From NCBI GenBank assembly GCA_051313645.2, contig JBNRSN020000011.1, positions 126,480,001 to 126,544,000 on the forward strand: a DNA stretch of 64,000 nt. The letters run 5' to 3'. Below, piece after piece: positions 1 to 64,000 of this stretch. A program made the position numbers and the translations under genes. Under the pieces are notes generated by a model. That model saw only the letters and a program-made list of their open reading frames with translations, was not told the DNA's origin and made no database searches. Each line of letters begins with the position of its first letter. Position 1 is the first letter of the stretch. The DNA is from Centroscyllium fabricii (lineage: Eukaryota).

Positions 1-9
1 TGGCTTGCT

Positions 10-115
10 GAAAATGTTGCAAATACTCAGCCGGTCAGGCAACATCCGTCAAGAGAGAAACCGAGTTCACGGCTCGGGTCAAGATGCTGCCAGAACTGCT
101 GAGTATTTCCAGATT
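10..115. mobile_element. Degenerate palindromic Penelope-like pseudo-LTR fragment
   Basis: GAAAATGTTGCAAATACTCAGC...GCTGAGTATTTCCAG inverted arms; similar to copies at 4870-4965, 11455-11585 and 42877-43061. Confidence 0.55.
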
Positions 116-699
116 TACAGCATTTGTTCAAAGAGGGAAGAGGCAGACGTATCAGTTTGCAGTACCAGTGACCACAACCGCAATTCCCCTTTCAACATTA
201 ACAACACACCTTACCTTCCCTCAGTTACTGACCATCACAGCGTCCTCTTGGCCACGATGCTGAAATAAAAGCCACCACAAAGCAAACTTTCCAGTCCATC
301 TTTATACATCTATCCATTCAATATGCTATCAAGAGATCAACTCGTCAATCTTATGCATTCTCTTTGTGACTGTCTTATGTGTGCATTTGCCTATCCTGCT
401 GATGTCACGCAGTGCTACCCCAGTGGCTGCAGCATGGCTGGTGGAAGACTGCTGACTTTCAGTGGGGGGGACAGTGCAAATGGCCTTGCTGGTCGACCTT
501 GAGCTGGTGGCAAATCGAGTGATGGTGTTTCTTCTTCTTCTTCACTCTCCTCTCCCTCTTCTTGGCCAACCACTGGCTGGGCAGGATACATTTCTTGGGT
601 GTGTGAAATGAGGAATGCACAAGGGTGGAGTTGTGGTGAGGGGAGGGCGGGAAAGCAAGAAGTGCATGCCAGAAAGAGGATAGGGTGTGAGGATACCAG

Positions 700-1190
700 C
701 ATCTTGCATCCTTTCTGCCCCACCGCTGCGCAAGGGCTCAGCCCTGCCCTGCCAAGAATGGCCAGCGCCGCCTCCTCCAAGGTGGTGAGGTGAGGCTAGG
801 AATGAGAGATGTGCCTCGTGATTGGTGTAGATTATTAGTAGGTGTGTGTTTGGGGGCCGGGTGTCGTGCATTGAGAAGTGTGTGAGGCTAGTGGTGTAGT
901 TGGTAGGAGACGGCTTTTGAAGATGGATTCAGTGACGTTGACCAGTGGTCTGAGGTAATGAAGCTTTTTTGGGCACCGGAGCCAGATGGTGGGGGGCGAC
1001 ACTGTCGGACTCGGTGATGCGGTCGCACATTGTTCTTTCTGGAGGGCCTCCTGGCCCCTGTGGGCAGAGGACCTCTCTTGCAGTGTTGCCCCCCTGCACA
1101 AAGCTGGAGCACTGCGTGCGAGACCCTGGGTGCCCCTTCCCTGGCTTGTTGAGCCATTTGTGTTGGCGCTGAAGCACTTTTCCCATTTTT
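700..1190 (-). pseudogene. Decayed Harbinger-type Myb/SANT-like DNA-binding ORF (transposon remnant)
   Basis: Frameshifted minus-strand pieces MAQQAREGAPRVS / VQGGNTAREVLCPQG / ARRPSRK / PKKLHYL / EEAALAILGR resemble the Myb/SANT-like ORF of vertebrate Harbinger elements. Confidence 0.5.
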
Positions 1191-1404
1191 TGAGGTTTGG
1201 AAAGGAATTTAGCTTTAAGTGCTGAAGACTCCTAATGGAACTTCTTTTTAATGTTAATTTTATTGAAAGGCAGTAAGGGCTGAAAACTGTATTTTGTCCA
1301 CTTCATTTTTATTTTTATCTGTTCAGAAGGTATTGCCCTTTTAATTTCCCACAATGCCAAGCAAACTCTATTGCCTCGCTTCCAGAGGCTGTTTTTAAAA
1401 TGTT

Positions 1405-2546
1405 TTATTTATTATTTGTTTATGGGATGTGGGCGTCGCTGGCAATGCCAGCATTTATTGGCCATCCCTAGTTACCCTTGAGATGGTGGTGAGCCGCCGC
1501 CTTGAACCGCTGCAGTCCATGTGGAGAAGGTACTCCCACAGTGCTGTTAGGGAGGGAGTTCAAGGATTTTGACCCAGCGACGATGAAAGAATGGCGATAT
1601 ACTTCTAAGTCAGGATGGTGTGTGACTTGGAGGGGAACTTGAAGGAGGTAGTGTTCCCATGCGCCTGCTGCCCTTGTCCTTCTAGGTGGAAGAGGTTACA
1701 GGTTTGGGAGGTGCTGCTGAAGAAGCCTTGGCGAGTTGCTGCAGTGCATCTTGTAGATGGTACACGCTGCAGCCATGGTACGCCGGTGGTGGAGGGAGTG
1801 AATGTTTAAAGTGGTGGATGGGGTGGCAATCAAGCAGGCTGCTTTGTCCTGGATGGTGTTGAGCTTCTTGAGTGTTGTTGGAGCTGCACTCATCCAGGCA
1901 AGTGGAGAGTATTCCATCACACTCCTTATTTGTGCTTTGTAGATGGTGGAAAGGCTTTGGGGAGTCAGGAGGTGAGACACTCGCGACAGATTACCTAGCC
2001 ACAGATTACCTAGCCTCTGACCTGCTCTTGTTGCCACAGTATTTATGTGGCTGGTCCAGTTTGGTTTCTGGTTAATGGTGACCCCCAGGATGTTGATGGT
2101 GGGGGATTCGGCGATGGTAATGCCATTGAATGTCAAGGGGAGGTGGTTAGACTCTCGCTTGTTGGAGATAGTCATTACCTGGTACTTCTGTGGTGCGAAT
2201 GTTACCTGCCACTTATCAGCCCAAGCCTGAACGTCATCCAGGTCTTTTTGCATGCGGGCTTCATTATTTGTGGAGTTGTGAATGGCGCTGAACACTGTGC
2301 AGTCATCAGCAAACATCCCCATTTCTGACCTTATGTTGGAGGGAAGGTCATTCATGAAGCAGCTGAAGATGGTTGGGCCTAGGACACTGCCCCGAGGAAC
2401 TCCTGCAGTGATGTCCTGGGGCTGTGATGATTGACCTTCAACCAGCACAACCATCTTCCTTTGTGCTAGGTATGACTCCAGCTAGTGGAGAGTTTTCCCC
2501 CTGATTCCCATAGACTTTAATTTTACTAGGGTTCCTTGATGCCACA
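1405..2546 (-). mobile_element. Non-LTR retrotransposon (CR1/L2 group), 3' part of RT ORF plus 3' UTR
   Basis: ORF 1696-2454 has RT motifs GVPRGSVLGP and MFADD; it continues at 4248-4655 beyond the LTR insertion. Confidence 0.9.
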
Positions 2547-2790
2547 TGTGGTAAACCACTGTTGTATATATTTGCCTGTGTGTATACATGCCCGGGCATG
2601 CCTGAAGCTGACTCCGCCCCTAGCCTACCTGATAAAGGCCCGAGCTCTGGGAGCTTGGCCCAGTACAAGGAGTTGCCGGTCAGTCTAAGGATGTCCAGGG
2701 TTCTTAGTGAATAATAGCCTCAGTTGTATTCTCAACCTCACCTCGACTATAATTGATCGCGCATCAATTTTATTCACTAAGAGTTTTGAG

Positions 2791-3345
2791 ATGGACACCC
2801 TCCTAAAGCTATCCACCCAGGAACTCGACCCGAGCGCACCAGAGGCGCCGAGCAGCTTCTCCCACTGGCTAACCTGCTTTGAGGGATTCCTGGCGACCTC
2901 CGCCAGCACTGTCCAGACGGATGCCCAGAAACTCTTGCTTCTGCAGTCACGGCTCCATCACCGAGTGTTCCAACTCATCAAGGGAACAACCTCCTACACT
3001 TCGGCGATGGCCCTCCTCAAGGAGCAGTATGAGCGGCCGACTAGCACGGTTTACGCCAGGCACCTCCTGCTGACCCGCAAACAACGGCCCGGGGAGAGTT
3101 TCGCTGGCTTTGTGCGGGCCCCGACGGAGCTCAGCAGAGCCTGCAACTGCGAAACGGCCTCGGCAGATGAGCACAGGGAGCTGCTAGTCCGAGACGCCAT
3201 CGTCGCCGGCGTACAATCGGCCTACACCCGGAAGAGACTGCTGGAACTGGGGAAACTGTCCCTGAAGAAGGCCACAGACATCGGACTCGCACTCGAAGGG
3301 GCTGATCGGAGTATGGAGTCGTACGCGCACATGGCCACCCCATGG
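2791..3345 (+). pseudogene. Gag N-terminal region of the LTR element, joined to the extreme C-terminus of pol
   Basis: MDTLLKL...HWLTCFEGFL...RHLLLTRKQRPGES...RDAIVAGV is gag-like; just downstream another frame reads PRRSQRRTRPPERLMYT*, a typical Gypsy integrase tail. Confidence 0.8.
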
Positions 3346-3628
3346 AACCAGCACCGGAGCCACGACGATCACAGAGGCGTACCAGACCTCCTGAAAGACT
3401 CATGTACACTTGACTTTGTCTCACTTCACCCCGTTGGACTCATTTTTAAAGAAGGGGTGAATGTGGTAAACTACTGTTGTTTATATTTGCCTGTGTGTAT
3501 ACATGCCTGGGCATGTCTGAAGCTGACTCTGCCCCTAGCCTACCTGATTAAGGCCCGAGCTCTGGGAGCTTGGCCCAGTACAAGGAGTTGCTGGTCAGTC
3601 TAAGGATGTCCAGGGTTCTTAGTGAATA

Positions 3629-4188
3629 TACCACGAGGCAAGATGGTAGGTAACGCTGTCCGCTGCAGTTCTGGGTCTGTTCGCTCGGAGAGGACGGCAT
3701 GGTCGGCGAGGTGGTGTACCGGGGTCGGCGCGGCGGAGTTGTCGGAGCACCGGGGTGTCTGCGGTCGGAGTATCGGGGGCGCACTGAGGCCGGCATGGTC
3801 GGAGCGCCGAGGCCTTGAGGACTGAGTGTTTGGAGCCGGAGCCTGCGTGGTCGCTGAGGTCGGAGCGCCGGGCCCTGCGTGGTTGGAGCGTCGGGGCCTT
3901 GGTCGCCGAGGTCGGAGCGCCGGGCCCTGCGTGGTTGGAGCGCCGGGGCCTTGGTCGCCGAGGTCGGCGCGCCGGAGCATGCGTGGTCGTGGCGCCGGAG
4001 GTCGGCGAGTTCGTAGTGCCGGGGCCTGCATGGTTGGAGCACCGGGACCGTCATGAAATGGAACAGACTGGGACTTCAGTAGAGGACATTTTAACATCTG
4101 TGTTGTTCTTGGGGGTTTGGCAAGAACTACATTTCGTTGTATGGTGTTTGTTCGCTATACAATGACAAATAAATTGAATCTTGAATCT
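3629..4188 (+). mobile_element. GC-rich non-autonomous retroelement (SINE-like) inserted in the 3' LTR
   Basis: Splits the LTR at TGAATA (3623-3628 and 4189-4194); internal ~52-bp GC-rich tandem repeats; tail ACAATGACAAATAAA followed by (TTGAATC)n. Confidence 0.75.
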
Positions 4189-4247
4189 TGAATAAAAGCC
4201 TCAGTTGTATTCTCAACCTCGCCTCGAGTATAATTGATCGCGCATCA

Positions 4248-4655
4248 CCACACTCGGTCAAATGCTGCCTTGATGTCAAGGGCAGTCACTCTCTCCTCGC
4301 CTCTGGAATTCAGCTCCTTTGTCCATGTTTGGACCAAGGCTGTAATGAGGTCGGGAGCCGAGTGGTCTTGGCAGAACCCAAACTGGGCATCGGTGAGCAG
4401 GTTATTGGTGAGTAAGTGCCACTTGATGGAAGGTGTCATCGACAGTGCTATCACTTTGCTGATGATTGAGAGTAGAATGATGGGGCGGTAATCGGTCGGG
4501 TTGGATTTGTCCTGCTTTTTGTGGACAGGACATACCTGGGCAGTTTTCCACATTATCTGGTAGATGCCAGTGTTGTAGCTGTACTGGAACAGCTTGGCTA
4601 GAGGCACAGCTAGTTCTGGGGCACAAGTCTTCAGCATGATAGCCAGGATGTTGTT
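4248..4655 (-). mobile_element. Upstream part of the same LINE RT ORF
   Basis: ORF 4245-4637: LKTCAPELAVPLAKLF...YRPIILLS...QFGF...ALDIKAAFDRVW. Confidence 0.9.
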
Positions 4656-5461
4656 AGAAGCTGGAACACCGCTTCAGGACGGGAACGTCGATTCCCATTC
4701 CTGCTCTTAACACCACCAGGAGGGTGTTACATGGAAGTTAATGCTGGGCTCAATATCTTTAGCATCCAGCACAAATTTTTCTCCTGTAGCGCTTCATCCA
4801 TTTTCTGCAGCCATTAACCCAAGGCCGGTGACATCAGCAACTCTTGTGGCGGCCATGAATTTTTAGCCCGTTAATGTTTCTCTCTCCACAGATGCTGCCT
4901 GACCTACTGAGCATTTCCAGCATTTTCTGTTTTTATATCAGATTTCCAGCATCCGCAATATTTTGCATACGAATCTTTGGAAGTTGTGTTGGGGATTTGC
5001 ACTTTATTGGTTAGCCCTTAATTGGCGTATTGTATTCAGTTCTGGTTGCCACAACATGGAAACATATGCAAGTATTAGGAGAGGGAACAAAGAGCCACAA
5101 AATTGATTGTGGATGAGCTATAAAGGATTAGATAAGCTTAAGATTTACAGCCTAGAAAGAATGAGGTTGGAGAGATGTTTGAATGCTGTTTTAAGAATAA
5201 GCCAGACAGTGAGAACCAAATCATATAAATTTAAATTGATGAGAATAGTGTTAAAACTAATACAGGTTGAGCACCGGTAATCTGGCACCCGATGGCCCGG
5301 CACCTTCAGTGGTCTGGCACGAATGGAAACCGTCGGTCTTCAGTTTGCGGAGCAGCAGCTCGGCGGCACCACCACCGTTTCCCGCGAAGGGTGGGTGAGT
5401 GCTGAAGGCGTCGGGTTTTTGGGTTTCTGCTTTTTAGTGTTCTATCCCCGGGCTCCCTCCT

Positions 5462-5830
5462 GGGGAGTGTTCAACGCTCGCTCCGGGCCCCGGGGAGTGT
5501 TCTACCCGCGCGCTCCGGGCCCCGGGGAGTGTTCTACCCGTGCGCTCCAGGCCCTGGGGAGTGTTCTACCCGCGCGCTCCGGGCCCCGGGGAGTGTTCTA
5601 CCCGCGCGCTCCGGGCCCTGGGGAGTGTTCTACCCGCGCGCTCCGGGCCCCGGGGAGTGTTCTACCCGGGCCCCGGGGAGTGTTCTACCCGCGCGCTCCG
5701 GGGAGTGTTCTACCCGCGCGCTCCGGGCCCCGGGGAGTGTTCTACCCCCGGGGAGTGTTCTACCCGCGCGCTCCGGGCCCCGGGGAGTGTTCTACCCGCG
5801 TGCTCCGGGCCCCAGGGATTGTTCTACCTG
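5462..5830. repeat. 32-bp minisatellite inside TIR element copy 1
   Basis: Unit GGGGAGTGTTCTACCCGCGCGCTCCGGGCCCC, about a dozen full and partial copies. Confidence 0.95.
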
Positions 5831-6073
5831 TTAGGTTTATCTGCAAAAACGGAGGCAGAGGCGAAAGAGAAATACCGATTAACAACCACTGCCAACTAGA
5901 CCAGGTGACACAAGCCGCTTTATTTGACTCAGCAAGACGGTGCAGCTCGGATGAGGGTGAACCCCCCACCCCCATATCTCACTCCCCGTGCCTCCCAGCC
6001 ACCGCCTCTGGTGTTTGTTTGGAGCAATCGGTGGAATCCGGAGCTGAGCCAATTCAAAGAGTCGCGCCACTAC

Positions 6074-6157
6074 CTTGGTATCGTATAAAACCTTGGCCTT
6101 TGTCGGGTCTGGCTCGAAGCAGAGGACTCGTTCTCCTTCGCGAAATTTAAATTTCAT
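6074..6157 (-). pseudogene. MSL3: Captured MSL3 exon-1 coding fragment (start of chromo-barrel domain)
   Basis: [28 protein letters not shown] matches recalled vertebrate MSL3 ([28 protein letters not shown]); similarity stops at the donor-like AAG|GTAGTG. Confidence 0.88.
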
Positions 6158-6616
6158 TCACCGAGTGTTAATTTGGTCATGATGGAGTTGGAGGATGAGG
6201 AGGGGGGGTGGGTGAGGGTGAGAAGGGAGAGCGTTAATCTTCAGTGGTTCGGAATTTTCAATGGACCGGCACTGGCCTGGTCCCGAGGGTGCCGGATTAC
6301 CGGTGCTCAACCTATATAAGGAAAACTTGGTGGCACTTACTCAAAGTGACAAATGTTTGGAAAAATCTATGAGCCATCGTAATAGAGGAAGCCACTGGAA
6401 GTTCAGAAAGAGGCTGGATGCTGTGGTAGAATAAAAACTGACCTTCAATAGGCTGAATGGCTTTTTCTTACTGACGACTTTTGCATCCTCCAGTGGTGAC
6501 ACAAAGTGTTAATGTTTGTACGAGCCAGTGGCTGGTTTCCCTTGCTAGGGGGATGCCTACTTGGAGAGAGTCTGGAAATAGGATGGTGTACTGAGCAGTT
6601 TCACATCGTCAATTAT

Positions 6617-7046
6617 GGCCCAGAAATTCCGATCGCCCCGGGTGAGTACGCGCTGGGTACTCACCCGTAGGCCCATCCGATGTGCCGGTTTCGTACATGC
6701 ACAGCACATGTGCGCGAAACTGGCACTTCCGATCCCCTGACAGAAGGGGTCAGGGGTCGTAACGCGTGCGCGGCAGCGCGTGCACAATGCACTTGTGATT
6801 TTTTTACAGGTTCTGTCTCTGGGTAAGTTTGGAGAAAGATACGGTTCCTATTTTCATGCGCAAAGTCCCCTTTTCAGAAGGTAAGTGGTGAATTTATTCA
6901 ATTAAAAAAAAAAATCCACGGGTTTTTTATTTTTAAATGCTTTAAAGAAAGGTAAGTTTATATTTAGCCCCGTAAAAACCTTTAATTATTTTTTAATAAA
7001 TTTTTGCTTGCACTCGTGGGAAGCCTCCAACCCGAATTTCTGTGCC
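6617..7046 (+). mobile_element. Harbinger-group-like MITE, deleted relative of 38440-39986
   Basis: TIRs GGCCCAGAAATTC / GAATTTCTGTGCC; body matches the reverse complement of ~39600-39986. Confidence 0.8.
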
Positions 7047-8707
7047 AATATCTTTATTTTAAACCTAACAATCATGAAAAAAATGATGAAAAATCCCAGA
7101 ACATGATGGTAAACAACAAGCATAATCGCTTTGACACATACGCAACAACTACCCATGTGGCCATATTCCACCATTGGAACATGTGCACATGCAGCAGTCG
7201 TCTGATGGTTTCCTCCTGTTCAGCTGATTTGAACAGAAACGTCTTGAATGAAAGAAAATTCAAACATTGATTACAGTATCAAATCATAAAATGACGACCA
7301 TTTAAGCTGTGATCCGTTTCTTACATTTGTGTTAACTTTGAAAATGAATACTTATATTTTCCAATGATATTTTAATCAAAGTTTGAAAGAAAATGGACTG
7401 CATTGGGATGCAATACAGTGCCGTGTCATATATCTCAGTTTGAGTGGGAATCTGTTAGAATGTCTCCAGTGTTGTGCCCAAACATGAATAGTAGTTTCAC
7501 TTAAACACATTGGTAAGTGAGAACACAGTTTGATTCTGTTAAATGCTCACTGTCTGTTTCTCACCTCTTTCACTAAGAGCATCAGAAATTATGCCATCTT
7601 CTGCCAACTTGATGAAAGCATGGTGTCATGCAGCCTAGCAGACCTGTATTTAAGAAGCCTTGAAAATCATATTTGTACAGTTCCTTAAGCAATTGGGGGT
7701 GATAGAAATGTCCACTTTCTAATGGCACTCTGTAATGCCTTTGGGAGCATGTATAAGTGTAGCTTTCAATTCATAGAAGGGATTCATTTACACCAGCATT
7801 TTTTATTTGGTACAGCTAGACCATGAATGCACGTAGGGTGGAGCAAAGGGCCCTCTTACAAGGCCTGTGGACTTGGTATGTTCTGCAAACTTACAAAGTT
7901 TAACAAAAAACCACTCAACATATTTTGCATTGAGCCATTTTTCATTCCAATAGCAGAAAGGTTTCCCATGAAATATTGCAGTGTTTCTCCTGAGCTGTTG
8001 AGCTGCGATGGGCTTATTTAGCGAGGCAAGTGTTGTGTTAGATTAGGCGTAGCCTGGTTCTCCACACAATTACCTATGATGAAAATGCTTCTGGTCAGTC
8101 TCATTACAATTATGTAGGTAAAATAATACTGTCCTTTCCATGGACACTTTGTTATCGAACGGATAATCAGCCTGCAGAGAGGCAGCTTGTACAAAACCAT
8201 TTCTAATTGGTATTTTAGCTCCTCCTAGTGGTGGTGTCTATTGTTACTTTTTGAAGAGAAATCTAATCCATTTGAAAGGCTTTTAGCCTTTATCTGCGAT
8301 AGTGTAAAAAACTTAAATTTGAAATCATTTAAAATAGTTTGTAGTTACATTATTGCACATTTCTAACAAGAACTTTGGAACAGAAACTACAATCTCTATA
8401 AAAAAAAAGTTGTCTCAATATCGGTATACCTTTCAAAACCATTGCAAATAATGTTTCAAAGAGCTGCTGATAGACAGCGATTCTAGAGAGAGCTACAAAG
8501 ATTGTAATTTTTTTAAATCCTAGTTTTTCTCTCTCTTCCTCCTGAAGGTGTTGAATTGTTGCTGGGTGGGGTATGGTTCTGTGAGTTCCGGTGCATTTTA
8601 AAATCATCCTAAGTGACCATTCATGCATGAGCCTCGACACGGAATGGCAGTCAGCTTTTTGATTTTGGAAGCTTTGCAGCCAATCCTCTCCTCACTTGAC
8701 ATTCACA

Positions 8708-9080
8708 TGAGAGGGGACCTCATTGAAACTTTTAAAATTCTAACAGGCCTGGACAGACTAGATGCAGGAAGGCTGTTCCTGATGGCCGGGGAGTCCAGAA
8801 CCAGGGGTCACAGTCTAAGGATAAGAGGAAAGCCATTTGGGGCAGAGATGAGGAGGAATTTCTTCACTCAGAGAGTGGTGAACCTGGGGAATTCTCTACC
8901 ACAGAAGGCAGTCGAGGCCAATTCATTAAATATATTCAAGAAAGAGTTGGATATATTTCTTAAGGCTAAAGGGATCAAGGGTACTGAATTTGGATGATCA
9001 GCCATGATCTCGTTGAATGGCGGAGCAGGCTCGAGGGGCCAAATGGCCTACTCCTGCTCCTATCGTCTATGTTTCTATGA
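8708..9080 (+). mobile_element. 5'-truncated CR1 LINE 3' end with 9-bp TSD
   Basis: MRGDLIETFKIL...TRGHSLRIRG...FKKELD; ACATTCACA at 8699-8707 and 9081-9089. Confidence 0.92.
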
Positions 9081-9790
9081 ACATTCACAGCAGGGGTTGC
9101 TGGGTGGTAATCAGATGTGGTTGAAGGCCCTTCTGTTGCTTCCCAGCTCATAACAGCTAACTCAGCACAACTTGTAGATCAAACTTGGGACCTTCCTGGT
9201 CTGTGTGGCTCACCCATTTACTAAGCACCAATATAGAATAAATGTAACTACTAACCAATATAATTTGAATATTTTATTTTTTATTTGATCCAATAATAGA
9301 GAAGACATATTCGCTGTGTTCTTTATTTTGTTCTCCTTCAAAGATTTCAGTTTTTCTGTAATGAAGAATTTTAGACCTCCATAACTGCCCTCTAAGATTT
9401 TTTTCCCCAGCATACAGAGAATTAAACAAACCTGTGTTCTTTTTAATAGTCCTTAGTGCTACTTGTTATGAGGATAATCAAGTTTTTCTCGATTTTTGGA
9501 ATTGAATTTTACAAGTGGGTGGCAATAAAACTGTATATAGAAGCGAATTTTCTTAGGTGTGTATATTTTGCCTGTGTGGTTCATTATAGAAAGATCAGCC
9601 ATTTTATTAAAATGAGCATTTCCCCTTTAATGGTTGTTCAGTCTGCATCTCTGAAATTCTAGACATTTGCCAGAATTCTGTAAAATGTTAATTGATAAGA
9701 AGAAAGATTTTGAATTACCCATAACAATAATAATGCCAAATGCAAGAAGTCACACAACACCAGGTTATAGTCCAACAGTTTTATTTTCAA

Positions 9791-9828
9791 TCACAAGCTT
9801 TCGGAGCATCTGCCCCTTCATCAGGCGA
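9791..9828 (-). ncRNA. Minimal type I hammerhead ribozyme motif
   Basis: Minus strand TCGC-CTGATGA-AGGGGCAGATGCTCC-GAAA-GCTT-GTGA: intact core, stem I TCGC/GTGA, palindromic AAGCTT stem III. Confidence 0.72.
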
Positions 9829-9884
9829 AAGAGAAGCTGACTTAAAGAACGCACATATGTGCGTTCTTTAAGTCAGCTTCTCTT

Positions 9885-9922
9885 TCGCCTGACGAAGGGG
9901 CAGAAGCTCCGAAAGCTTGTGA
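9885..9922 (+). ncRNA. Minimal type I hammerhead ribozyme motif
   Basis: TCGC-CTGACGA-AGGGGCAGAAGCTCC-GAAA-GCTT-GTGA. Confidence 0.72.
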
Positions 9923-10103
9923 TTTAAAATAAAACTGTTGGACTATAACCTGGTGTTGTGTGACCTCTTACATTTGTCCACCCCAGTCCAACACCGGCAC
10001 CTCCACATCATGAATAATATTGCCAGTAATAGAAAAGTATACAATACAGACATAGCAGAGTTTTTAGACAATTTAGGGATCTATATGAAAGGTATCACAC
10101 TTT

Positions 10104-10864
10104 GGGGGGGATTTTGCCGGAAGTGCGGGGATTGGTCTGGGCGGCTTCCTGTCCCGCCCGCCCAAACACCTGGGAAGCCCACGCAACTTTAATTTAATTG
10201 AGTTGTTAAATCCACGCCCGCGGCAGCGGGTGGTAATTAACTCAATCGAGTCAGGCTGCAGCGGGGCTGCGAGGAGCTTGATTGACAGTTCCAGCACTGG
10301 TTGTTGACAGTTCCCATGGAAACACTCCACTGTGACATCACAGTCGAGTGGAACCAATGGGAAAGGTCAAGTGCTGGTGACTGACAGGTGGGCGGGCGGG
10401 CTCCAAATCCTTGACAGCTCGGCACCGGCTGTGAGCAAATGTGCAAAGCTGAGATTTCTCAGTTTCTGCTCACAGCTGGTGCAGCCACCACGGAGTAACT
10501 TACTCCTCTAAGGTGCTGGAGGCATGCCAAGCATTTGGCAGCATGTCCTTCACACCTTGAAGGAGAAAGTAATGACCAGAGCTGTGCTCCCAGCGGGGTT
10601 TAAGGTGGCGGGGTTAGGGTGGGAAATGGCTCAAAATGGCTGAGGGCCCTTAAAATGCATTAAACATGCCAATTAAGGGCCCTTAACGAGGTGACAACCC
10701 ATCCTTGCCGGCCGGCGGCGGGAAGGTTTCGGGGCGAGCAATCAGGGTGGGGGAAATTGATAAAGCGGCGGGATCCAGCGGGGGTCGCGACCCACTGGTT
10801 GCGCTATTTTGCCAGCCGAGCCGCCAAAAACCCCGCCTCACGGGGCCATGAAATTCCCCCCCCC
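10104..10864 (+). mobile_element. ~760-bp Harbinger-group-like MITE
   Basis: GGGGGGGATTTT...AAATTCCCCCC termini; closely similar inverted copy at 20209-20975. Confidence 0.8.
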
Positions 10865-11617
10865 ACCCCTTGTTTCAAGTAGGCACTGCTCCCTTCCAGC
10901 TTTTAAAATGTTTGCATTTGTAAATGTGACGACTAAGATCTCTTGCGCACAAATATTATATTTTTTGGTGTTTTTCATTGCTTCATAACTTAATTTTGTA
11001 CTCCGCAATGAGTTTACATGCAGTCTTTTCCTAAAACAGAATATAATGAGACTGTTGGAGAGGCCCCAACAATCCTTACCCAACCCTGGGTCTGGAGAGA
11101 CTAGTTAATTGGATTTGAGTTTGTGTCAGGAGATCAACAATCTCCAAATGTGCACATCAAAAAAAAAACTGGAAATGCTAGAAATCTGAAACAAAAACAG
11201 AAATGCACAACAAGTCAGTCAGCAGCTGTAAAAGGAAAAGACAGTTTGATGTCTCGGGTATAAGCCTTGGCATTAATGTCAGTTTCAAAGTTGCTGTGTG
11301 TGAAGTGCCGCATTTATTTTGGGCAGAAACAGCTTTGTTCATTCACTAGTTCATTTCCCTTAGGCTTCCATTTCTTCTACAACTTAAAATGCAGGTTTAG
11401 TATCACAGAAAAATGGCCTAAAGCCACATCCACAATGCAGGAGATTGTACAAAAGCAAAGTACAGCGGATGCTGGAAATCTGAAATAAAAACAGAAAATG
11501 CTGGATGTACTCAGCAGGTCAGACAGCATCTGTGGAGAGAGAAACAGTTAGCGTTTCAGGTCGAGCACCTTTAATCAGAACTGGCGCAGGGGATTCTAGG
11601 TTGGAGGAGTGTTGGTA

Positions 11618-12009
11618 CAGGTTGTGCACCATTAATCTGGCACCATCGGGACCAGGCCGGTGCCGGACTACTGAAAAATCCGAACGGCTAAAGGTTCAGC
11701 GAGCGCATGCGCAGACCATTCAAAATGGCCGGCGCGCATGCGCAGACCATTCAAAATGGCTGCAGCACGCGCGCATTTGGAAAAAGCCCCGCGAGGGAGC
11801 CCGGTACAACACTCCACGGGGCAGGAGCAGGCAGAACACGTCCCGGGAGAACTCCTGGGGATAGAATTTATACATTTCAGGTATTTTGCACATGAAACCA
11901 AAGCACAGGAAGCGGTTGCGGTGCCGAGCGGCTGCTCGGAACGCTGAAAAGCGCCGCTCATTTGTCATGCCGGACGATTGAAGTTGCCGGATTAACGGTG
12001 CACAATCTG
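11618..12009 (+). mobile_element. Tigger/pogo-like TIR element, copy 2
   Basis: TA|CAGGTTGTGCACCATTAATC ... GATTAACGGTGCACAATCTG|TA; two GCGCATGCGCAGACCATTCAAAATGGC units. Confidence 0.88.
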
Positions 12010-12140
12010 TATTATAAACTGGTAGTGGAATTCAAGCAGGCTGTTAGTATTTGAACCCTCAAATTAGGTCACTGCTGCTAACACTCTGCCGCCTGACCAG
12101 TACTGTGTGTTATATGAAATGTGTTTTGAATCTCTGCTGG

Positions 12141-12590
12141 TGTCAGCTGTGGCTCAGTTGGCAGCACACTCGCCTCTGAGTCAGAAGGTTGTGGGTTCAA
12201 GTCCCACTCCAGGGACTTGAGCACATAAAGCTAGACTGACACTCCAGAGCAGTGCTGCACTGCTGGAGGTGCCGTCTTTTGGATGAGACATTAAACCGAA
12301 GCCCCGTCTGCTCTCTCAGGCAGACGTAAAAGATTCCCTGGCACTATTTCGAAGAAGAGCAGGGGAGCTATCCCTGGTGTCCTGGCCAATATTTATCCCT
12401 CAACCAACATAACAAAAACAGATTATCACATTGCTCTTTGTGGGACCTTGCTGTGCGCAAATTGGCTGCTGATATTTCCCACATTACGACAATGACTGCA
12501 CTTCATAAGGATTTCATTGGCTGTAAAGCGCTTTTGAGACATCCGGTGGTCGCAAAAGGCGCTACAATATAAATGCAAGTCTTTTTCTTC
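12141..12590 (+). mobile_element. tRNA-headed DeuSINE (SacSINE1-like), near full length
   Basis: A box TGGCTCAGTTGG, B box GGTTCAAGTCC, Deu domain GGATGAGACATTAAACCGA...GGCACTATTTCGAAGAAGAGCAGGGG...CCTGGCCAATATTTATCCCTC, L2-type tail ATAAATGCAAGTCTTT. Confidence 0.85.
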
Positions 12591-12799
12591 ATTTAAAAAT
12601 GTTATTAATGCTATTGCATCATACCGGCAGTGTGTATAACGGGCAAATCGTGTTTGCACAAACACGCCCACTATAAGCGGCGGGGGCTGTAAATGCTTGT
12701 AATGGAGACTGATCTTATATTTCACCTACATGGATAAAATCTGTAAAAGTGTTAAATCATGACAGAAATTGATGTCATATTAAATATCAAGCTATTTTA

Positions 12800-13670
12800 G
12801 TATGGAAAATCTATAGGTCGACACAAAAGTCGGAGGTTTGGCAAACAATGAAGAGGACTGTAAAAGGTCTCACCAAAACACACACAGGTTAGCAGAATGG
12901 GTAGGTGCAAGTTAATATAGATAAATGTGAGGAAATACATTTTGGGAGAAAAAGCAAGCTTAATGGGAAAACACTGAAGGATATAGTTGAACAGAGAGAG
13001 ACCTAGGAGTTCAAATACATAATTCCTTGAAAGTGTGAGTGCGGATAGGTAAAGCTTTAATGAAGGCCAAGATAATTTTAGGTTTTTATTAATGGGGCAT
13101 AGAGTGCAAGAGTAAAGAAGTAATGATGAATTGCTTTGTAACATTGGTTAGGCACAATTAGAATACGGTGGGCAGTTTTGCGTGCTCCATCATAGATTGG
13201 ACATTAAAGCCATAGAGCATGTACAGTAGCTTCACCAGGATGATGCCAAGAATAGGAAACTATAGTTGTGCAGAGAGATTTCTGACAGGAGCAGAGAAGG
13301 CTAAGCTGAGATTTAATCCAATTTTTTTAAGAAAATTGAAAGGTTTTGGTAGTGAATAGGGAAAGGCTATTTTCTTTGGTTGGGTACTCATTGAAGAGGG
13401 GTCATCAATTTAAATTTGTTAATGAGTGTGCGAAAAGAGGTGAGGAGACATTTGTCTCCACTAAGGGTGGTTGAGGTATGGAATGCTTTGCCACAGGGAG
13501 TTGTAGATCTTTTAAGGGAACAATGAATAAATATTTGAAGCAGAGGAAGATGCAAGACTGTGGGGAGAAAGCGGGGCATTGGGATTAGTTTTGGATTACT
13601 CTTGCAAGGAGTTAGCCAGACACAATGAGTTAAATGGCCTCCTCCTATTCTGTAAACTTCTATGGTTCTA
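12800..13670 (+). mobile_element. Old degenerate CR1 LINE 3' portion
   Basis: Decayed RT C-terminal segments and tail TGGCCTCCTCCTATTCTGTAAACTTCTATG. Confidence 0.7.
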
Positions 13671-13983
13671 TAATTCTCTGGAGGGTGAGCAGAAAAGAAA
13701 ATGGGTATTATTGAATTGCACTAATTGTAGCACTGTATGAGTGGTTGTTACTACGTCACACACTTTTTCCATCTCCTTACATAGCAGTTATTTATTTGAA
13801 AGAAAATCCTTGGTGAGCTTGTTTGTTGAGCGCAAAATTTAGAGGACTCCAAGCCCAAAAAGAGACACTTAAATTTATGAAAATTTGCAGCTAAGTAAAG
13901 ATGATATCTGAATTGTAGATTTTCTTTTTTTTTAAACCATTCTTCAAAATTATTAAGTTTTCTTTATTTTTTATTTTGTTCAG

Positions 13984-14058
13984 GACTCCTACTCGATGCC
14001 CCTCACATCAATCCAGTGTTGGCACGTTCATTGTGAGGAATGCTGGCTCAGAACACTG
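13984..14058 (+). CDS. RNF220: RNF220 E3 ubiquitin ligase, penultimate coding exon (RING finger core)
   Basis: Polypyrimidine tract + CAG acceptor; 75 bp DSYSMPLTSIQCWHVHCEECWLRTL; GTAAG donor; matches the recalled RNF220 RING sequence. Confidence 0.95.
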
Positions 14059-15754
14059 GTAAGAATCTCCTTCCATTTCTTCATGTTCTTTCTTTCCTTT
14101 TTGTCGTTCTGCCCTAGTGCCTTCAGGGAAAAGTGTTCTAATCCGTTCAAACATTGCAGTACAGAAGGAAGCAATTAATAAGAAAATGCTCATCTGTTTC
14201 GCAGCCAGCCTTTTCCAATACACAATTTATTATATAAACACTTTCACAACGTCCTTTAAAATTTGCTTGCTGTGGCGGCTTGTTACTAATGTTACCATTA
14301 AACCATACCCTGAAGACAGCAATAAAGTTGGAATGCTGGGTCCTTGCATCTTTAATCAAAGTGAATGCATGTAATCTTGTTACTGCTGCCTTTTTTTTAT
14401 GAAACTGGGCAGTACATAGCAACTGTGTATGTGTGTATGTGAATATGTAATAGTCATTCATTATTCTCATTAACTTGGCTCTGTTTAAACAAAGAATTTT
14501 TTTTTTGTAATAAGGAAATAAAGGGGGGAATTGTATGATTATACTGCATGGATCATATATATTTATAAAACAAACAAAACTTCTCCAGTGCTGTAACCAC
14601 AGCTAGTGCTATAAAAGATTGGAGGGACAGGGCCTTTCTTCTCTCAAAGTGCCTGACACAATGGCACATTGCCACAGTGCTAATGAGGGTTTGAAGTATA
14701 AAACACTAATGAACTAAAAGGCATACTTTTATGGTTGAGTTTAGCACACCAGGGTTGAGGTAAGTTCATTACCACAATTAAGGTACTCCTTTAGTTTTTG
14801 ATTAAACACTTCCTAACTTGTAATTATTCCTAATTGCATTAATGTTTCTTTGTTCATTTTATCCCCACAAGGGGAGGGGGGAACGATGTTGCTCTTACAT
14901 TAAGTTGTCCCAACTGCAGTTTCCTAGATTTGTTTACAATGCTACGTTGGTCAGTCTTCAGATTTGTCATGTGCCCCCACTTCTCACCAGTAACTTAGAG
15001 ACTAAAAGGCTTAGTTTACACTATTTTGTTGCAGGCTTAATGTCCCACTAACGGGTGACACCTCATTTGAATCTTCTAGTCACTGGGAGATGTTGATTGT
15101 TAGTGTAAGAGCCAGGAGATCATACTTTGGGGCCATTATAATACTTGGACTTTGGGTATCGTGCATTGACTACTAGAGCTCATGCTAAAGTAGCACGTGT
15201 GTTCAGTATCAGGTGTTCTCACATTAATTCCAGCAGTTCTGCCTCCCATTACAGATTGCCTGGCAGCAGAGACACAAGACTTGGCACTGGAATTGTAGAC
15301 AGGGGCAATGTGGCACTAGAGCTCTTCCATACAGCACCACGGTGTGGAAACAAATTGATTTGGTACTGTGTATATGTGACAAAAATGAAGCATTTTAGTC
15401 TTTTAAGATTATTTTTCTACTGTTGTCCACAGTACACACTCAGGATAAAGATCAGTTATTGATTGATGTTTGCTGCAAGTTGGAGGGAATTTACATCACA
15501 GTTTGTCTAATATTCATGGCTCGGCAAAGTGGGGACATGTGTAGTCATAGGCATTCTTGCTTTGCATGGTCTGATTGCTGCCATTGTATGTGGATGGGAA
15601 CCCAGGCGAGTTGCTGGAATGGATATCAATAGGGGGTTGCTTATCTATTAGTAACTGATTTCTGTTGAAACCAAAGGTGGTGTTATTTCATTAATATTGA
15701 TTGTAGGGGTATTGGGTTGCACCTTTTTTTAAAGTATCTTTGATGGCTGCATAA

Positions 15755-16500
15755 ACAACAACTACTTGCATTTATGTAGCAACTTTAATGTTGAAAAATA
15801 TCCCAAAGCGCTTCACAAGAGGTTTAATCAGTCAAAAAATGGACACCCAACCAAAAATGGAGATGTGGGAGGGGTGACCAAAAGCTTGGCCAAAGAGGTG
15901 GGTTTTAAGGAGTTCCAGTGCCTGGGGCATAGATGGGTGAAGGCATGGCCGCCAAAGGTGGGATGAAGGGAGAGGAGGAATGTACAAGTCAGAGCAATAG
16001 AGAGTGCTGGGGCTATTGGAGGGTTGGAGGAGATTACAGAGATAGTGAAGGTCAAGGCCATGAAGGGATTTAAACATGAGGATGAGAATTTTAAATTGTA
16101 GACCGGGTGCCAATGTAAGCCAACAAGGAAAGGGGTGAGGGGTGAGCAGGTATTGGTGTGGGTTAGGATACGGGCAGCAGAATCTTGGATGAGCTGGGGC
16201 TCAGAGCATGGAGGTTGGGAGGCCTGCTAAAAGATTATTGGAATAGTTGAGTTTGGAAGTAACAAAGGCATGGATGAGATTTTCAGCAGCAGGGTCCGAG
16301 GTGGGTAGTGTTAGAGGTGGAAGTAGCCAGTACTTGTGACTGTGAGGATATGGGGCTGGAAACTCAGCTCATGGCTGAATAAGCTGCCAAGGTTGTAAAC
16401 ACCTTGCTTCAGCCTGAGACTGTGGCCTGGGAGGGGTACGGAATCAGTGGCTGGAGTAGAGAGTTTGTGGCAGGGGCCGAAGATGATGGCCCTGTCTGAT
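15755..16500 (-). mobile_element. L2 LINE 3' fragment
   Basis: Minus frames QFKILILMFKSLHGL, FGGHAFTHLCPRHWNSL, LKTHLF; tail CAACAACTACTTGCATTTAT. Confidence 0.75.
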
Positions 16501-17990
16501 TGATAAAGAATGAGGCTAGCCATCTTATGTGAGTTAAGGAAATGCAGTTTTTTGTGTGACTGGGCTTTGTTTCGGCACACTAAGCATTTAGAATGACACT
16601 TCAGTGGCTGAATTTACCTTGGAAGCCAGAAGTCTGGAGCCAGCCGAAAAGTAGTGAGTGCCCATTTTCAAGGTTCGGTGTATGTTGAGAGATAGCTCAA
16701 GGGAAGCATCTTTATTATTCTGATATATTGTGGAGGGTAATAACCTTTGTAAATTATGATAAATACACTCTTTTGCAGCGAATACTGCGTTCACTTATCT
16801 GTTCATGTTAAATAAAACATCAGTTGGTTTATAGCCTCAGTCTTGGCCTGACAGACGATAAGTTCAATCTTTTTCTGTCCTTTTATTGTATGTTCATAAT
16901 CCATCTAACGAAGACAAAGGGAATCATGTGGTGATGTGAAACATTACAGCAAGCCAATTTACAGTTGCAAAGTTCTTTGTTCAGCCCCTGGGTCTCGCTG
17001 TCACTTACCTAAATATTGGGCAGGTAACGGCACACTCGTGTTGTTAGGGGAAGAGAGGCCCACTTAGGGAATGATTGCTGATGGTGAATCTAAATGGAAT
17101 ATCTTGCGAGAAACCCCCAAAAGCCCAAGTGTAAAAGATGTACGTAGTGCTACTTGGGGTGGACTTTAGACAGCTGTTGGTGCTGTTTTGATTGTCAGGT
17201 GTTGTATTTCTGATAAGATATTTACTCCAAGGCCCAGTCTGCCCATTCCAATGGTACAGGTGGATTTTAAAGAACTCCTGGCAGGGCGGTTTTCCCAGTG
17301 TCCTGGTCAACATTTCTCTCTCAATCAACATCATCAAAATCAGATTGATTGGTCATATATCTCATTCCTATTTGTTGGATCATGCTCTGTGCAAAATGGC
17401 TGCTGTATTTGCATACACAAGTTAATTCAGCAGAAAAATTAATTGTATGTGAAGCACTTTCAGACATTTCTGAAAGCTATGGTAAGGTGCTATGTACAGT
17501 AAATGCATTTTAAAAAAAATTCTTTACTTTTTAAATCCAAAATAGTGGCTGCATGTATCCAAGATTTATTTAGTGACACTGGATTGGATTGCCTCAGGAA
17601 AGTGAACCAGTCCATTTTTCCTTTATTCTTTGTTGCATAAAGTTTAAGTTTTGTCATAGACAGAGCAAGGCTCAACTATACCAGGAAAAAGCTCACTTTT
17701 GTACATGCAGTCTTCCTTAAAACATTTTTTTAATGCCTTTTATGATGGGGAGGGGGATTTGTTTAATTGCAGTGCTCCCACTGTTCCCTCAGAATTGACC
17801 CACTACTCCTAAAACTTCACACTTGGGAACTGTGAGATAATACTGAGGTGTGGAGAATCGTTCATTCCACAGTTATATTGCCACATCACCACAGATTTTG
17901 AGTTTATCAAACTAACTATTCAGTCAGCCTTTTGAGTTGAGGACTAACAATTCTTCACTAACACCCCCTGCCCCCAGAAAGACAATTCTA

Positions 17991-18712
17991 GGGCCTGGAG
18001 TTTTGGCTTGATTGCACTAGTTTTTTCAGCGCAACTCTTCCAATATCAGCGTAACCGGTGTAAAAGTTTGCGGACTTTTTAACGCAAATTGCGTCCAGCG
18101 CAGCTCGAGTTTCCACAATCTTTTGCGCTAGTTTTAAAAACATCTGGCGAGAAGCAAGCGCTGCTAACAAAACTGGCCACAGCCCCAGGGTGAATTAATC
18201 ACTTTTGGGAGTTTCCACTAATTGCGCTCGTTTGCAGTCCTTCGAGGAGGCTCCAAAAATTGAGCTGGAACTTTTCGCAAGAACACTAATAGGTATGTTT
18301 TTGAATGAATTTTTAAACGTTTACGAAGGAACTGACTACTATACCCCAATCTAACTAGAAAGCAGTTTTGTGTATTAAAAATCATTTACAGTAATTTAAA
18401 ATCGGGTTACTCACAGGTTGAAACTGATTTAAAATGCTTATATTTTTGTGATAGACCCATTTTCAGCCGTATTATTCAAACTTTACCAAGTTGCCACTCT
18501 TAAATATACAAAGGAATGTTTTTTAAAGCAAAATACATATATTTTTTAAGTTTTAAAGTGCTGCCTGATTGTGTTGGTTCATGGCAGAGTTTGTGTTTGG
18601 CAATATGCAAGTGAGTTTGAGCAGAAACTGGCAGGGGGGGCGGGGAGCACTTTTCAAAACGGGCGCAATTTGCGCCAGAGTGGCCGATTGCGCCCAAAGC
18701 GGAAACTACCCC
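17991..18712. mobile_element. Probable Harbinger-like MITE
   Basis: CpG-rich subtermini, AT-rich core, GGG...CCCC ends flanked by CTA on both sides; TIR match is imperfect. Confidence 0.45.
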
Positions 18713-18867
18713 CTAGATGTTTGAGGGGTACAGGTTGCTTCTGCCTTAACAACAGCTGTTGGGGCAGGTGCTTGTGCCATGCGAGATTAATATCATGGGG
18801 ACAACTTATTCAACTGGCAGAAAAGCCTTTTTGAATTCTCCCACTCTTGTACTTGCAGAGTTCAGTA

Positions 18868-19209
18868 CAGGTTGAGCACCATTAATCCGGTACCCTCAGG
18901 ACCATGCCGGTGCCGGACCACTGAAAATTCCAAACTGCTGAAGGTTTGGGGGGAGCGCGCGGGTAGAACACTCCCCGGGACCCGGAGCGCACGGGTAGAA
19001 CACTCCCCGCGAGGGTGCCTGGGGACATTATAAGCCCTAAAAAAACAGAAACTCAAACGCCCGATGCCTTCGGCACTCGCTCACCCTTCGCGGAAAACAG
19101 TGGCGCCGCCAAGCGGCTGCTCCGCAAAATGAAGAGCGCCGGTTTCCAATCGTGCCGGACCACTGAAGCTGCCGGACCATCGGATGCCGGATTACCGGTG
19201 CTCAACCTG
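18868..19209 (+). mobile_element. Tigger/pogo-like TIR element, copy 3 (empty relative of copy 1)
   Basis: TA|CAGGTTGAGCACC...GGTGCTCAACCTG|TA; reverse complement aligns with 5263-5530 and 6238-6314, with two minisatellite units and no MSL3 cargo. Confidence 0.9.
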
Positions 19210-20208
19210 TATATACATTCCTGAGAGTGCATTCTTCTGCATACAGGGCAAGATCCCCAAGTGTGCAGAGAGATACTGCTGGATTTTAACCAACTGAAAT
19301 TGTGCAGCTTACCAGTTCAAAGCACTGGAAAGCTACCCCAGCTAGTTCCACCTTACCTGTTGGGACTTTGGCGTGAGGGGTTACCTGGAGCCGAGTGGAA
19401 AGAATTCCAAACACAAGTGACAGGTGCACCCCTTTGTGTCCTATTGTTGAGCCAGACTGGCCAGTCAGTCCTTCCAGCTATACGTATTCAATTACTGAGT
19501 CTGCTATAGAAGGTTGACATGGCTCTGAGCTTCCATCATTAGGCATGTCACCTTGGCGATACTTTGACAATATGCAATTTCCAGCATTCCTCTCTCCCTC
19601 CCCCTCCCAAATTACACACTCACTAGCTGGTCATCGGATAACTGACACGCGCAGGTTTGAGCCTTCGCTAAGTGAACAGGCAGGTACCAGGAGCTTCTCA
19701 CAAGCAACACAACTGACTATAAAATGTATGCATTTCCAGCATCCTGACCACAGCATAGTTGCATTTCTCATATCTCATTGAATGGTTCCACCACTTCAGT
19801 AGCAGCTGCTTGTCTTTCTGTAATCCAGTTATGATGGGTACTAAGACCTGGATATATAAGTAGGTTTTCTTATACGTAGCCTGCAAGTATGTTCTTCAAG
19901 CAGAAGTCATCTCAAGACTCAGCTATACGATGGACATTTGCTTTCATTATAGTGAAGGACTATATGTAGGGCAGCTCTGAATTGCGCCAGTCACCTTGAA
20001 GTTCTAAAATCAAAGTCCAGTTCCACATAACAGGCTTGCTCCTCAACAACTACCTGACCCATGCGCTTATGTGAGTACTTGGACAAAGAAGCACACCCAC
20101 TATAATGTTTACTCTACCTCTTAATTCAGTGTTCAATGTATTTATAAACTAGTTTTGCCCACTTGGCATGATACTAACTCGACATGCATTATGTGAGCTA
20201 CAAACAAT

Positions 20209-20975
20209 GGGGGGGATTTTCAGCTCCCCGTGAGGCGGGGCTTTCGGCGGGTTGGCCGTCAAAATCGCAAAACCGGCGGGTCCCCCCCCCCGCCTGATCC
20301 CCGCCGCTTTGACATTTTCCCCTGTCCCGAAACCTTCCCGCCGACGGGGATGGGTTGTCACCTCGTTATGGGCCCTTAATTGGCATGTTTAATGTCATTT
20401 TAAGGGCCCTTCCGAATTTTCATCCCATTCTCACCCTAACCCCGCCAGCCTAAAACCCCGCTGGTGAAACCCAGCGGGAGCACAGCGCTGTTCATTACTT
20501 TCTCCCTCAAGGTGCTGAAGGACATGCTGCAAAATTCTTGGCATGCCTTCAGCACCTTGGAGGAGCAAGTTACTCCGCGGTGGGTACACTAGCTATGGGC
20601 AAAAACTCAGAAATCTCAGCATTGCACATTTCCTGACAGCCGGTGCCGAGCTGTCATGGATTTGGAGCCCGCCCGTCCACCTGTCAGTCACCAGCACTTG
20701 ACCTTTCCCATTGGTTCCACTCGACTGTGATGTCACAGTGGAGTGTTTCCATGGGAACTGTCAACAACCAGTGCTGGAACTGTCAATCAAACTCCTCGCA
20801 GCCCCGCTGCAGCCCGACTCGATTGAGTCAATTACCACCGGCTGCCACACGCGGGGATTTAATTACTCAATTAAATGAAAATTGTGTGGGGTTCCCAGGC
20901 CCTTGGCCGGGCGGGTCAGGAACCTGCCCTGACCAATCCCCGCCAGGTTCCTGCACTTCCGGCAAAATCCCCCCC
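20209..20975 (-). mobile_element. ~770-bp Harbinger-group-like MITE, inverted copy of 10104-10864
   Basis: AAT|GGGGGGGATTTT...AAAATCCCCCCC|AAT, perfect 3-bp TSD AAT. Confidence 0.85.
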
Positions 20976-23064
20976 AATGTGTGGCAATCAGGGGGTTAAA
21001 TGGTAAATCTGACACCGCAGCCCTTACAATAAAATAGTGAGAATGAAAGAGCTCTGAGCTCACTTAAGTAGAGTTTAGATCAGCTGTTTATCATTTATTG
21101 CTATTGTATTGTTTTATTTTTTCTTTTCTTTTTGCATGCTCACTTTCTACAGTCTTACCAAGTATCCCCTTGAGTTTAACGCATTTAAAAATAAAACCTT
21201 TTGCTCCGAAGTTTGAAATCAAACAGCACTATAGCATTATACTTCTGTAATTCTCCTAGATGGCGGTTGCTAGCTAGTCAGGAATTTGCAGTGAGCAAGA
21301 CAGTCTCTTGCAGTTGGACTAGGAATGGATGCCGATGTTGGATTTCTGTATCAGAAGACAGTGCATTGTTCAGCTTGCCTGCTGTGATTCACTAAGTGGC
21401 ATTCCCTGCTATAGTACAAAATGCTAAAGGAACGCAGTCAGCTTTCAGATATATCCTGTTACTAACCTTTTGATAAAATCCTCATGACTAAATATATCCA
21501 AGGACCATAAATCCATCAGGACTGTTAGTAAAACTTGATTCTTCACTTATGAAAAGAGCGCCCAAAAGGAAAGCAAATTTGCTCTGCAGGGGAAGTCGTA
21601 TTTTGTAAACTTGGGATTTATTAGGAAATGAACAGCCAGGTTTTCCCTAGTGAGCCATTCTGTGCTGGTTATAGGAAGTCCAGTGAGTGGCTAATCCGCT
21701 CCCCTGCAGTAACTTGTTTAACCTTGCTGTGTAGCAGAGTAGCAAGACTATAATAGTTTAAATTAAAGATGGCAAAAGTGAAGCCACACAACTTGAAGCT
21801 GTGGTCATCCAGCTATTTACCTTCTGTTTCCTCAGTAACAGACACCTACAGTACAATAGAATATAAGATATATTAGTACCTGTATCTCTTCAAAATACTT
21901 TTGAAGCTGAACTCACATTTTTATCGGGTTGCATGTTTTAAACATCACAGTATTTTTCTCTTGATTTATCTTCTCACCTCATACTGTTGAGTGTACTAGC
22001 ATTCTATTCATGAGCTCTTACCAATACAAATCTTAATCTAATTTTTATGAGATATGCAAGAGAGACCCAGTTTTGTTTCTGAGGAAATGGCTTTACTCAC
22101 TGCACAGGGAATCGAGGATGCAAACCTATCTACCTCTTAAATTTGTGGCTCTTCCCACACTACTCAAGTGCATTTGATGGTTGCTTGACCAAAATATAGC
22201 GCTTACTTAATGCGTGGAGGTACATGTTTGCTCAGACATTCGATTGAGGAGCATAGTTTGGGAAGGCTGGACAGGAAATGGAGAATAAAACTACTTCAGA
22301 GGTTCTGACCCTGCACTTTTATTGTATCCCACGATGATCTTGAGGCATTTTAATATCGAACAGTCCTTTGTATATGTTTGCACTGATTCATAGTAATACA
22401 TCTTTCCATACAAAGAAAGTTCTTAAATTTGCCCATTTTTTTCTCAGAATAGTATAACTAAGAGAGCTAGCAGTGTGATGGCGATTGAGAGCACACAAGA
22501 TTAACAAGCTTGGTTGTCAAGTGAACTCGAGCCTCCTCAGTTATGTTACTGATTATTCTGTTAATATTGAGCCTTGGCATTGCAGTTAGTGGTTATCGTT
22601 CTTACATTATCTCCCTTTGCCACTCCAGCTTCTGATAGTAGTTAGCGGTAACCACTCATTCTAATGATTGTTCACACTTTTTGCTGCCACTTCCTTTGAC
22701 AGATGAACTAAGGGTGGTAGATCATTTACCTGCTTTTGCAGACACACTTGTTATCGTTATGAGAAGAAGCAAGGCCTGAGTGGGCCATTGACATCTTTGA
22801 GTATCTTGACTGCTAATAATTACTTGGAGATTAATGTTTGGAGGTCTATGTTGGCTGTTAACACTTGGGGATCAGTCACATAAGTGCATGACTTTGCAAC
22901 ACATTGGGTCCAATGCAAATTGGGCTTTCTTCTCAATTTGCAACTGCTTTGATTTAAAAAGCACATTATAATAGGGCAGATTTGTCTTATAATTCAGCCT
23001 TGCAGAGCTCTAAAGTGCAGGGGAAGGCTACGCTACAAATAAGCTGAAATGAATCACTTTTACA

Positions 23065-23845
23065 TGAGAAAGTTCCCAATGGTGGGTGAAACTAGAACTA
23101 GGGGGCATAATCTTAAAATAAGGGGCTGCCCTTTCAAAACTGAGATGAGAAGAAACTTCTTCACTCAGAGGGTGGTAGGTCTCTGGAATTTGCTGCCCCA
23201 GAGAGTTGTGGAAGCTACAACATTAAATAAATTTAAAACCGCGATAGACAGTTTCCTAGCAGTAAAGGGAATTAGGGGTTACGGGGAGCGGGCAGGGAAG
23301 TGGACATGAGTCTAGGTTCGGATCGGCCATGGTCCTGTGGGTGGCGGAGCGGGCCCAGGGGCCGTGTGGCCTGGTCGAGCTCCTATTTCTTGTGTTCTAA
23401 TTCTATGTTAGATGTCAGGAGATGGTTCTTTTCAGAGGGAGTAGTGGAGACCTTGGGAACAGGCTGCCAGCTAGGGCAGTGCATACTGATTCGCTCGAGT
23501 CCTTCGAGAGTAAATTGGGCCTGTTCCTGGCTGGGGTGGAGATCACCTCTTACAGAAGGTAGATTCTGCAGGAGATTCAGGGCCAGAGTGATCTCCTAGA
23601 CGAGTTTCGATCGTCTAGATGGGTCGGAGAGGAATTTCCCAGATTTTTTCTCCCAAATTGGCCACTGGGTTTCTGTCTGGTTTTTCGCCTCTCCCGGGAG
23701 ATCACATGGGTTTGGGTGGGATGGAGAGTGAAAGTAGATTTGAGGTTAGGATCAGATCAGCCATGATCTTATTGAATGGTGGAGCAGGCTTGTGGTTGCC
23801 GATTGGCCGACTCCTACTCCTATTTCTTATGTTCGTATGTTGTTA
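23065..23845 (+). mobile_element. Composite CR1-derived element with stacked 3' ends
   Basis: CR1 ORF2 end (TRGHNLKIRG...FFTQRVV), a tail, a second decayed ORF2 end and a further tail; shorter versions at 40590 and 57505. Confidence 0.75.
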
Positions 23846-24045
23846 AATGATGTCGAAGGGAAGGATTCAGATTCCAGGGACATTGAGACCAGTTCTGGGG
23901 CAGGAGTGAGTGGGGACTATATCCTTGTCGGAAGGTTAACTGGAGCTGTGGGGAAGGTTTCCAACTAATGTGGAAGGGGCAAGGCTGAAACAAAAAAGTA
24001 AAGTCGGTAGCTTAGAAGGGAAAGTAAGCTTTAGTTCTACATATA

Positions 24046-24506
24046 CAGGTTGGGCACCAGTAATCCGGCACCCGATAATTCGGCACCTTCAGTGGTCTGG
24101 CGCGTATCCCGCTGGCCGGCCCACGTGATCCCAGGGATGCTCGCGAACCGCCAGCACCCCGCGATGCGTGGGCCACTTCCCGGCAGCACCCCGCGATGCG
24201 CGGGCCTCTTCCCGCCAGCACTCCGTGATGCGCGGGCCTCTCCCCGGCAGCACCCCGCGATGAGCACCGGAGAGTCCCAGGACCGCGAATCCCATTTCCT
24301 CACCATTTGCACTGTTCTACGCATGCGCAGCGGTTATCGTGATTGCTCTATGCGCGCGCAGCGGCCATTTTGACTGATCTGCGCATGCGCTGCGGCCATT
24401 TTGACTGGTCTGTGCATGCGCTCCCCGAACCGTCAGTGGTTTGGCATTTTCAGTAGTCCGGCACGGGCCTGGTCCCGAGGGTGCCGGATTAACGGTGCTC
24501 AACCTG
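24046..24506 (-). mobile_element. Tigger/pogo-like TIR element, copy 4
   Basis: TA|CAGGTTGGGCACC...GGTGCTCAACCTG|TA; its own ~31-bp CAGCACCCCGCGATGCG repeat x4; GCGCATGCGC and GCCATTTT units. Confidence 0.9.
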
Positions 24507-24529
24507 TAATACCAAGGTAGCAAGGTTGA

Positions 24530-26885
24530 AGAAGATTAAACATGAAGGTAAAAAAAGAAATCAGGGTGTCAAAAGGCAAAAATTGTAAAAACCGAAGGAA
24601 TCTAAACTCAGATATATATTAGCACACAGAATATAAGAGAGAAAATTGGGGAACTAGAGTTATTGATTAAAATAGAAAACCTGGATAATGTAGGAATACT
24701 AAGACATGGCAGCAGCTGGGTCAGGATTAGGAATGAGAAAATCTGGATATATCACTTTTGGGAGGATAGGGAAAGAAGGAAGGGGAGGAAATAAAGATGA
24801 TACTGTAGATAAAAGAAATGCAGTAGATTTGATTGATGTGGATTTTCAAAAAAACATTTGATATACCACATAGGAGACTTACAGCAAAGATAATTGCACA
24901 TGGAATTACGGGGAATATCGCCAAATAGATAGACAGATGGCGGGAGGATAGGGAGCAAAAAGGGTGAAAGAAAGTTTCTCAGACTGGAAGGATGTGAGAA
25001 GTGGTGTTCCACAATCCATGTTGGGGCCACTCTCGCTTCTTGTATTCATAAATGATCTGGAATTAAGGGAATAATATCCACATTTTGCTGATGACACTAA
25101 ATTGGGAGTATGACAAATTGTAATAGATTGCAAAAAGAAGTTTCAGGAGGACATGGGAAGGGTAATTGGATGGACAGATGTGTGTCAAATCCAGTTATAT
25201 GCAGAACAAATTAAGAAATACATTTGGAAGTAAGAATTGGAAAAAGAAATGGTAATATTTTAAATGGAGCCGAGGGAACGTGGTGTGCAAATACACAGAT
25301 CGTTAAAGGAGGCTACAAAAGTAGATAAGGCCATAAAAAAGGCAAACAAAACCCTCGACATTGAGATGATTTTGGACTTGTACAAGACTGGGCTGATGAT
25401 GAAATATTGATTGCAGTTTTGGACAATCCATTATACCTAAATTTCAAGCAAACCCGTGGGAGTTTTTTTTATCAATAATTGTGCCAAATTTTCATTTGGC
25501 CTCAGATTATTAGCGTAAAAATGTTTCATTGGTGTCTATTGTGAACCTTTATATAAGATGAAGACAGCTGGAAACTTTCACATTTTCTGCGATCTATAAA
25601 CTTCTAGACAGAAAGTTTTGATCAGTGTAGATGAAAGCATAAAATTACAAAGAGATATTGATAGATTAAGTGAATGGATACATAACATAAGAACATAAGA
25701 AATAAGTGCAGGGGTGTAGGCCATTCGGCCTCTCGAGCCTGCTCCGCCATTCAATAAGATCATGGCTGATCTTCTACCTCATCTCCACTTTCCTGCACTA
25801 TCCCCATATCCCTTGATTCCCTTAATATCCAAAAATCTATCGATCTCTGTCTTGAATATACTCAGTGGACTGAGCCTCCACAGCCCTCTGGGGTAGAGAA
25901 TTCCAAAGATTCACCACCCTCTGAGTGAAGACATTTCTCCTCATCTCAGTCCTAAATGGCCGACCCCTTGTTCTGAGACTGTGACCCCTGGTTCTAGACT
26001 CTCCAGCCAGGGGGAACATCCTCCCAGCATCTACCCTATCAAGCCCTGTAAGAATTTTATATGTTTCAATGAGATCACCTCTCATTCTTCTAAACTCTAG
26101 AGAATCTAGAGATCTTTAGGGTAAAACAGTGGCAAATAGATTTCAGTGTAGGCAAATGTGAGGTCATGCACTTTGGACCTAAAAAGGATAGAACAGGGTA
26201 TTTTCTAAATGATGAAAAGCTAAAAACAGTGGAGGTCCGAAGAGACTTGGGGGGTCCAAGTACATAGATCATTAAAATGTCATGAACAGGTACAGAAAAC
26301 AATCAAAAAGGCTAATGGAATGCTGGCCTTTATATCTAAAGGACTAGAATACAAGGGGGTAGAAGTAATGCTGCAGATATACAAAACCCTGGTTAGACCG
26401 CACCTGGAGTACTGTGAGCAGTTCTGGGCACCACACCTTAGGAAGGATATATTGGCCTTGGAGGGAGTGCAGTGTAGGTTTACCAGAATGATACCCGGAC
26501 TCCAAGGGTTAAGTTACGAGGAGAGATTACACAAACTTGGGTTGTATTTTCTGGAATTTAGAAGGTTAAGGGGTGATTTGATCAAAGTTTTCAAGATATT
26601 AAGGGAACAGATCGGGTAGATTGAGAGAAACTATTTCTGCTGGTTGGGTCTCTAGGACTAGGAGGCATAGTGTAATAATTAGAGCCAGACCTTTCAGGAG
26701 TGAAATTAGGAAACACTTCTACACACTTCTGCAAATGGCAATTGATGCTAGACCAGTTGTTAATTTTAAATCTGAGATTGATAGATTTTTGTTAACCAAA
26801 GGTATTAAGGGATATGGAATTAGGTCGCAGATCAAGCATGATCTCAGTGAATGGCTAAATGGCCGACTCCTGTTCCTATGTTCCC
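24530..26885. mobile_element. Cluster of CR1 fragments: + strand pieces interrupted by a minus-strand CR1 3' end (~25683-26100)
   Basis: ORFs 25837-26085 (-) and 26320-26619 (+, YKTLVRPHLEYC) are CR1 RT C-termini. Confidence 0.85.
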
Positions 26886-28304
26886 AAGATAAATGATATC
26901 TAACACTTGTTATTTGCCTAATTAAAAATTGATCAGTGGCTAACTGAATGGATTTATCAGCTTTTAAAAACTGATTGATAAAATTCAGTTTTAGGCGGTC
27001 CTAATATTTACTATGCTCAGACACAAATTGTCATTGCAATCTCCGTATAATGAGTTTATCACATTTTGTCTGCTGTTATAATGCATCAGCTCTGAGCATT
27101 CCAACACCTTGTTGCGTATACACAGTCATTAACCATATCACTTTAGATTAGTGTAAATCAGAGCAAAAATGCATTTTTATCTGCTTTAGTTGTTTGGTTT
27201 ATGAGAGACTTGTACTTTTCATTTCATCTTATTATGTTCTTTCATTCTAAAGTGTTTTTTAAGACAAGTCCTTTATTAGCATTAAAGCCCTATTTCACAT
27301 CCCTTTTAAATTGTCACAGTGGTTGAGATGACTACCATGAGCTTTTGTACTAATGATCTGGCTGGTCAGATTTATAGGATTCCATTTTTAAATTGGCACT
27401 AACCAGTTTTGGTTGATCTGTTTTTGGCTTTATTGGGGTAAACACTAAAAATAATTAAATCTAGCCACTGTAGCCTATTCGACGTAAGTGTAAAATGGAT
27501 TTCCAGCATTTTATACACTTGCTGGCGCTTTATATTAAACGCATTTCATCATGGTACAAAAAAATAAGATTGCTTTACTGACAGTTTAGAACTGTATCAT
27601 GTGTCCACCAATTAGGCACTAGTACACGAATGAAGTATCAGCTTCAGTCGTACTACATTTGCAGTAGTGAGAATATACTGAAACAAATATTTTTTGTCCA
27701 GTAGGCAATGTGAATTGTAGTTACAAAGAGTGTGTACAGGGGGAATATGCATTGAAAATAACACTCTAAAAATGAAACGTTATTGCAGTCAGTAAAAGTA
27801 CATACAGATTAGTAATAACAATTCTAGGCCACATCTCATAAAATATACAAACCATGCAGCTTTGCCTGTCTTAACTTTAATAGCATCTCTGAGAAACGTT
27901 GTACTTAAAGGGGAAGAAAATAATATTTGTTCAAAACACTCCCCCCCCCCCCCCCCCCCCCCCCCAACAAACTCTGCATTAAATTAGTAATGTGTCTTGG
28001 TTTTTTTTATGGTAATTTTTTATCCTCAACAGAGACCTGCTTTGATAGTGATTCTTATCTCCAGGCAAATCCAATGATGCCACTGGCTGGGAGGAAGGCG
28101 ATGCATTCTGGAGTAATTCCACTGATAGCAATGGGGAGAGCAACTTAGGCTGTGACTTTGGACTGGCGTGGAAACCAATCAGAATCCACTTGATCCTAGG
28201 ATAACTTGCTGCATGAAAAGGAGTTGCTAGGAAGAGACCAGGCTCTTGCACCCACAGGGGATTAGAAAAATCAGAAGTTCAGTCACCTTGAATTGCTGAG
28301 GTGA

Positions 28305-30340
28305 ACATAGGAACAGGAGAAGGCCATTTAGCCCCTTGAGCCTGTTCTGCCGTTCAGTGCGATCATGGCTGATTTGCGACCTAACTCTATATGCCCGTCT
28401 TTGGTCTATATCCCTTAATACCTTTGGTTAACAGAAATCTATCAATTTCAGATTTAAAATTAACAATTGATCTAGCATCAATTGCCTTTTGTGGGAGAGA
28501 GTTCCAAACTTCTACCATCCTTTTTGTGTAGAAGTGTTTTCTAATTTCATTCCTGAAAGAACTGGCTCTAACTTTTAAACTATGCTCCCTAGTCCTAGAG
28601 ACTCAACCAGCAGAAATAGTTTCTCACTATCTATCCTATATGTTCCCATAATATCTTGAAAACATCGATCAAATCACCCTTTAACTTTCTAAATTCAAGT
28701 GAATACAACCCTAATTTGGCTGTAAAGCGCTTTAGGACATCCGGTGGTCATGAAAGGTGCTATATAAATGCACATCTTTCTTTAATTTGTATAATCTCTC
28801 CTCGTAATTTAACCCTTGGAGTCCAGATGTCATTCTGGTAAACCTACGCTGCACTCCCTCCAAGGCCAATATATCCTTCCTAAGGTGTGATTCCCAGAAT
28901 TGCTCACATTACTCCAGGGGAGGTCTAACCAGGGTTTTCTATAGCTGCAGCATTACTTCTACCCCTTGTATTCTAGTCCTCTCAATATAAAGGGCAGCAT
29001 TCCATTAGCCTTTTTGATTAATTTTCTGCACCTGTTCATGACATTTTAATGATCTATGTACCTGGAGGCCCAAGTCTCTTCGGACCTCCATTTTTTTTTA
29101 GCTTTTCAAACCCTGGGATGGAAACCATCTGGTCCTAGGGATTTGTCACTCTTTAGTGCCATTATTTTCTTCATTACTGTTATTTTACTTACATTAATTT
29201 TATTGAGTCCCTGTCCCTGATTCAATATTAATTTCCTTGGGATTTCTGGCATGCTATCTTCTTCCTCTACTGTAAATACTGATGCAAAGTAATTATTCAA
29301 TATCTGTCATTTCCTTATTATCACTGACTATCACCCAACAGCTGGTACCATATTCTATTCTTAGGTACAAAGTGGATGACCTCACATTTGCCTACATTGA
29401 AATCCATTTGCCACAGTTTTGCCCATTCATTTAATTTATGAATATCCCTTTGTAATTTCATCTACACTGCCTACAATGCCACCTATATTTGCATTATCGG
29501 CAAATTTGGATATATGACTTTCTATGCCATCATCTAAGTCGTTAATAAATACTGTGAATAATTGAGGCCCCAACACAGATCCCTGCAGGACACCACTAGT
29601 CACATCCTGCCAATTCGAGTGCCTGCCCATTATCCCGACTGCCTGTCTCCTGCTGCTCAGCCAATTTCCTAACCAGGTCAATAATTTGCCCTCAGTTTCA
29701 TGGGCTTCAACCTTAGTTAACAGTCTCTGATGTGGGACTTTATCAAATGCCTTCTGGAAGTCCATATAAATAACATCCATAGACATTCCCCTGTCCACTA
29801 CTTTAGTCTCCTCCTCAAAAAAATTCACACCGATTTGTCAGGCATGACCTTCCTTTCACAAATCCCTGCTGAGTCTCTCTGATCAGCTGAAAAGTTTCAG
29901 GGTGTTCAGTCACCCTCCTTAATTATAGACTCTAGTAATTTTCCGACAACAGATGTTAAGCTAACTGGTCTAATTCCCTGGTTTCCCTCTCGCCATTCTT
30001 AAATAGCAGAGTGACATGTGCAATTTTCCAATCTAAAGCAATGGTTCCTGAATCAAGAGAATGTTGGACTATTATAGTTGGGGCATCTGCAATGTTCACA
30101 GCCTAATTCCTTTAAAACTCTGGGATGGAAACCATCTGGTCCTGGGGATTTGTCACCTTTTAGTGCCTTTATTTTCTTCATTATTATTTTACTTACATTA
30201 ATTTTATTGAGTCCCTGATTCAATATTAGTTTCCTTGGGATTTCCAGCATGCTGTCTTCATCCTCTACTGTAAATACTGACGCAAATTAATTATTCAATA
30301 TCTCTTGTCATTTCCTTATTATCACTGACTATCACCTAGC
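28305..30340 (-). mobile_element. CR1 LINE, ~2-kb decayed 3' portion with internal duplication and a small SINE/L2 tail insert (28719-28782)
   Basis: ORF 29436-29828 DVIYMDFQKAFDKV...GVLQGSVLGP...FADN; 29107-29337 repeats 30115-30338. Confidence 0.88.
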
Positions 30341-30740
30341 AGAAAAGTATTACAAAAGCCTTGGTTTTAGCTGAGGGAATGGAATTTGGTACAGAATGAC
30401 GTCAAGGAGAAACTATTTTTAATGGCGTAGGAAGAGATATGGAAATATAAAAGTTAAAGTACCTGCCTTAGAAAATAGAATTTCATAGGCCATTTTTATA
30501 AATTTCTAATAATTGTAGAGTTGCAGAAATGTTTGAAATCATAGCACTTTTCACTATTCTGGGAATAAATATATAAAAACATTAAAACTATGTGTAAAAG
30601 TTCTGCTGTGACTTTTGAAGAGTTAAATGGGCAATAATAATAATGACCTTTTCCAAATTAATACTTGAAGGAAGGAGTAATGATATTTGTACTAGCTGAC
30701 CTTTTCTAGTATTTAATTCTGACTATTTCTTCTTTTTCAG

Positions 30741-30812
30741 GGTGCCAAAAAGCTCTGTCCACAGTGCAACACCATCACGTCCCCTGGCGATCTCAGACGT
30801 GTGTATTTGTGA
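30741..30812 (+). CDS. RNF220: RNF220 last coding exon
   Basis: TTCTTCTTTTTCAG acceptor, then GAKKLCPQCNTITSPGDLRRVYL*, in phase 0 with exon 13984-14058. Confidence 0.95.
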   Translation, partial: GAKKLCPQCNTITSPGDLRRVYL

Positions 30813-33800
30813 AGAGGTGGGACGTGGAAAGAAACGGCCACAGATATCATGAGGCCTAGTTAGTCACGATGCCTCACAACAGGAAGAGGACCATGAACAA
30901 TTGTGGGGTGGCACCCAAAAAAAAAGTGTACAAATGTTCCATTTTTGTTTTTCTCTTAAGTGTGTGGAAGGAGAGAAGCAGCCCATCCAGGAGGAGAACT
31001 TGAGAATGCTGTTCGTTGTATTAAAAAAAAAGGAACCCCCTATCCCCATCCGAGTTTTATCAGATGATTGATGCCCAGAACATACACACACAAACTCCTC
31101 CATAAACCTGTTGACTGGAGCTACGTTTACTAGAAGACATTCTAGGCTGTGCATTGTGAATGGACCTGTACTGTGTTCTATTGTGGTGTTATAGTGACAA
31201 AAAAAACAAAAGATGAAGCACATGTAATATAAATTATGTATGTTTACACCATTGATTGTGTATAAATGGAATAGACTTATGAACAGTGCATACTAATAAG
31301 TCCTTAATCGTTGGGAGAAAAACAAGAGAAGTGAGATGCATTAAAACCTACAGTATTTTTTACCCAGGCTGCCTAAGATTAAAAGTCTTGAGCTGTTGGT
31401 TAAAAAATAATCTGGTTTAATGAATAATTTGTGGTGTATATTTCTCATTCAGATTAAAGGAACGGCTTCAGTATAGGCTGTAATAATACCCATAACTTAA
31501 ATACTAAAGGATGTAGACAAGTTGGCTTGTCTTAGTTGTAACAAATGGGCTACTTGTACTAGAAGCCTGACCCATTTAAAATATCAGGCAGCCGCAGCAG
31601 CAGTCCACTGAGGGAGAACCAGGCTGAACCCTATGTAGAGGCTACGGCCTACTCCCTAAGGTGGAGACTGTGTTAGTTCTTGTGGATCAGCGTTGCGCTG
31701 TGTCTCAGTTGTACCAGAATATGTAACCAGTTATAATGTTTGTTATTCATGTGAAAAGTCCTGGAATATACTGAAGAATTTGACGGTAGATATTGAAAGG
31801 GATGCAGAGATTCTGTAATTAACAGTTGCCTGTAGCAGTTGGCAACCCTGCCCTCTCCCAAAAAAATGGTAACTGAATTGGCTTCATCCACTGTTCCTGA
31901 AAATCTTTCCAATGTTACCAATTGTTAAAGTTTGTATAGCGCATCATTATAAGTCTCCCAGTTTTAGTGTTGTGTCTTGTTAATAAGGTGGTTGAACCTT
32001 GGTTCCTGATTCTCTTTCGTGTTACATTTATGCTACATTCTGGGACAGTCATTAAAGCGTGCAGCTCGCTCTAGCATGTAAAATGCTTGGCTCCCAAGGA
32101 ACGGATTATAAAGGGAGTGGAGCAAGTAAATTTCCACTCAGTTCTTCACAAAAACACTTGTGGGCTGTGACCCGCACACAGGTCTAAAAAGAAGCAAAAA
32201 TTATATGAATTTATTGTAGTAATTGACCAAAAGAATCTCCTGGCCAAAGCAGGCTATATGGTGACCTTTAAACATAACAACCCTTTTGATGTTGGTTGGA
32301 CATAGTTGCAATTCCTTACAACTTTATTTCCTTTTTTTTCCACTTTAATGGCCAGTTGCTGTTTTGATGTTTCCGATCATTCCTTGAGCACTGGATTTTT
32401 AAAAACAAATGTTGCCACAGTTCATGTAATATGGCTTCAATGGTCAAAGCTTGAAATAGCCACTGGTAGATGCTAATAAAAAAGTTCCAAGTCCTTGCAG
32501 AATAAACTGGTTGCCTGTGCTAGTATAGAACCTAATGATTTAATTGTAAGGCATCTCTCAATTTGCTCTCTGTATGTTGCTTATTCTAGGGTATTGCTTT
32601 TAAAAATAGGTTCATGTGGCTTGTTCTCTTGCACAATTACAGCAGCGTAACTGGGTTCTGGGCTATTACTCGGCTAGAAGTACTAACAGTAGTGTCAGCC
32701 CACTTGGAAACTGAAGTAGGCCAAAAAGAAAAGGCAAAAAAATTGAAGATATTTCCTCCTTGTTGATTGGGACATTCCATGGCATAGATTCGCAACAGTG
32801 TCCTTTTAACTTTGGGTGATGGTTTGGATCAACCAAAATGAGATGCCATTCTCCTCTGTTGATTGTTGAGGTTCTAGACTCCAATGAATACAGTAGTCTC
32901 AAGCCAGTACCTCCATGCAAACCTGCCCTTAAAACTGGTACTAATTTACAACCTTCCAGACAACCCACCTAACCATCATTGACCAAATACCTGTATCAAG
33001 ATCTCAAATTCTGGAAGAAGGTAAAAAATACAATCTTCGCAGCAGGCCTGTGATGTCATTTGTGCTGTGAAACATATAGATCATGTACTGAGTTATCATC
33101 GCATCTCCTGATATTGAGCCAAAACAGTGACATTTGGGGTAAAATTTTAATAATTGGGTTGTTCATGCTGTGTAAAAGTGTACTGCTGGGACACTACTCC
33201 ATGGATGGCAGGGATTTGCTCAGTTGAACAGTTCTTAATTTCCTATGAATGAGTTGAACCCTCTAATGGCAATATTAACTGGGCAGTACCATGAGATATT
33301 AAATAGTATGCTGCTTTCAGTTAGGTTCCTGGCATATGTTTTGGCCCTTTATCTTCATACCTTTCATTCTCTTTCATGAGGTACTACGAATGAGGGCATT
33401 TCTTGAGGCCAAACACATCACAATAGCAAATGCTGCTGTTCACAACCTCCATTGAGTTTCTTTTGTGGAAAGTCTGGTGTTTGGTTTTATTGCTTTCATG
33501 GCCTGTAATGCGCAGATGTATGATGTACTGACCAAAATCGTGGCTGGGAGCTTGAATATTTCTTATCCAATGAGATTTGGAAGTCGGATGTCTGGCCACC
33601 TGTTTTTTTTTTCACCTTTCTGCCCTGTGTGATTTCTTTGTAACTGTTTGTGAGGAGATCTGTGAAAGTAACGAGTGCAACTCATCCTACAATTTCTCCT
33701 CCAGCCCTGCAATGAGGAAACTCTTCCATTCTTTTCAGTGCCTACTCCTGCCAACCCAGTTGAGATCAAGAACTTGCCATATAAGGAAATTCAAACTGCT

Positions 33801-36800
33801 CAAGTCCAGTTGTTTTATTCCCCCCCTTCAAAGAAAAGATCTAAAGTAGTTGTCATGTAATTGTATCGAAATTTATCTTGTTTTGGCATTTTTCAATTTC
33901 CTGAGCGCAGATTACAGTTGACACCTGATTGGCTTTAAATTTTTGTGCTGTTCTAGTCCCAGAATGTGCATTGTGAGCATTCTTGAGGTAATTTGATCAT
34001 CTAGTGTTCAGTGCATGCACAATGTTTCTTGTATTCAATCCTCAGAAGCTATTCTGACTTTATTTACTACCCTGGTTGAACTTTTTTTAATGTAGGCAAG
34101 GGGTAAAAGTTGGATAATAGTATCTGTGTGAGAGGAATGCACTCAAAGTTACATAATTTAGTTTTTCCTTTATGTTCCATCCATATTTTTATTTATTACA
34201 ATTTTATTTTTGACTTAGCAAGTGTTTCTGTCCATCTTTTATAAATATGCATCTGTTTTACGTTATGTAGGGTGCCACTGCTAACAAACTCCCACGGAAT
34301 CCTGTGCTATTTAAGTAGAGGTTTTGAAATTTCTCAAGACATTTATGTAAAACATCCACTTCAAACCCCAGACGTAAACACGCAGCTGGAGGCTACTGTG
34401 TACCAAGCATCTTTTTTAGCCAGACGGGATGTGATGGTGCTGTTTTTAGCAACCCTCTCAATGCTTTGCACTGGTGGTCTGCAATCAGCATGCAGGAGAC
34501 TTGATACAAATGAGCAAAGAAGAGGGATTTGACTATATTAGTTCCTCATTAGCACCATATTTCTGAAGAACTGCTTAACTTCTCAATAATGCTCTATTCA
34601 GTGCCAGACTTGTAATCAACCAACTGAAGCAAGTGATTTTAAGAGGCAGGCACCCCTTGGAGTTAAACTGATAAACCTGGTTTGGAGTTAAGTGCTCACT
34701 TGCTCAGGCTATTGACCTACCTTGATCTGCACTCACAGCTGTTTCTTCCCTTCTCTCTACCCACCCCAAAAAAAATCATCCTCATTCAGATAGCAATGTA
34801 GTTGCGGGTTGTTTACAACTCTTGGATAAAGTGAAATAAGCTCACTCCTTATATCCTTGACTTTTGTGCCAGTTGCACAATAGCAGGTCTTTGAATCAGA
34901 ATCCCGGCTTTACAGATGCAGAATAAAAACAAATTCACACCACCACCCAGGCATTCCCTGTTGCCTGGATGCACATGATGTTTATCAAAGGCAGATTAAT
35001 GTGGGGCTGTGTTTCGTACTGCCCATCCTTTGCAGTTCCTCTAACAATGAAACCGAAACTTGCGACATTGGTGTGTGAACACAGAACATTTTACTCCAAT
35101 GTTGACTTATATTAAAAATCAAATTCAAATTTATTTGTTACATGTACTAGAATACAACGAGCAATCTAGACAGTAAAATGCTTGTTTTACGAGCCGAACG
35201 CACCGCGCAACAAAGAACAGTAAGCTGCCCGGCACGACCGGAGCCCGTAAGACGGCAGCCAGCGCCATCATCATAGGTCCTGTTCCTGCACCGCTCCGGC
35301 CTCTCCTGCTCTCAAAGTTCAATGTTCTTATTTTAAATCAAGCGAGCTGCTGCTTCCTGTTCCACAGTCCCCCGGATTCTCCTGGGCTCCGGGAACCGCG
35401 TCCGAAGTCCCGGGGCCTACCTCTCGCCCCGCCGGATCCCCTGAATCCACCGAGCTCCGAAATCCAGGAGCTGTGTCCGAAGGCCTGGGGCCTACCTCTC
35501 GGCCTGCCATGCCGGCACCCCCAAACTCCCCGCTCACTCCCGACGGCCAGCGACCGACTTCCCGCATCCTGCCGTCCACGCCATCTGACCGGGCTACCTC
35601 CTGGCGTTCTTCATGGGCGGATGGCGGCCGATTTGGGGATTTAAACTTCCCCTCGATGTTCGCTCGCCTCCATGGTGGCCGGAACCGGAATTTATTATGA
35701 ATTCTGTGTTCAGAATAAAAGTTGATGCACAATGAAAAGAAACTGGAGTTTATTACAAAGGAATTTTAATCAGAATCTAGTATGCCATTCTCGGTTTGCA
35801 TTGACTATTTTACTAGACCTATAGGTTGGAGAGTATTCTCCCATTTGCCCTTTCAAATCTTTAACATATATATAAATGTTCCCATTATGGCTGCTTCCTT
35901 TCTTGCAGCATCCTCGGCTTTGATGACAGTTGACCTGTAGTTTGGTTTACAGAAAGCCCACTTACTACAGGGAAAAATGGACAGTGTTCTAATCTTTTCC
36001 TTACCCCACCTAAATTAACATACTGCCCAAGGTGAACCAGAGGAGAATTATGAAAAGTAAATGAGTAGAGTCTCAAAGTTGGGAACTTTCTGCCACAAAA
36101 GTTAAATGCTGCACTATGCCTAGATTGGGTCTCTGCTCCGCCCTCCCATATTTTCTTCTTTTTCTTTGGATCCTCCACACATCATTCCATGACTGAAGGG
36201 CAAGCCAAATATCATTTAAGCCATAATTTGGCTTGTTATCCCAATTTTCCCTCTAGCTGGAGAAGGTGCTCTTCTGTGTGTCATATTTTCCCCCACCCCT
36301 CCCTGAAAGGCGGGGCATGGGGGCGGGGAACTAGATATAATAAGGGCCTGATATTTGGAGTTGTCCACCTTCATTCTATGATGCTTCAGTGTGTTATATT
36401 ACTGGCTTGCCTCAACAATGATTTTGGTTTGATTCACATTTAATATTGGCACTTTGCTTAATTGAGAGAAGTTCCTAGTTAAACCCTGGAATGTTGGACA
36501 GCGGTGACTTCATACAGCTCACGATATAGCAGCCTATAAAGTATGAGGGTTCTGAAGACCTAACAATAAAAGTAAACCGTGGAATGAACAAAATAAGGCC
36601 AAAGATGTAACAAGTTAAAACTGCATTTTTATGAGTGTGCTTCCTCCCTGCCCCCGCCCACCCCTGAACATTTAAACAGCAGGACTGCATTGTGGGTAAG
36701 ATGAGGATACTGTAAGGTTGAGTGATTTAACCACCTTCTGTCTGGTTTGCAATGTAAAGTTGATGCATTCTGTGCTTGACGTTGGCATAGACCGAAAGCC

Positions 36801-36910
36801 TTTTATTGTAGAATTTGCGCTTTGTGTCTCCGTGTGAAGCCTGTACCTTAAAGTATTGGATTTCTGAGTCTTGCTGTTGAAATACTTGTAAAGAAAATAA
36901 TAAATTTTTT
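30813..36910 (+). other. RNF220: Putative long RNF220 3' UTR (end uncertain)
   Basis: Repeat-poor AT-rich stretch after the stop; AATAAA candidates near 32501, 34922 and 36899. Confidence 0.4.
35115..35692 (-). mobile_element. GC-rich non-autonomous retroelement with AATAAA-TTTGAA tail
   Basis: Minus strand starts TTCCGGTTCCGGCCACCATGG, has an internal duplication and ends ACATGTAACAAATAAATTTGAATTTGA; abrupt GC island in AT-rich DNA. Confidence 0.65.
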
Positions 36911-37264
36911 GTAACTCACCATATATAAAAGAGTAATGAGATATTCTTGACTGGTGTTTTTGCTAATCAGCAGAATGAAGTGAATATTTTAGTCTATTTG
37001 TCATTAATAGGTAGTGTAAAATGGGAGACTGAGTACTGTAGTGCATATACATATTGCCCTTTCTGATATCTGGGTTGAAATTTACACCAGAATGCAAGGA
37101 TAAAGGTCTTAAGTATTTGGGCTCTTCGCATTCAGTTGTTAGACATTCACAGTGTAAACTATCCCTATATAGGCAATTTAACTTCTTCAAAAGGGTGTAT
37201 CCTGCAGTCAGGTATGAGAATTTTAGATAATTGCCAGCTGAGTCAAGTCTTGCAGTTTTACACA

Positions 37265-37640
37265 ACAACTTGCATTTATATAGCTCCTTTAACACAGTAA
37301 AATGTCCCAATGCGCTTTACAGGAACATAATCAGACAAAAACTGACACCAAGCCAAAAAAGGACACATTAGGACAGGTGACCAATAGCTTGGTCAAAGAA
37401 GTAGGTTTTAAGGAGAAGAGAGGCAGAAAGGTTTCGGGAAGGAATTCCAGAGCTTAGGCCCTATACAACTGAAGGCACAGCCACCAATGGTGAGGCAAAA
37501 GAAGTCGGGGATGCATAAGAGGCTAGAATTGGAGGAATGCAGAATTCTAGGAAGGCTGGAGGAGGTTACAGAGATGGAGAGGAACAAGGGGACAGAGGGA
37601 ATTGAACACTAGGTTGAGAATTTTAAATTCGAGGGGTTGG
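37265..37640 (-). mobile_element. L2 LINE 3' fragment
   Basis: Tail CAACAACTTGCATTTATATAGC; similar to 15755-16100. Confidence 0.75.
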
Positions 37641-38439
37641 ATTAAAAAATAAACTATGTTTATCCTCCCTCAATGCTAAAGCTGAAACAGTTAAACAAAC
37701 CAAACCAATTATTCTGAAACTGCTCTGAAATGATCCACGACTTGTGTATTTGATAGTGCTGTCAGCTGCCAATTCAATCATGATGTGTGCATCAGCATGC
37801 AGTCATTTACGGACCACCTGTTTGCTGAATGAATGGACTCAGCCAACTGTCCATTTCATTTTGCAAGAAACTTGAGCTAAGCACAAACACTGGCTCTTCT
37901 GGTATTTAAAAGAAAATAACATACCAACTTCAAATTGCTCTTCCAGATTGCAGTTATATGCTGGCTATTACCTATGGAAATAATACTTCATTATCTTTTT
38001 AATCAACTAAGAATGTTCAAATTAAAACTCCCTTTTTTCTTTTGCAACAGATGTGTGATTTCAAGCTGTGAAGCTTTCATTTTACTGCTGGATGTTAATT
38101 AGTAAACAATTCTGGGTCAACAGTGTGGATATCATGTAATAGTCCCTTTGTCAGACTACAAAATTGCTTTCCAGCTTGGCTGTTTACCTGGCTTAATTGT
38201 GACCCACAGCTGAGTCACAGCAGATTAGTAAAGCCGGTCATTTTAATTCAAAATCAATATGAATTCAATGATCCACATCATTTACATGCTGCCTTTTTTT
38301 TATTCCGATCACTTGAAAGTTTGACATTTCCCACCAGCACTTGCAATACAGATGCTCAAGCCCAGAATGAAGTTCAAAAAATGTAGCTGCTTTGCTGTGG
38401 GGATAAAAAAAAGACATAAGGGAAAAACAAGACTGATTT

Positions 38440-39986
38440 GGCCCAGAAATTCGGGTCGGAGGCTTCCCGTGAGTGTAAGCCTCCAACCTGCACTTAACTA
38501 GCACGCCGGCCGTTGAGCTGTGGGCCCGCATGGAATTCCGATGCGGGGCCGCCCTCAACTGCATGCATGCCGTGCTCCCAGATCCCAGCGGTGAAGAGAG
38601 TGCGCGGGATCACGTAGGCCACGGAGAGCCAATCGGAGCACAGAATGCTCCATTCATAAGTTTGACAGGAAGACCTATCAAAAGTATGAATACAGGTTGA
38701 GCACCATTATACCGGCACGGGCGGGACTAGGCCTGCGCCGGTATACCGAAAAAACCGGAAGAATGAAGCTGGCCAGTGCGCATGCGCGCACCATTCAAAA
38801 TGGTTGCGCGCATGCGCATAACATTGGAAGTGGCTGCCGCAAGAATTCGAAACTCGTTCTAATTAAAAATGAGGCACACCACTTTTTAATGAAATGCCCG
38901 ATTCCTTTCTCTCTCCCCGCGACTCAGCGGAGATTTCCAACCGAGCGGGGCCGAAGCCCAGACCCGGGACAGAGATCCGGCACAAAGTACAGCAGCAAAC
39001 TGGCTGCTGCTCCCGGAGGGAAGGGGTGACGGGGCTGCGCCCAGTTAGCCGGCCGGCAGTGAAGAGCTTGCGGCGGGTTTGCAGGGACCCGGGACATTTG
39101 AAACCAGGCGGCGCCGCGCGATCCCTTTAAAGAGAAGCCGGGTTCAAGGACGCGCCCGAGGAACCCATTCCAGCCCAGGCTGCCAGTCCAGCGGCTCCGT
39201 CTCCTCATTCTTCAAACTCTCCGCCCGGCTTTGACACAACGGCCGCCTTTACCTTTCCGTGCTCTTCTCGGAGCCACGCATGCGCAGATCATTCAAAACC
39301 TCCAGCGGCCATTTTGAATGATCTGCGCATGCGCATGCCGTTCGGCGACGCATGCGCAGATCATTCGCTGAAGCATCAATCGCGGTGGCCATTTTGCGCA
39401 TGCGCAGGGCAGTCGGGGCAATTTGTTCCGGAAGACTGAAGCTGCCGGCTTATCGGGTAATGGATTAACGGTGCTCAACCTGTACTACAAGCCCCAAAAC
39501 ATCAATAAACCTTAAAATAATTTTTTTTAAATCACATTTTTAAAAATAACTATCAATTACATTAAATAACTATTTTAAACAATAATTTAAATTTTTGAAA
39601 AAATGAATTACAGTTTTGAAGGGGGCTAAAAATAAACTTACCTTTCTTTAAAGTATTTAAAAATAAAAAACCTGTGGGAAAAAATGTTTTAATTTGAACT
39701 AATTCACCACTTACCTTCTGAAAACCAGTCTTTGCACATTATAAAAGCAGCCGTAACTTTTCCATAGTTACCCAGACACAGAACCTGTAAAAAAAAAAAT
39801 CGGAAGTGCATTGTGCACCGCTGCCGCTCCCGCGCACGCATTCCGACCCCTGACCCCTTCTGTCAGGGGATCGGAAGTGCCCGTTTCACGCGCATGCACT
39901 GTGCATGCACGAAACCGGCACTTTGGATGGGCCTATGCGTGAGTACCCCGTCCGTACTCACGCGTTGGGACCCGAATTTCTGGGCC
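38440..39986 (-). mobile_element. Harbinger-group-like MITE hosting a nested TIR element
   Basis: TIRs GGCCCAGAAATTCGGGTC / GACCCGAATTTCTGGGCC; same family as 6617-7046. Confidence 0.85.
38693..39482 (+). mobile_element. Tigger/pogo-like TIR element, copy 5, with ~450-bp CpG-rich cargo
   Basis: TA|CAGGTTGAGCACC...GGTGCTCAACCTG|TA; GCGCATGCGC and AAAATGG arrays flank a unique interior at ~38820-39275. Confidence 0.9.
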
Positions 39987-40029
39987 ATTATTTGTATAGG
40001 CATAAAGGGAATGGAAGGCAAGGCTTTCT

Positions 40030-40043
40030 TGCCACCTGTTGGC
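40030..40043 (-). promoter_or_regulatory. Candidate CTCF site
   Basis: Minus strand GCCAACAGGTGGCA is close to the CCASYAGRKGGCR core; motif match only. Confidence 0.35.
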
Positions 40044-40589
40044 AATAGAAGTCATAGCACACACAGTGCAGCGACCTAGAGCCATTTGCTGTAAGAACTG
40101 AAAAACATGGGATTGTAATTTTCTAAGAACAATGCTTTCGATGAAAGGTGATACTGATATGGTGGGGTGCTTCTGAGCGTGTGATGTTTCTGTAATAGCT
40201 TCATAAATTCAGTTAATGGCCTTGCATATGGTTCAGTATGAAAATTGCTATGAATACTAAAAGTTCTGCAGAACATTCTTTACAAAGCTGGAAACATCAG
40301 ACAACAAGTTACATTCTCAATACAGTCACAAGGCCATTTATCATTTCTAGCAGTCTGTCCTGTAGCATTGAGTGTATAGGAAGAATCCCAATAATATCTG
40401 AATTTGGATTTTTTCATCCACTTTCTAAACTACAATTACATTTTATGAGGCACTGTACCTCATCTAAAAACAAACTAAAGTCACACGTGAAACCTCAAGT
40501 TGTACTGATCTCAACTGGCCACATGTATTGTTTTGCGATAACTGGCAACCAATCTGCTTTGACACCTCTGCTATTGAACATGGAGTTGT

Positions 40590-40905
40590 GTGGAAGTAAA
40601 GGGAATTAGGGGTTATGGTGAGCGAACAGGTAAGTGGAAGCGAGGCTGGGTTCAGATCGGCCATGTGATCTCCTGGACCAGTTTTCGATCGCCTAGATGG
40701 GTCGGAGAGGAATTTCCCAGATTTTTTCTCAAATTGGCCAATGGGTTTTTATCTCATTTTTCGCCTCTCCCGGGTGATCACATGGGTTCGGGCGGGTTGG
40801 AGAGTAAAAGTAAAATTGAGGTTAGGATCAGATCAGCCGTGATCTTATTGAATGGCGGAGCAGGCTCGAGGGGCCAATTGGCCAACTCCTGCTCCTATTT
40901 CTGCT
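40590..40905 (+). mobile_element. Short version of the composite CR1-tail element
   Basis: Shares GTGATCTCCTGGACCAGTTTTCGATCGCCTAGATGGGTCGGAGAGG...GAGGTTAGGATCAGATCAGCC with 23585-23830. Confidence 0.75.
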
Positions 40906-41724
40906 GATTTATCGTAATAAACTTCGCTCCCTTCCTTTTAAGAAGTATCTTAACATCTGCTTATTGTTTTCCCCCTGACTGTACTACTGAGATCATGAAC
41001 TTGCCAAGTGGAAAGTTACAGACAGGTGCTCTGTATCCGTACATTCCAAGACACTGAATTTTACAACAACATTCTACAATGGCTACTTTTGAATTTAAAT
41101 AGTATTCCTTCTACAGAATCACCTATTATCCTCCACATATTTTGATAGTGAATACAACAATAACTTGCATTTACATGGCATCTTTAATGACCCAACGTGC
41201 TTTATTGACCTAGAGTGGATATTCCCAGAGGAATGGAAGGATTTGGTGGAGGAGACTGAGACATGGCAGAATTTACCATGCTTGCGCAAGATTTCAATGA
41301 ATGACTAAGCCAAGTGTGCTCAAGCTTTGGCTTTTTGAATTAAGACAATGATGGGAACCGTACCAGGGAAATGACAGGAAGTGATGTTTTGGGAACAAGA
41401 TCAAAAGCCGAAGCAGTTGAACAGGTTAATAGCAGCAGGGTGAAGGGCCAGAGGAAAGGGAGCTTACAATTGAATTCGTTCGGGAGCTGGATGAGAGTTT
41501 TTCCAGGGCTGGACAGTGAGGGCAGTGAGAACAGAGGGACACAGGATAATAAGGGTAGTGAGGGAGATGATGTTCTCAGAAGTATCCTTATCAGTGTTCA
41601 AGACCTTGGTAGTAGAGAAGTGGCGAGGTTAGCAGTGTGGGAGGGAGACTTTATCTGAAGGGTGCATTGAGTGAGGACAGGCGGGCTGAGTTCATTTCAA
41701 TATAGGTGTGTGAGTCGGGCCCTG

Positions 41725-42044
41725 AATCATAGAATCATAGAATCCCTACAGTGCAGATCGAGGCCATTTCGGCCCATCGAGCCTGCACCGACACATATCG
41801 CACCCTATCCCCGTAACCCCACATATTTAATCCCCCTAACACTAAGGGTCAATTTATCCTGGCCAATCAACCTAACCCGCACATCTTTGGACTGTGGGAG
41901 GAAACTGGAGCACCCGGAGGAAACCCACGCAGACACGGGGAGAATGTGCAAACTCCACACAGACAGTCACCCAAGGCTGGATTTGAACCCGGGCCCCTGG
42001 CGCTGTGAGGCAACAGTGCTAACCACTATGCCACCGTGCCGCCC
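41725..42044 (-). mobile_element. HE1-type V-SINE
   Basis: Minus strand tRNA-like head GGGCGGCACGGTGGCATAGTGGTTAGCAC, V domain GTGGAGTTTGCACATTCTCCCCGTGTCTGCGTGGGTTTCCTCCGGGTGCTCC, (TTCTATGA)n tail. Confidence 0.9.
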
Positions 42045-42115
42045 AATGAATGAGCCAACCTCTTATTTTCCAATACAATAGCGAAATACTGCAGATGCTG
42101 GAAATCCAAAATAAT

Positions 42116-42874
42116 GGCCCAGAAATTGCAGTGGAGCCTTCATGCGGGTGCAGTACCTGCTTAACGCACTTTAATTGCCCATATTCAGTTTTGCTTTTTT
42201 GCACTCAGAAATTCCCGTTAGCCCAGCCTGTCAGAGCTCCATGCGAGTTTCATGGGCATCTGAAGGGCGTAATTAGTGCGAGGTGGCTTTTGAGACCACG
42301 TGATTGGCAGGGAGCCAATCAGTGGAAGCAATTCTCCGTTCAAAACTTCCACAGAGAAATCTGTGCGAGTTTTGAATGGAGAGATTCCCAAAAGACATCT
42401 AAACACAAAAATAAAATTTTACAAACACCACATTTTTTAAATATTACCCCAACTAACACAAATAACCTATTTTAAAGAAAAAATAAAAATTTGCAGAAAA
42501 ATGTTTCAACTTCCAACAGGTCTAAAAAAATACTTACCTGTCTTTAAAGTTATCAACAATTAAAAACCTGAAAAAACAACAATTAAAATCAATAAAATAC
42601 ACACTTACTAGATAAAAACAAGTGTTTACGACTCCTATTTTCCAGTGTTGAATTTTCTGCTCTTGTTCCGTAGAAAAACTTTTTAAAAATATCGGAATGA
42701 CTGGGTGATCCCGTAGTTCGCTGCTTCCTGCGCTGGACCTCACAAGAAGCAGCGACACCCCCGCTGGGCGGCACAGGAAAACCCGAAGCTACCGGCTGCT
42801 TCCTGCGGGTTTAAGCTCTGGTGTGCTCGCACCAGAGCTTAAACCCGATATGCGCAGACTGCAATTTCTGGGCC
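42116..42874 (+). mobile_element. Harbinger-group-like MITE inserted into a Penelope-like palindrome arm
   Basis: TIRs GGCCCAGAAATTGCAGT / ACTGCAATTTCTGGGCC; flanks rejoin as GCTGGAAATCCAAAATAA..AACAGAAAATGCTGG. Confidence 0.85.
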
Positions 42875-42876
42875 AT

Positions 42877-43061
42877 TAACAGAAAATGCTGGAAAAACTC
42901 AGCAGTTCAGGCAACATCCGTGAAGAGAGAAATAGAGTCAACGTTTCGGGTCGGGACCCTTTATCAAGACTTGATAAAGGGTCCCAAACCCGAAATGTTG
43001 ACTCTATTTCTCTCATCACGGATGTTGCCTGAACTGCTGAGTTTTTCCAGCATTTTCTGTT
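42877..43061. mobile_element. Penelope-like pseudo-LTR palindrome with degenerate hammerhead cores
   Basis: Inverted arms about 42969; TTGATAA-AGGGTC...ACCC-GAAA(C/T)GTTGAC on both strands. Confidence 0.75.
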
Positions 43062-43829
43062 GTTATTTTTTATTTTCCTAACTTCTCTTCGTATCCAATT
43101 CTACTGTTATACTATAAACATGACAAAAAGTCAAGTACAAATGTTTGCCTCTTTACTTTTTGAAACCCCAGCCATATTTAAAGGGCACTGTAAACACTTC
43201 AAGAAGTGTTTAGGCAGACTCAGTTCCTGGAAACCCAATTTCACAGCTGCTGTAACCATTTGTGCTTTAGCAGTTGTTGTGTCTGCTGCTGCCGCACCCA
43301 ATTACAAGAGGCATCATTGACATGGAGCTGTTAATTCTTGAAGTAAATGATAAATTATTTTATGAGGGTCACAATCCCCCTTTAATATCTGCAGGAAGTT
43401 GTTTGTGGATAGAGTTGTAGAAGAATTTCAGCAGACATAGGCTCCAGTCATTGAACAGACTTTATTTTTGTCTTCCAACCACCAAAGAGAGGTATTTGCT
43501 CATTGGATATTTAATTAAGTGGAATCGATTGTGCAATTACACAGTTAATAAACTGTGAGGATTTTGATTGAAAGTACAAATGAACATTTGGATAAAAATG
43601 TCTTCTTCTTAGTCACACACTGGGGAAACATATTGACTTCCGTCATTCAGCAGTAGCAGCTGTTTACAGGCACTAAACATCCTAACACATCCTTTAATTT
43701 GATTCGTATCCCAAAGAGAGAGAAACGTCAGAGAAGGATGAATAATGTAGAATATAGGTTAGTTAGGTATTTCAGAGTTTTGTTTGATTTATCTTTGGGG
43801 ACCAGGGAGAAACTTTGCCAAACTTTACT

Positions 43830-44480
43830 TCAGGAGATTAAATGATACATCTTAACATTTATATAGAATTCCTCACAGAAAACACATCTCCAGAGATGGA
43901 CACTGACCAGGGCTGAAAAAGGGCAGAGTGAGAAACAGGTTGAAGAGGAAGTGAAACAGATGGCTTTTTGGGATGTTTTTGAAAGATGCGAGGGAGACAG
44001 TGATGAAGAGGGGTTTTGGGAAGGGGTTACAGAGGAGGGGAACATAAACAGAAAATGTTGAAGTGCAGGGAGTGGGGTTTGAGAAGTAGGCTGGTGTCTG
44101 AGAGTGCATGCAGCGATGTATGGCAGGAGGAGATCACAGAGAGAAGTTAAGAAGAGGCCACAGAGTTCAAGGATCGTATGGTTTATCTATTGGGGTGGAT
44201 AAATCCAGTGGAGCTTGGCAAGAATTATGATGGTGACGTGGGCCTTTGTTCAGGAAAGGACATGTGCTCGGATGTTCTGGACAATTTATAATTTCTAGAG
44301 GATGGCTGGCAAGGAGAGCACACAAGAAGTCAAGCCATGATGTGATGAAGGCTTGGATTAACATCTGGGGAGAGAGGCGAGCAATATTTTAGGAAGAAAG
44401 CAGACTTGGTGATGGATCAAATAGGGAGAAGGAAACCCTTTCTCAGGGTCAAGGAGGATGCTGAATGTTCAGATTGCAAC
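43830..44480 (-). mobile_element. Old L2 LINE fragment
   Basis: Minus frame MLIQAFITSWLDFLCALLA resembles the L2 LIHAFVTSRLDYCNALL motif. Confidence 0.65.
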
Positions 44481-44633
44481 CAAAGAGATTTATGGCATTC
44501 AGGGCAGCACCACAGATGTGCTATCTAGGAGCCAAAGAAGGTTCGAGGGAAGTTATGACTCATTGAAAACTTAATGTACATCTCTGCTCCAGATATGAAT
44601 TATTCAAGCAGGTATGAAGGGGTGGGACTTGAT

Positions 44634-44816
44634 GGGGTAATTTTAACCTAATCTGCCCGTTGGGACTGATGGGATCATGTGCAACACCGATTCTATACTC
44701 CGCCCGATTTTACTCTCCATTGAAGTCAATAGAGAGTAATATTGAATGGGTGTAAAACTGGCGTTCCGCCCAATCCCATGGGTTTCCCAGCAGGCGAGTT
44801 AGATTAAAATTACCCC
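44634..44816. mobile_element. Short fold-back MITE
   Basis: GGGGTAATTTTAACCTAA / TTAGATTAAAATTACCCC with central palindrome TTACTCTCCATTGAAGTCAATAGAGAGTAA. Confidence 0.8.
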
Positions 44817-46674
44817 ATCAACGTTGTGTCAGACTTTAAATCAATATGGGTGTAATTCTATGTTCTGCAACTGTAGGAGTGTTGGAGGGTGTGACTGAAG
44901 TAGAAGTTTAGAGATTGCTCATGTGGTTATTTGTCGGGCTTATTCTCATTGCAATACCATTTACACTCAGCATATATTGATCAATGAGGGGACAAAAAAA
45001 TCAACTGTGCATTACATTTATCCCACAACAAAGTCATGTACCAACCAATTTGTCTATTTAAACAAATGTAATGAACAGATGATTTTTCTCCCCCTGTGTG
45101 ATATAGTTAGTTTGGAGACCAGGTTACTAAACAGTAATTGGAATTTCACACCATATTTTAATGTTATTTTGGAGGTTACAAAGCTTTATATTATTACTTT
45201 GATAATAGTCTTCTGGACAAGCTAACAATAGAATTGGGTCTAGTCCAGAGAACTACCGTCAAAATAATAATATAAGGCTTTGCAGAAGTCTCCATTCTGA
45301 ATGTTTATGCCATTGATTATAAACACAGATAGATCTAATTTATTAAATATTATGCTCTCTCGTTCCTTTTTTCATTACGAAATCTCCATCTGTCATTTTT
45401 TTTAAATTCCAAACTTGCTTCTGCCATAAAAGTGCAGCTTGTTATTAATTCACTAAAATCCTTAATTTCATTTTAGTGCAGACCCAGCCTGTCAGTCTCA
45501 GTCTGCTAAAAGCATTCATGCTGGGGAATGTCTGTATTGTAACTCTAAATCATGGCTAAATGCTGTCTCAATAGAGCATTTCCCTTACACTCGGAAATAC
45601 ATTACATGTCAATGTTCTGTATTTGTGATATGAGTTAGTTATTCCTGTCACTGTTTCATCAGAACTTTACAATGCAGCAACATTGCATCTGATCAGTGTC
45701 TTATTACCCCTGCTGTCCTCACAGTGGAGGGTGTTATATTACTATTGATTATTGAGCTATCATATACACAAGGTGATGAATTTTCCTGTAATTCACTGTA
45801 AAAAAATAACTTGGTAATACCGGCGGCCCCTACATTACAAATTCAATATTCCTTTCCAAGTCCCACACCGCAGATTTAAAATTCCTTCAGGTCGTACTTC
45901 ACAGATTCAATATGCTTGCAGGTTTTATGTCACAAATCCAGCATTCCTTCAAGTCTGCGTCATAAAATCAATAGGCTTTCAAGTCTTACATCATACGCGC
46001 CAATGGGAACATGCTACTACAATGGTACGAAAATGAATTGAAAAGAAAATTCACGACAATGACCATATTTACACAGAATGGATACCTCCCTGGAAGTTAA
46101 AACAATAATCTGGAGTCACTTTGCTCTCACAGTTGATCACCGTTTGGTATCTCCCCAAAAGGAATTCTCTTCCACAAAAAGTATTACAGCGTGCTGGATT
46201 TCCAGTTGTCAAACTTTTTGTTTTCAATAACTTCACTGTCTCCTGGTCTGCTAATTTTATTCTCTCAACACCTACTTTGAGGAGCACAATGTTTCTTCTA
46301 CTTCTCCCCAAAAACAATCGATCAGGGAGTGCTATTAATGTCTCTATCACCCTCAATAACCATCAGATATTGATCCAGCTCCTTTTTAAAAGTGGTAAAT
46401 GGTTAGATCAGCGAGCCTCTCTCTGAGTCTGTTTCACATGCCCACTCTCCTTGCTTGAGGTTTGTGACTTTTGCCCCTTATTTTCATATGTTTCAGGTGT
46501 GGGCCCTAGATGCTCTTTTGATGCCTATACCAATATGGTGGGTGGCGCACTTCCGGATCAGAATTTGCACGTGCGTGCTGCCCACCCTAATGGATGCTTT
46601 GGTGCTCATTTTACATCTCGGTGAATTTATGGGGAATTTGTCCATGCAGTACTGCAAAGGAAGAAATTCTCAGT

Positions 46675-47360
46675 CATAGAAACATAGAAGATAGGAGCAG
46701 GAGTAGGCCATTCGGCCCCTCGAGCCTGCTCTGTCATTCAATGCGATCATGGCTGATCATCCAAATTCAGTACCCCGTCCCTGCTTTCTCTCCATATCCC
46801 TTGATCCCTTTAGCCTTAAGAAATATATCCAACTCCTTCTTGAATATATTTAATGAATTGGCATCTACTGCCTTCTGTGGTAGAGAATTACACAGGTTCA
46901 CCACTCTCTGGGTGAAGAAATTCCTCCTCATCTGTGTCCTAAATGGCTTACCCCTTATCCTTAGACTATGACCCCTGGTTCTGGACTCCCCTACCATCGG
47001 GAACATCCTTCCTGCATCTTGTCTGTCCAGTCCTGTTAGAATTTTAGATGTTTCAATGAGAGCCCCTCTCATTCTCCTAAACTCCAGCGAGTACAAGCCC
47101 AATCGACACAATCTCTCCTCATACGTCATTCCAGCCATCCCAGGTATCAGCCTGGTGCATCTTCACTGCACTCCTTCCATGGCAAGAACATCCTTTCTTA
47201 GATAAGCGACCAAAACTGCACACAATACTCAAGGTGTGATCTCACCAAGGCCCTGTACAACTGCAGAAAGACATCCTTGTTCTTGTACTCGAACCCTCTC
47301 GCTACGAAGGCCAGCATACCATTTACCCTCTTAACCGCCTGCTGCACCTTCAGCGACTGG
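46675..47360 (-). mobile_element. CR1 LINE 3' fragment
   Basis: ORF 46767-47138 YEERLCRLGLYSLEFRRMRG...; (CATAGAAA) tail. Confidence 0.92.
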
Positions 47361-47645
47361 TATTCAGTCATTCTGACCTGCTAATGTACATCTCCGAGTG
47401 ACCAGCTAAACAGTGGTTCTTGTTAACGCCTGGTACCAGATCTCCAGTCTCCTCTTATTGGCTAAGGATTGTGTATGGCACAGGTTTATAAGAGGAAGGA
47501 GAGAAAGTTCTTTCTCTAAAAAAATTTTTGAAAAGGGGAAGGTCATGCAAGTTTGACTTCTTGATTTTTCAAACATGCAATCAGATTTACAAAAAGGGAG
47601 AACGTTCAAAGTAAAATAGTTGCAACAGCAGTGAACTGCAGTAAG

Positions 47646-47778
47646 AAAAATACCCAAAGCAAGTAACAACAGAAAATGCTGGAAAAACTCAGCAGGCCAG
47701 GCAAAAATACCCAAAGCAAGTAACAACAGAAAATGCTGGAAAAACTCAGCAGGCCAGGCAAAAATACCCAAAGCAAGT
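47646..47778. repeat. Exact 57-bp tandem duplication containing a Penelope-like fragment
   Basis: AAAAATACCCAAAGCAAGT x3, separated by two identical AACAACAGAAAATGCTGGAAAAACTCAGCAGGCCAGGC. Confidence 0.9.
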
Positions 47779-48619
47779 GTTTTGCCACTGGCATGCATCA
47801 CTGAGTGCTGAATGTCTTTTGGGAACTTGCATGTTTTGTTAACTGCCAAAAAAGAAAGTTAACACTTCAGTTTGAATCATGTAACATATTCTTATTTCCA
47901 TTAACTGTCGATCAATTATTTGCTCTGCAGTGACAATTCTTCCAGTGAGCCCTTTTTAATAGTCTAAACTGGATTGCTTGCATTTTAATTGTTTGCATTT
48001 TTTAAATCACCAATTTTCTCCCCTCCCTCCTTTCCTGAAGGCAATGACTCCTTGAGCTAAGGTTCCACAGGCACTGGTCACTTGCCCTTGATAGTGAGTG
48101 TTGGCAGGTTATGCAGCTGTGGGGCCATCACAGTTAAGCCCAGTCCTGTTCTCACCCAATATCTGAACACGTACGCTTCCAACAGGGTAGCAATCTGGCT
48201 GATTTTCCACCCTCAAATCTAGGAGCAGTGTGGCACCCTGCTACTGCCTCCACTGAGATCAAATAACTCAGCATAGACAGGGCATCAAACTTGGGATCTT
48301 CTTGGCCTGTGTGGGTGAACTACTGACTGAATGAACTAGCTCAACCATCAGAAGAGCCCACTTTTACAGGTGATATTGCAGACTGTGGAACAGTAAACCA
48401 CCTGTTCCTCTTAACCTCTTCCTTTCTGGCTCAGCATTTCATTTTTCTCACACCTATCTAAGAGATGTTGGGCCATTCTCTACATTAATGGGACTGTATA
48501 AATGTTGGTGCTGTTGGTACCTACAGCCTGCTGAATATAAATTAATTAGTAAGAATGGCTTTTTTCTGTACACTAAATTGTGATAAATTTGTGAAGATAG
48601 TGACTCAGAGAAAAGCTCC

Positions 48620-49030
48620 GGGCGGCACGGTGGCACAGTGGTTAGCACTGTTGTCTCACAGCACTGGAGACCCGGGTTCAAATCCAGCCTCGGGTACTAT
48701 CTGTGTGGAGTTTGCACATTCTCCCCGTGTCTGCGTGGGTTTCCTCCGGGTGCTCCGGTTTCCTCCTACAGTCGAAAGATGTGCGGGTTAGGTTGATTTG
48801 CCATGATAAATTGACCCTTAGTGTTAGGGGGATTGAATATGTGGGGTTACGGGGATAGGGTGGGATATGTGTCGATGCAGGCTCGATAGGGATCGAGGGA
48901 TATGGGGAGAGGGCAGGGGCGGGGTACTGGGTTTGGATGATCAGCCATGATCTCATTGAATGGCGGAGCAGGCTCGAAGGGCCGAATGGCCTACTCCTGC
49001 TCCTAGTTTCTATGTTTCTATGTTTCTATA
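48620..49030 (+). mobile_element. HE1-type V-SINE with extended CR1 3' tail
   Basis: tRNA-like head, V domain, then GGATATGGGGAGAGGGCAGG...CCTACTCCTGCTCC and (TTTCTATG)n. Confidence 0.9.
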
Positions 49031-49517
49031 TAGAACTGAGGCAGCCCCTGTGAATTTTATTAGTTAATCCTATAGATTATGGAAGCTGAATCTCCCCAAA
49101 TCACAACAACAATATTTAACAAAAAATTTTTTTTCTTATCCATTTATTTATCTTTACTCAATAAAACATACCGCACATAGACAGTTATGGTACAGCATTT
49201 TCCTAGGAAGGAGAATAAAACACAGCAATCTGATGGAACAGAAGCTTGCCAATACACACAAGTACAGCAATAAAGAGCCTTGATGCGACACAACAAATTC
49301 AACTACCAGGAAAACATAATTCCATTAGCAGGATAATAGAGCCTGTAACTTTAATGCACGGCTTTCACTATTGCTGTGGATGCCGGGATAGCTCCCCTTC
49401 ATAACATTCCACTGCAAGAGAAGGCAAGGGAGATATAGGTGGGCTGTGAAGAGAGAAAGAGAAATGCAGGAAAAGAAAATTGCAAAAAGAAAAGTCAAGA
49501 GAGGAGAGAACGACATA

Positions 49518-49907
49518 CAGGTACACAATCCCTTATCCGCAACTCTGAAAACCGAAAAGCTCCGAAAACCGAAAGTTTTTTCGGAGCGTCACATGACCCG
49601 AGTTGTGCCAAACATGACCCGTTTTGAAAGGTAATTCGGGGCCTGAGGCCTACACCGGGTGTTTATTAAGCTTTCCAGCATTTGCACTGTGTAACTTTCC
49701 AGCCCACCCGCGGGTCTAATTCCTCCCCAAGCCTACCGTTTTCGACAGCGTCTGCGTTCCACGCCTGCGCACTGGTCCACCAACACGGCAATGCACATGC
49801 GCATGCACTCTGCGCACGTGCACTGGGCACCATCCCGAAAACCGAAAAATCACAAAAACCGAAACCCATCTTGTCCCAAGGGTTTCGGATAAGGGAATGT
49901 GTACCTG
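49518..49907 (+). mobile_element. Second TA-flanked Tigger/pogo-like MITE family, copy A
   Basis: TA|CAGGTACACAATCCCTTATCCG ... CGGATAAGGGAATGTGTACCTG|TA; subterminal CCGAAAA repeats. Confidence 0.9.
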
Positions 49908-51774
49908 TATTAGTGCAAAAACATTATTGCACATATTAGTGCCATTTGCCCATTGCTTGAGGCCCATGTTATACATGCAACTTGCTGCTTTTAATCATAT
50001 TTATAATTTTGGTGTGCGTTGGCTCCTCATGCACATAAAGAAAAACTCATCATTAGAATTTGGCCAACGTTGATAACTGTGAATCATCCAGCCAGGAAAG
50101 TGGGTTGGATTTAAGACATGTTCCTGTGCTCTTAAGACGTGCACCTAGGTAGCCCTCCGGTTTTCCTTCCCTACTGAGAAGTCTCCTCTGAGCTTAGTAG
50201 CCCTGTAGGTGTTGTGGAACGGACATACCCCAACTGTGCAACTGGATCACTCTTCCCCAATAATGTTTCATTTTTCATGATCATTGTTCTGCTAATGTAA
50301 TATGCTTAAATAGTTAGAACTGGGAAAGCATTTATTAGCATCCACAGATGGGCCAGCTAGATGGTGGGTAATTAAGCCATTGCAGAAACTGTTGGTGAGA
50401 AAGAAATCAAGCATTTGCAGAATGAGCAATTACCAATAATATGCATCGAATGCGCAATAATACATCTTGGAATTGGAAGATATGGTTTTGCTACGAAGGA
50501 CATTTCTAGGTTTCTGGCTAAAACTTCCAATAATAGTGACAGTTATCCTATATGTTAATTTCCTTTTGTAAAATTCCAACTTCAGTTTCATACACTTACT
50601 GCCAAAGTATATTGGCCATCAGAAAGAAAACCTTGAGCTAAACCTCACAAGCCTAATGACATAAAAAGAGAGTTAATGATGAATTGAAGATCTCATTGTT
50701 TTAATAAGATTCCACTCATGTGCATATTATGGGGTGCTTGCACTTTTACATCACTCACTAAGATGTGCAACCACTCAAAGCAGCTCCTACCCAACCATGT
50801 TAAAAGTACAAGGGGAATGTGTAAATGTTTTACAGCTTTCGAGATCCTGCAGAATCCCAAGTGTGATATGAAAAACCCATTTAAAATTGACTGCTGTGTG
50901 ATTTCCACATTTGTATGCCCTTTATCCTGTCTCCATGGCTTTGAAGAGGTCAAAGGGTTAAAGTCACATGAAGAGTGAGGGTGGTGTCTGCTTTGTAAAT
51001 CAAACACTAATGAAGTAGAAGCTACATTATTCTGCAATCTTCTCCGGGAATTTTTTTGTGTGCATGCGTGTGTGGAGCCACACTGGATCTATAAATTGCA
51101 CATTAATGGGACATGTTTTAGTTCATTATCAGTGTCAGGTTACACCTAAGCCTAGGCTTCAAGTCTTTTTGCACCTGAGATAGTGTTAGAAGCAGGTACA
51201 AATCTATACAAATTGCCTTTAGAGGTCAGTGGCATTGCTGACAGGGGACTAGAGAGTGCCGGCGCCATTATTGCTAGTTTACAAACATTTGTAGACCAAT
51301 CAATAGAAAAGTCTTTCTGTTCTGTGTAGCCTAATTCCCCCATTACATTTTCTGTCTGTTATAATGGTAATTCACACCTTATGTGGGAATTTCTATTTTG
51401 TTTTTAAAGAGTATGTCTGACTCCCCCTCCTCCAACCCCCTTCCATTATCCATAGTCTGGACCCTCCATTCTCCATTTACAAGCCCGACCATTAGGGCTT
51501 CTTCCTCTCCATGTAACTGTAGTAGAATTGGAAACACTTTAAAGCTATGATCAGTCTTACTATCCTACTTTATGTCACTTACTACAAAATGTAGAATAAA
51601 ATTACTTAATCACTATGATATATGTTACTTGTAGAATATATATTGCAAATAGATGTGGTCAAAAGTTATTCTTTAAAAATCCAAGGGATGCTTTGCAAGC
51701 ATATTTGGTCATTTTATGTGAACATTTTCAGTGGAATGTTTGATAATTACGATTGTTTTTTCTAAGTACTTATA

Positions 51775-52129
51775 CAGGTACACAATCCCTTAACCGCACA
51801 TCCGAAAACCGAAAAGCTCCGAAAACCGAAAACCCGAGTTGCGCCAAAACTGACCCGTTTTGAAAGCCAATTCAATATAATCCAGTGATAAAAGTAAAAT
51901 TAACAAGAAAGTAGAGCTTACCAATGTAAAAAAATGGACCCACGGGTCCAATTCCTCCCCGAGCCCAAAATTTCCTGCCGTTTCAGCCTGCGCACTGGGC
52001 CGCCAACACGGCAATGCGCATGCGCATGTGATCTGTGCATGCGCACTGGGCACCATCCGAAAACCGAAAAATCCCGAAAACCGAGACCCGTCCGGTCCCA
52101 CGGGTTTCGGATAAGGGATTCTGTACCTG
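51775..52129 (+). mobile_element. Second TA-flanked Tigger/pogo-like MITE family, copy B
   Basis: TA|CAGGTACACAATCCCTTAACCG ... CGGATAAGGGATTCTGTACCTG|TA. Confidence 0.9.
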
Positions 52130-52492
52130 TATTTTACTACTGTAATATATCAATAACTTGACCACAGTAGATAAAAATACATGTGTTCTTGTTGGCTGAA
52201 TGTTCTATTGAAAGAATTGAGCCAAGCTAAAGGACTCACTGATACAATGGGCTACCATGCCATCATTTTACCTCTGGGCCTCCAGCTCAATCCCAGCTCA
52301 GTCTCTTCAACCTGATGACTGATGGCTTAGTGAAATGAGTGAAACTCAGTCCACAATACAAAATGTCAGACAATATATGCTAGAAGATAAAGAATAATAT
52401 GTACAGTGTACATTGTGTCGAGAATATTATGTGGGGAGTAAAAGAAAGTGTATATTATACAGAGAAGAATGCAGCTAATAGCTTATACAGTA

Positions 52493-54323
52493 CTAGCTGA
52501 GAGTGCCCGGCGGTGCCGAGGGAATTCGAAAATGTGCCATGACAGGGAGAAGGAAAGAGAGAGGGAAGGAGAGAAAGAGAGACAGAGACAGAGACAGAGA
52601 GGGAAGCAGAGAGAGAGAAAGAGGAAAGCAGAGAGACAGAGAGGGGGAAGCAGAGAGACAGAGACAGAGAGAGAGAGAGAGAGAGAAAATTTAGCGGTTC
52701 GATGCTTCTGCCATTCCAGACACCGACCCCCCCTTTCACGTCCTCCCCCCTTCCCCCCTCTCCTCTCCCCTCAAAGGTCACTTCTCCAGAACAACCTCCA
52801 GCTTGTGTACAAACATGTCCACAGTCCCATCGGATGCATTTGAGGGAAATCAGCAACACTATGACATGTTCATTAAATTGTTGGCATTAAAGAGCTCTTC
52901 CTAAGTACCCAAGAGTAATGTGACATTATTCACAAACTTAAAGCATATCACTGCAATGGAGAAATAAAATAAACTATTTCAGACATTTATAGGTCATTTT
53001 AGAAATCAGCAGTAAACATTTATTTATTATAATAAAGCATAACAGTAGACCATTTTACAAAATCCTGGAGTTTCAACAAAACACTGAGTGAAAACTCCTT
53101 ATGGTAAAGGTTTCCAAACTCAATAGCTTGTATTGTACAGAGTGATTGTATAATAAGTCAAAGTATTTAACAGTACACTGTAAAATGTGTCATCTTATAG
53201 TAGGTATATGCAGCCTCTCAGATCTGAAACATTGCTGTTGAGTGCTTTAACTGCCCTGTTCTGGGCCTCTGTGCAACACAAAAACACAAGAAATAGGATC
53301 CTAACCTAAAATCTACTTTCACTCTCCATCACACCCTAGCCTATGTGATCTCCCGGCAGAGGAAAAAACCCAGATAAAAACACAATGTCCAATTTGGGAC
53401 AAAAAATCTGATAAATTCAGTTAATTGGCCTCAATGTACATATACAACAGAGAACAGAGTGGGGGGGACAGTACACGGAGGAGCAGAGGAGAGCACGGGG
53501 GTGGGCAGGAGAAGAGCAGAGGGGGCGGGAGAAGAGTAGAGGGGTGGGGGGAGGAGACCGGAGTGGGAGGAGGAGATCAGAAGGGCGGAGTAGAACAGAG
53601 GGGGGGCAGGACAGCAGAGACAGAGGGGGCAGGGCAGCACAGTGAAGGGTCAGGACAGCAGAGGGGGGAGGCAGAACAGTAGAGGGGTGGGGGTGAGGAG
53701 AGCATAAAATTTAAATTAAATTATAGGTTTGACTTTCGCAGTCATTTAACATCTACAAATTACATTAACATTTATCTCTCTTGGAGCCGGGGCCGGGGCT
53801 GGGCCGCAGGCCTAAACACGCAGTTTGAGGCCTAGCCGCTCTTAGCAGCGGGGCGCAGACCGGGGCGTCGAGTAATGGCGGTGTCCCGACCAGGTGGGAC
53901 CACACAACCGTGGTGGGGGGGGGCGGGGGGGTGGCGAGCTGCAACGCGCTGCGGCCCTTAGGGGAGGGGGCGGCTGCCAAAACCCCCTCGGTATTTTTTA
54001 TTGAATTTTTAATTTTTTTAAATACTTTTAAATCGTTCTAAAAATGTAAAAAAAATTGGCCGTCATGTTTGTAAAGGAGAAAATGGAATGTTCAGTTTGG
54101 AATGTTGGGCAGTGGCCATGTTTGTATAGGAGGAGGACACCTTGCTATCTCGACACGGCGCTTAATGCTTGACCAATCCCGACACGTCACTTAATGCTAT
54201 ACCTTGTAGGATTGGTCAAGCGGTCATGTCAGTGTATGCTATCCCACATATGATTGGTTGAAGAGGGGGAGGACAGACGGAAAAACAGAGAGACAGACGC
54301 AAGTACCGTTTTATAATTATAGA
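52493..54323 (-). mobile_element. Candidate non-autonomous Helitron
   Basis: Minus strand A|TCTATAATTATAAAACGG...GTCTGTC 5' end; 3' end CCCTCGGCACCGCCGGG hairpin, then CACTCTCAGCTAG|T; no TSD. Confidence 0.65.
52545..52686. repeat. (GA)-rich microsatellite
   Basis: GAGA/GACA low-complexity run. Confidence 0.9.
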
Positions 54324-55583
54324 TATAGAACAATGGTGGGATTAAGGGTGAATCATATATCCTTAGTTAGCCTGGTGCTTCTTCCACTCATGCTGTATAC
54401 ACATTTAAAAGCCAATAAGCAATCTTAGTCAGGCCTAGAATATGTAATCCTGTGAATAAACCATGGGAAGAATAACACATCCATGTAATATTGAGTAACC
54501 ATCGTCCTTGTCCCATTGATCCACATTGAAACCACATTTAGTGTTTATGATCCATTTTGGTAAGGGTTAACATTTTTAAAATTCTCAAAGCATGCATAGA
54601 ATCACAAATTTTTAGTAATTACAGTACAGGAGGAAGCCAATGACCCCATTATAGCTGTGGTGGTGCTAGCTCGTCAACTAGAGCTATTGTGTGAGTGGGA
54701 TTTAAAGCATAGAATTCAATCTTTAGCTTTCAGTTAAATTTGCTCCTACTTTTGGTAGAATTGCTCCACTTTACCAATTTGTTCTTTTTTTCCTTTCAAG
54801 TACTGGTCACAATTTGCATCTAAACAGCTGCCGTCAGATTAGGTGAATTGGAGATACTAAAAATTGCCCATGAGTATGTGTGTGAGATATAGTTCTTAGA
54901 GTTGGGGGTGTCCGGGGATATGGGGAGAGGGTAGGAGGGAGGTGCTGGGTTTGGATGACCAGCCATGATCTCATGAAAAATAGTGGAGCAGGCTCGAAGG
55001 GCCAAATGGCCTACTCCTGCTCCTATCTTCTGTGTTTGTAGTCGAGGTCAATCTCTATACATTAGAGAGTGGTGGAGCAACAATGAACAGAAGCACAAAC
55101 ACAGATTACTACCTAACTCTACGAGCAAAAGCACTTCCTACGTTGAGGGAATGAAATTCTACATGAAAGTGGTGGGCTATGATTCCATGGCGGCCAGGGT
55201 GTCCTCTGGTTCTGTTCTGCACCTCTTCTTCACATGTGGGCCTACATAGTGAGTGCTGGCAGGGCATTAGACTGTGGCAGGCCTCACAGCCAAACCCAAT
55301 CCAATCCTTGCCCAAAATTCACGCATGCATAGCTTCTAGCAGGGGACACTGGATCGCGAACAGAATTGCAATACATGCCTGATTTCAACAATTCTTAAGC
55401 CTAATTTGCCAGCAGAGACATCCCAGCCAGGAGCACTCCTGTTGCCACTCCAGTTAAAATCAGCTAATGCAGAACAGATCAGGCTGGAACTTTACTGGTC
55501 TGTACGGCTCAGTACCATTAATCTGTTCTGTGTTCTCAGTTTTGTTTACAATGAATTATTGACTAATAACGGAATGGCTATGG

Positions 55584-56987
55584 TGTAACGTTTTTGAAAA
55601 TGAGCTATTTTATTTGCAGCGGTCAGTGTTTACGGTCAGTACTTTTACAAGCTGTGTCATAGGGTGGATTCCTCTTTAAGGAATACCCCTTTAAATTCTG
55701 GTGCCTTTTCCCTCAAGTATTGAATATACCTCGTTTAGGAGTGCAATACACCTGTTTGTACCTCGTTTATTGTTTTGTGCAATTAAGGGGACTGAGCTAA
55801 TTACTCAATTAGCTTGAGGTGTATTTAAGCTTTGGGTTAACAACTGGATATTGCCGGATCATTAGCTACAACTAGGAAGCAGAATGGTTGCCCTAGCTCT
55901 GTGGGAGGCAGTGTCTGTGGGGAGTTCCCCTGCTTATGGATGATGGACTCTCTTTCAGAAAACTCTGAGAGTAAGTCCCCGCTGTGGAGCGGACTCTGGA
56001 GAATTCCTAATTCTACACTCTGGACATTGCTCTCTATCACCTGAACTCAGGTTTGGATATTTAATTCATATTACAATGATGCTCTTGGCTGAGTATCCTG
56101 GGCTGTCCTAGCTCCGTGGGAGGCAGTGTATGCGGGGAGTTCCCCTGCTTGTGGATGATGGATTCTCCTTCTGAAAACTCTGTTAGAGTGAGTCTCCGCT
56201 GTGGAGCGGACTCTGGAGAATTCCTAATTCTACATTCTGGACATTGCTCTCTATCACCTGAACTCAGGTTTGGACATTTAATTCATATTACAAGGATGCT
56301 CTTGGCTGAGTATCCTGGGCTGTCCTAGCTCCGTGGGAGGCAGTGTATGCGGGGAGTTCCCCTGCTTGTGGATGATGGATTCTCCTTCTGAAAACTCTGT
56401 TAGAGTGAGTCTCCGCTGTGGAGCGGACTCTGGAGAATTCCTAATTCTACATTCTGGACATTGCTCTCTATCACCTGAACTCAGGTTTGGACATTTAATT
56501 CATATTACAAGGATGCTCTTGGCTGAGTATCCTGGGGGGTTCAGAAGGAAACTTGTTCCAGTTCTGTATAAGGCTTGTTCCACTCTGATGGTAGTGGTCG
56601 TTGTAAAAGGTTCCACGCACAGAAGAAAGCTTGTTCCAGTTCAGAAGAAAACTTGTTTCCAGTTCAGTATAAATCTTGTTCCACTCTGATGGTAGTGGTC
56701 GTTTTAAAGGGTTCCACGCACAGAGGAAAGCTTGTTCCAGTTCTGAAGAAGACTTGTTCTAGTTTCTAACTCTTTGTATGCTCTTCGCTGAGTGTCCTGC
56801 GGGTCCGAAGCGTATTGCGAGTGTCGTCGGTTTCTGGATTGTAATATTTGTATGTCATTGATTTATGTATGGTAACAATTTGACTGTATGCATATATGTT
56901 TGGTTACATTTTAGGAAATAAAGGAATCTTAGCTCTAGACCGTTGTCTCAGTGTCTTGCATTTGGGCCCCACCACCCAAACGTTACA
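55584..56987 (+). mobile_element. LTR-like element with internal tandem expansions
   Basis: Termini TGTAACGTTT...AAACGTTACA; TATA-like TATTTAAG near 55823; AATAAA near 56917; no TSD seen. Confidence 0.7.
55891..56535. repeat. 217-bp unit in three tandem copies
   Basis: CCTAGCTC(T/C)GTGGGAGGCAGTG...GAGTATCCTGGG; copies 2 and 3 appear identical (ORF starts 56116 and 56333). Confidence 0.95.
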
Positions 56988-57504
56988 AGCTGAGCTATCA
57001 GGATAGGCCACTTGAATGTTTTGGCTGGATTACAATCTTGCGATTCCTTCGTGTTTCTGACCCTTCCTTTGCTGAATGGAATCATGCCTTGTGACATTTT
57101 CCAACTTTGCATTTTTTAACTTCATTCACAGGATGTGGGCGTCGCTGGCAAGGCCGACATTTATTGCCCATCCCTAGTTGCCCTGAGAAGGCGGTGGTGG
57201 GCCTTCTCCTTGAACTGCTAGTTGCGGGATTTGATGCAACAGAGTGGCTCACTAGGCCACTTCAGAGGGTAGTTAAGAGTCAACCATGTTGGTGTTAGGA
57301 CCAGAGTCATGTATCGGCCAGACCGGCAGGTTTTCTTCCCTACAGGAAATTAGTGAACCAGTTGGGATAGCTGAAGGATGTTGATAAAGTTGAGGTTTCA
57401 AAATCTGAAAATTCACCAAGCCATTTGGACTTAATTTTAGAATTATTGAGATTTTTAGAAATAAAAGGTTTGCTGAATTTTACCTTTTCAAAACCTTGGG
57501 CATA

Positions 57505-58373
57505 TTGAAACATATAAGATTGTGAAGGGGCTGGATCGGGTGGATGCGGTGAGGATGTTCACAATGGTGGGTGAAACTAGAAGTAGGGGGCATAATCTTA
57601 GAATAAGGGGCTGCCCCTTCAAAACTGAGATGAGGAGAAACTTCTTCACTCAGAGGGTGGTAGGTCTGTGGAATTTGCTGCCCCAGAGAGCTGTGGAAGC
57701 TACAACATTAAATAAATTTAAAACAGAGATAGTTTCCTAGAAGTAAAGGGAATTAGAGGTTACGGTGAGCGGGCAGGTAAGTGGACGTGAGTATAGGTTC
57801 GGATCGGCTGTGGCCCTGTGGGTGGCGGAGGGGGCCCGGGGGCCCTGTGGCCTGGTCAGCTCTTACAGAAGGTAGGTTCTGCAGGAAATTCAGGGCCAGA
57901 GTGATCTCCTGGACAAGTTTTGATCGCCTAGATGGGTCAGAGAGGAATTTCCCAGATTTTTTCTCCCAAATTGGTCATTGGGTTTTTTATCTGTTTTTTC
58001 GCCTCTCCCAGGCGATCACATGGGTTCGGGTGGGATGGAGAGTGAAAGTAGATTTGAGGTTAGGATCAGATCAGCCCTGTTCCTGGGACTAACCCTGTTC
58101 CTGGGACTAGGGACAGGGCCACTGGCAAGGCTTGGAAGCTAAGCAGAGCCAGGCCTGGTTAGTACTTGGATGGGTAACCACCAGGGAATACCAGGTGCAG
58201 AAGTTCACGAAAGGAGCCCCGGGGAGGGGCGGTTGGCTGAAGATTGTTGGAATGATGGGACGATGGAATGGCGGCGCGCACAGACGCAGCGGCTTTGCTG
58301 GACTCTTGGGAGCTTGCAAGATCACATTTCATTGTTCATGTACTTGTACATTGTATAATGACAATAAAGTTGA

Positions 58374-58407
<34 letters not shown>

Positions 58408-58480
58408 GATCTTATTGAATGGTGGAGCGGGCTTGAGTGGCCGATTGGCCTACTCCTGCTCCTATTTCTTATGTTCTTAT
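57505..58480 (+). mobile_element. Composite CR1-tail element, interrupted at 58077-58405
   Basis: Same modules as 23065-23845 with a deletion; the tail GATCAGCC|ATGATCTTATTGAATGG is split by an insertion. Confidence 0.8.
58077..58405 (+). mobile_element. 5S rRNA-derived SINE (SINE3 type)
   Basis: GGAAGCTAAGCAGAGCCAGGCCTGGTTAGTACTTGGATGGGTAACCACCAGGGAATACCAGGTGC resembles the 5S internal control region; unique body; tail AATGACAATAAAGTTGAA(TTA)n. Confidence 0.82.
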
Positions 58481-60639
58481 ATTAATATTCGCTGGATGTA
58501 ACACACACGCTTAACATTTTTGTTGCATTCTTTGGTAAAGAGAGACCTATCAATTTTATTTACCATCTGTCACTTTGGATATCACAGTTGAATTCTGATG
58601 AACAGATAACTAGTTTGCCAAGAAATGTTATGTTTCAACCTAGATTAAATTAGGATTTCTAGCTGTGAATAAAACAGCTAATTAGAAAAGCTTCGCATCG
58701 TAGCCTATTTAGTAATCAGTCAGCACTTCATTGTAAACCAAATTGAAAACACAGAAACGGGTCAATGAAGCTCCGAGTGCTACATGCATCATTATTGATC
58801 AGACTATCCAAATTTTTGGAGACCCAGTTTTGTTGCCTGGATAGTTTGGAGGGAGCCCAACAAAAGTGGCAGGAATTACAGTGGCATTCTGCAATGTTGT
58901 GTCATTTTCCAGTTTGGAAGGGATTGGACCTTGCACCTGCAGAAAATGAAGAAGAAGATGGAGCCCATCAATCCCCTGATCAAAGGGCATCCAGGAGAGA
59001 GAGGGGTGGCACAGGACAACTCGTTGTCAGCAGCACACGATTTTTGGCAGGAAATTATCAACAACTTTTTCCAGTAGAAAGCTTGTACCCCACCATCTAC
59101 CCCCAGAGCCCATAATGGCATTGAGGAGCTTTTGCAATGCTCATAAATAACATGAACTCAAATCTGTTAGATATTTCTCATCCTTTCAGGAAAAGGACAC
59201 TTATAAACTTTTATCAACAAATAAAAACAGAACTACAAACCTGTATAAAAATGATCAATACATCGATTGACAAAGATCTCCTCATTTACTGATTGTCTCT
59301 TCATTATATCCTATAACCATTTCTTATCACCAAGCTTACCCCTTGTGCCCAAAGCTCTTTTCACACAGGGACCTATTCTCTGACTCCTACATCCTGTGCT
59401 CTCAATGGAAGGAGGTTGTGAGCTTGCTCACTGGGATTATACCAAGGAGTTCATGTGGAGTGAGCTTGTGCTCGTCAGAGTGATGCTGATATTCTTACAG
59501 GTCCTGCTTCCGGTGTCATGTCCCTTGCGCATTCAAAGCTTACCTGGCCAGACTAGAAGATCCCACCTCTGCTGAAATTGGAAAGAGATGGATTGATGTA
59601 GCCACTTTGTTATTACCATGAGAAATAGCAAGATTTGTGACCGCTCCTTGCAGCCCAGCTGGGCTAATGGTCTCCATCAATCATGAAAGCCCCGAGCGAG
59701 GGTATTTTTGAGGGAATCTATGGAAGAAGTTGTGACTGCTACTCCCAAAGCAGTAATTGCTCTTAGAACCTCATCCTGATAACTTGTTGCTGCAGGAATC
59801 TCCTGAAGCGTCATATTTACCAGGGCATTCTGTATCTAGTCTGTTGCAGATGCAGGTCATGGATTCCTCCAACTTATCTGCTATATGCACCATATGAGAG
59901 AAGACTGTCTCCAATGGCTGCATATGAGGATTATGCACCTTAATCATGCTTCTATTGAAGACTGGGTCCCCGGACCCTGAGATCTCAATTTAGCTACGAT
60001 TAGTGATGTTTCTGGTGCATATGGACTGTCTCATTCATTTTGTCATTCATGTAAACAATGATGGTGTGGAGATGAATTATGCTTCCAGTATTATTTCAAG
60101 ATGCGCATAGGTACCTGTGCTTTCACTTACCTTGACCAACCGTGTGATGTCATTAAATGTTTCTCACACTGTATTGCTGTTTATGGGGTGGTTGAGATGT
60201 CCCTTACTGTCTGAACCACCTCCCTCCATACTATCTGCAACACACTTTATGGGGTTTCTGTTCCAATTAGTCTGGACCTCCTTACCAATATTCCTTCTTA
60301 TTTTTTTTTGGGTGTGTGCCCCCTTTAAGGGACTGCGTGGCCCATTCCTAGTTACGCCAGTACCAATTGAAAGTGCTGCACAACCCTTTGACTGACAGCT
60401 CCTGGCCAGTTACAATGGGAAGTGCTGCAGCACAACCCTTTCATTGACAGTTGCTGCAGAGCCATCTGTCAAACATTAAAAATGAGCTGCAAGGTGAGTT
60501 TTTAAAAGCTGTATTCTCACTGCTATTGTACACCCGGGGATACAGTTAGCCCTCCTGCAGGCTGCTGCCCAGGGCTGGCTTCTGGTACAGCTGATTGCAT
60601 GTCATCCTTTGACTTGCAGCTGATATTCAGCAAGCCGAT

Positions 60640-60944
60640 TGTGTACCCGCCAGGTTTCACCGGCAGGGTTTCAAGCTGGCGGGTTATGGGTGAGGAACAC
60701 CTGAAAATAGCAAGGGCCCCTTAAAATGGCATCATACATGTCAATTAAGGGTGCTTAAGGAGCCTAACGACGATTCCCACCGGTCGCGGGCGGGAAAGAT
60801 TCGGGGCGGGCAGACACGGCGGCGGGAAATCGCAAAACGGCGGGGATCCGGCGGTGGGGCGGAGGGTCGGGACCCCCTGGCTTTGCTATTTTGCGCCTCG
60901 CCCTGCCGGAAAACCCACCTCACGGCTTGTTGAAAATTGACCCC
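60640..60944 (+). mobile_element. Right end of a Harbinger-like element related to 10104-10864
   Basis: GGCGGGTTA.GG...AGGGCCCCTTAAAATG...CAATTAAGGG...CCTCACGG...GAAAATTGACCCC parallels 10600-10860. Confidence 0.6.
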
Positions 60945-61297
60945 TTGGATTCTCTCTGGCCCTTGAAACTCCTGCTGCAGCTAAAGCAGATATCCTTCTC
61001 TCCCAGCAGCAGAGAACCATTCAGTGGTGGAATTCCCACCTCCCCACCCCCCCACCCCCCCGCACCCCCCTCACCCCTAACATACTAAATTAAGGGTCCC
61101 CCAGCAAAATACAATCGGATGCTGGTTGGAATACGTAGAGACAGGCAAAGTTCTACCCAGTTTCTAAAATGTCGAAGAAAGTCCAGGTCTCAATCTGCTG
61201 AACATTAAAATTATACAATATGGGAGCATTTTATACTTCCACTGGACACGTCTGTCTGAGAGTAAGACTGATCTCTGTTGTCATTGCCTAATAGCCA

Positions 61298-61534
61298 TGT
61301 GGTAACCGTGTATAACCACTGTACATAGTTGCTGGTCTACCTGTTTAATATTGTAGGCCAGGTCAGCCACACCCCTAACTCCTCCCCTCAGGTCAGAGTA
61401 TATAGGTGAGTGCTGCCCTGCCCCCGCTCATTCTTCACCTTGACCTTATCAGGAGACCAGCTCCATTCTTAGTTAATAAAAACCTGTAGTTTAGGTAACT
61501 ACTCGTCTTTGTATGATTAATTGATGATACGTCA
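61298..61534 (+). mobile_element. Solo LTR (237 bp), same group as the LTRs at 2547
   Basis: TGTGGTAA...AATTGAT...GTCA; AATAAA; 5-bp TSD AGCCA on both sides. Confidence 0.88.
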
Positions 61535-61711
61535 AGCCAGGAATGTCCAAAGATGGCTATGGCAAGCCCAATTCTGACTCTTCCACTTTCTCTCCACAAC
61601 CTGAAAGTGTATTCCTCAGTTTATCCACTTTCTGGTACTGAGCCCGGCATTGAAACAACTGAATAAACCAAAGTTATATTTAATTGAAACTTCCTACTGA
61701 CTGGTGTGTAA

Positions 61712-61938
61712 ACATAAAACATAGAAAACATAGAAGATGGGAGCAGGAGTAGGCCATTCGGCCCCTCGAGCCTGCTCCGCCATTCAATGCGATTGTGGCT
61801 GATCATCCAAATTCAGTACCCTGTCCCTGCTTTCTCCCCATATCCCTTGATCCCTTTAGCCTTAAGAAATATATCCAACTCCTGCTTGAATATATTTAAT
61901 GAATTGGCCTCTACTGTCTTCAGTGGTAGAGAATTCCA
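61712..61938 (-). mobile_element. CR1 3' tail
   Basis: Closely similar to 46675-46890. Confidence 0.88.
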
Positions 61939-62029
61939 AAATGGTCAACCCTATCATCTGATTTTTTATTAAAGCATTTGGTTAAAAAGCTTCACTCTTA
62001 AGTATTCTGGCCAACTTCATGGCTGGAGG

Positions 62030-62370
62030 TGACATCTCCTCTCACCTCTGGGACCTGGGTCTGAATTAAAATTAGTCTCAGTGATGAAAGGCTCCTCCGT
62101 CTGCTGAGGTCTCGGAGTGAAATAAGTTTGGTCAGTTTTTATCCAGCTCCAAACGGGTGTGTGTCCATAGTGTGGAACTGAGCCTGAATTATCAATCAGA
62201 GAAGCCTCAAGCAGGGCTAATGTGGGAAATGGAAATATTAGACTGGTCAATAGAGTATCGTGTTCAGACACTGTGACCAAAGCATGTGGTTAGCACAGAG
62301 TAGGGGAGGCTTTGCTCCATATCAAACCAGTGCGTTTGACTCTAGGCTGTCCTGCATTAAAGAAAGTTTA
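62030..62370 (+). mobile_element. Possible ancient LF-SINE-like relic (another piece at 52250-52355)
   Basis: TCACCTCTGGGACCTGGGT...GTGAAATAAGTTTGG...TCCAG resembles the recalled LF-SINE head and core. Confidence 0.35.
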
Positions 62371-63041
62371 CAATCCTGGACCATTTAAGATAAATTAATA
62401 CTGTCATACACTGAGATTCCAAAATATACAAAACAGTTTCCAATAATCAATTCTAATTGTTTCAATGTGATAGAAATGTGATAGAAAAATCTTGAATTTT
62501 TGCTAGAAAAAAAAGAAAATTAACTATTGAATGTATTGAAAAAATGCTAATGTGTAATTGTTAGCCTTGTGGGGCTCATTTGTCAAAGCAAATGTAGTTG
62601 TTTAGTAATCCATATCCAATTAAGCAATAATGTACGAGTCGGTGTACATTAGGTCACAGTGGGTCTTAGTTATTGAAATGAGTATGAGCCACCAGGCAGA
62701 CACTTAATTAAAAGGAACTTTACTGAAAAAAACGAGTAATGAAAAGTGTTTTAAGAGTTGTGTCAGTGACCTCAGTGTATGGCAACACAGAGAATTATGG
62801 GAATCCAACCATGTTTGCCACCTTCTGCAAGTAATTCATTGTGTCAATCAATAAAGGGCCTATACCTTTTTTGCAAATTTTATTTCAATTTCTCCTTTCC
62901 TTATTTTACTTTTGCTTCCCTTCCATCTTTAGGCTTCCATTAATTATTCCTGGGACAAGCTTCGAGACCTATGCAAAGGCCACCCTATGGCTGGTTGAGT
63001 GGTAAAGCATTAGTGAAATTCTTGTTTCAGTGACTATCCTA

Positions 63042-63455
63042 AGAACATAAGAAATAGAAGCAGGAGTTGTCCATACGGCCCCTCGAGCCTGCTCCGCCAT
63101 TCATTGAGATCATGGCTGATCATTGACCTCAACTGCACTTTCCCACCCGATCTACATATCCCTTGATACCCCTAGAGTCCAAAAATCTATCTATTTCAGC
63201 CTTGAATATACTCAACGACTCAGCATTTACAGCCCTCTGGGGCAGAGAATTCCAAAGATTCACAACCCTCTGAGTGAAGAAATTCCTCCTCATCTCAGTC
63301 TTAAAGGGCTGACCCATTATCCTGAGGCTATGCCCCCTAGTTCTAGACTCTCCAGCTAGGGGATCAACCTCTCAGCATCTACCCTGTCAATCCCCTTCAG
63401 AATCTTTTATGTTTCAATGAGATCACCTCTCATTCTTCTAAACTCCAGAGAGTAT
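63042..63455 (-). mobile_element. CR1 3' fragment
   Basis: ORF 63129-63317 FKTEMRRNFFTQRVVNLWNSLP. Confidence 0.9.
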
Positions 63456-63456
63456 A

Positions 63457-63847
63457 GAAACATAGAAGATAGGAGCAGGAGTAGGCCATTCGGCCCTTCG
63501 AGCCTGCTCCGTCATTCAATGAGATCATGGCTGATCATCCAAACCCAGTACCCTGTCCCTGCCTTGTCCCCATATCCCTCTCGAGCCTGCACTGACACAT
63601 ATCCCACCCTATCCCCGTAACCCCACATATTCAATCCTCCTAACACTAAGGGTCAATTTATCATGGCCAATCAACCTAACCCGCACATCTTTGGACTGTG
63701 GGAGGAAACCGGAGCACCCGGAGGAAACCCACGCAGACACGGGGAGAATGTGCAAACTCCACACAGACATTACCCGAGGCTGGATTTGAACCCGGGTCTC
63801 TAGTGCTGTAAGGCAACAGTGCTAACCACTATGCCACCGTGCTGCCC
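63457..63847 (-). mobile_element. HE1-type V-SINE with extended CR1 tail
   Basis: Reverse complement closely matches 48620-49030. Confidence 0.9.
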
Positions 63848-63859
63848 ATTATACACAAT

Positions 63860-64000
63860 GGCCCAGAAATTGCAGTGGAGCCTTTGTGCGGGTGCAGTAC
63901 CTGCTTAACGCACTTTAATTGCCCATATTCAGTTTTGCTTTTTTGCACTCAGAAATTCCCGTTAGCCCAGCCTGTCAGAGCTCCATGCGAGTTTCATGGG
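63860..64000 (+). mobile_element. Left end of a MITE near-identical to 42116-42874 (runs off window)
   Basis: GGCCCAGAAATTGCAGTGGAGCCTT...GAGTTTCATGGG matches 42116-42256. Confidence 0.9.

Follow-up and report, generated by a model that had tools for sequence, protein, structure and literature searches.

How does a stretch of DNA that reads like the beginning of the MSL3 gene come to lie between the TIRs of a transposon, and does it do anything there? The question is raised by a 64,000-nt window of the 7.2-Gb genome of Centroscyllium fabricii (C113:126,480,001-126,544,000; coordinates given without a contig or locus handle refer to this window). We consider it very likely that a non-autonomous, TA-targeting transposon captured the 5' UTR, exon 1 and the start of intron 1 of MSL3 once and then spread, carrying this piece as passenger cargo. 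Direct support comes from the single junctions shared by copies that are TA-flanked and scattered over the genome, an ancestral element without cargo, an apparently empty orthologous site in two relatives, neutral decay and the presence of two cargoes at one site.

The element, its cargo and the parental gene

The element at 5263-6314 (Table 1) had been predicted from the sequence to be a TA-flanked TIR transposon that carries exon 1 and intron sequence of MSL3, and its TIRs, its TA duplications and the existence of a collinear parent bear this out. The TIR arms (5257-5290 and 6287-6320) are 34 nt each and 91% complementary, the terminal C of the right TIR at 6314 having been mutated to T. The element has no transposase ORF and is non-coding. 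A 289-codon open frame that crosses it on the plus strand has no start, traverses the minisatellite and was disregarded. The MSL3 piece of 401 bp, which comprises 5' UTR, exon 1 and the start of intron 1, substitutes for approximately 15 bases of an empty element of ~345 bp, beginning 79 nt from the end of the short arm. Its 5' junction shows a short match between element and host, and its 3' junction a 6-nt filler. The insert had been placed at ~5831-6237; host-derived sequence indeed makes up 5837-6237, while 5831-5836 is the filler. What the original prediction did not contain is the expanded 32-bp minisatellite at 5462-5828. Among copies, the length of this array ranges from 0-1 to more than 40 units, and in one of them (L008) it has grown to more than 1.4 kb.

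Table 1. Features of the element and its surroundings in the window
Feature	Position	Strand	Remark
Left TA target-site duplication	5261..5262	.	flank match of relatives ends exactly at 5262
Long arm of the element, TIR at 5263-5290	5263..5461	+	aligns with empty element 18868..19209
GC-rich minisatellite of 32-bp units, ~11 in this copy; most empty elements have 1-2	5462..5828	+	
6-nt filler at the boundary of MSL3 intron and element, common to the MSL3-cargo family	5831..5836	-	
MSL3 intron 1, first ~237 nt from the GT donor	5837..6073	-	collinear with C335:32,586,364-32,586,604
Coding part of MSL3 exon 1, 33 codons; ATG lost, stop gained at 6160-6158	6074..6172	-	
MSL3 5' leader, last ~65 nt	6173..6237	-	3-codon upstream ORF overlapping the start codon in the parent
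Short arm, 79 nt, TIR 6287-6314	6236..6314	-	all cargoes seen start 78-79 nt from the end
Right TA target-site duplication	6315..6316	.	
RNF220 exon downstream of the element	13984..14058	+	named via PF15926 exons upstream and RING-finger sequence
Empty sibling element, 342 bp, TA-flanked, same family	18868..19209	+	
RNF220 last coding exon	30741..30812	+	

Other repeats surround the element. A very high-copy repeat, present in relatives too, adjoins it at 6615-7070, and three further TA-flanked elements with related TIRs and differing interiors lie at 11618-12009, 24046-24506 and 38693-39482. In translation, the fragments at 1696-2481 (minus strand), 2689-3603 (plus strand) and 4245-4673 (minus strand) resemble LINE reverse transcriptase and LTR-element gag.

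The assignment of the cargo to the MSL3 N-terminus, with exon 1 ending at the last lysine, was confirmed. The 28-residue peptide encoded on the minus strand by 6157-6074 resembles residues 16-43 of human MSL3 (PDB 3oa6; E = 1.3e-11, 24/28 alike), and a GT donor at 6073-6072 (minus strand) directly follows MSL3 exon 1. Searching the genome for the MRG domain led to an MSL3-type exon on C335, and within the 200 kb searched upstream of this exon the cargo matches a single place (C335:32,586,364-32,586,768; 83.7% over 417 columns). The match is collinear through the 5' UTR, exon 1 and ~240 nt of intron 1, so that 5837-6073 does correspond to MSL3 intron 1. The true gene, in which exons 2 and 3 and the MRG-domain exons follow in order, thus lies on a contig other than that of the window, and it has no TIR at either end of the stretch found as cargo.

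The upstream codons had been read as a decayed start, and rightly so. The parent has an intact ATG, five codons ahead of the methionine named in the original prediction; the same ATG is found in 66/68 full-length copies and has become ATT (6172-6170) in the window copy, and the TGA in the window copy is a Gly codon in both the parent and the family consensus. The parent and the consensus of the copies differ at 2/99 sites in the exon and at 17/227 in the intron. Moreover, the parental intron is without 10 nt that are present in the copies. Contigs of two relatives cover this stretch with only 2 gap letters, which indicates that the copies retain the older state. A three-codon upstream ORF (L024:4701-4711; window 6169-6180), the stop of which overlaps the MSL3 start, is kept in the parent and in most copies. 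A related TA-flanked TIR element (L024:5370-5851) is found 600 bp upstream of parental exon 1, and several MSL3 duplicates that are not flanked by TIRs lack the 11 kb starting at this element.

Finally, exons of the RNF220 family (PF15926) were found on the plus strand 75-255 kb upstream of the element, the same strand as the downstream exons in the window, the last two coding ones, which we take to be RNF220 partly on the strength of their RING-finger sequence. This arrangement of exons places the element in a putative RNF220 intron, with the MSL3 piece antisense, as the original prediction had it. It follows from the geometry that RNF220 pre-mRNA would contain MSL3-antisense sequence.

The carrier family and its spread

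The carrier shows the features of a MITE of the Tc1/mariner superfamily, namely a TA target-site duplication (TSD), short TIRs, the absence of a transposase ORF and a high copy number: 12,475 exact ends of its TIR are found in the genome. An unbiased sample of 27 TIR-picked short arms contained 15 that belong to empty elements of ~345 bp, 8 with one other interior, 2 with a piece of a MAM-domain gene and 2 others. The other variants at the cargo site (8, 1 and 1 of the 27 arms) were not traced to genes, and the commonest of them shares segments with other repeats. At one further locus (L004:2763-3402), the interior of a related TIR element resembles a first exon in a CpG island, with a splice donor at its end.

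As candidate mobiliser we consider a TA-flanked element of 2.4 kb, which is of the pogo/Tigger type by its DDE_1, HTH_Tnp_Tc5 and CENP-B_N domains. Its ends agree with the MITE TIR in the first 4 nt and in a subterminal motif of 10 nt, but differ from it in the outer half. The start of the MITE TIR is, we presume, like that of human Tigger4. Like pogo/Tigger MITEs, our family combines a TA TSD, a TIR of ~28 nt, a lack of coding capacity and tens of thousands of ends, and a DDE_1/Tc5/CENP-B transposase family of similar age is present alongside it. It differs from them in that none of the 30 top DDE_1 loci (150 scored of 1,714 candidates) is an autonomous element bounded by the matching TIR.

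Further TIR-flanked copies of the MSL3 cargo had been expected, and they turned out to be far more numerous than foreseen. The junction between intron and element has at least 154 matches in the genome (control, 0), and for an exon 24-mer, with up to 2 mismatches tolerated, 159 are found, a lower bound that includes the parent and some of the duplicates without TIRs. A search with the cargo returned 225 candidate loci, of which 40 were scored, at 89-100%. The read depth in one run (exon ~1,400 vs flank 7-9) fits 150-200 copies, although it is not a copy number. For closer analysis 102 loci were fetched. Once loci without a hit, repeats, the parent and three duplicates known to be without TIRs had been removed, 83 distinct loci with the MSL3 piece were left. 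Element features are present at 78 of the 83, both TIRs at 51 and the same end base at 65; the five loci without element features are two further non-TIR duplicates and three truncated copies. TA is found at 53/64 and 51/59 ends, and the 3' flanks are distinct in 59/59 cases. The copies diverge by 4.1% from their own consensus. In a tree of 72 rows, which is star-like (median tip 0.036) and in which 5/68 inner branches are supported, the bootstrap being not fully settled, the parent and the non-TIR duplicates form one clade (100/100). The single junction common to the copies, together with the star-like tree, therefore indicates one capture followed by a burst.

The site of the window copy was also compared between organisms. 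In runs of organisms E and F, the left flank can be followed to exactly 5262 (14 differences/325 nt and 13/309, respectively), the contigs continue past 5262 with 42-44 unaligned letters, and 5264-5285 is without cover. From the end of the alignment and the missing cover, the insertion site appears to be empty in these two relatives. Since the MSL3 part is found at the depth of unique flanks in both, the family is apparently absent there. In another individual of organism A, the insertion is present (contig over 6292-6641, 0 differences), and a run of organism B yielded a contig that crosses the junction of exon and arm.

A nested insert of ~440 bp sits in the MSL3 leader at 29/83 loci, a fraction that is enriched since 36 loci were fetched with it. 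It is CpG-rich, exists in about 35 copies (L049:965-1400 and L170-L205) and contains one motif that we take to be CTCF-like. Scoring of 40 out of 2,198 candidates revealed no host-gene parent. Over its first ~107 nt the insert is similar to a different dispersed repeat, in the context of which one copy is located. The insert was thus probably taken from another repeat, and we do not claim it as a second captured gene.

A second cargo and the route of capture

One of the TIR-picked elements contains an antisense reading frame with a weak match to the MAM domain (Pfam, E = 0.0046). A word-indexed protein search with this piece gave no match, and the atlas offered only MAM as a lead, below 0.9. 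A HMMER search, however, recovered homologues among shark, ray and chimaera proteins, the best one being an 'apical endosomal glycoprotein-like' MAM protein of a shark (72%). The parental gene is on C825, where the two exon pieces occupy 180,481-180,564 and 207,040-207,096. The cargo of 141 bp consists of 57 nt of one exon and 84 nt of the next, joined exactly at donor and acceptor, although in the parent the two are separated by an intron of 26,475 bp; the cargo shows 3 differences from the parent over its 141 nt. A search for the exon-exon junction gave 1,336 matches in the genome (control, 0). Among 1,498 candidate loci, the 20 best all have element sequence on both sides of the MAM piece, in 18 cases at position 78 of the short arm. 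Of 30 fetched loci, 25 have both TIRs, and the flanks are distinct in 27/27 cases (positions of MAM loci: L137:1309-1450, L206-L225, L265-L294). Non-CpG change amounts to 3.1% (24 copies, 6 with indels excluded), an age like that of the MSL3 family.

At each of its ends the MAM cargo shares 3-4 nt of microhomology with the element, and it has neither poly-A nor a target duplication. With up to 3 mismatches allowed, the host sequence just past each of its ends has a single genomic match, the parental gene itself, which indicates that no longer retrocopy survives in the assembly. The exact joining of the exons, the lack of poly-A and TSD and the lack of a retrocopy donor together suggest that an RNA-derived template entered a DNA transposon. 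Donor and acceptor have a 4-nt word in common, and the intron contains 120 more such words; judged from these words, a precise DNA jump across the intron would be possible but unlikely. Formation of a processed pseudogene by LINE retroposition was rejected for either cargo, as the MSL3 piece has an intron and no tail, and the MAM piece has no intron, but neither tail nor TSD.

The cargo site lies in the 3' strand of a predicted hairpin of 6-7 bp. Of three windows folded, the one covering the short arm gave a significant result (z = -4.1), the two shifted into the repeat did not (+0.8 and -0.8). Template switching during break repair inside the element is a likely route of capture: a break or a stalled polymerase at the short hairpin, 78-79 nt from one element end, would be followed by repair primed by 3-5 nt of microhomology on a foreign template and by return to the element. 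For MSL3 the template may have been genomic DNA or unspliced RNA, and for MAM spliced RNA or cDNA. The spread to at least 154 sites would then have been mediated, likely, by a pogo/Tigger transposase acting in trans. Microhomology and filler would fit the FoSTeST model, in which an element is born beside the parent by fork stalling and template switching and then transposes. The relatives nearest to MSL3 exon 1 are cargo-free elements 0.6 and ~16 kb away, and the 200 kb searched contained no founder copy.

The retained intron had been taken as a sign of capture at the DNA level. It does rule out spliced mRNA as the template, and thus retroposition of spliced mRNA, but it is also compatible with nascent RNA. 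We regard a DNA template for the MSL3 cargo as probable, since under it the intron needs no extra assumption. Rather unlikely, in our view, is that the same element, spreading in the same way, copied the cargo from nascent unspliced RNA or its cDNA and acted as a trap for RNA-templated repair. What credit we give to a nascent-RNA template comes from the parental gene, in which the start of the cargo precedes the ATG by 66 nt and follows by ~210 nt what we take to be a TATA-like box, presumably accompanied by other promoter-like motifs. Lying downstream of these motifs, the cargo is probably inside the transcript, although the start site is a predicted one. The MAM cargo at the same site, with two exons exactly joined, microhomology, no retroposition marks and flanks found only in the parental gene, points in the same direction; against this, a retrocopy donor may have disappeared or be absent from the assembly, and the 4-nt word permits a DNA jump. 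More broadly, and tentatively, the fixed site in the hairpin stem, 78-79 nt from the end, may be one at which foreign templates, RNA among them, serve to repair breaks, so that both cargoes would have been RNA-copied (MAM from mRNA or cDNA, MSL3 from a nascent transcript) and then brought by the cut-and-paste transposon to copy numbers in the hundreds or thousands. If true, this would amount to a fossil record, preserved in the genome, of break repair from RNA templates in the germline of a vertebrate and to gene capture on the scale of Pack-MULEs in sharks. For MSL3 our preferred template nevertheless is DNA.

Known systems and the fate of the copies

The element is of a known kind, a Pack-TIR, but has an unusual scale and an unusual sister cargo. 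Host sequence that does not derive from a transposable element lies between two parts of one TIR element, and there is an identifiable TIR-free parent, MSL3 on C335. Pack-TIR cargo is required not to be intronless, and the MSL3 piece has both donor and intron, whereas the MAM piece has none. The distinct 3' flanks and the TA ends reported above show that the family is multicopy. In the sections of PMC8277862 covered here, 370 animal Pack-TIRs are reported, none of them in elephant shark. Only 4 among 281 are multicopy, with few copies, and capture of a gene followed by transposition used to be regarded as rare for animal cut-and-paste elements; a frog example has 3-5 copies, compared to at least 154 (MSL3) and 1,336 (MAM) here. 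Intronless cargo was removed by design in that survey, and ARF6 in MER20, its only case of a retrogene, may reflect recurrent retroposition (PMC8277862). Pack-hAT-N8_XT, which carries the CAPSL 5' UTR, and Ssk-FB4 are like our element in that host sequence is found in a TIR element and has an unlinked TIR-free parent, and also in their junction microhomology, distinct TSDs and cargo of a few hundred bases from the 5' end of a gene (PMC8277862).

Plant Pack-TYPE elements, as far as described in the covered sections of PMC8903248, have internal insertions of 100-400 bp, later nested additions and, in the Mariner type, a TA TSD. Like our family, maize Pack-PIF cluster 18 and rice Pack-Mariner comprise empty and loaded subfamilies of one non-autonomous element. 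Plant Pack-Mariner elements, however, are mostly low copy, the maize Pack-PIF example has 72 copies, and the host here is a vertebrate. The paired-element model of the same paper predicts cargo between two whole elements, whereas here ~15 nt were replaced inside a single one. The Helitrons of bats (PMC4224331, in part) are also class II elements of a vertebrate that carry 5' UTR, first exon and first intron in thousands of copies, and some of their cargo is intronless. They are rolling-circle elements, in contrast to the cut-and-paste TIR element described here, and their nested retrogenes (118 copies) have LINE-1 poly-A and TSDs, while the MAM cargo is an internal 141-nt piece with neither. 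Our literature search, which did not extend to subscription journals, Repbase/Dfam or bioRxiv supplements, returned no paper that deals with this element, with capture of MSL3 or with animal TIR elements carrying spliced cargo, and the portions of PMC13317346 and PMC13477047 that were covered contain nothing on spliced cargo.

A single family with 10^2-10^3 copies per cargo provides large samples for studying the mechanism of capture, silencing by the host and cross-talk with the parent. The more surprising lead is not the window copy but the spliced MAM sister cargo: lacking marks of retroposition, it points to a supply of RNA-derived templates to DNA transposons, and cargo of this class was filtered out in PMC8277862. 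On the practical side, approximately 150 near-intact MSL3 first exons and more than 1,300 MAM fragments will be a source of error when genes are annotated and reads mapped in this genome.

Decay was analysed in 49 copies that had not been chosen by exon patterns (19/68 were excluded); they had been selected for similarity to the window copy or the second insert. Outside CpG sites, the exon has changed by 3.17% and the intron by 3.09%. We counted 143 nonsynonymous (N), 41 synonymous (S) and 13 stop changes, where the intron spectrum predicts 130, 46 and 10 (N/S ratio 1.25, p=0.22). CpG sites change at 10%, compared to 3% elsewhere, with 199 transitions and 30 transversions, which is the pattern of methylated DNA. 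There are 25 CpGs in the parent, 23 in the consensus and on average 19.9 in the copies; the parent retains its CpGs, and there is thus no sign that silencing has spread to it. ATG, open exon and GT are kept in 32/49 copies, as expected for their age. By these measures the cargo appears to be a passenger that decays neutrally with no sign of function, and the window copy seems dead; co-option of single copies is possible, given those 32.

It is improbable that the copies are a regulatory device, be it as antisense or small RNA against MSL3 or as a portable first exon with a donor under selection. The antisense position in the RNF220 intron, the retention of ATG, frame and donor in 47/68 copies and the report that at least 30% of animal Pack-TIRs are transcribed (PMC8277862, in part) could be read in its favour; yet the exon diverges as fast as the intron, nonsynonymous and stop changes show no deficit, the window copy has lost its start, and the CpGs of the parent give no hint of silencing. 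Neutral decay of a passenger thus accounts best for the copies.

Rearranged duplicates of the MSL3 5' region that are not flanked by TIRs are found on C335 at 32.81, 32.87, 14.08, 22.77 and 40.70 Mb (L073-L077), and also on C767 (an array of 6 at ~120-kb spacing) and C734 (L243-L245). They show 90-99% identity, are younger than the capture, and two are without the region of the start codon. As donors of the cargo they were rejected, for they cluster with the parent and arose after the capture. Their existence is all that speaks for the extremely improbable reading of the window segment as a segmental duplicate or true gene start with TIRs as chance neighbours, since they form a clade apart with the parent, whereas the window copy has the junctions of the family, both TIRs, the TA duplication and an apparently empty site in relatives. 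A spliced MSL3 fragment at yet another locus (L295; C933:166,639,2xx-166,639,614, minus strand) is a separate capture at the RNA level: it contains the last part of exon 1 plus four more segments that resemble exons (87-98%), has 1 exact match in the genome, and directly follows what we take to be an LTR end and a primer-binding site.
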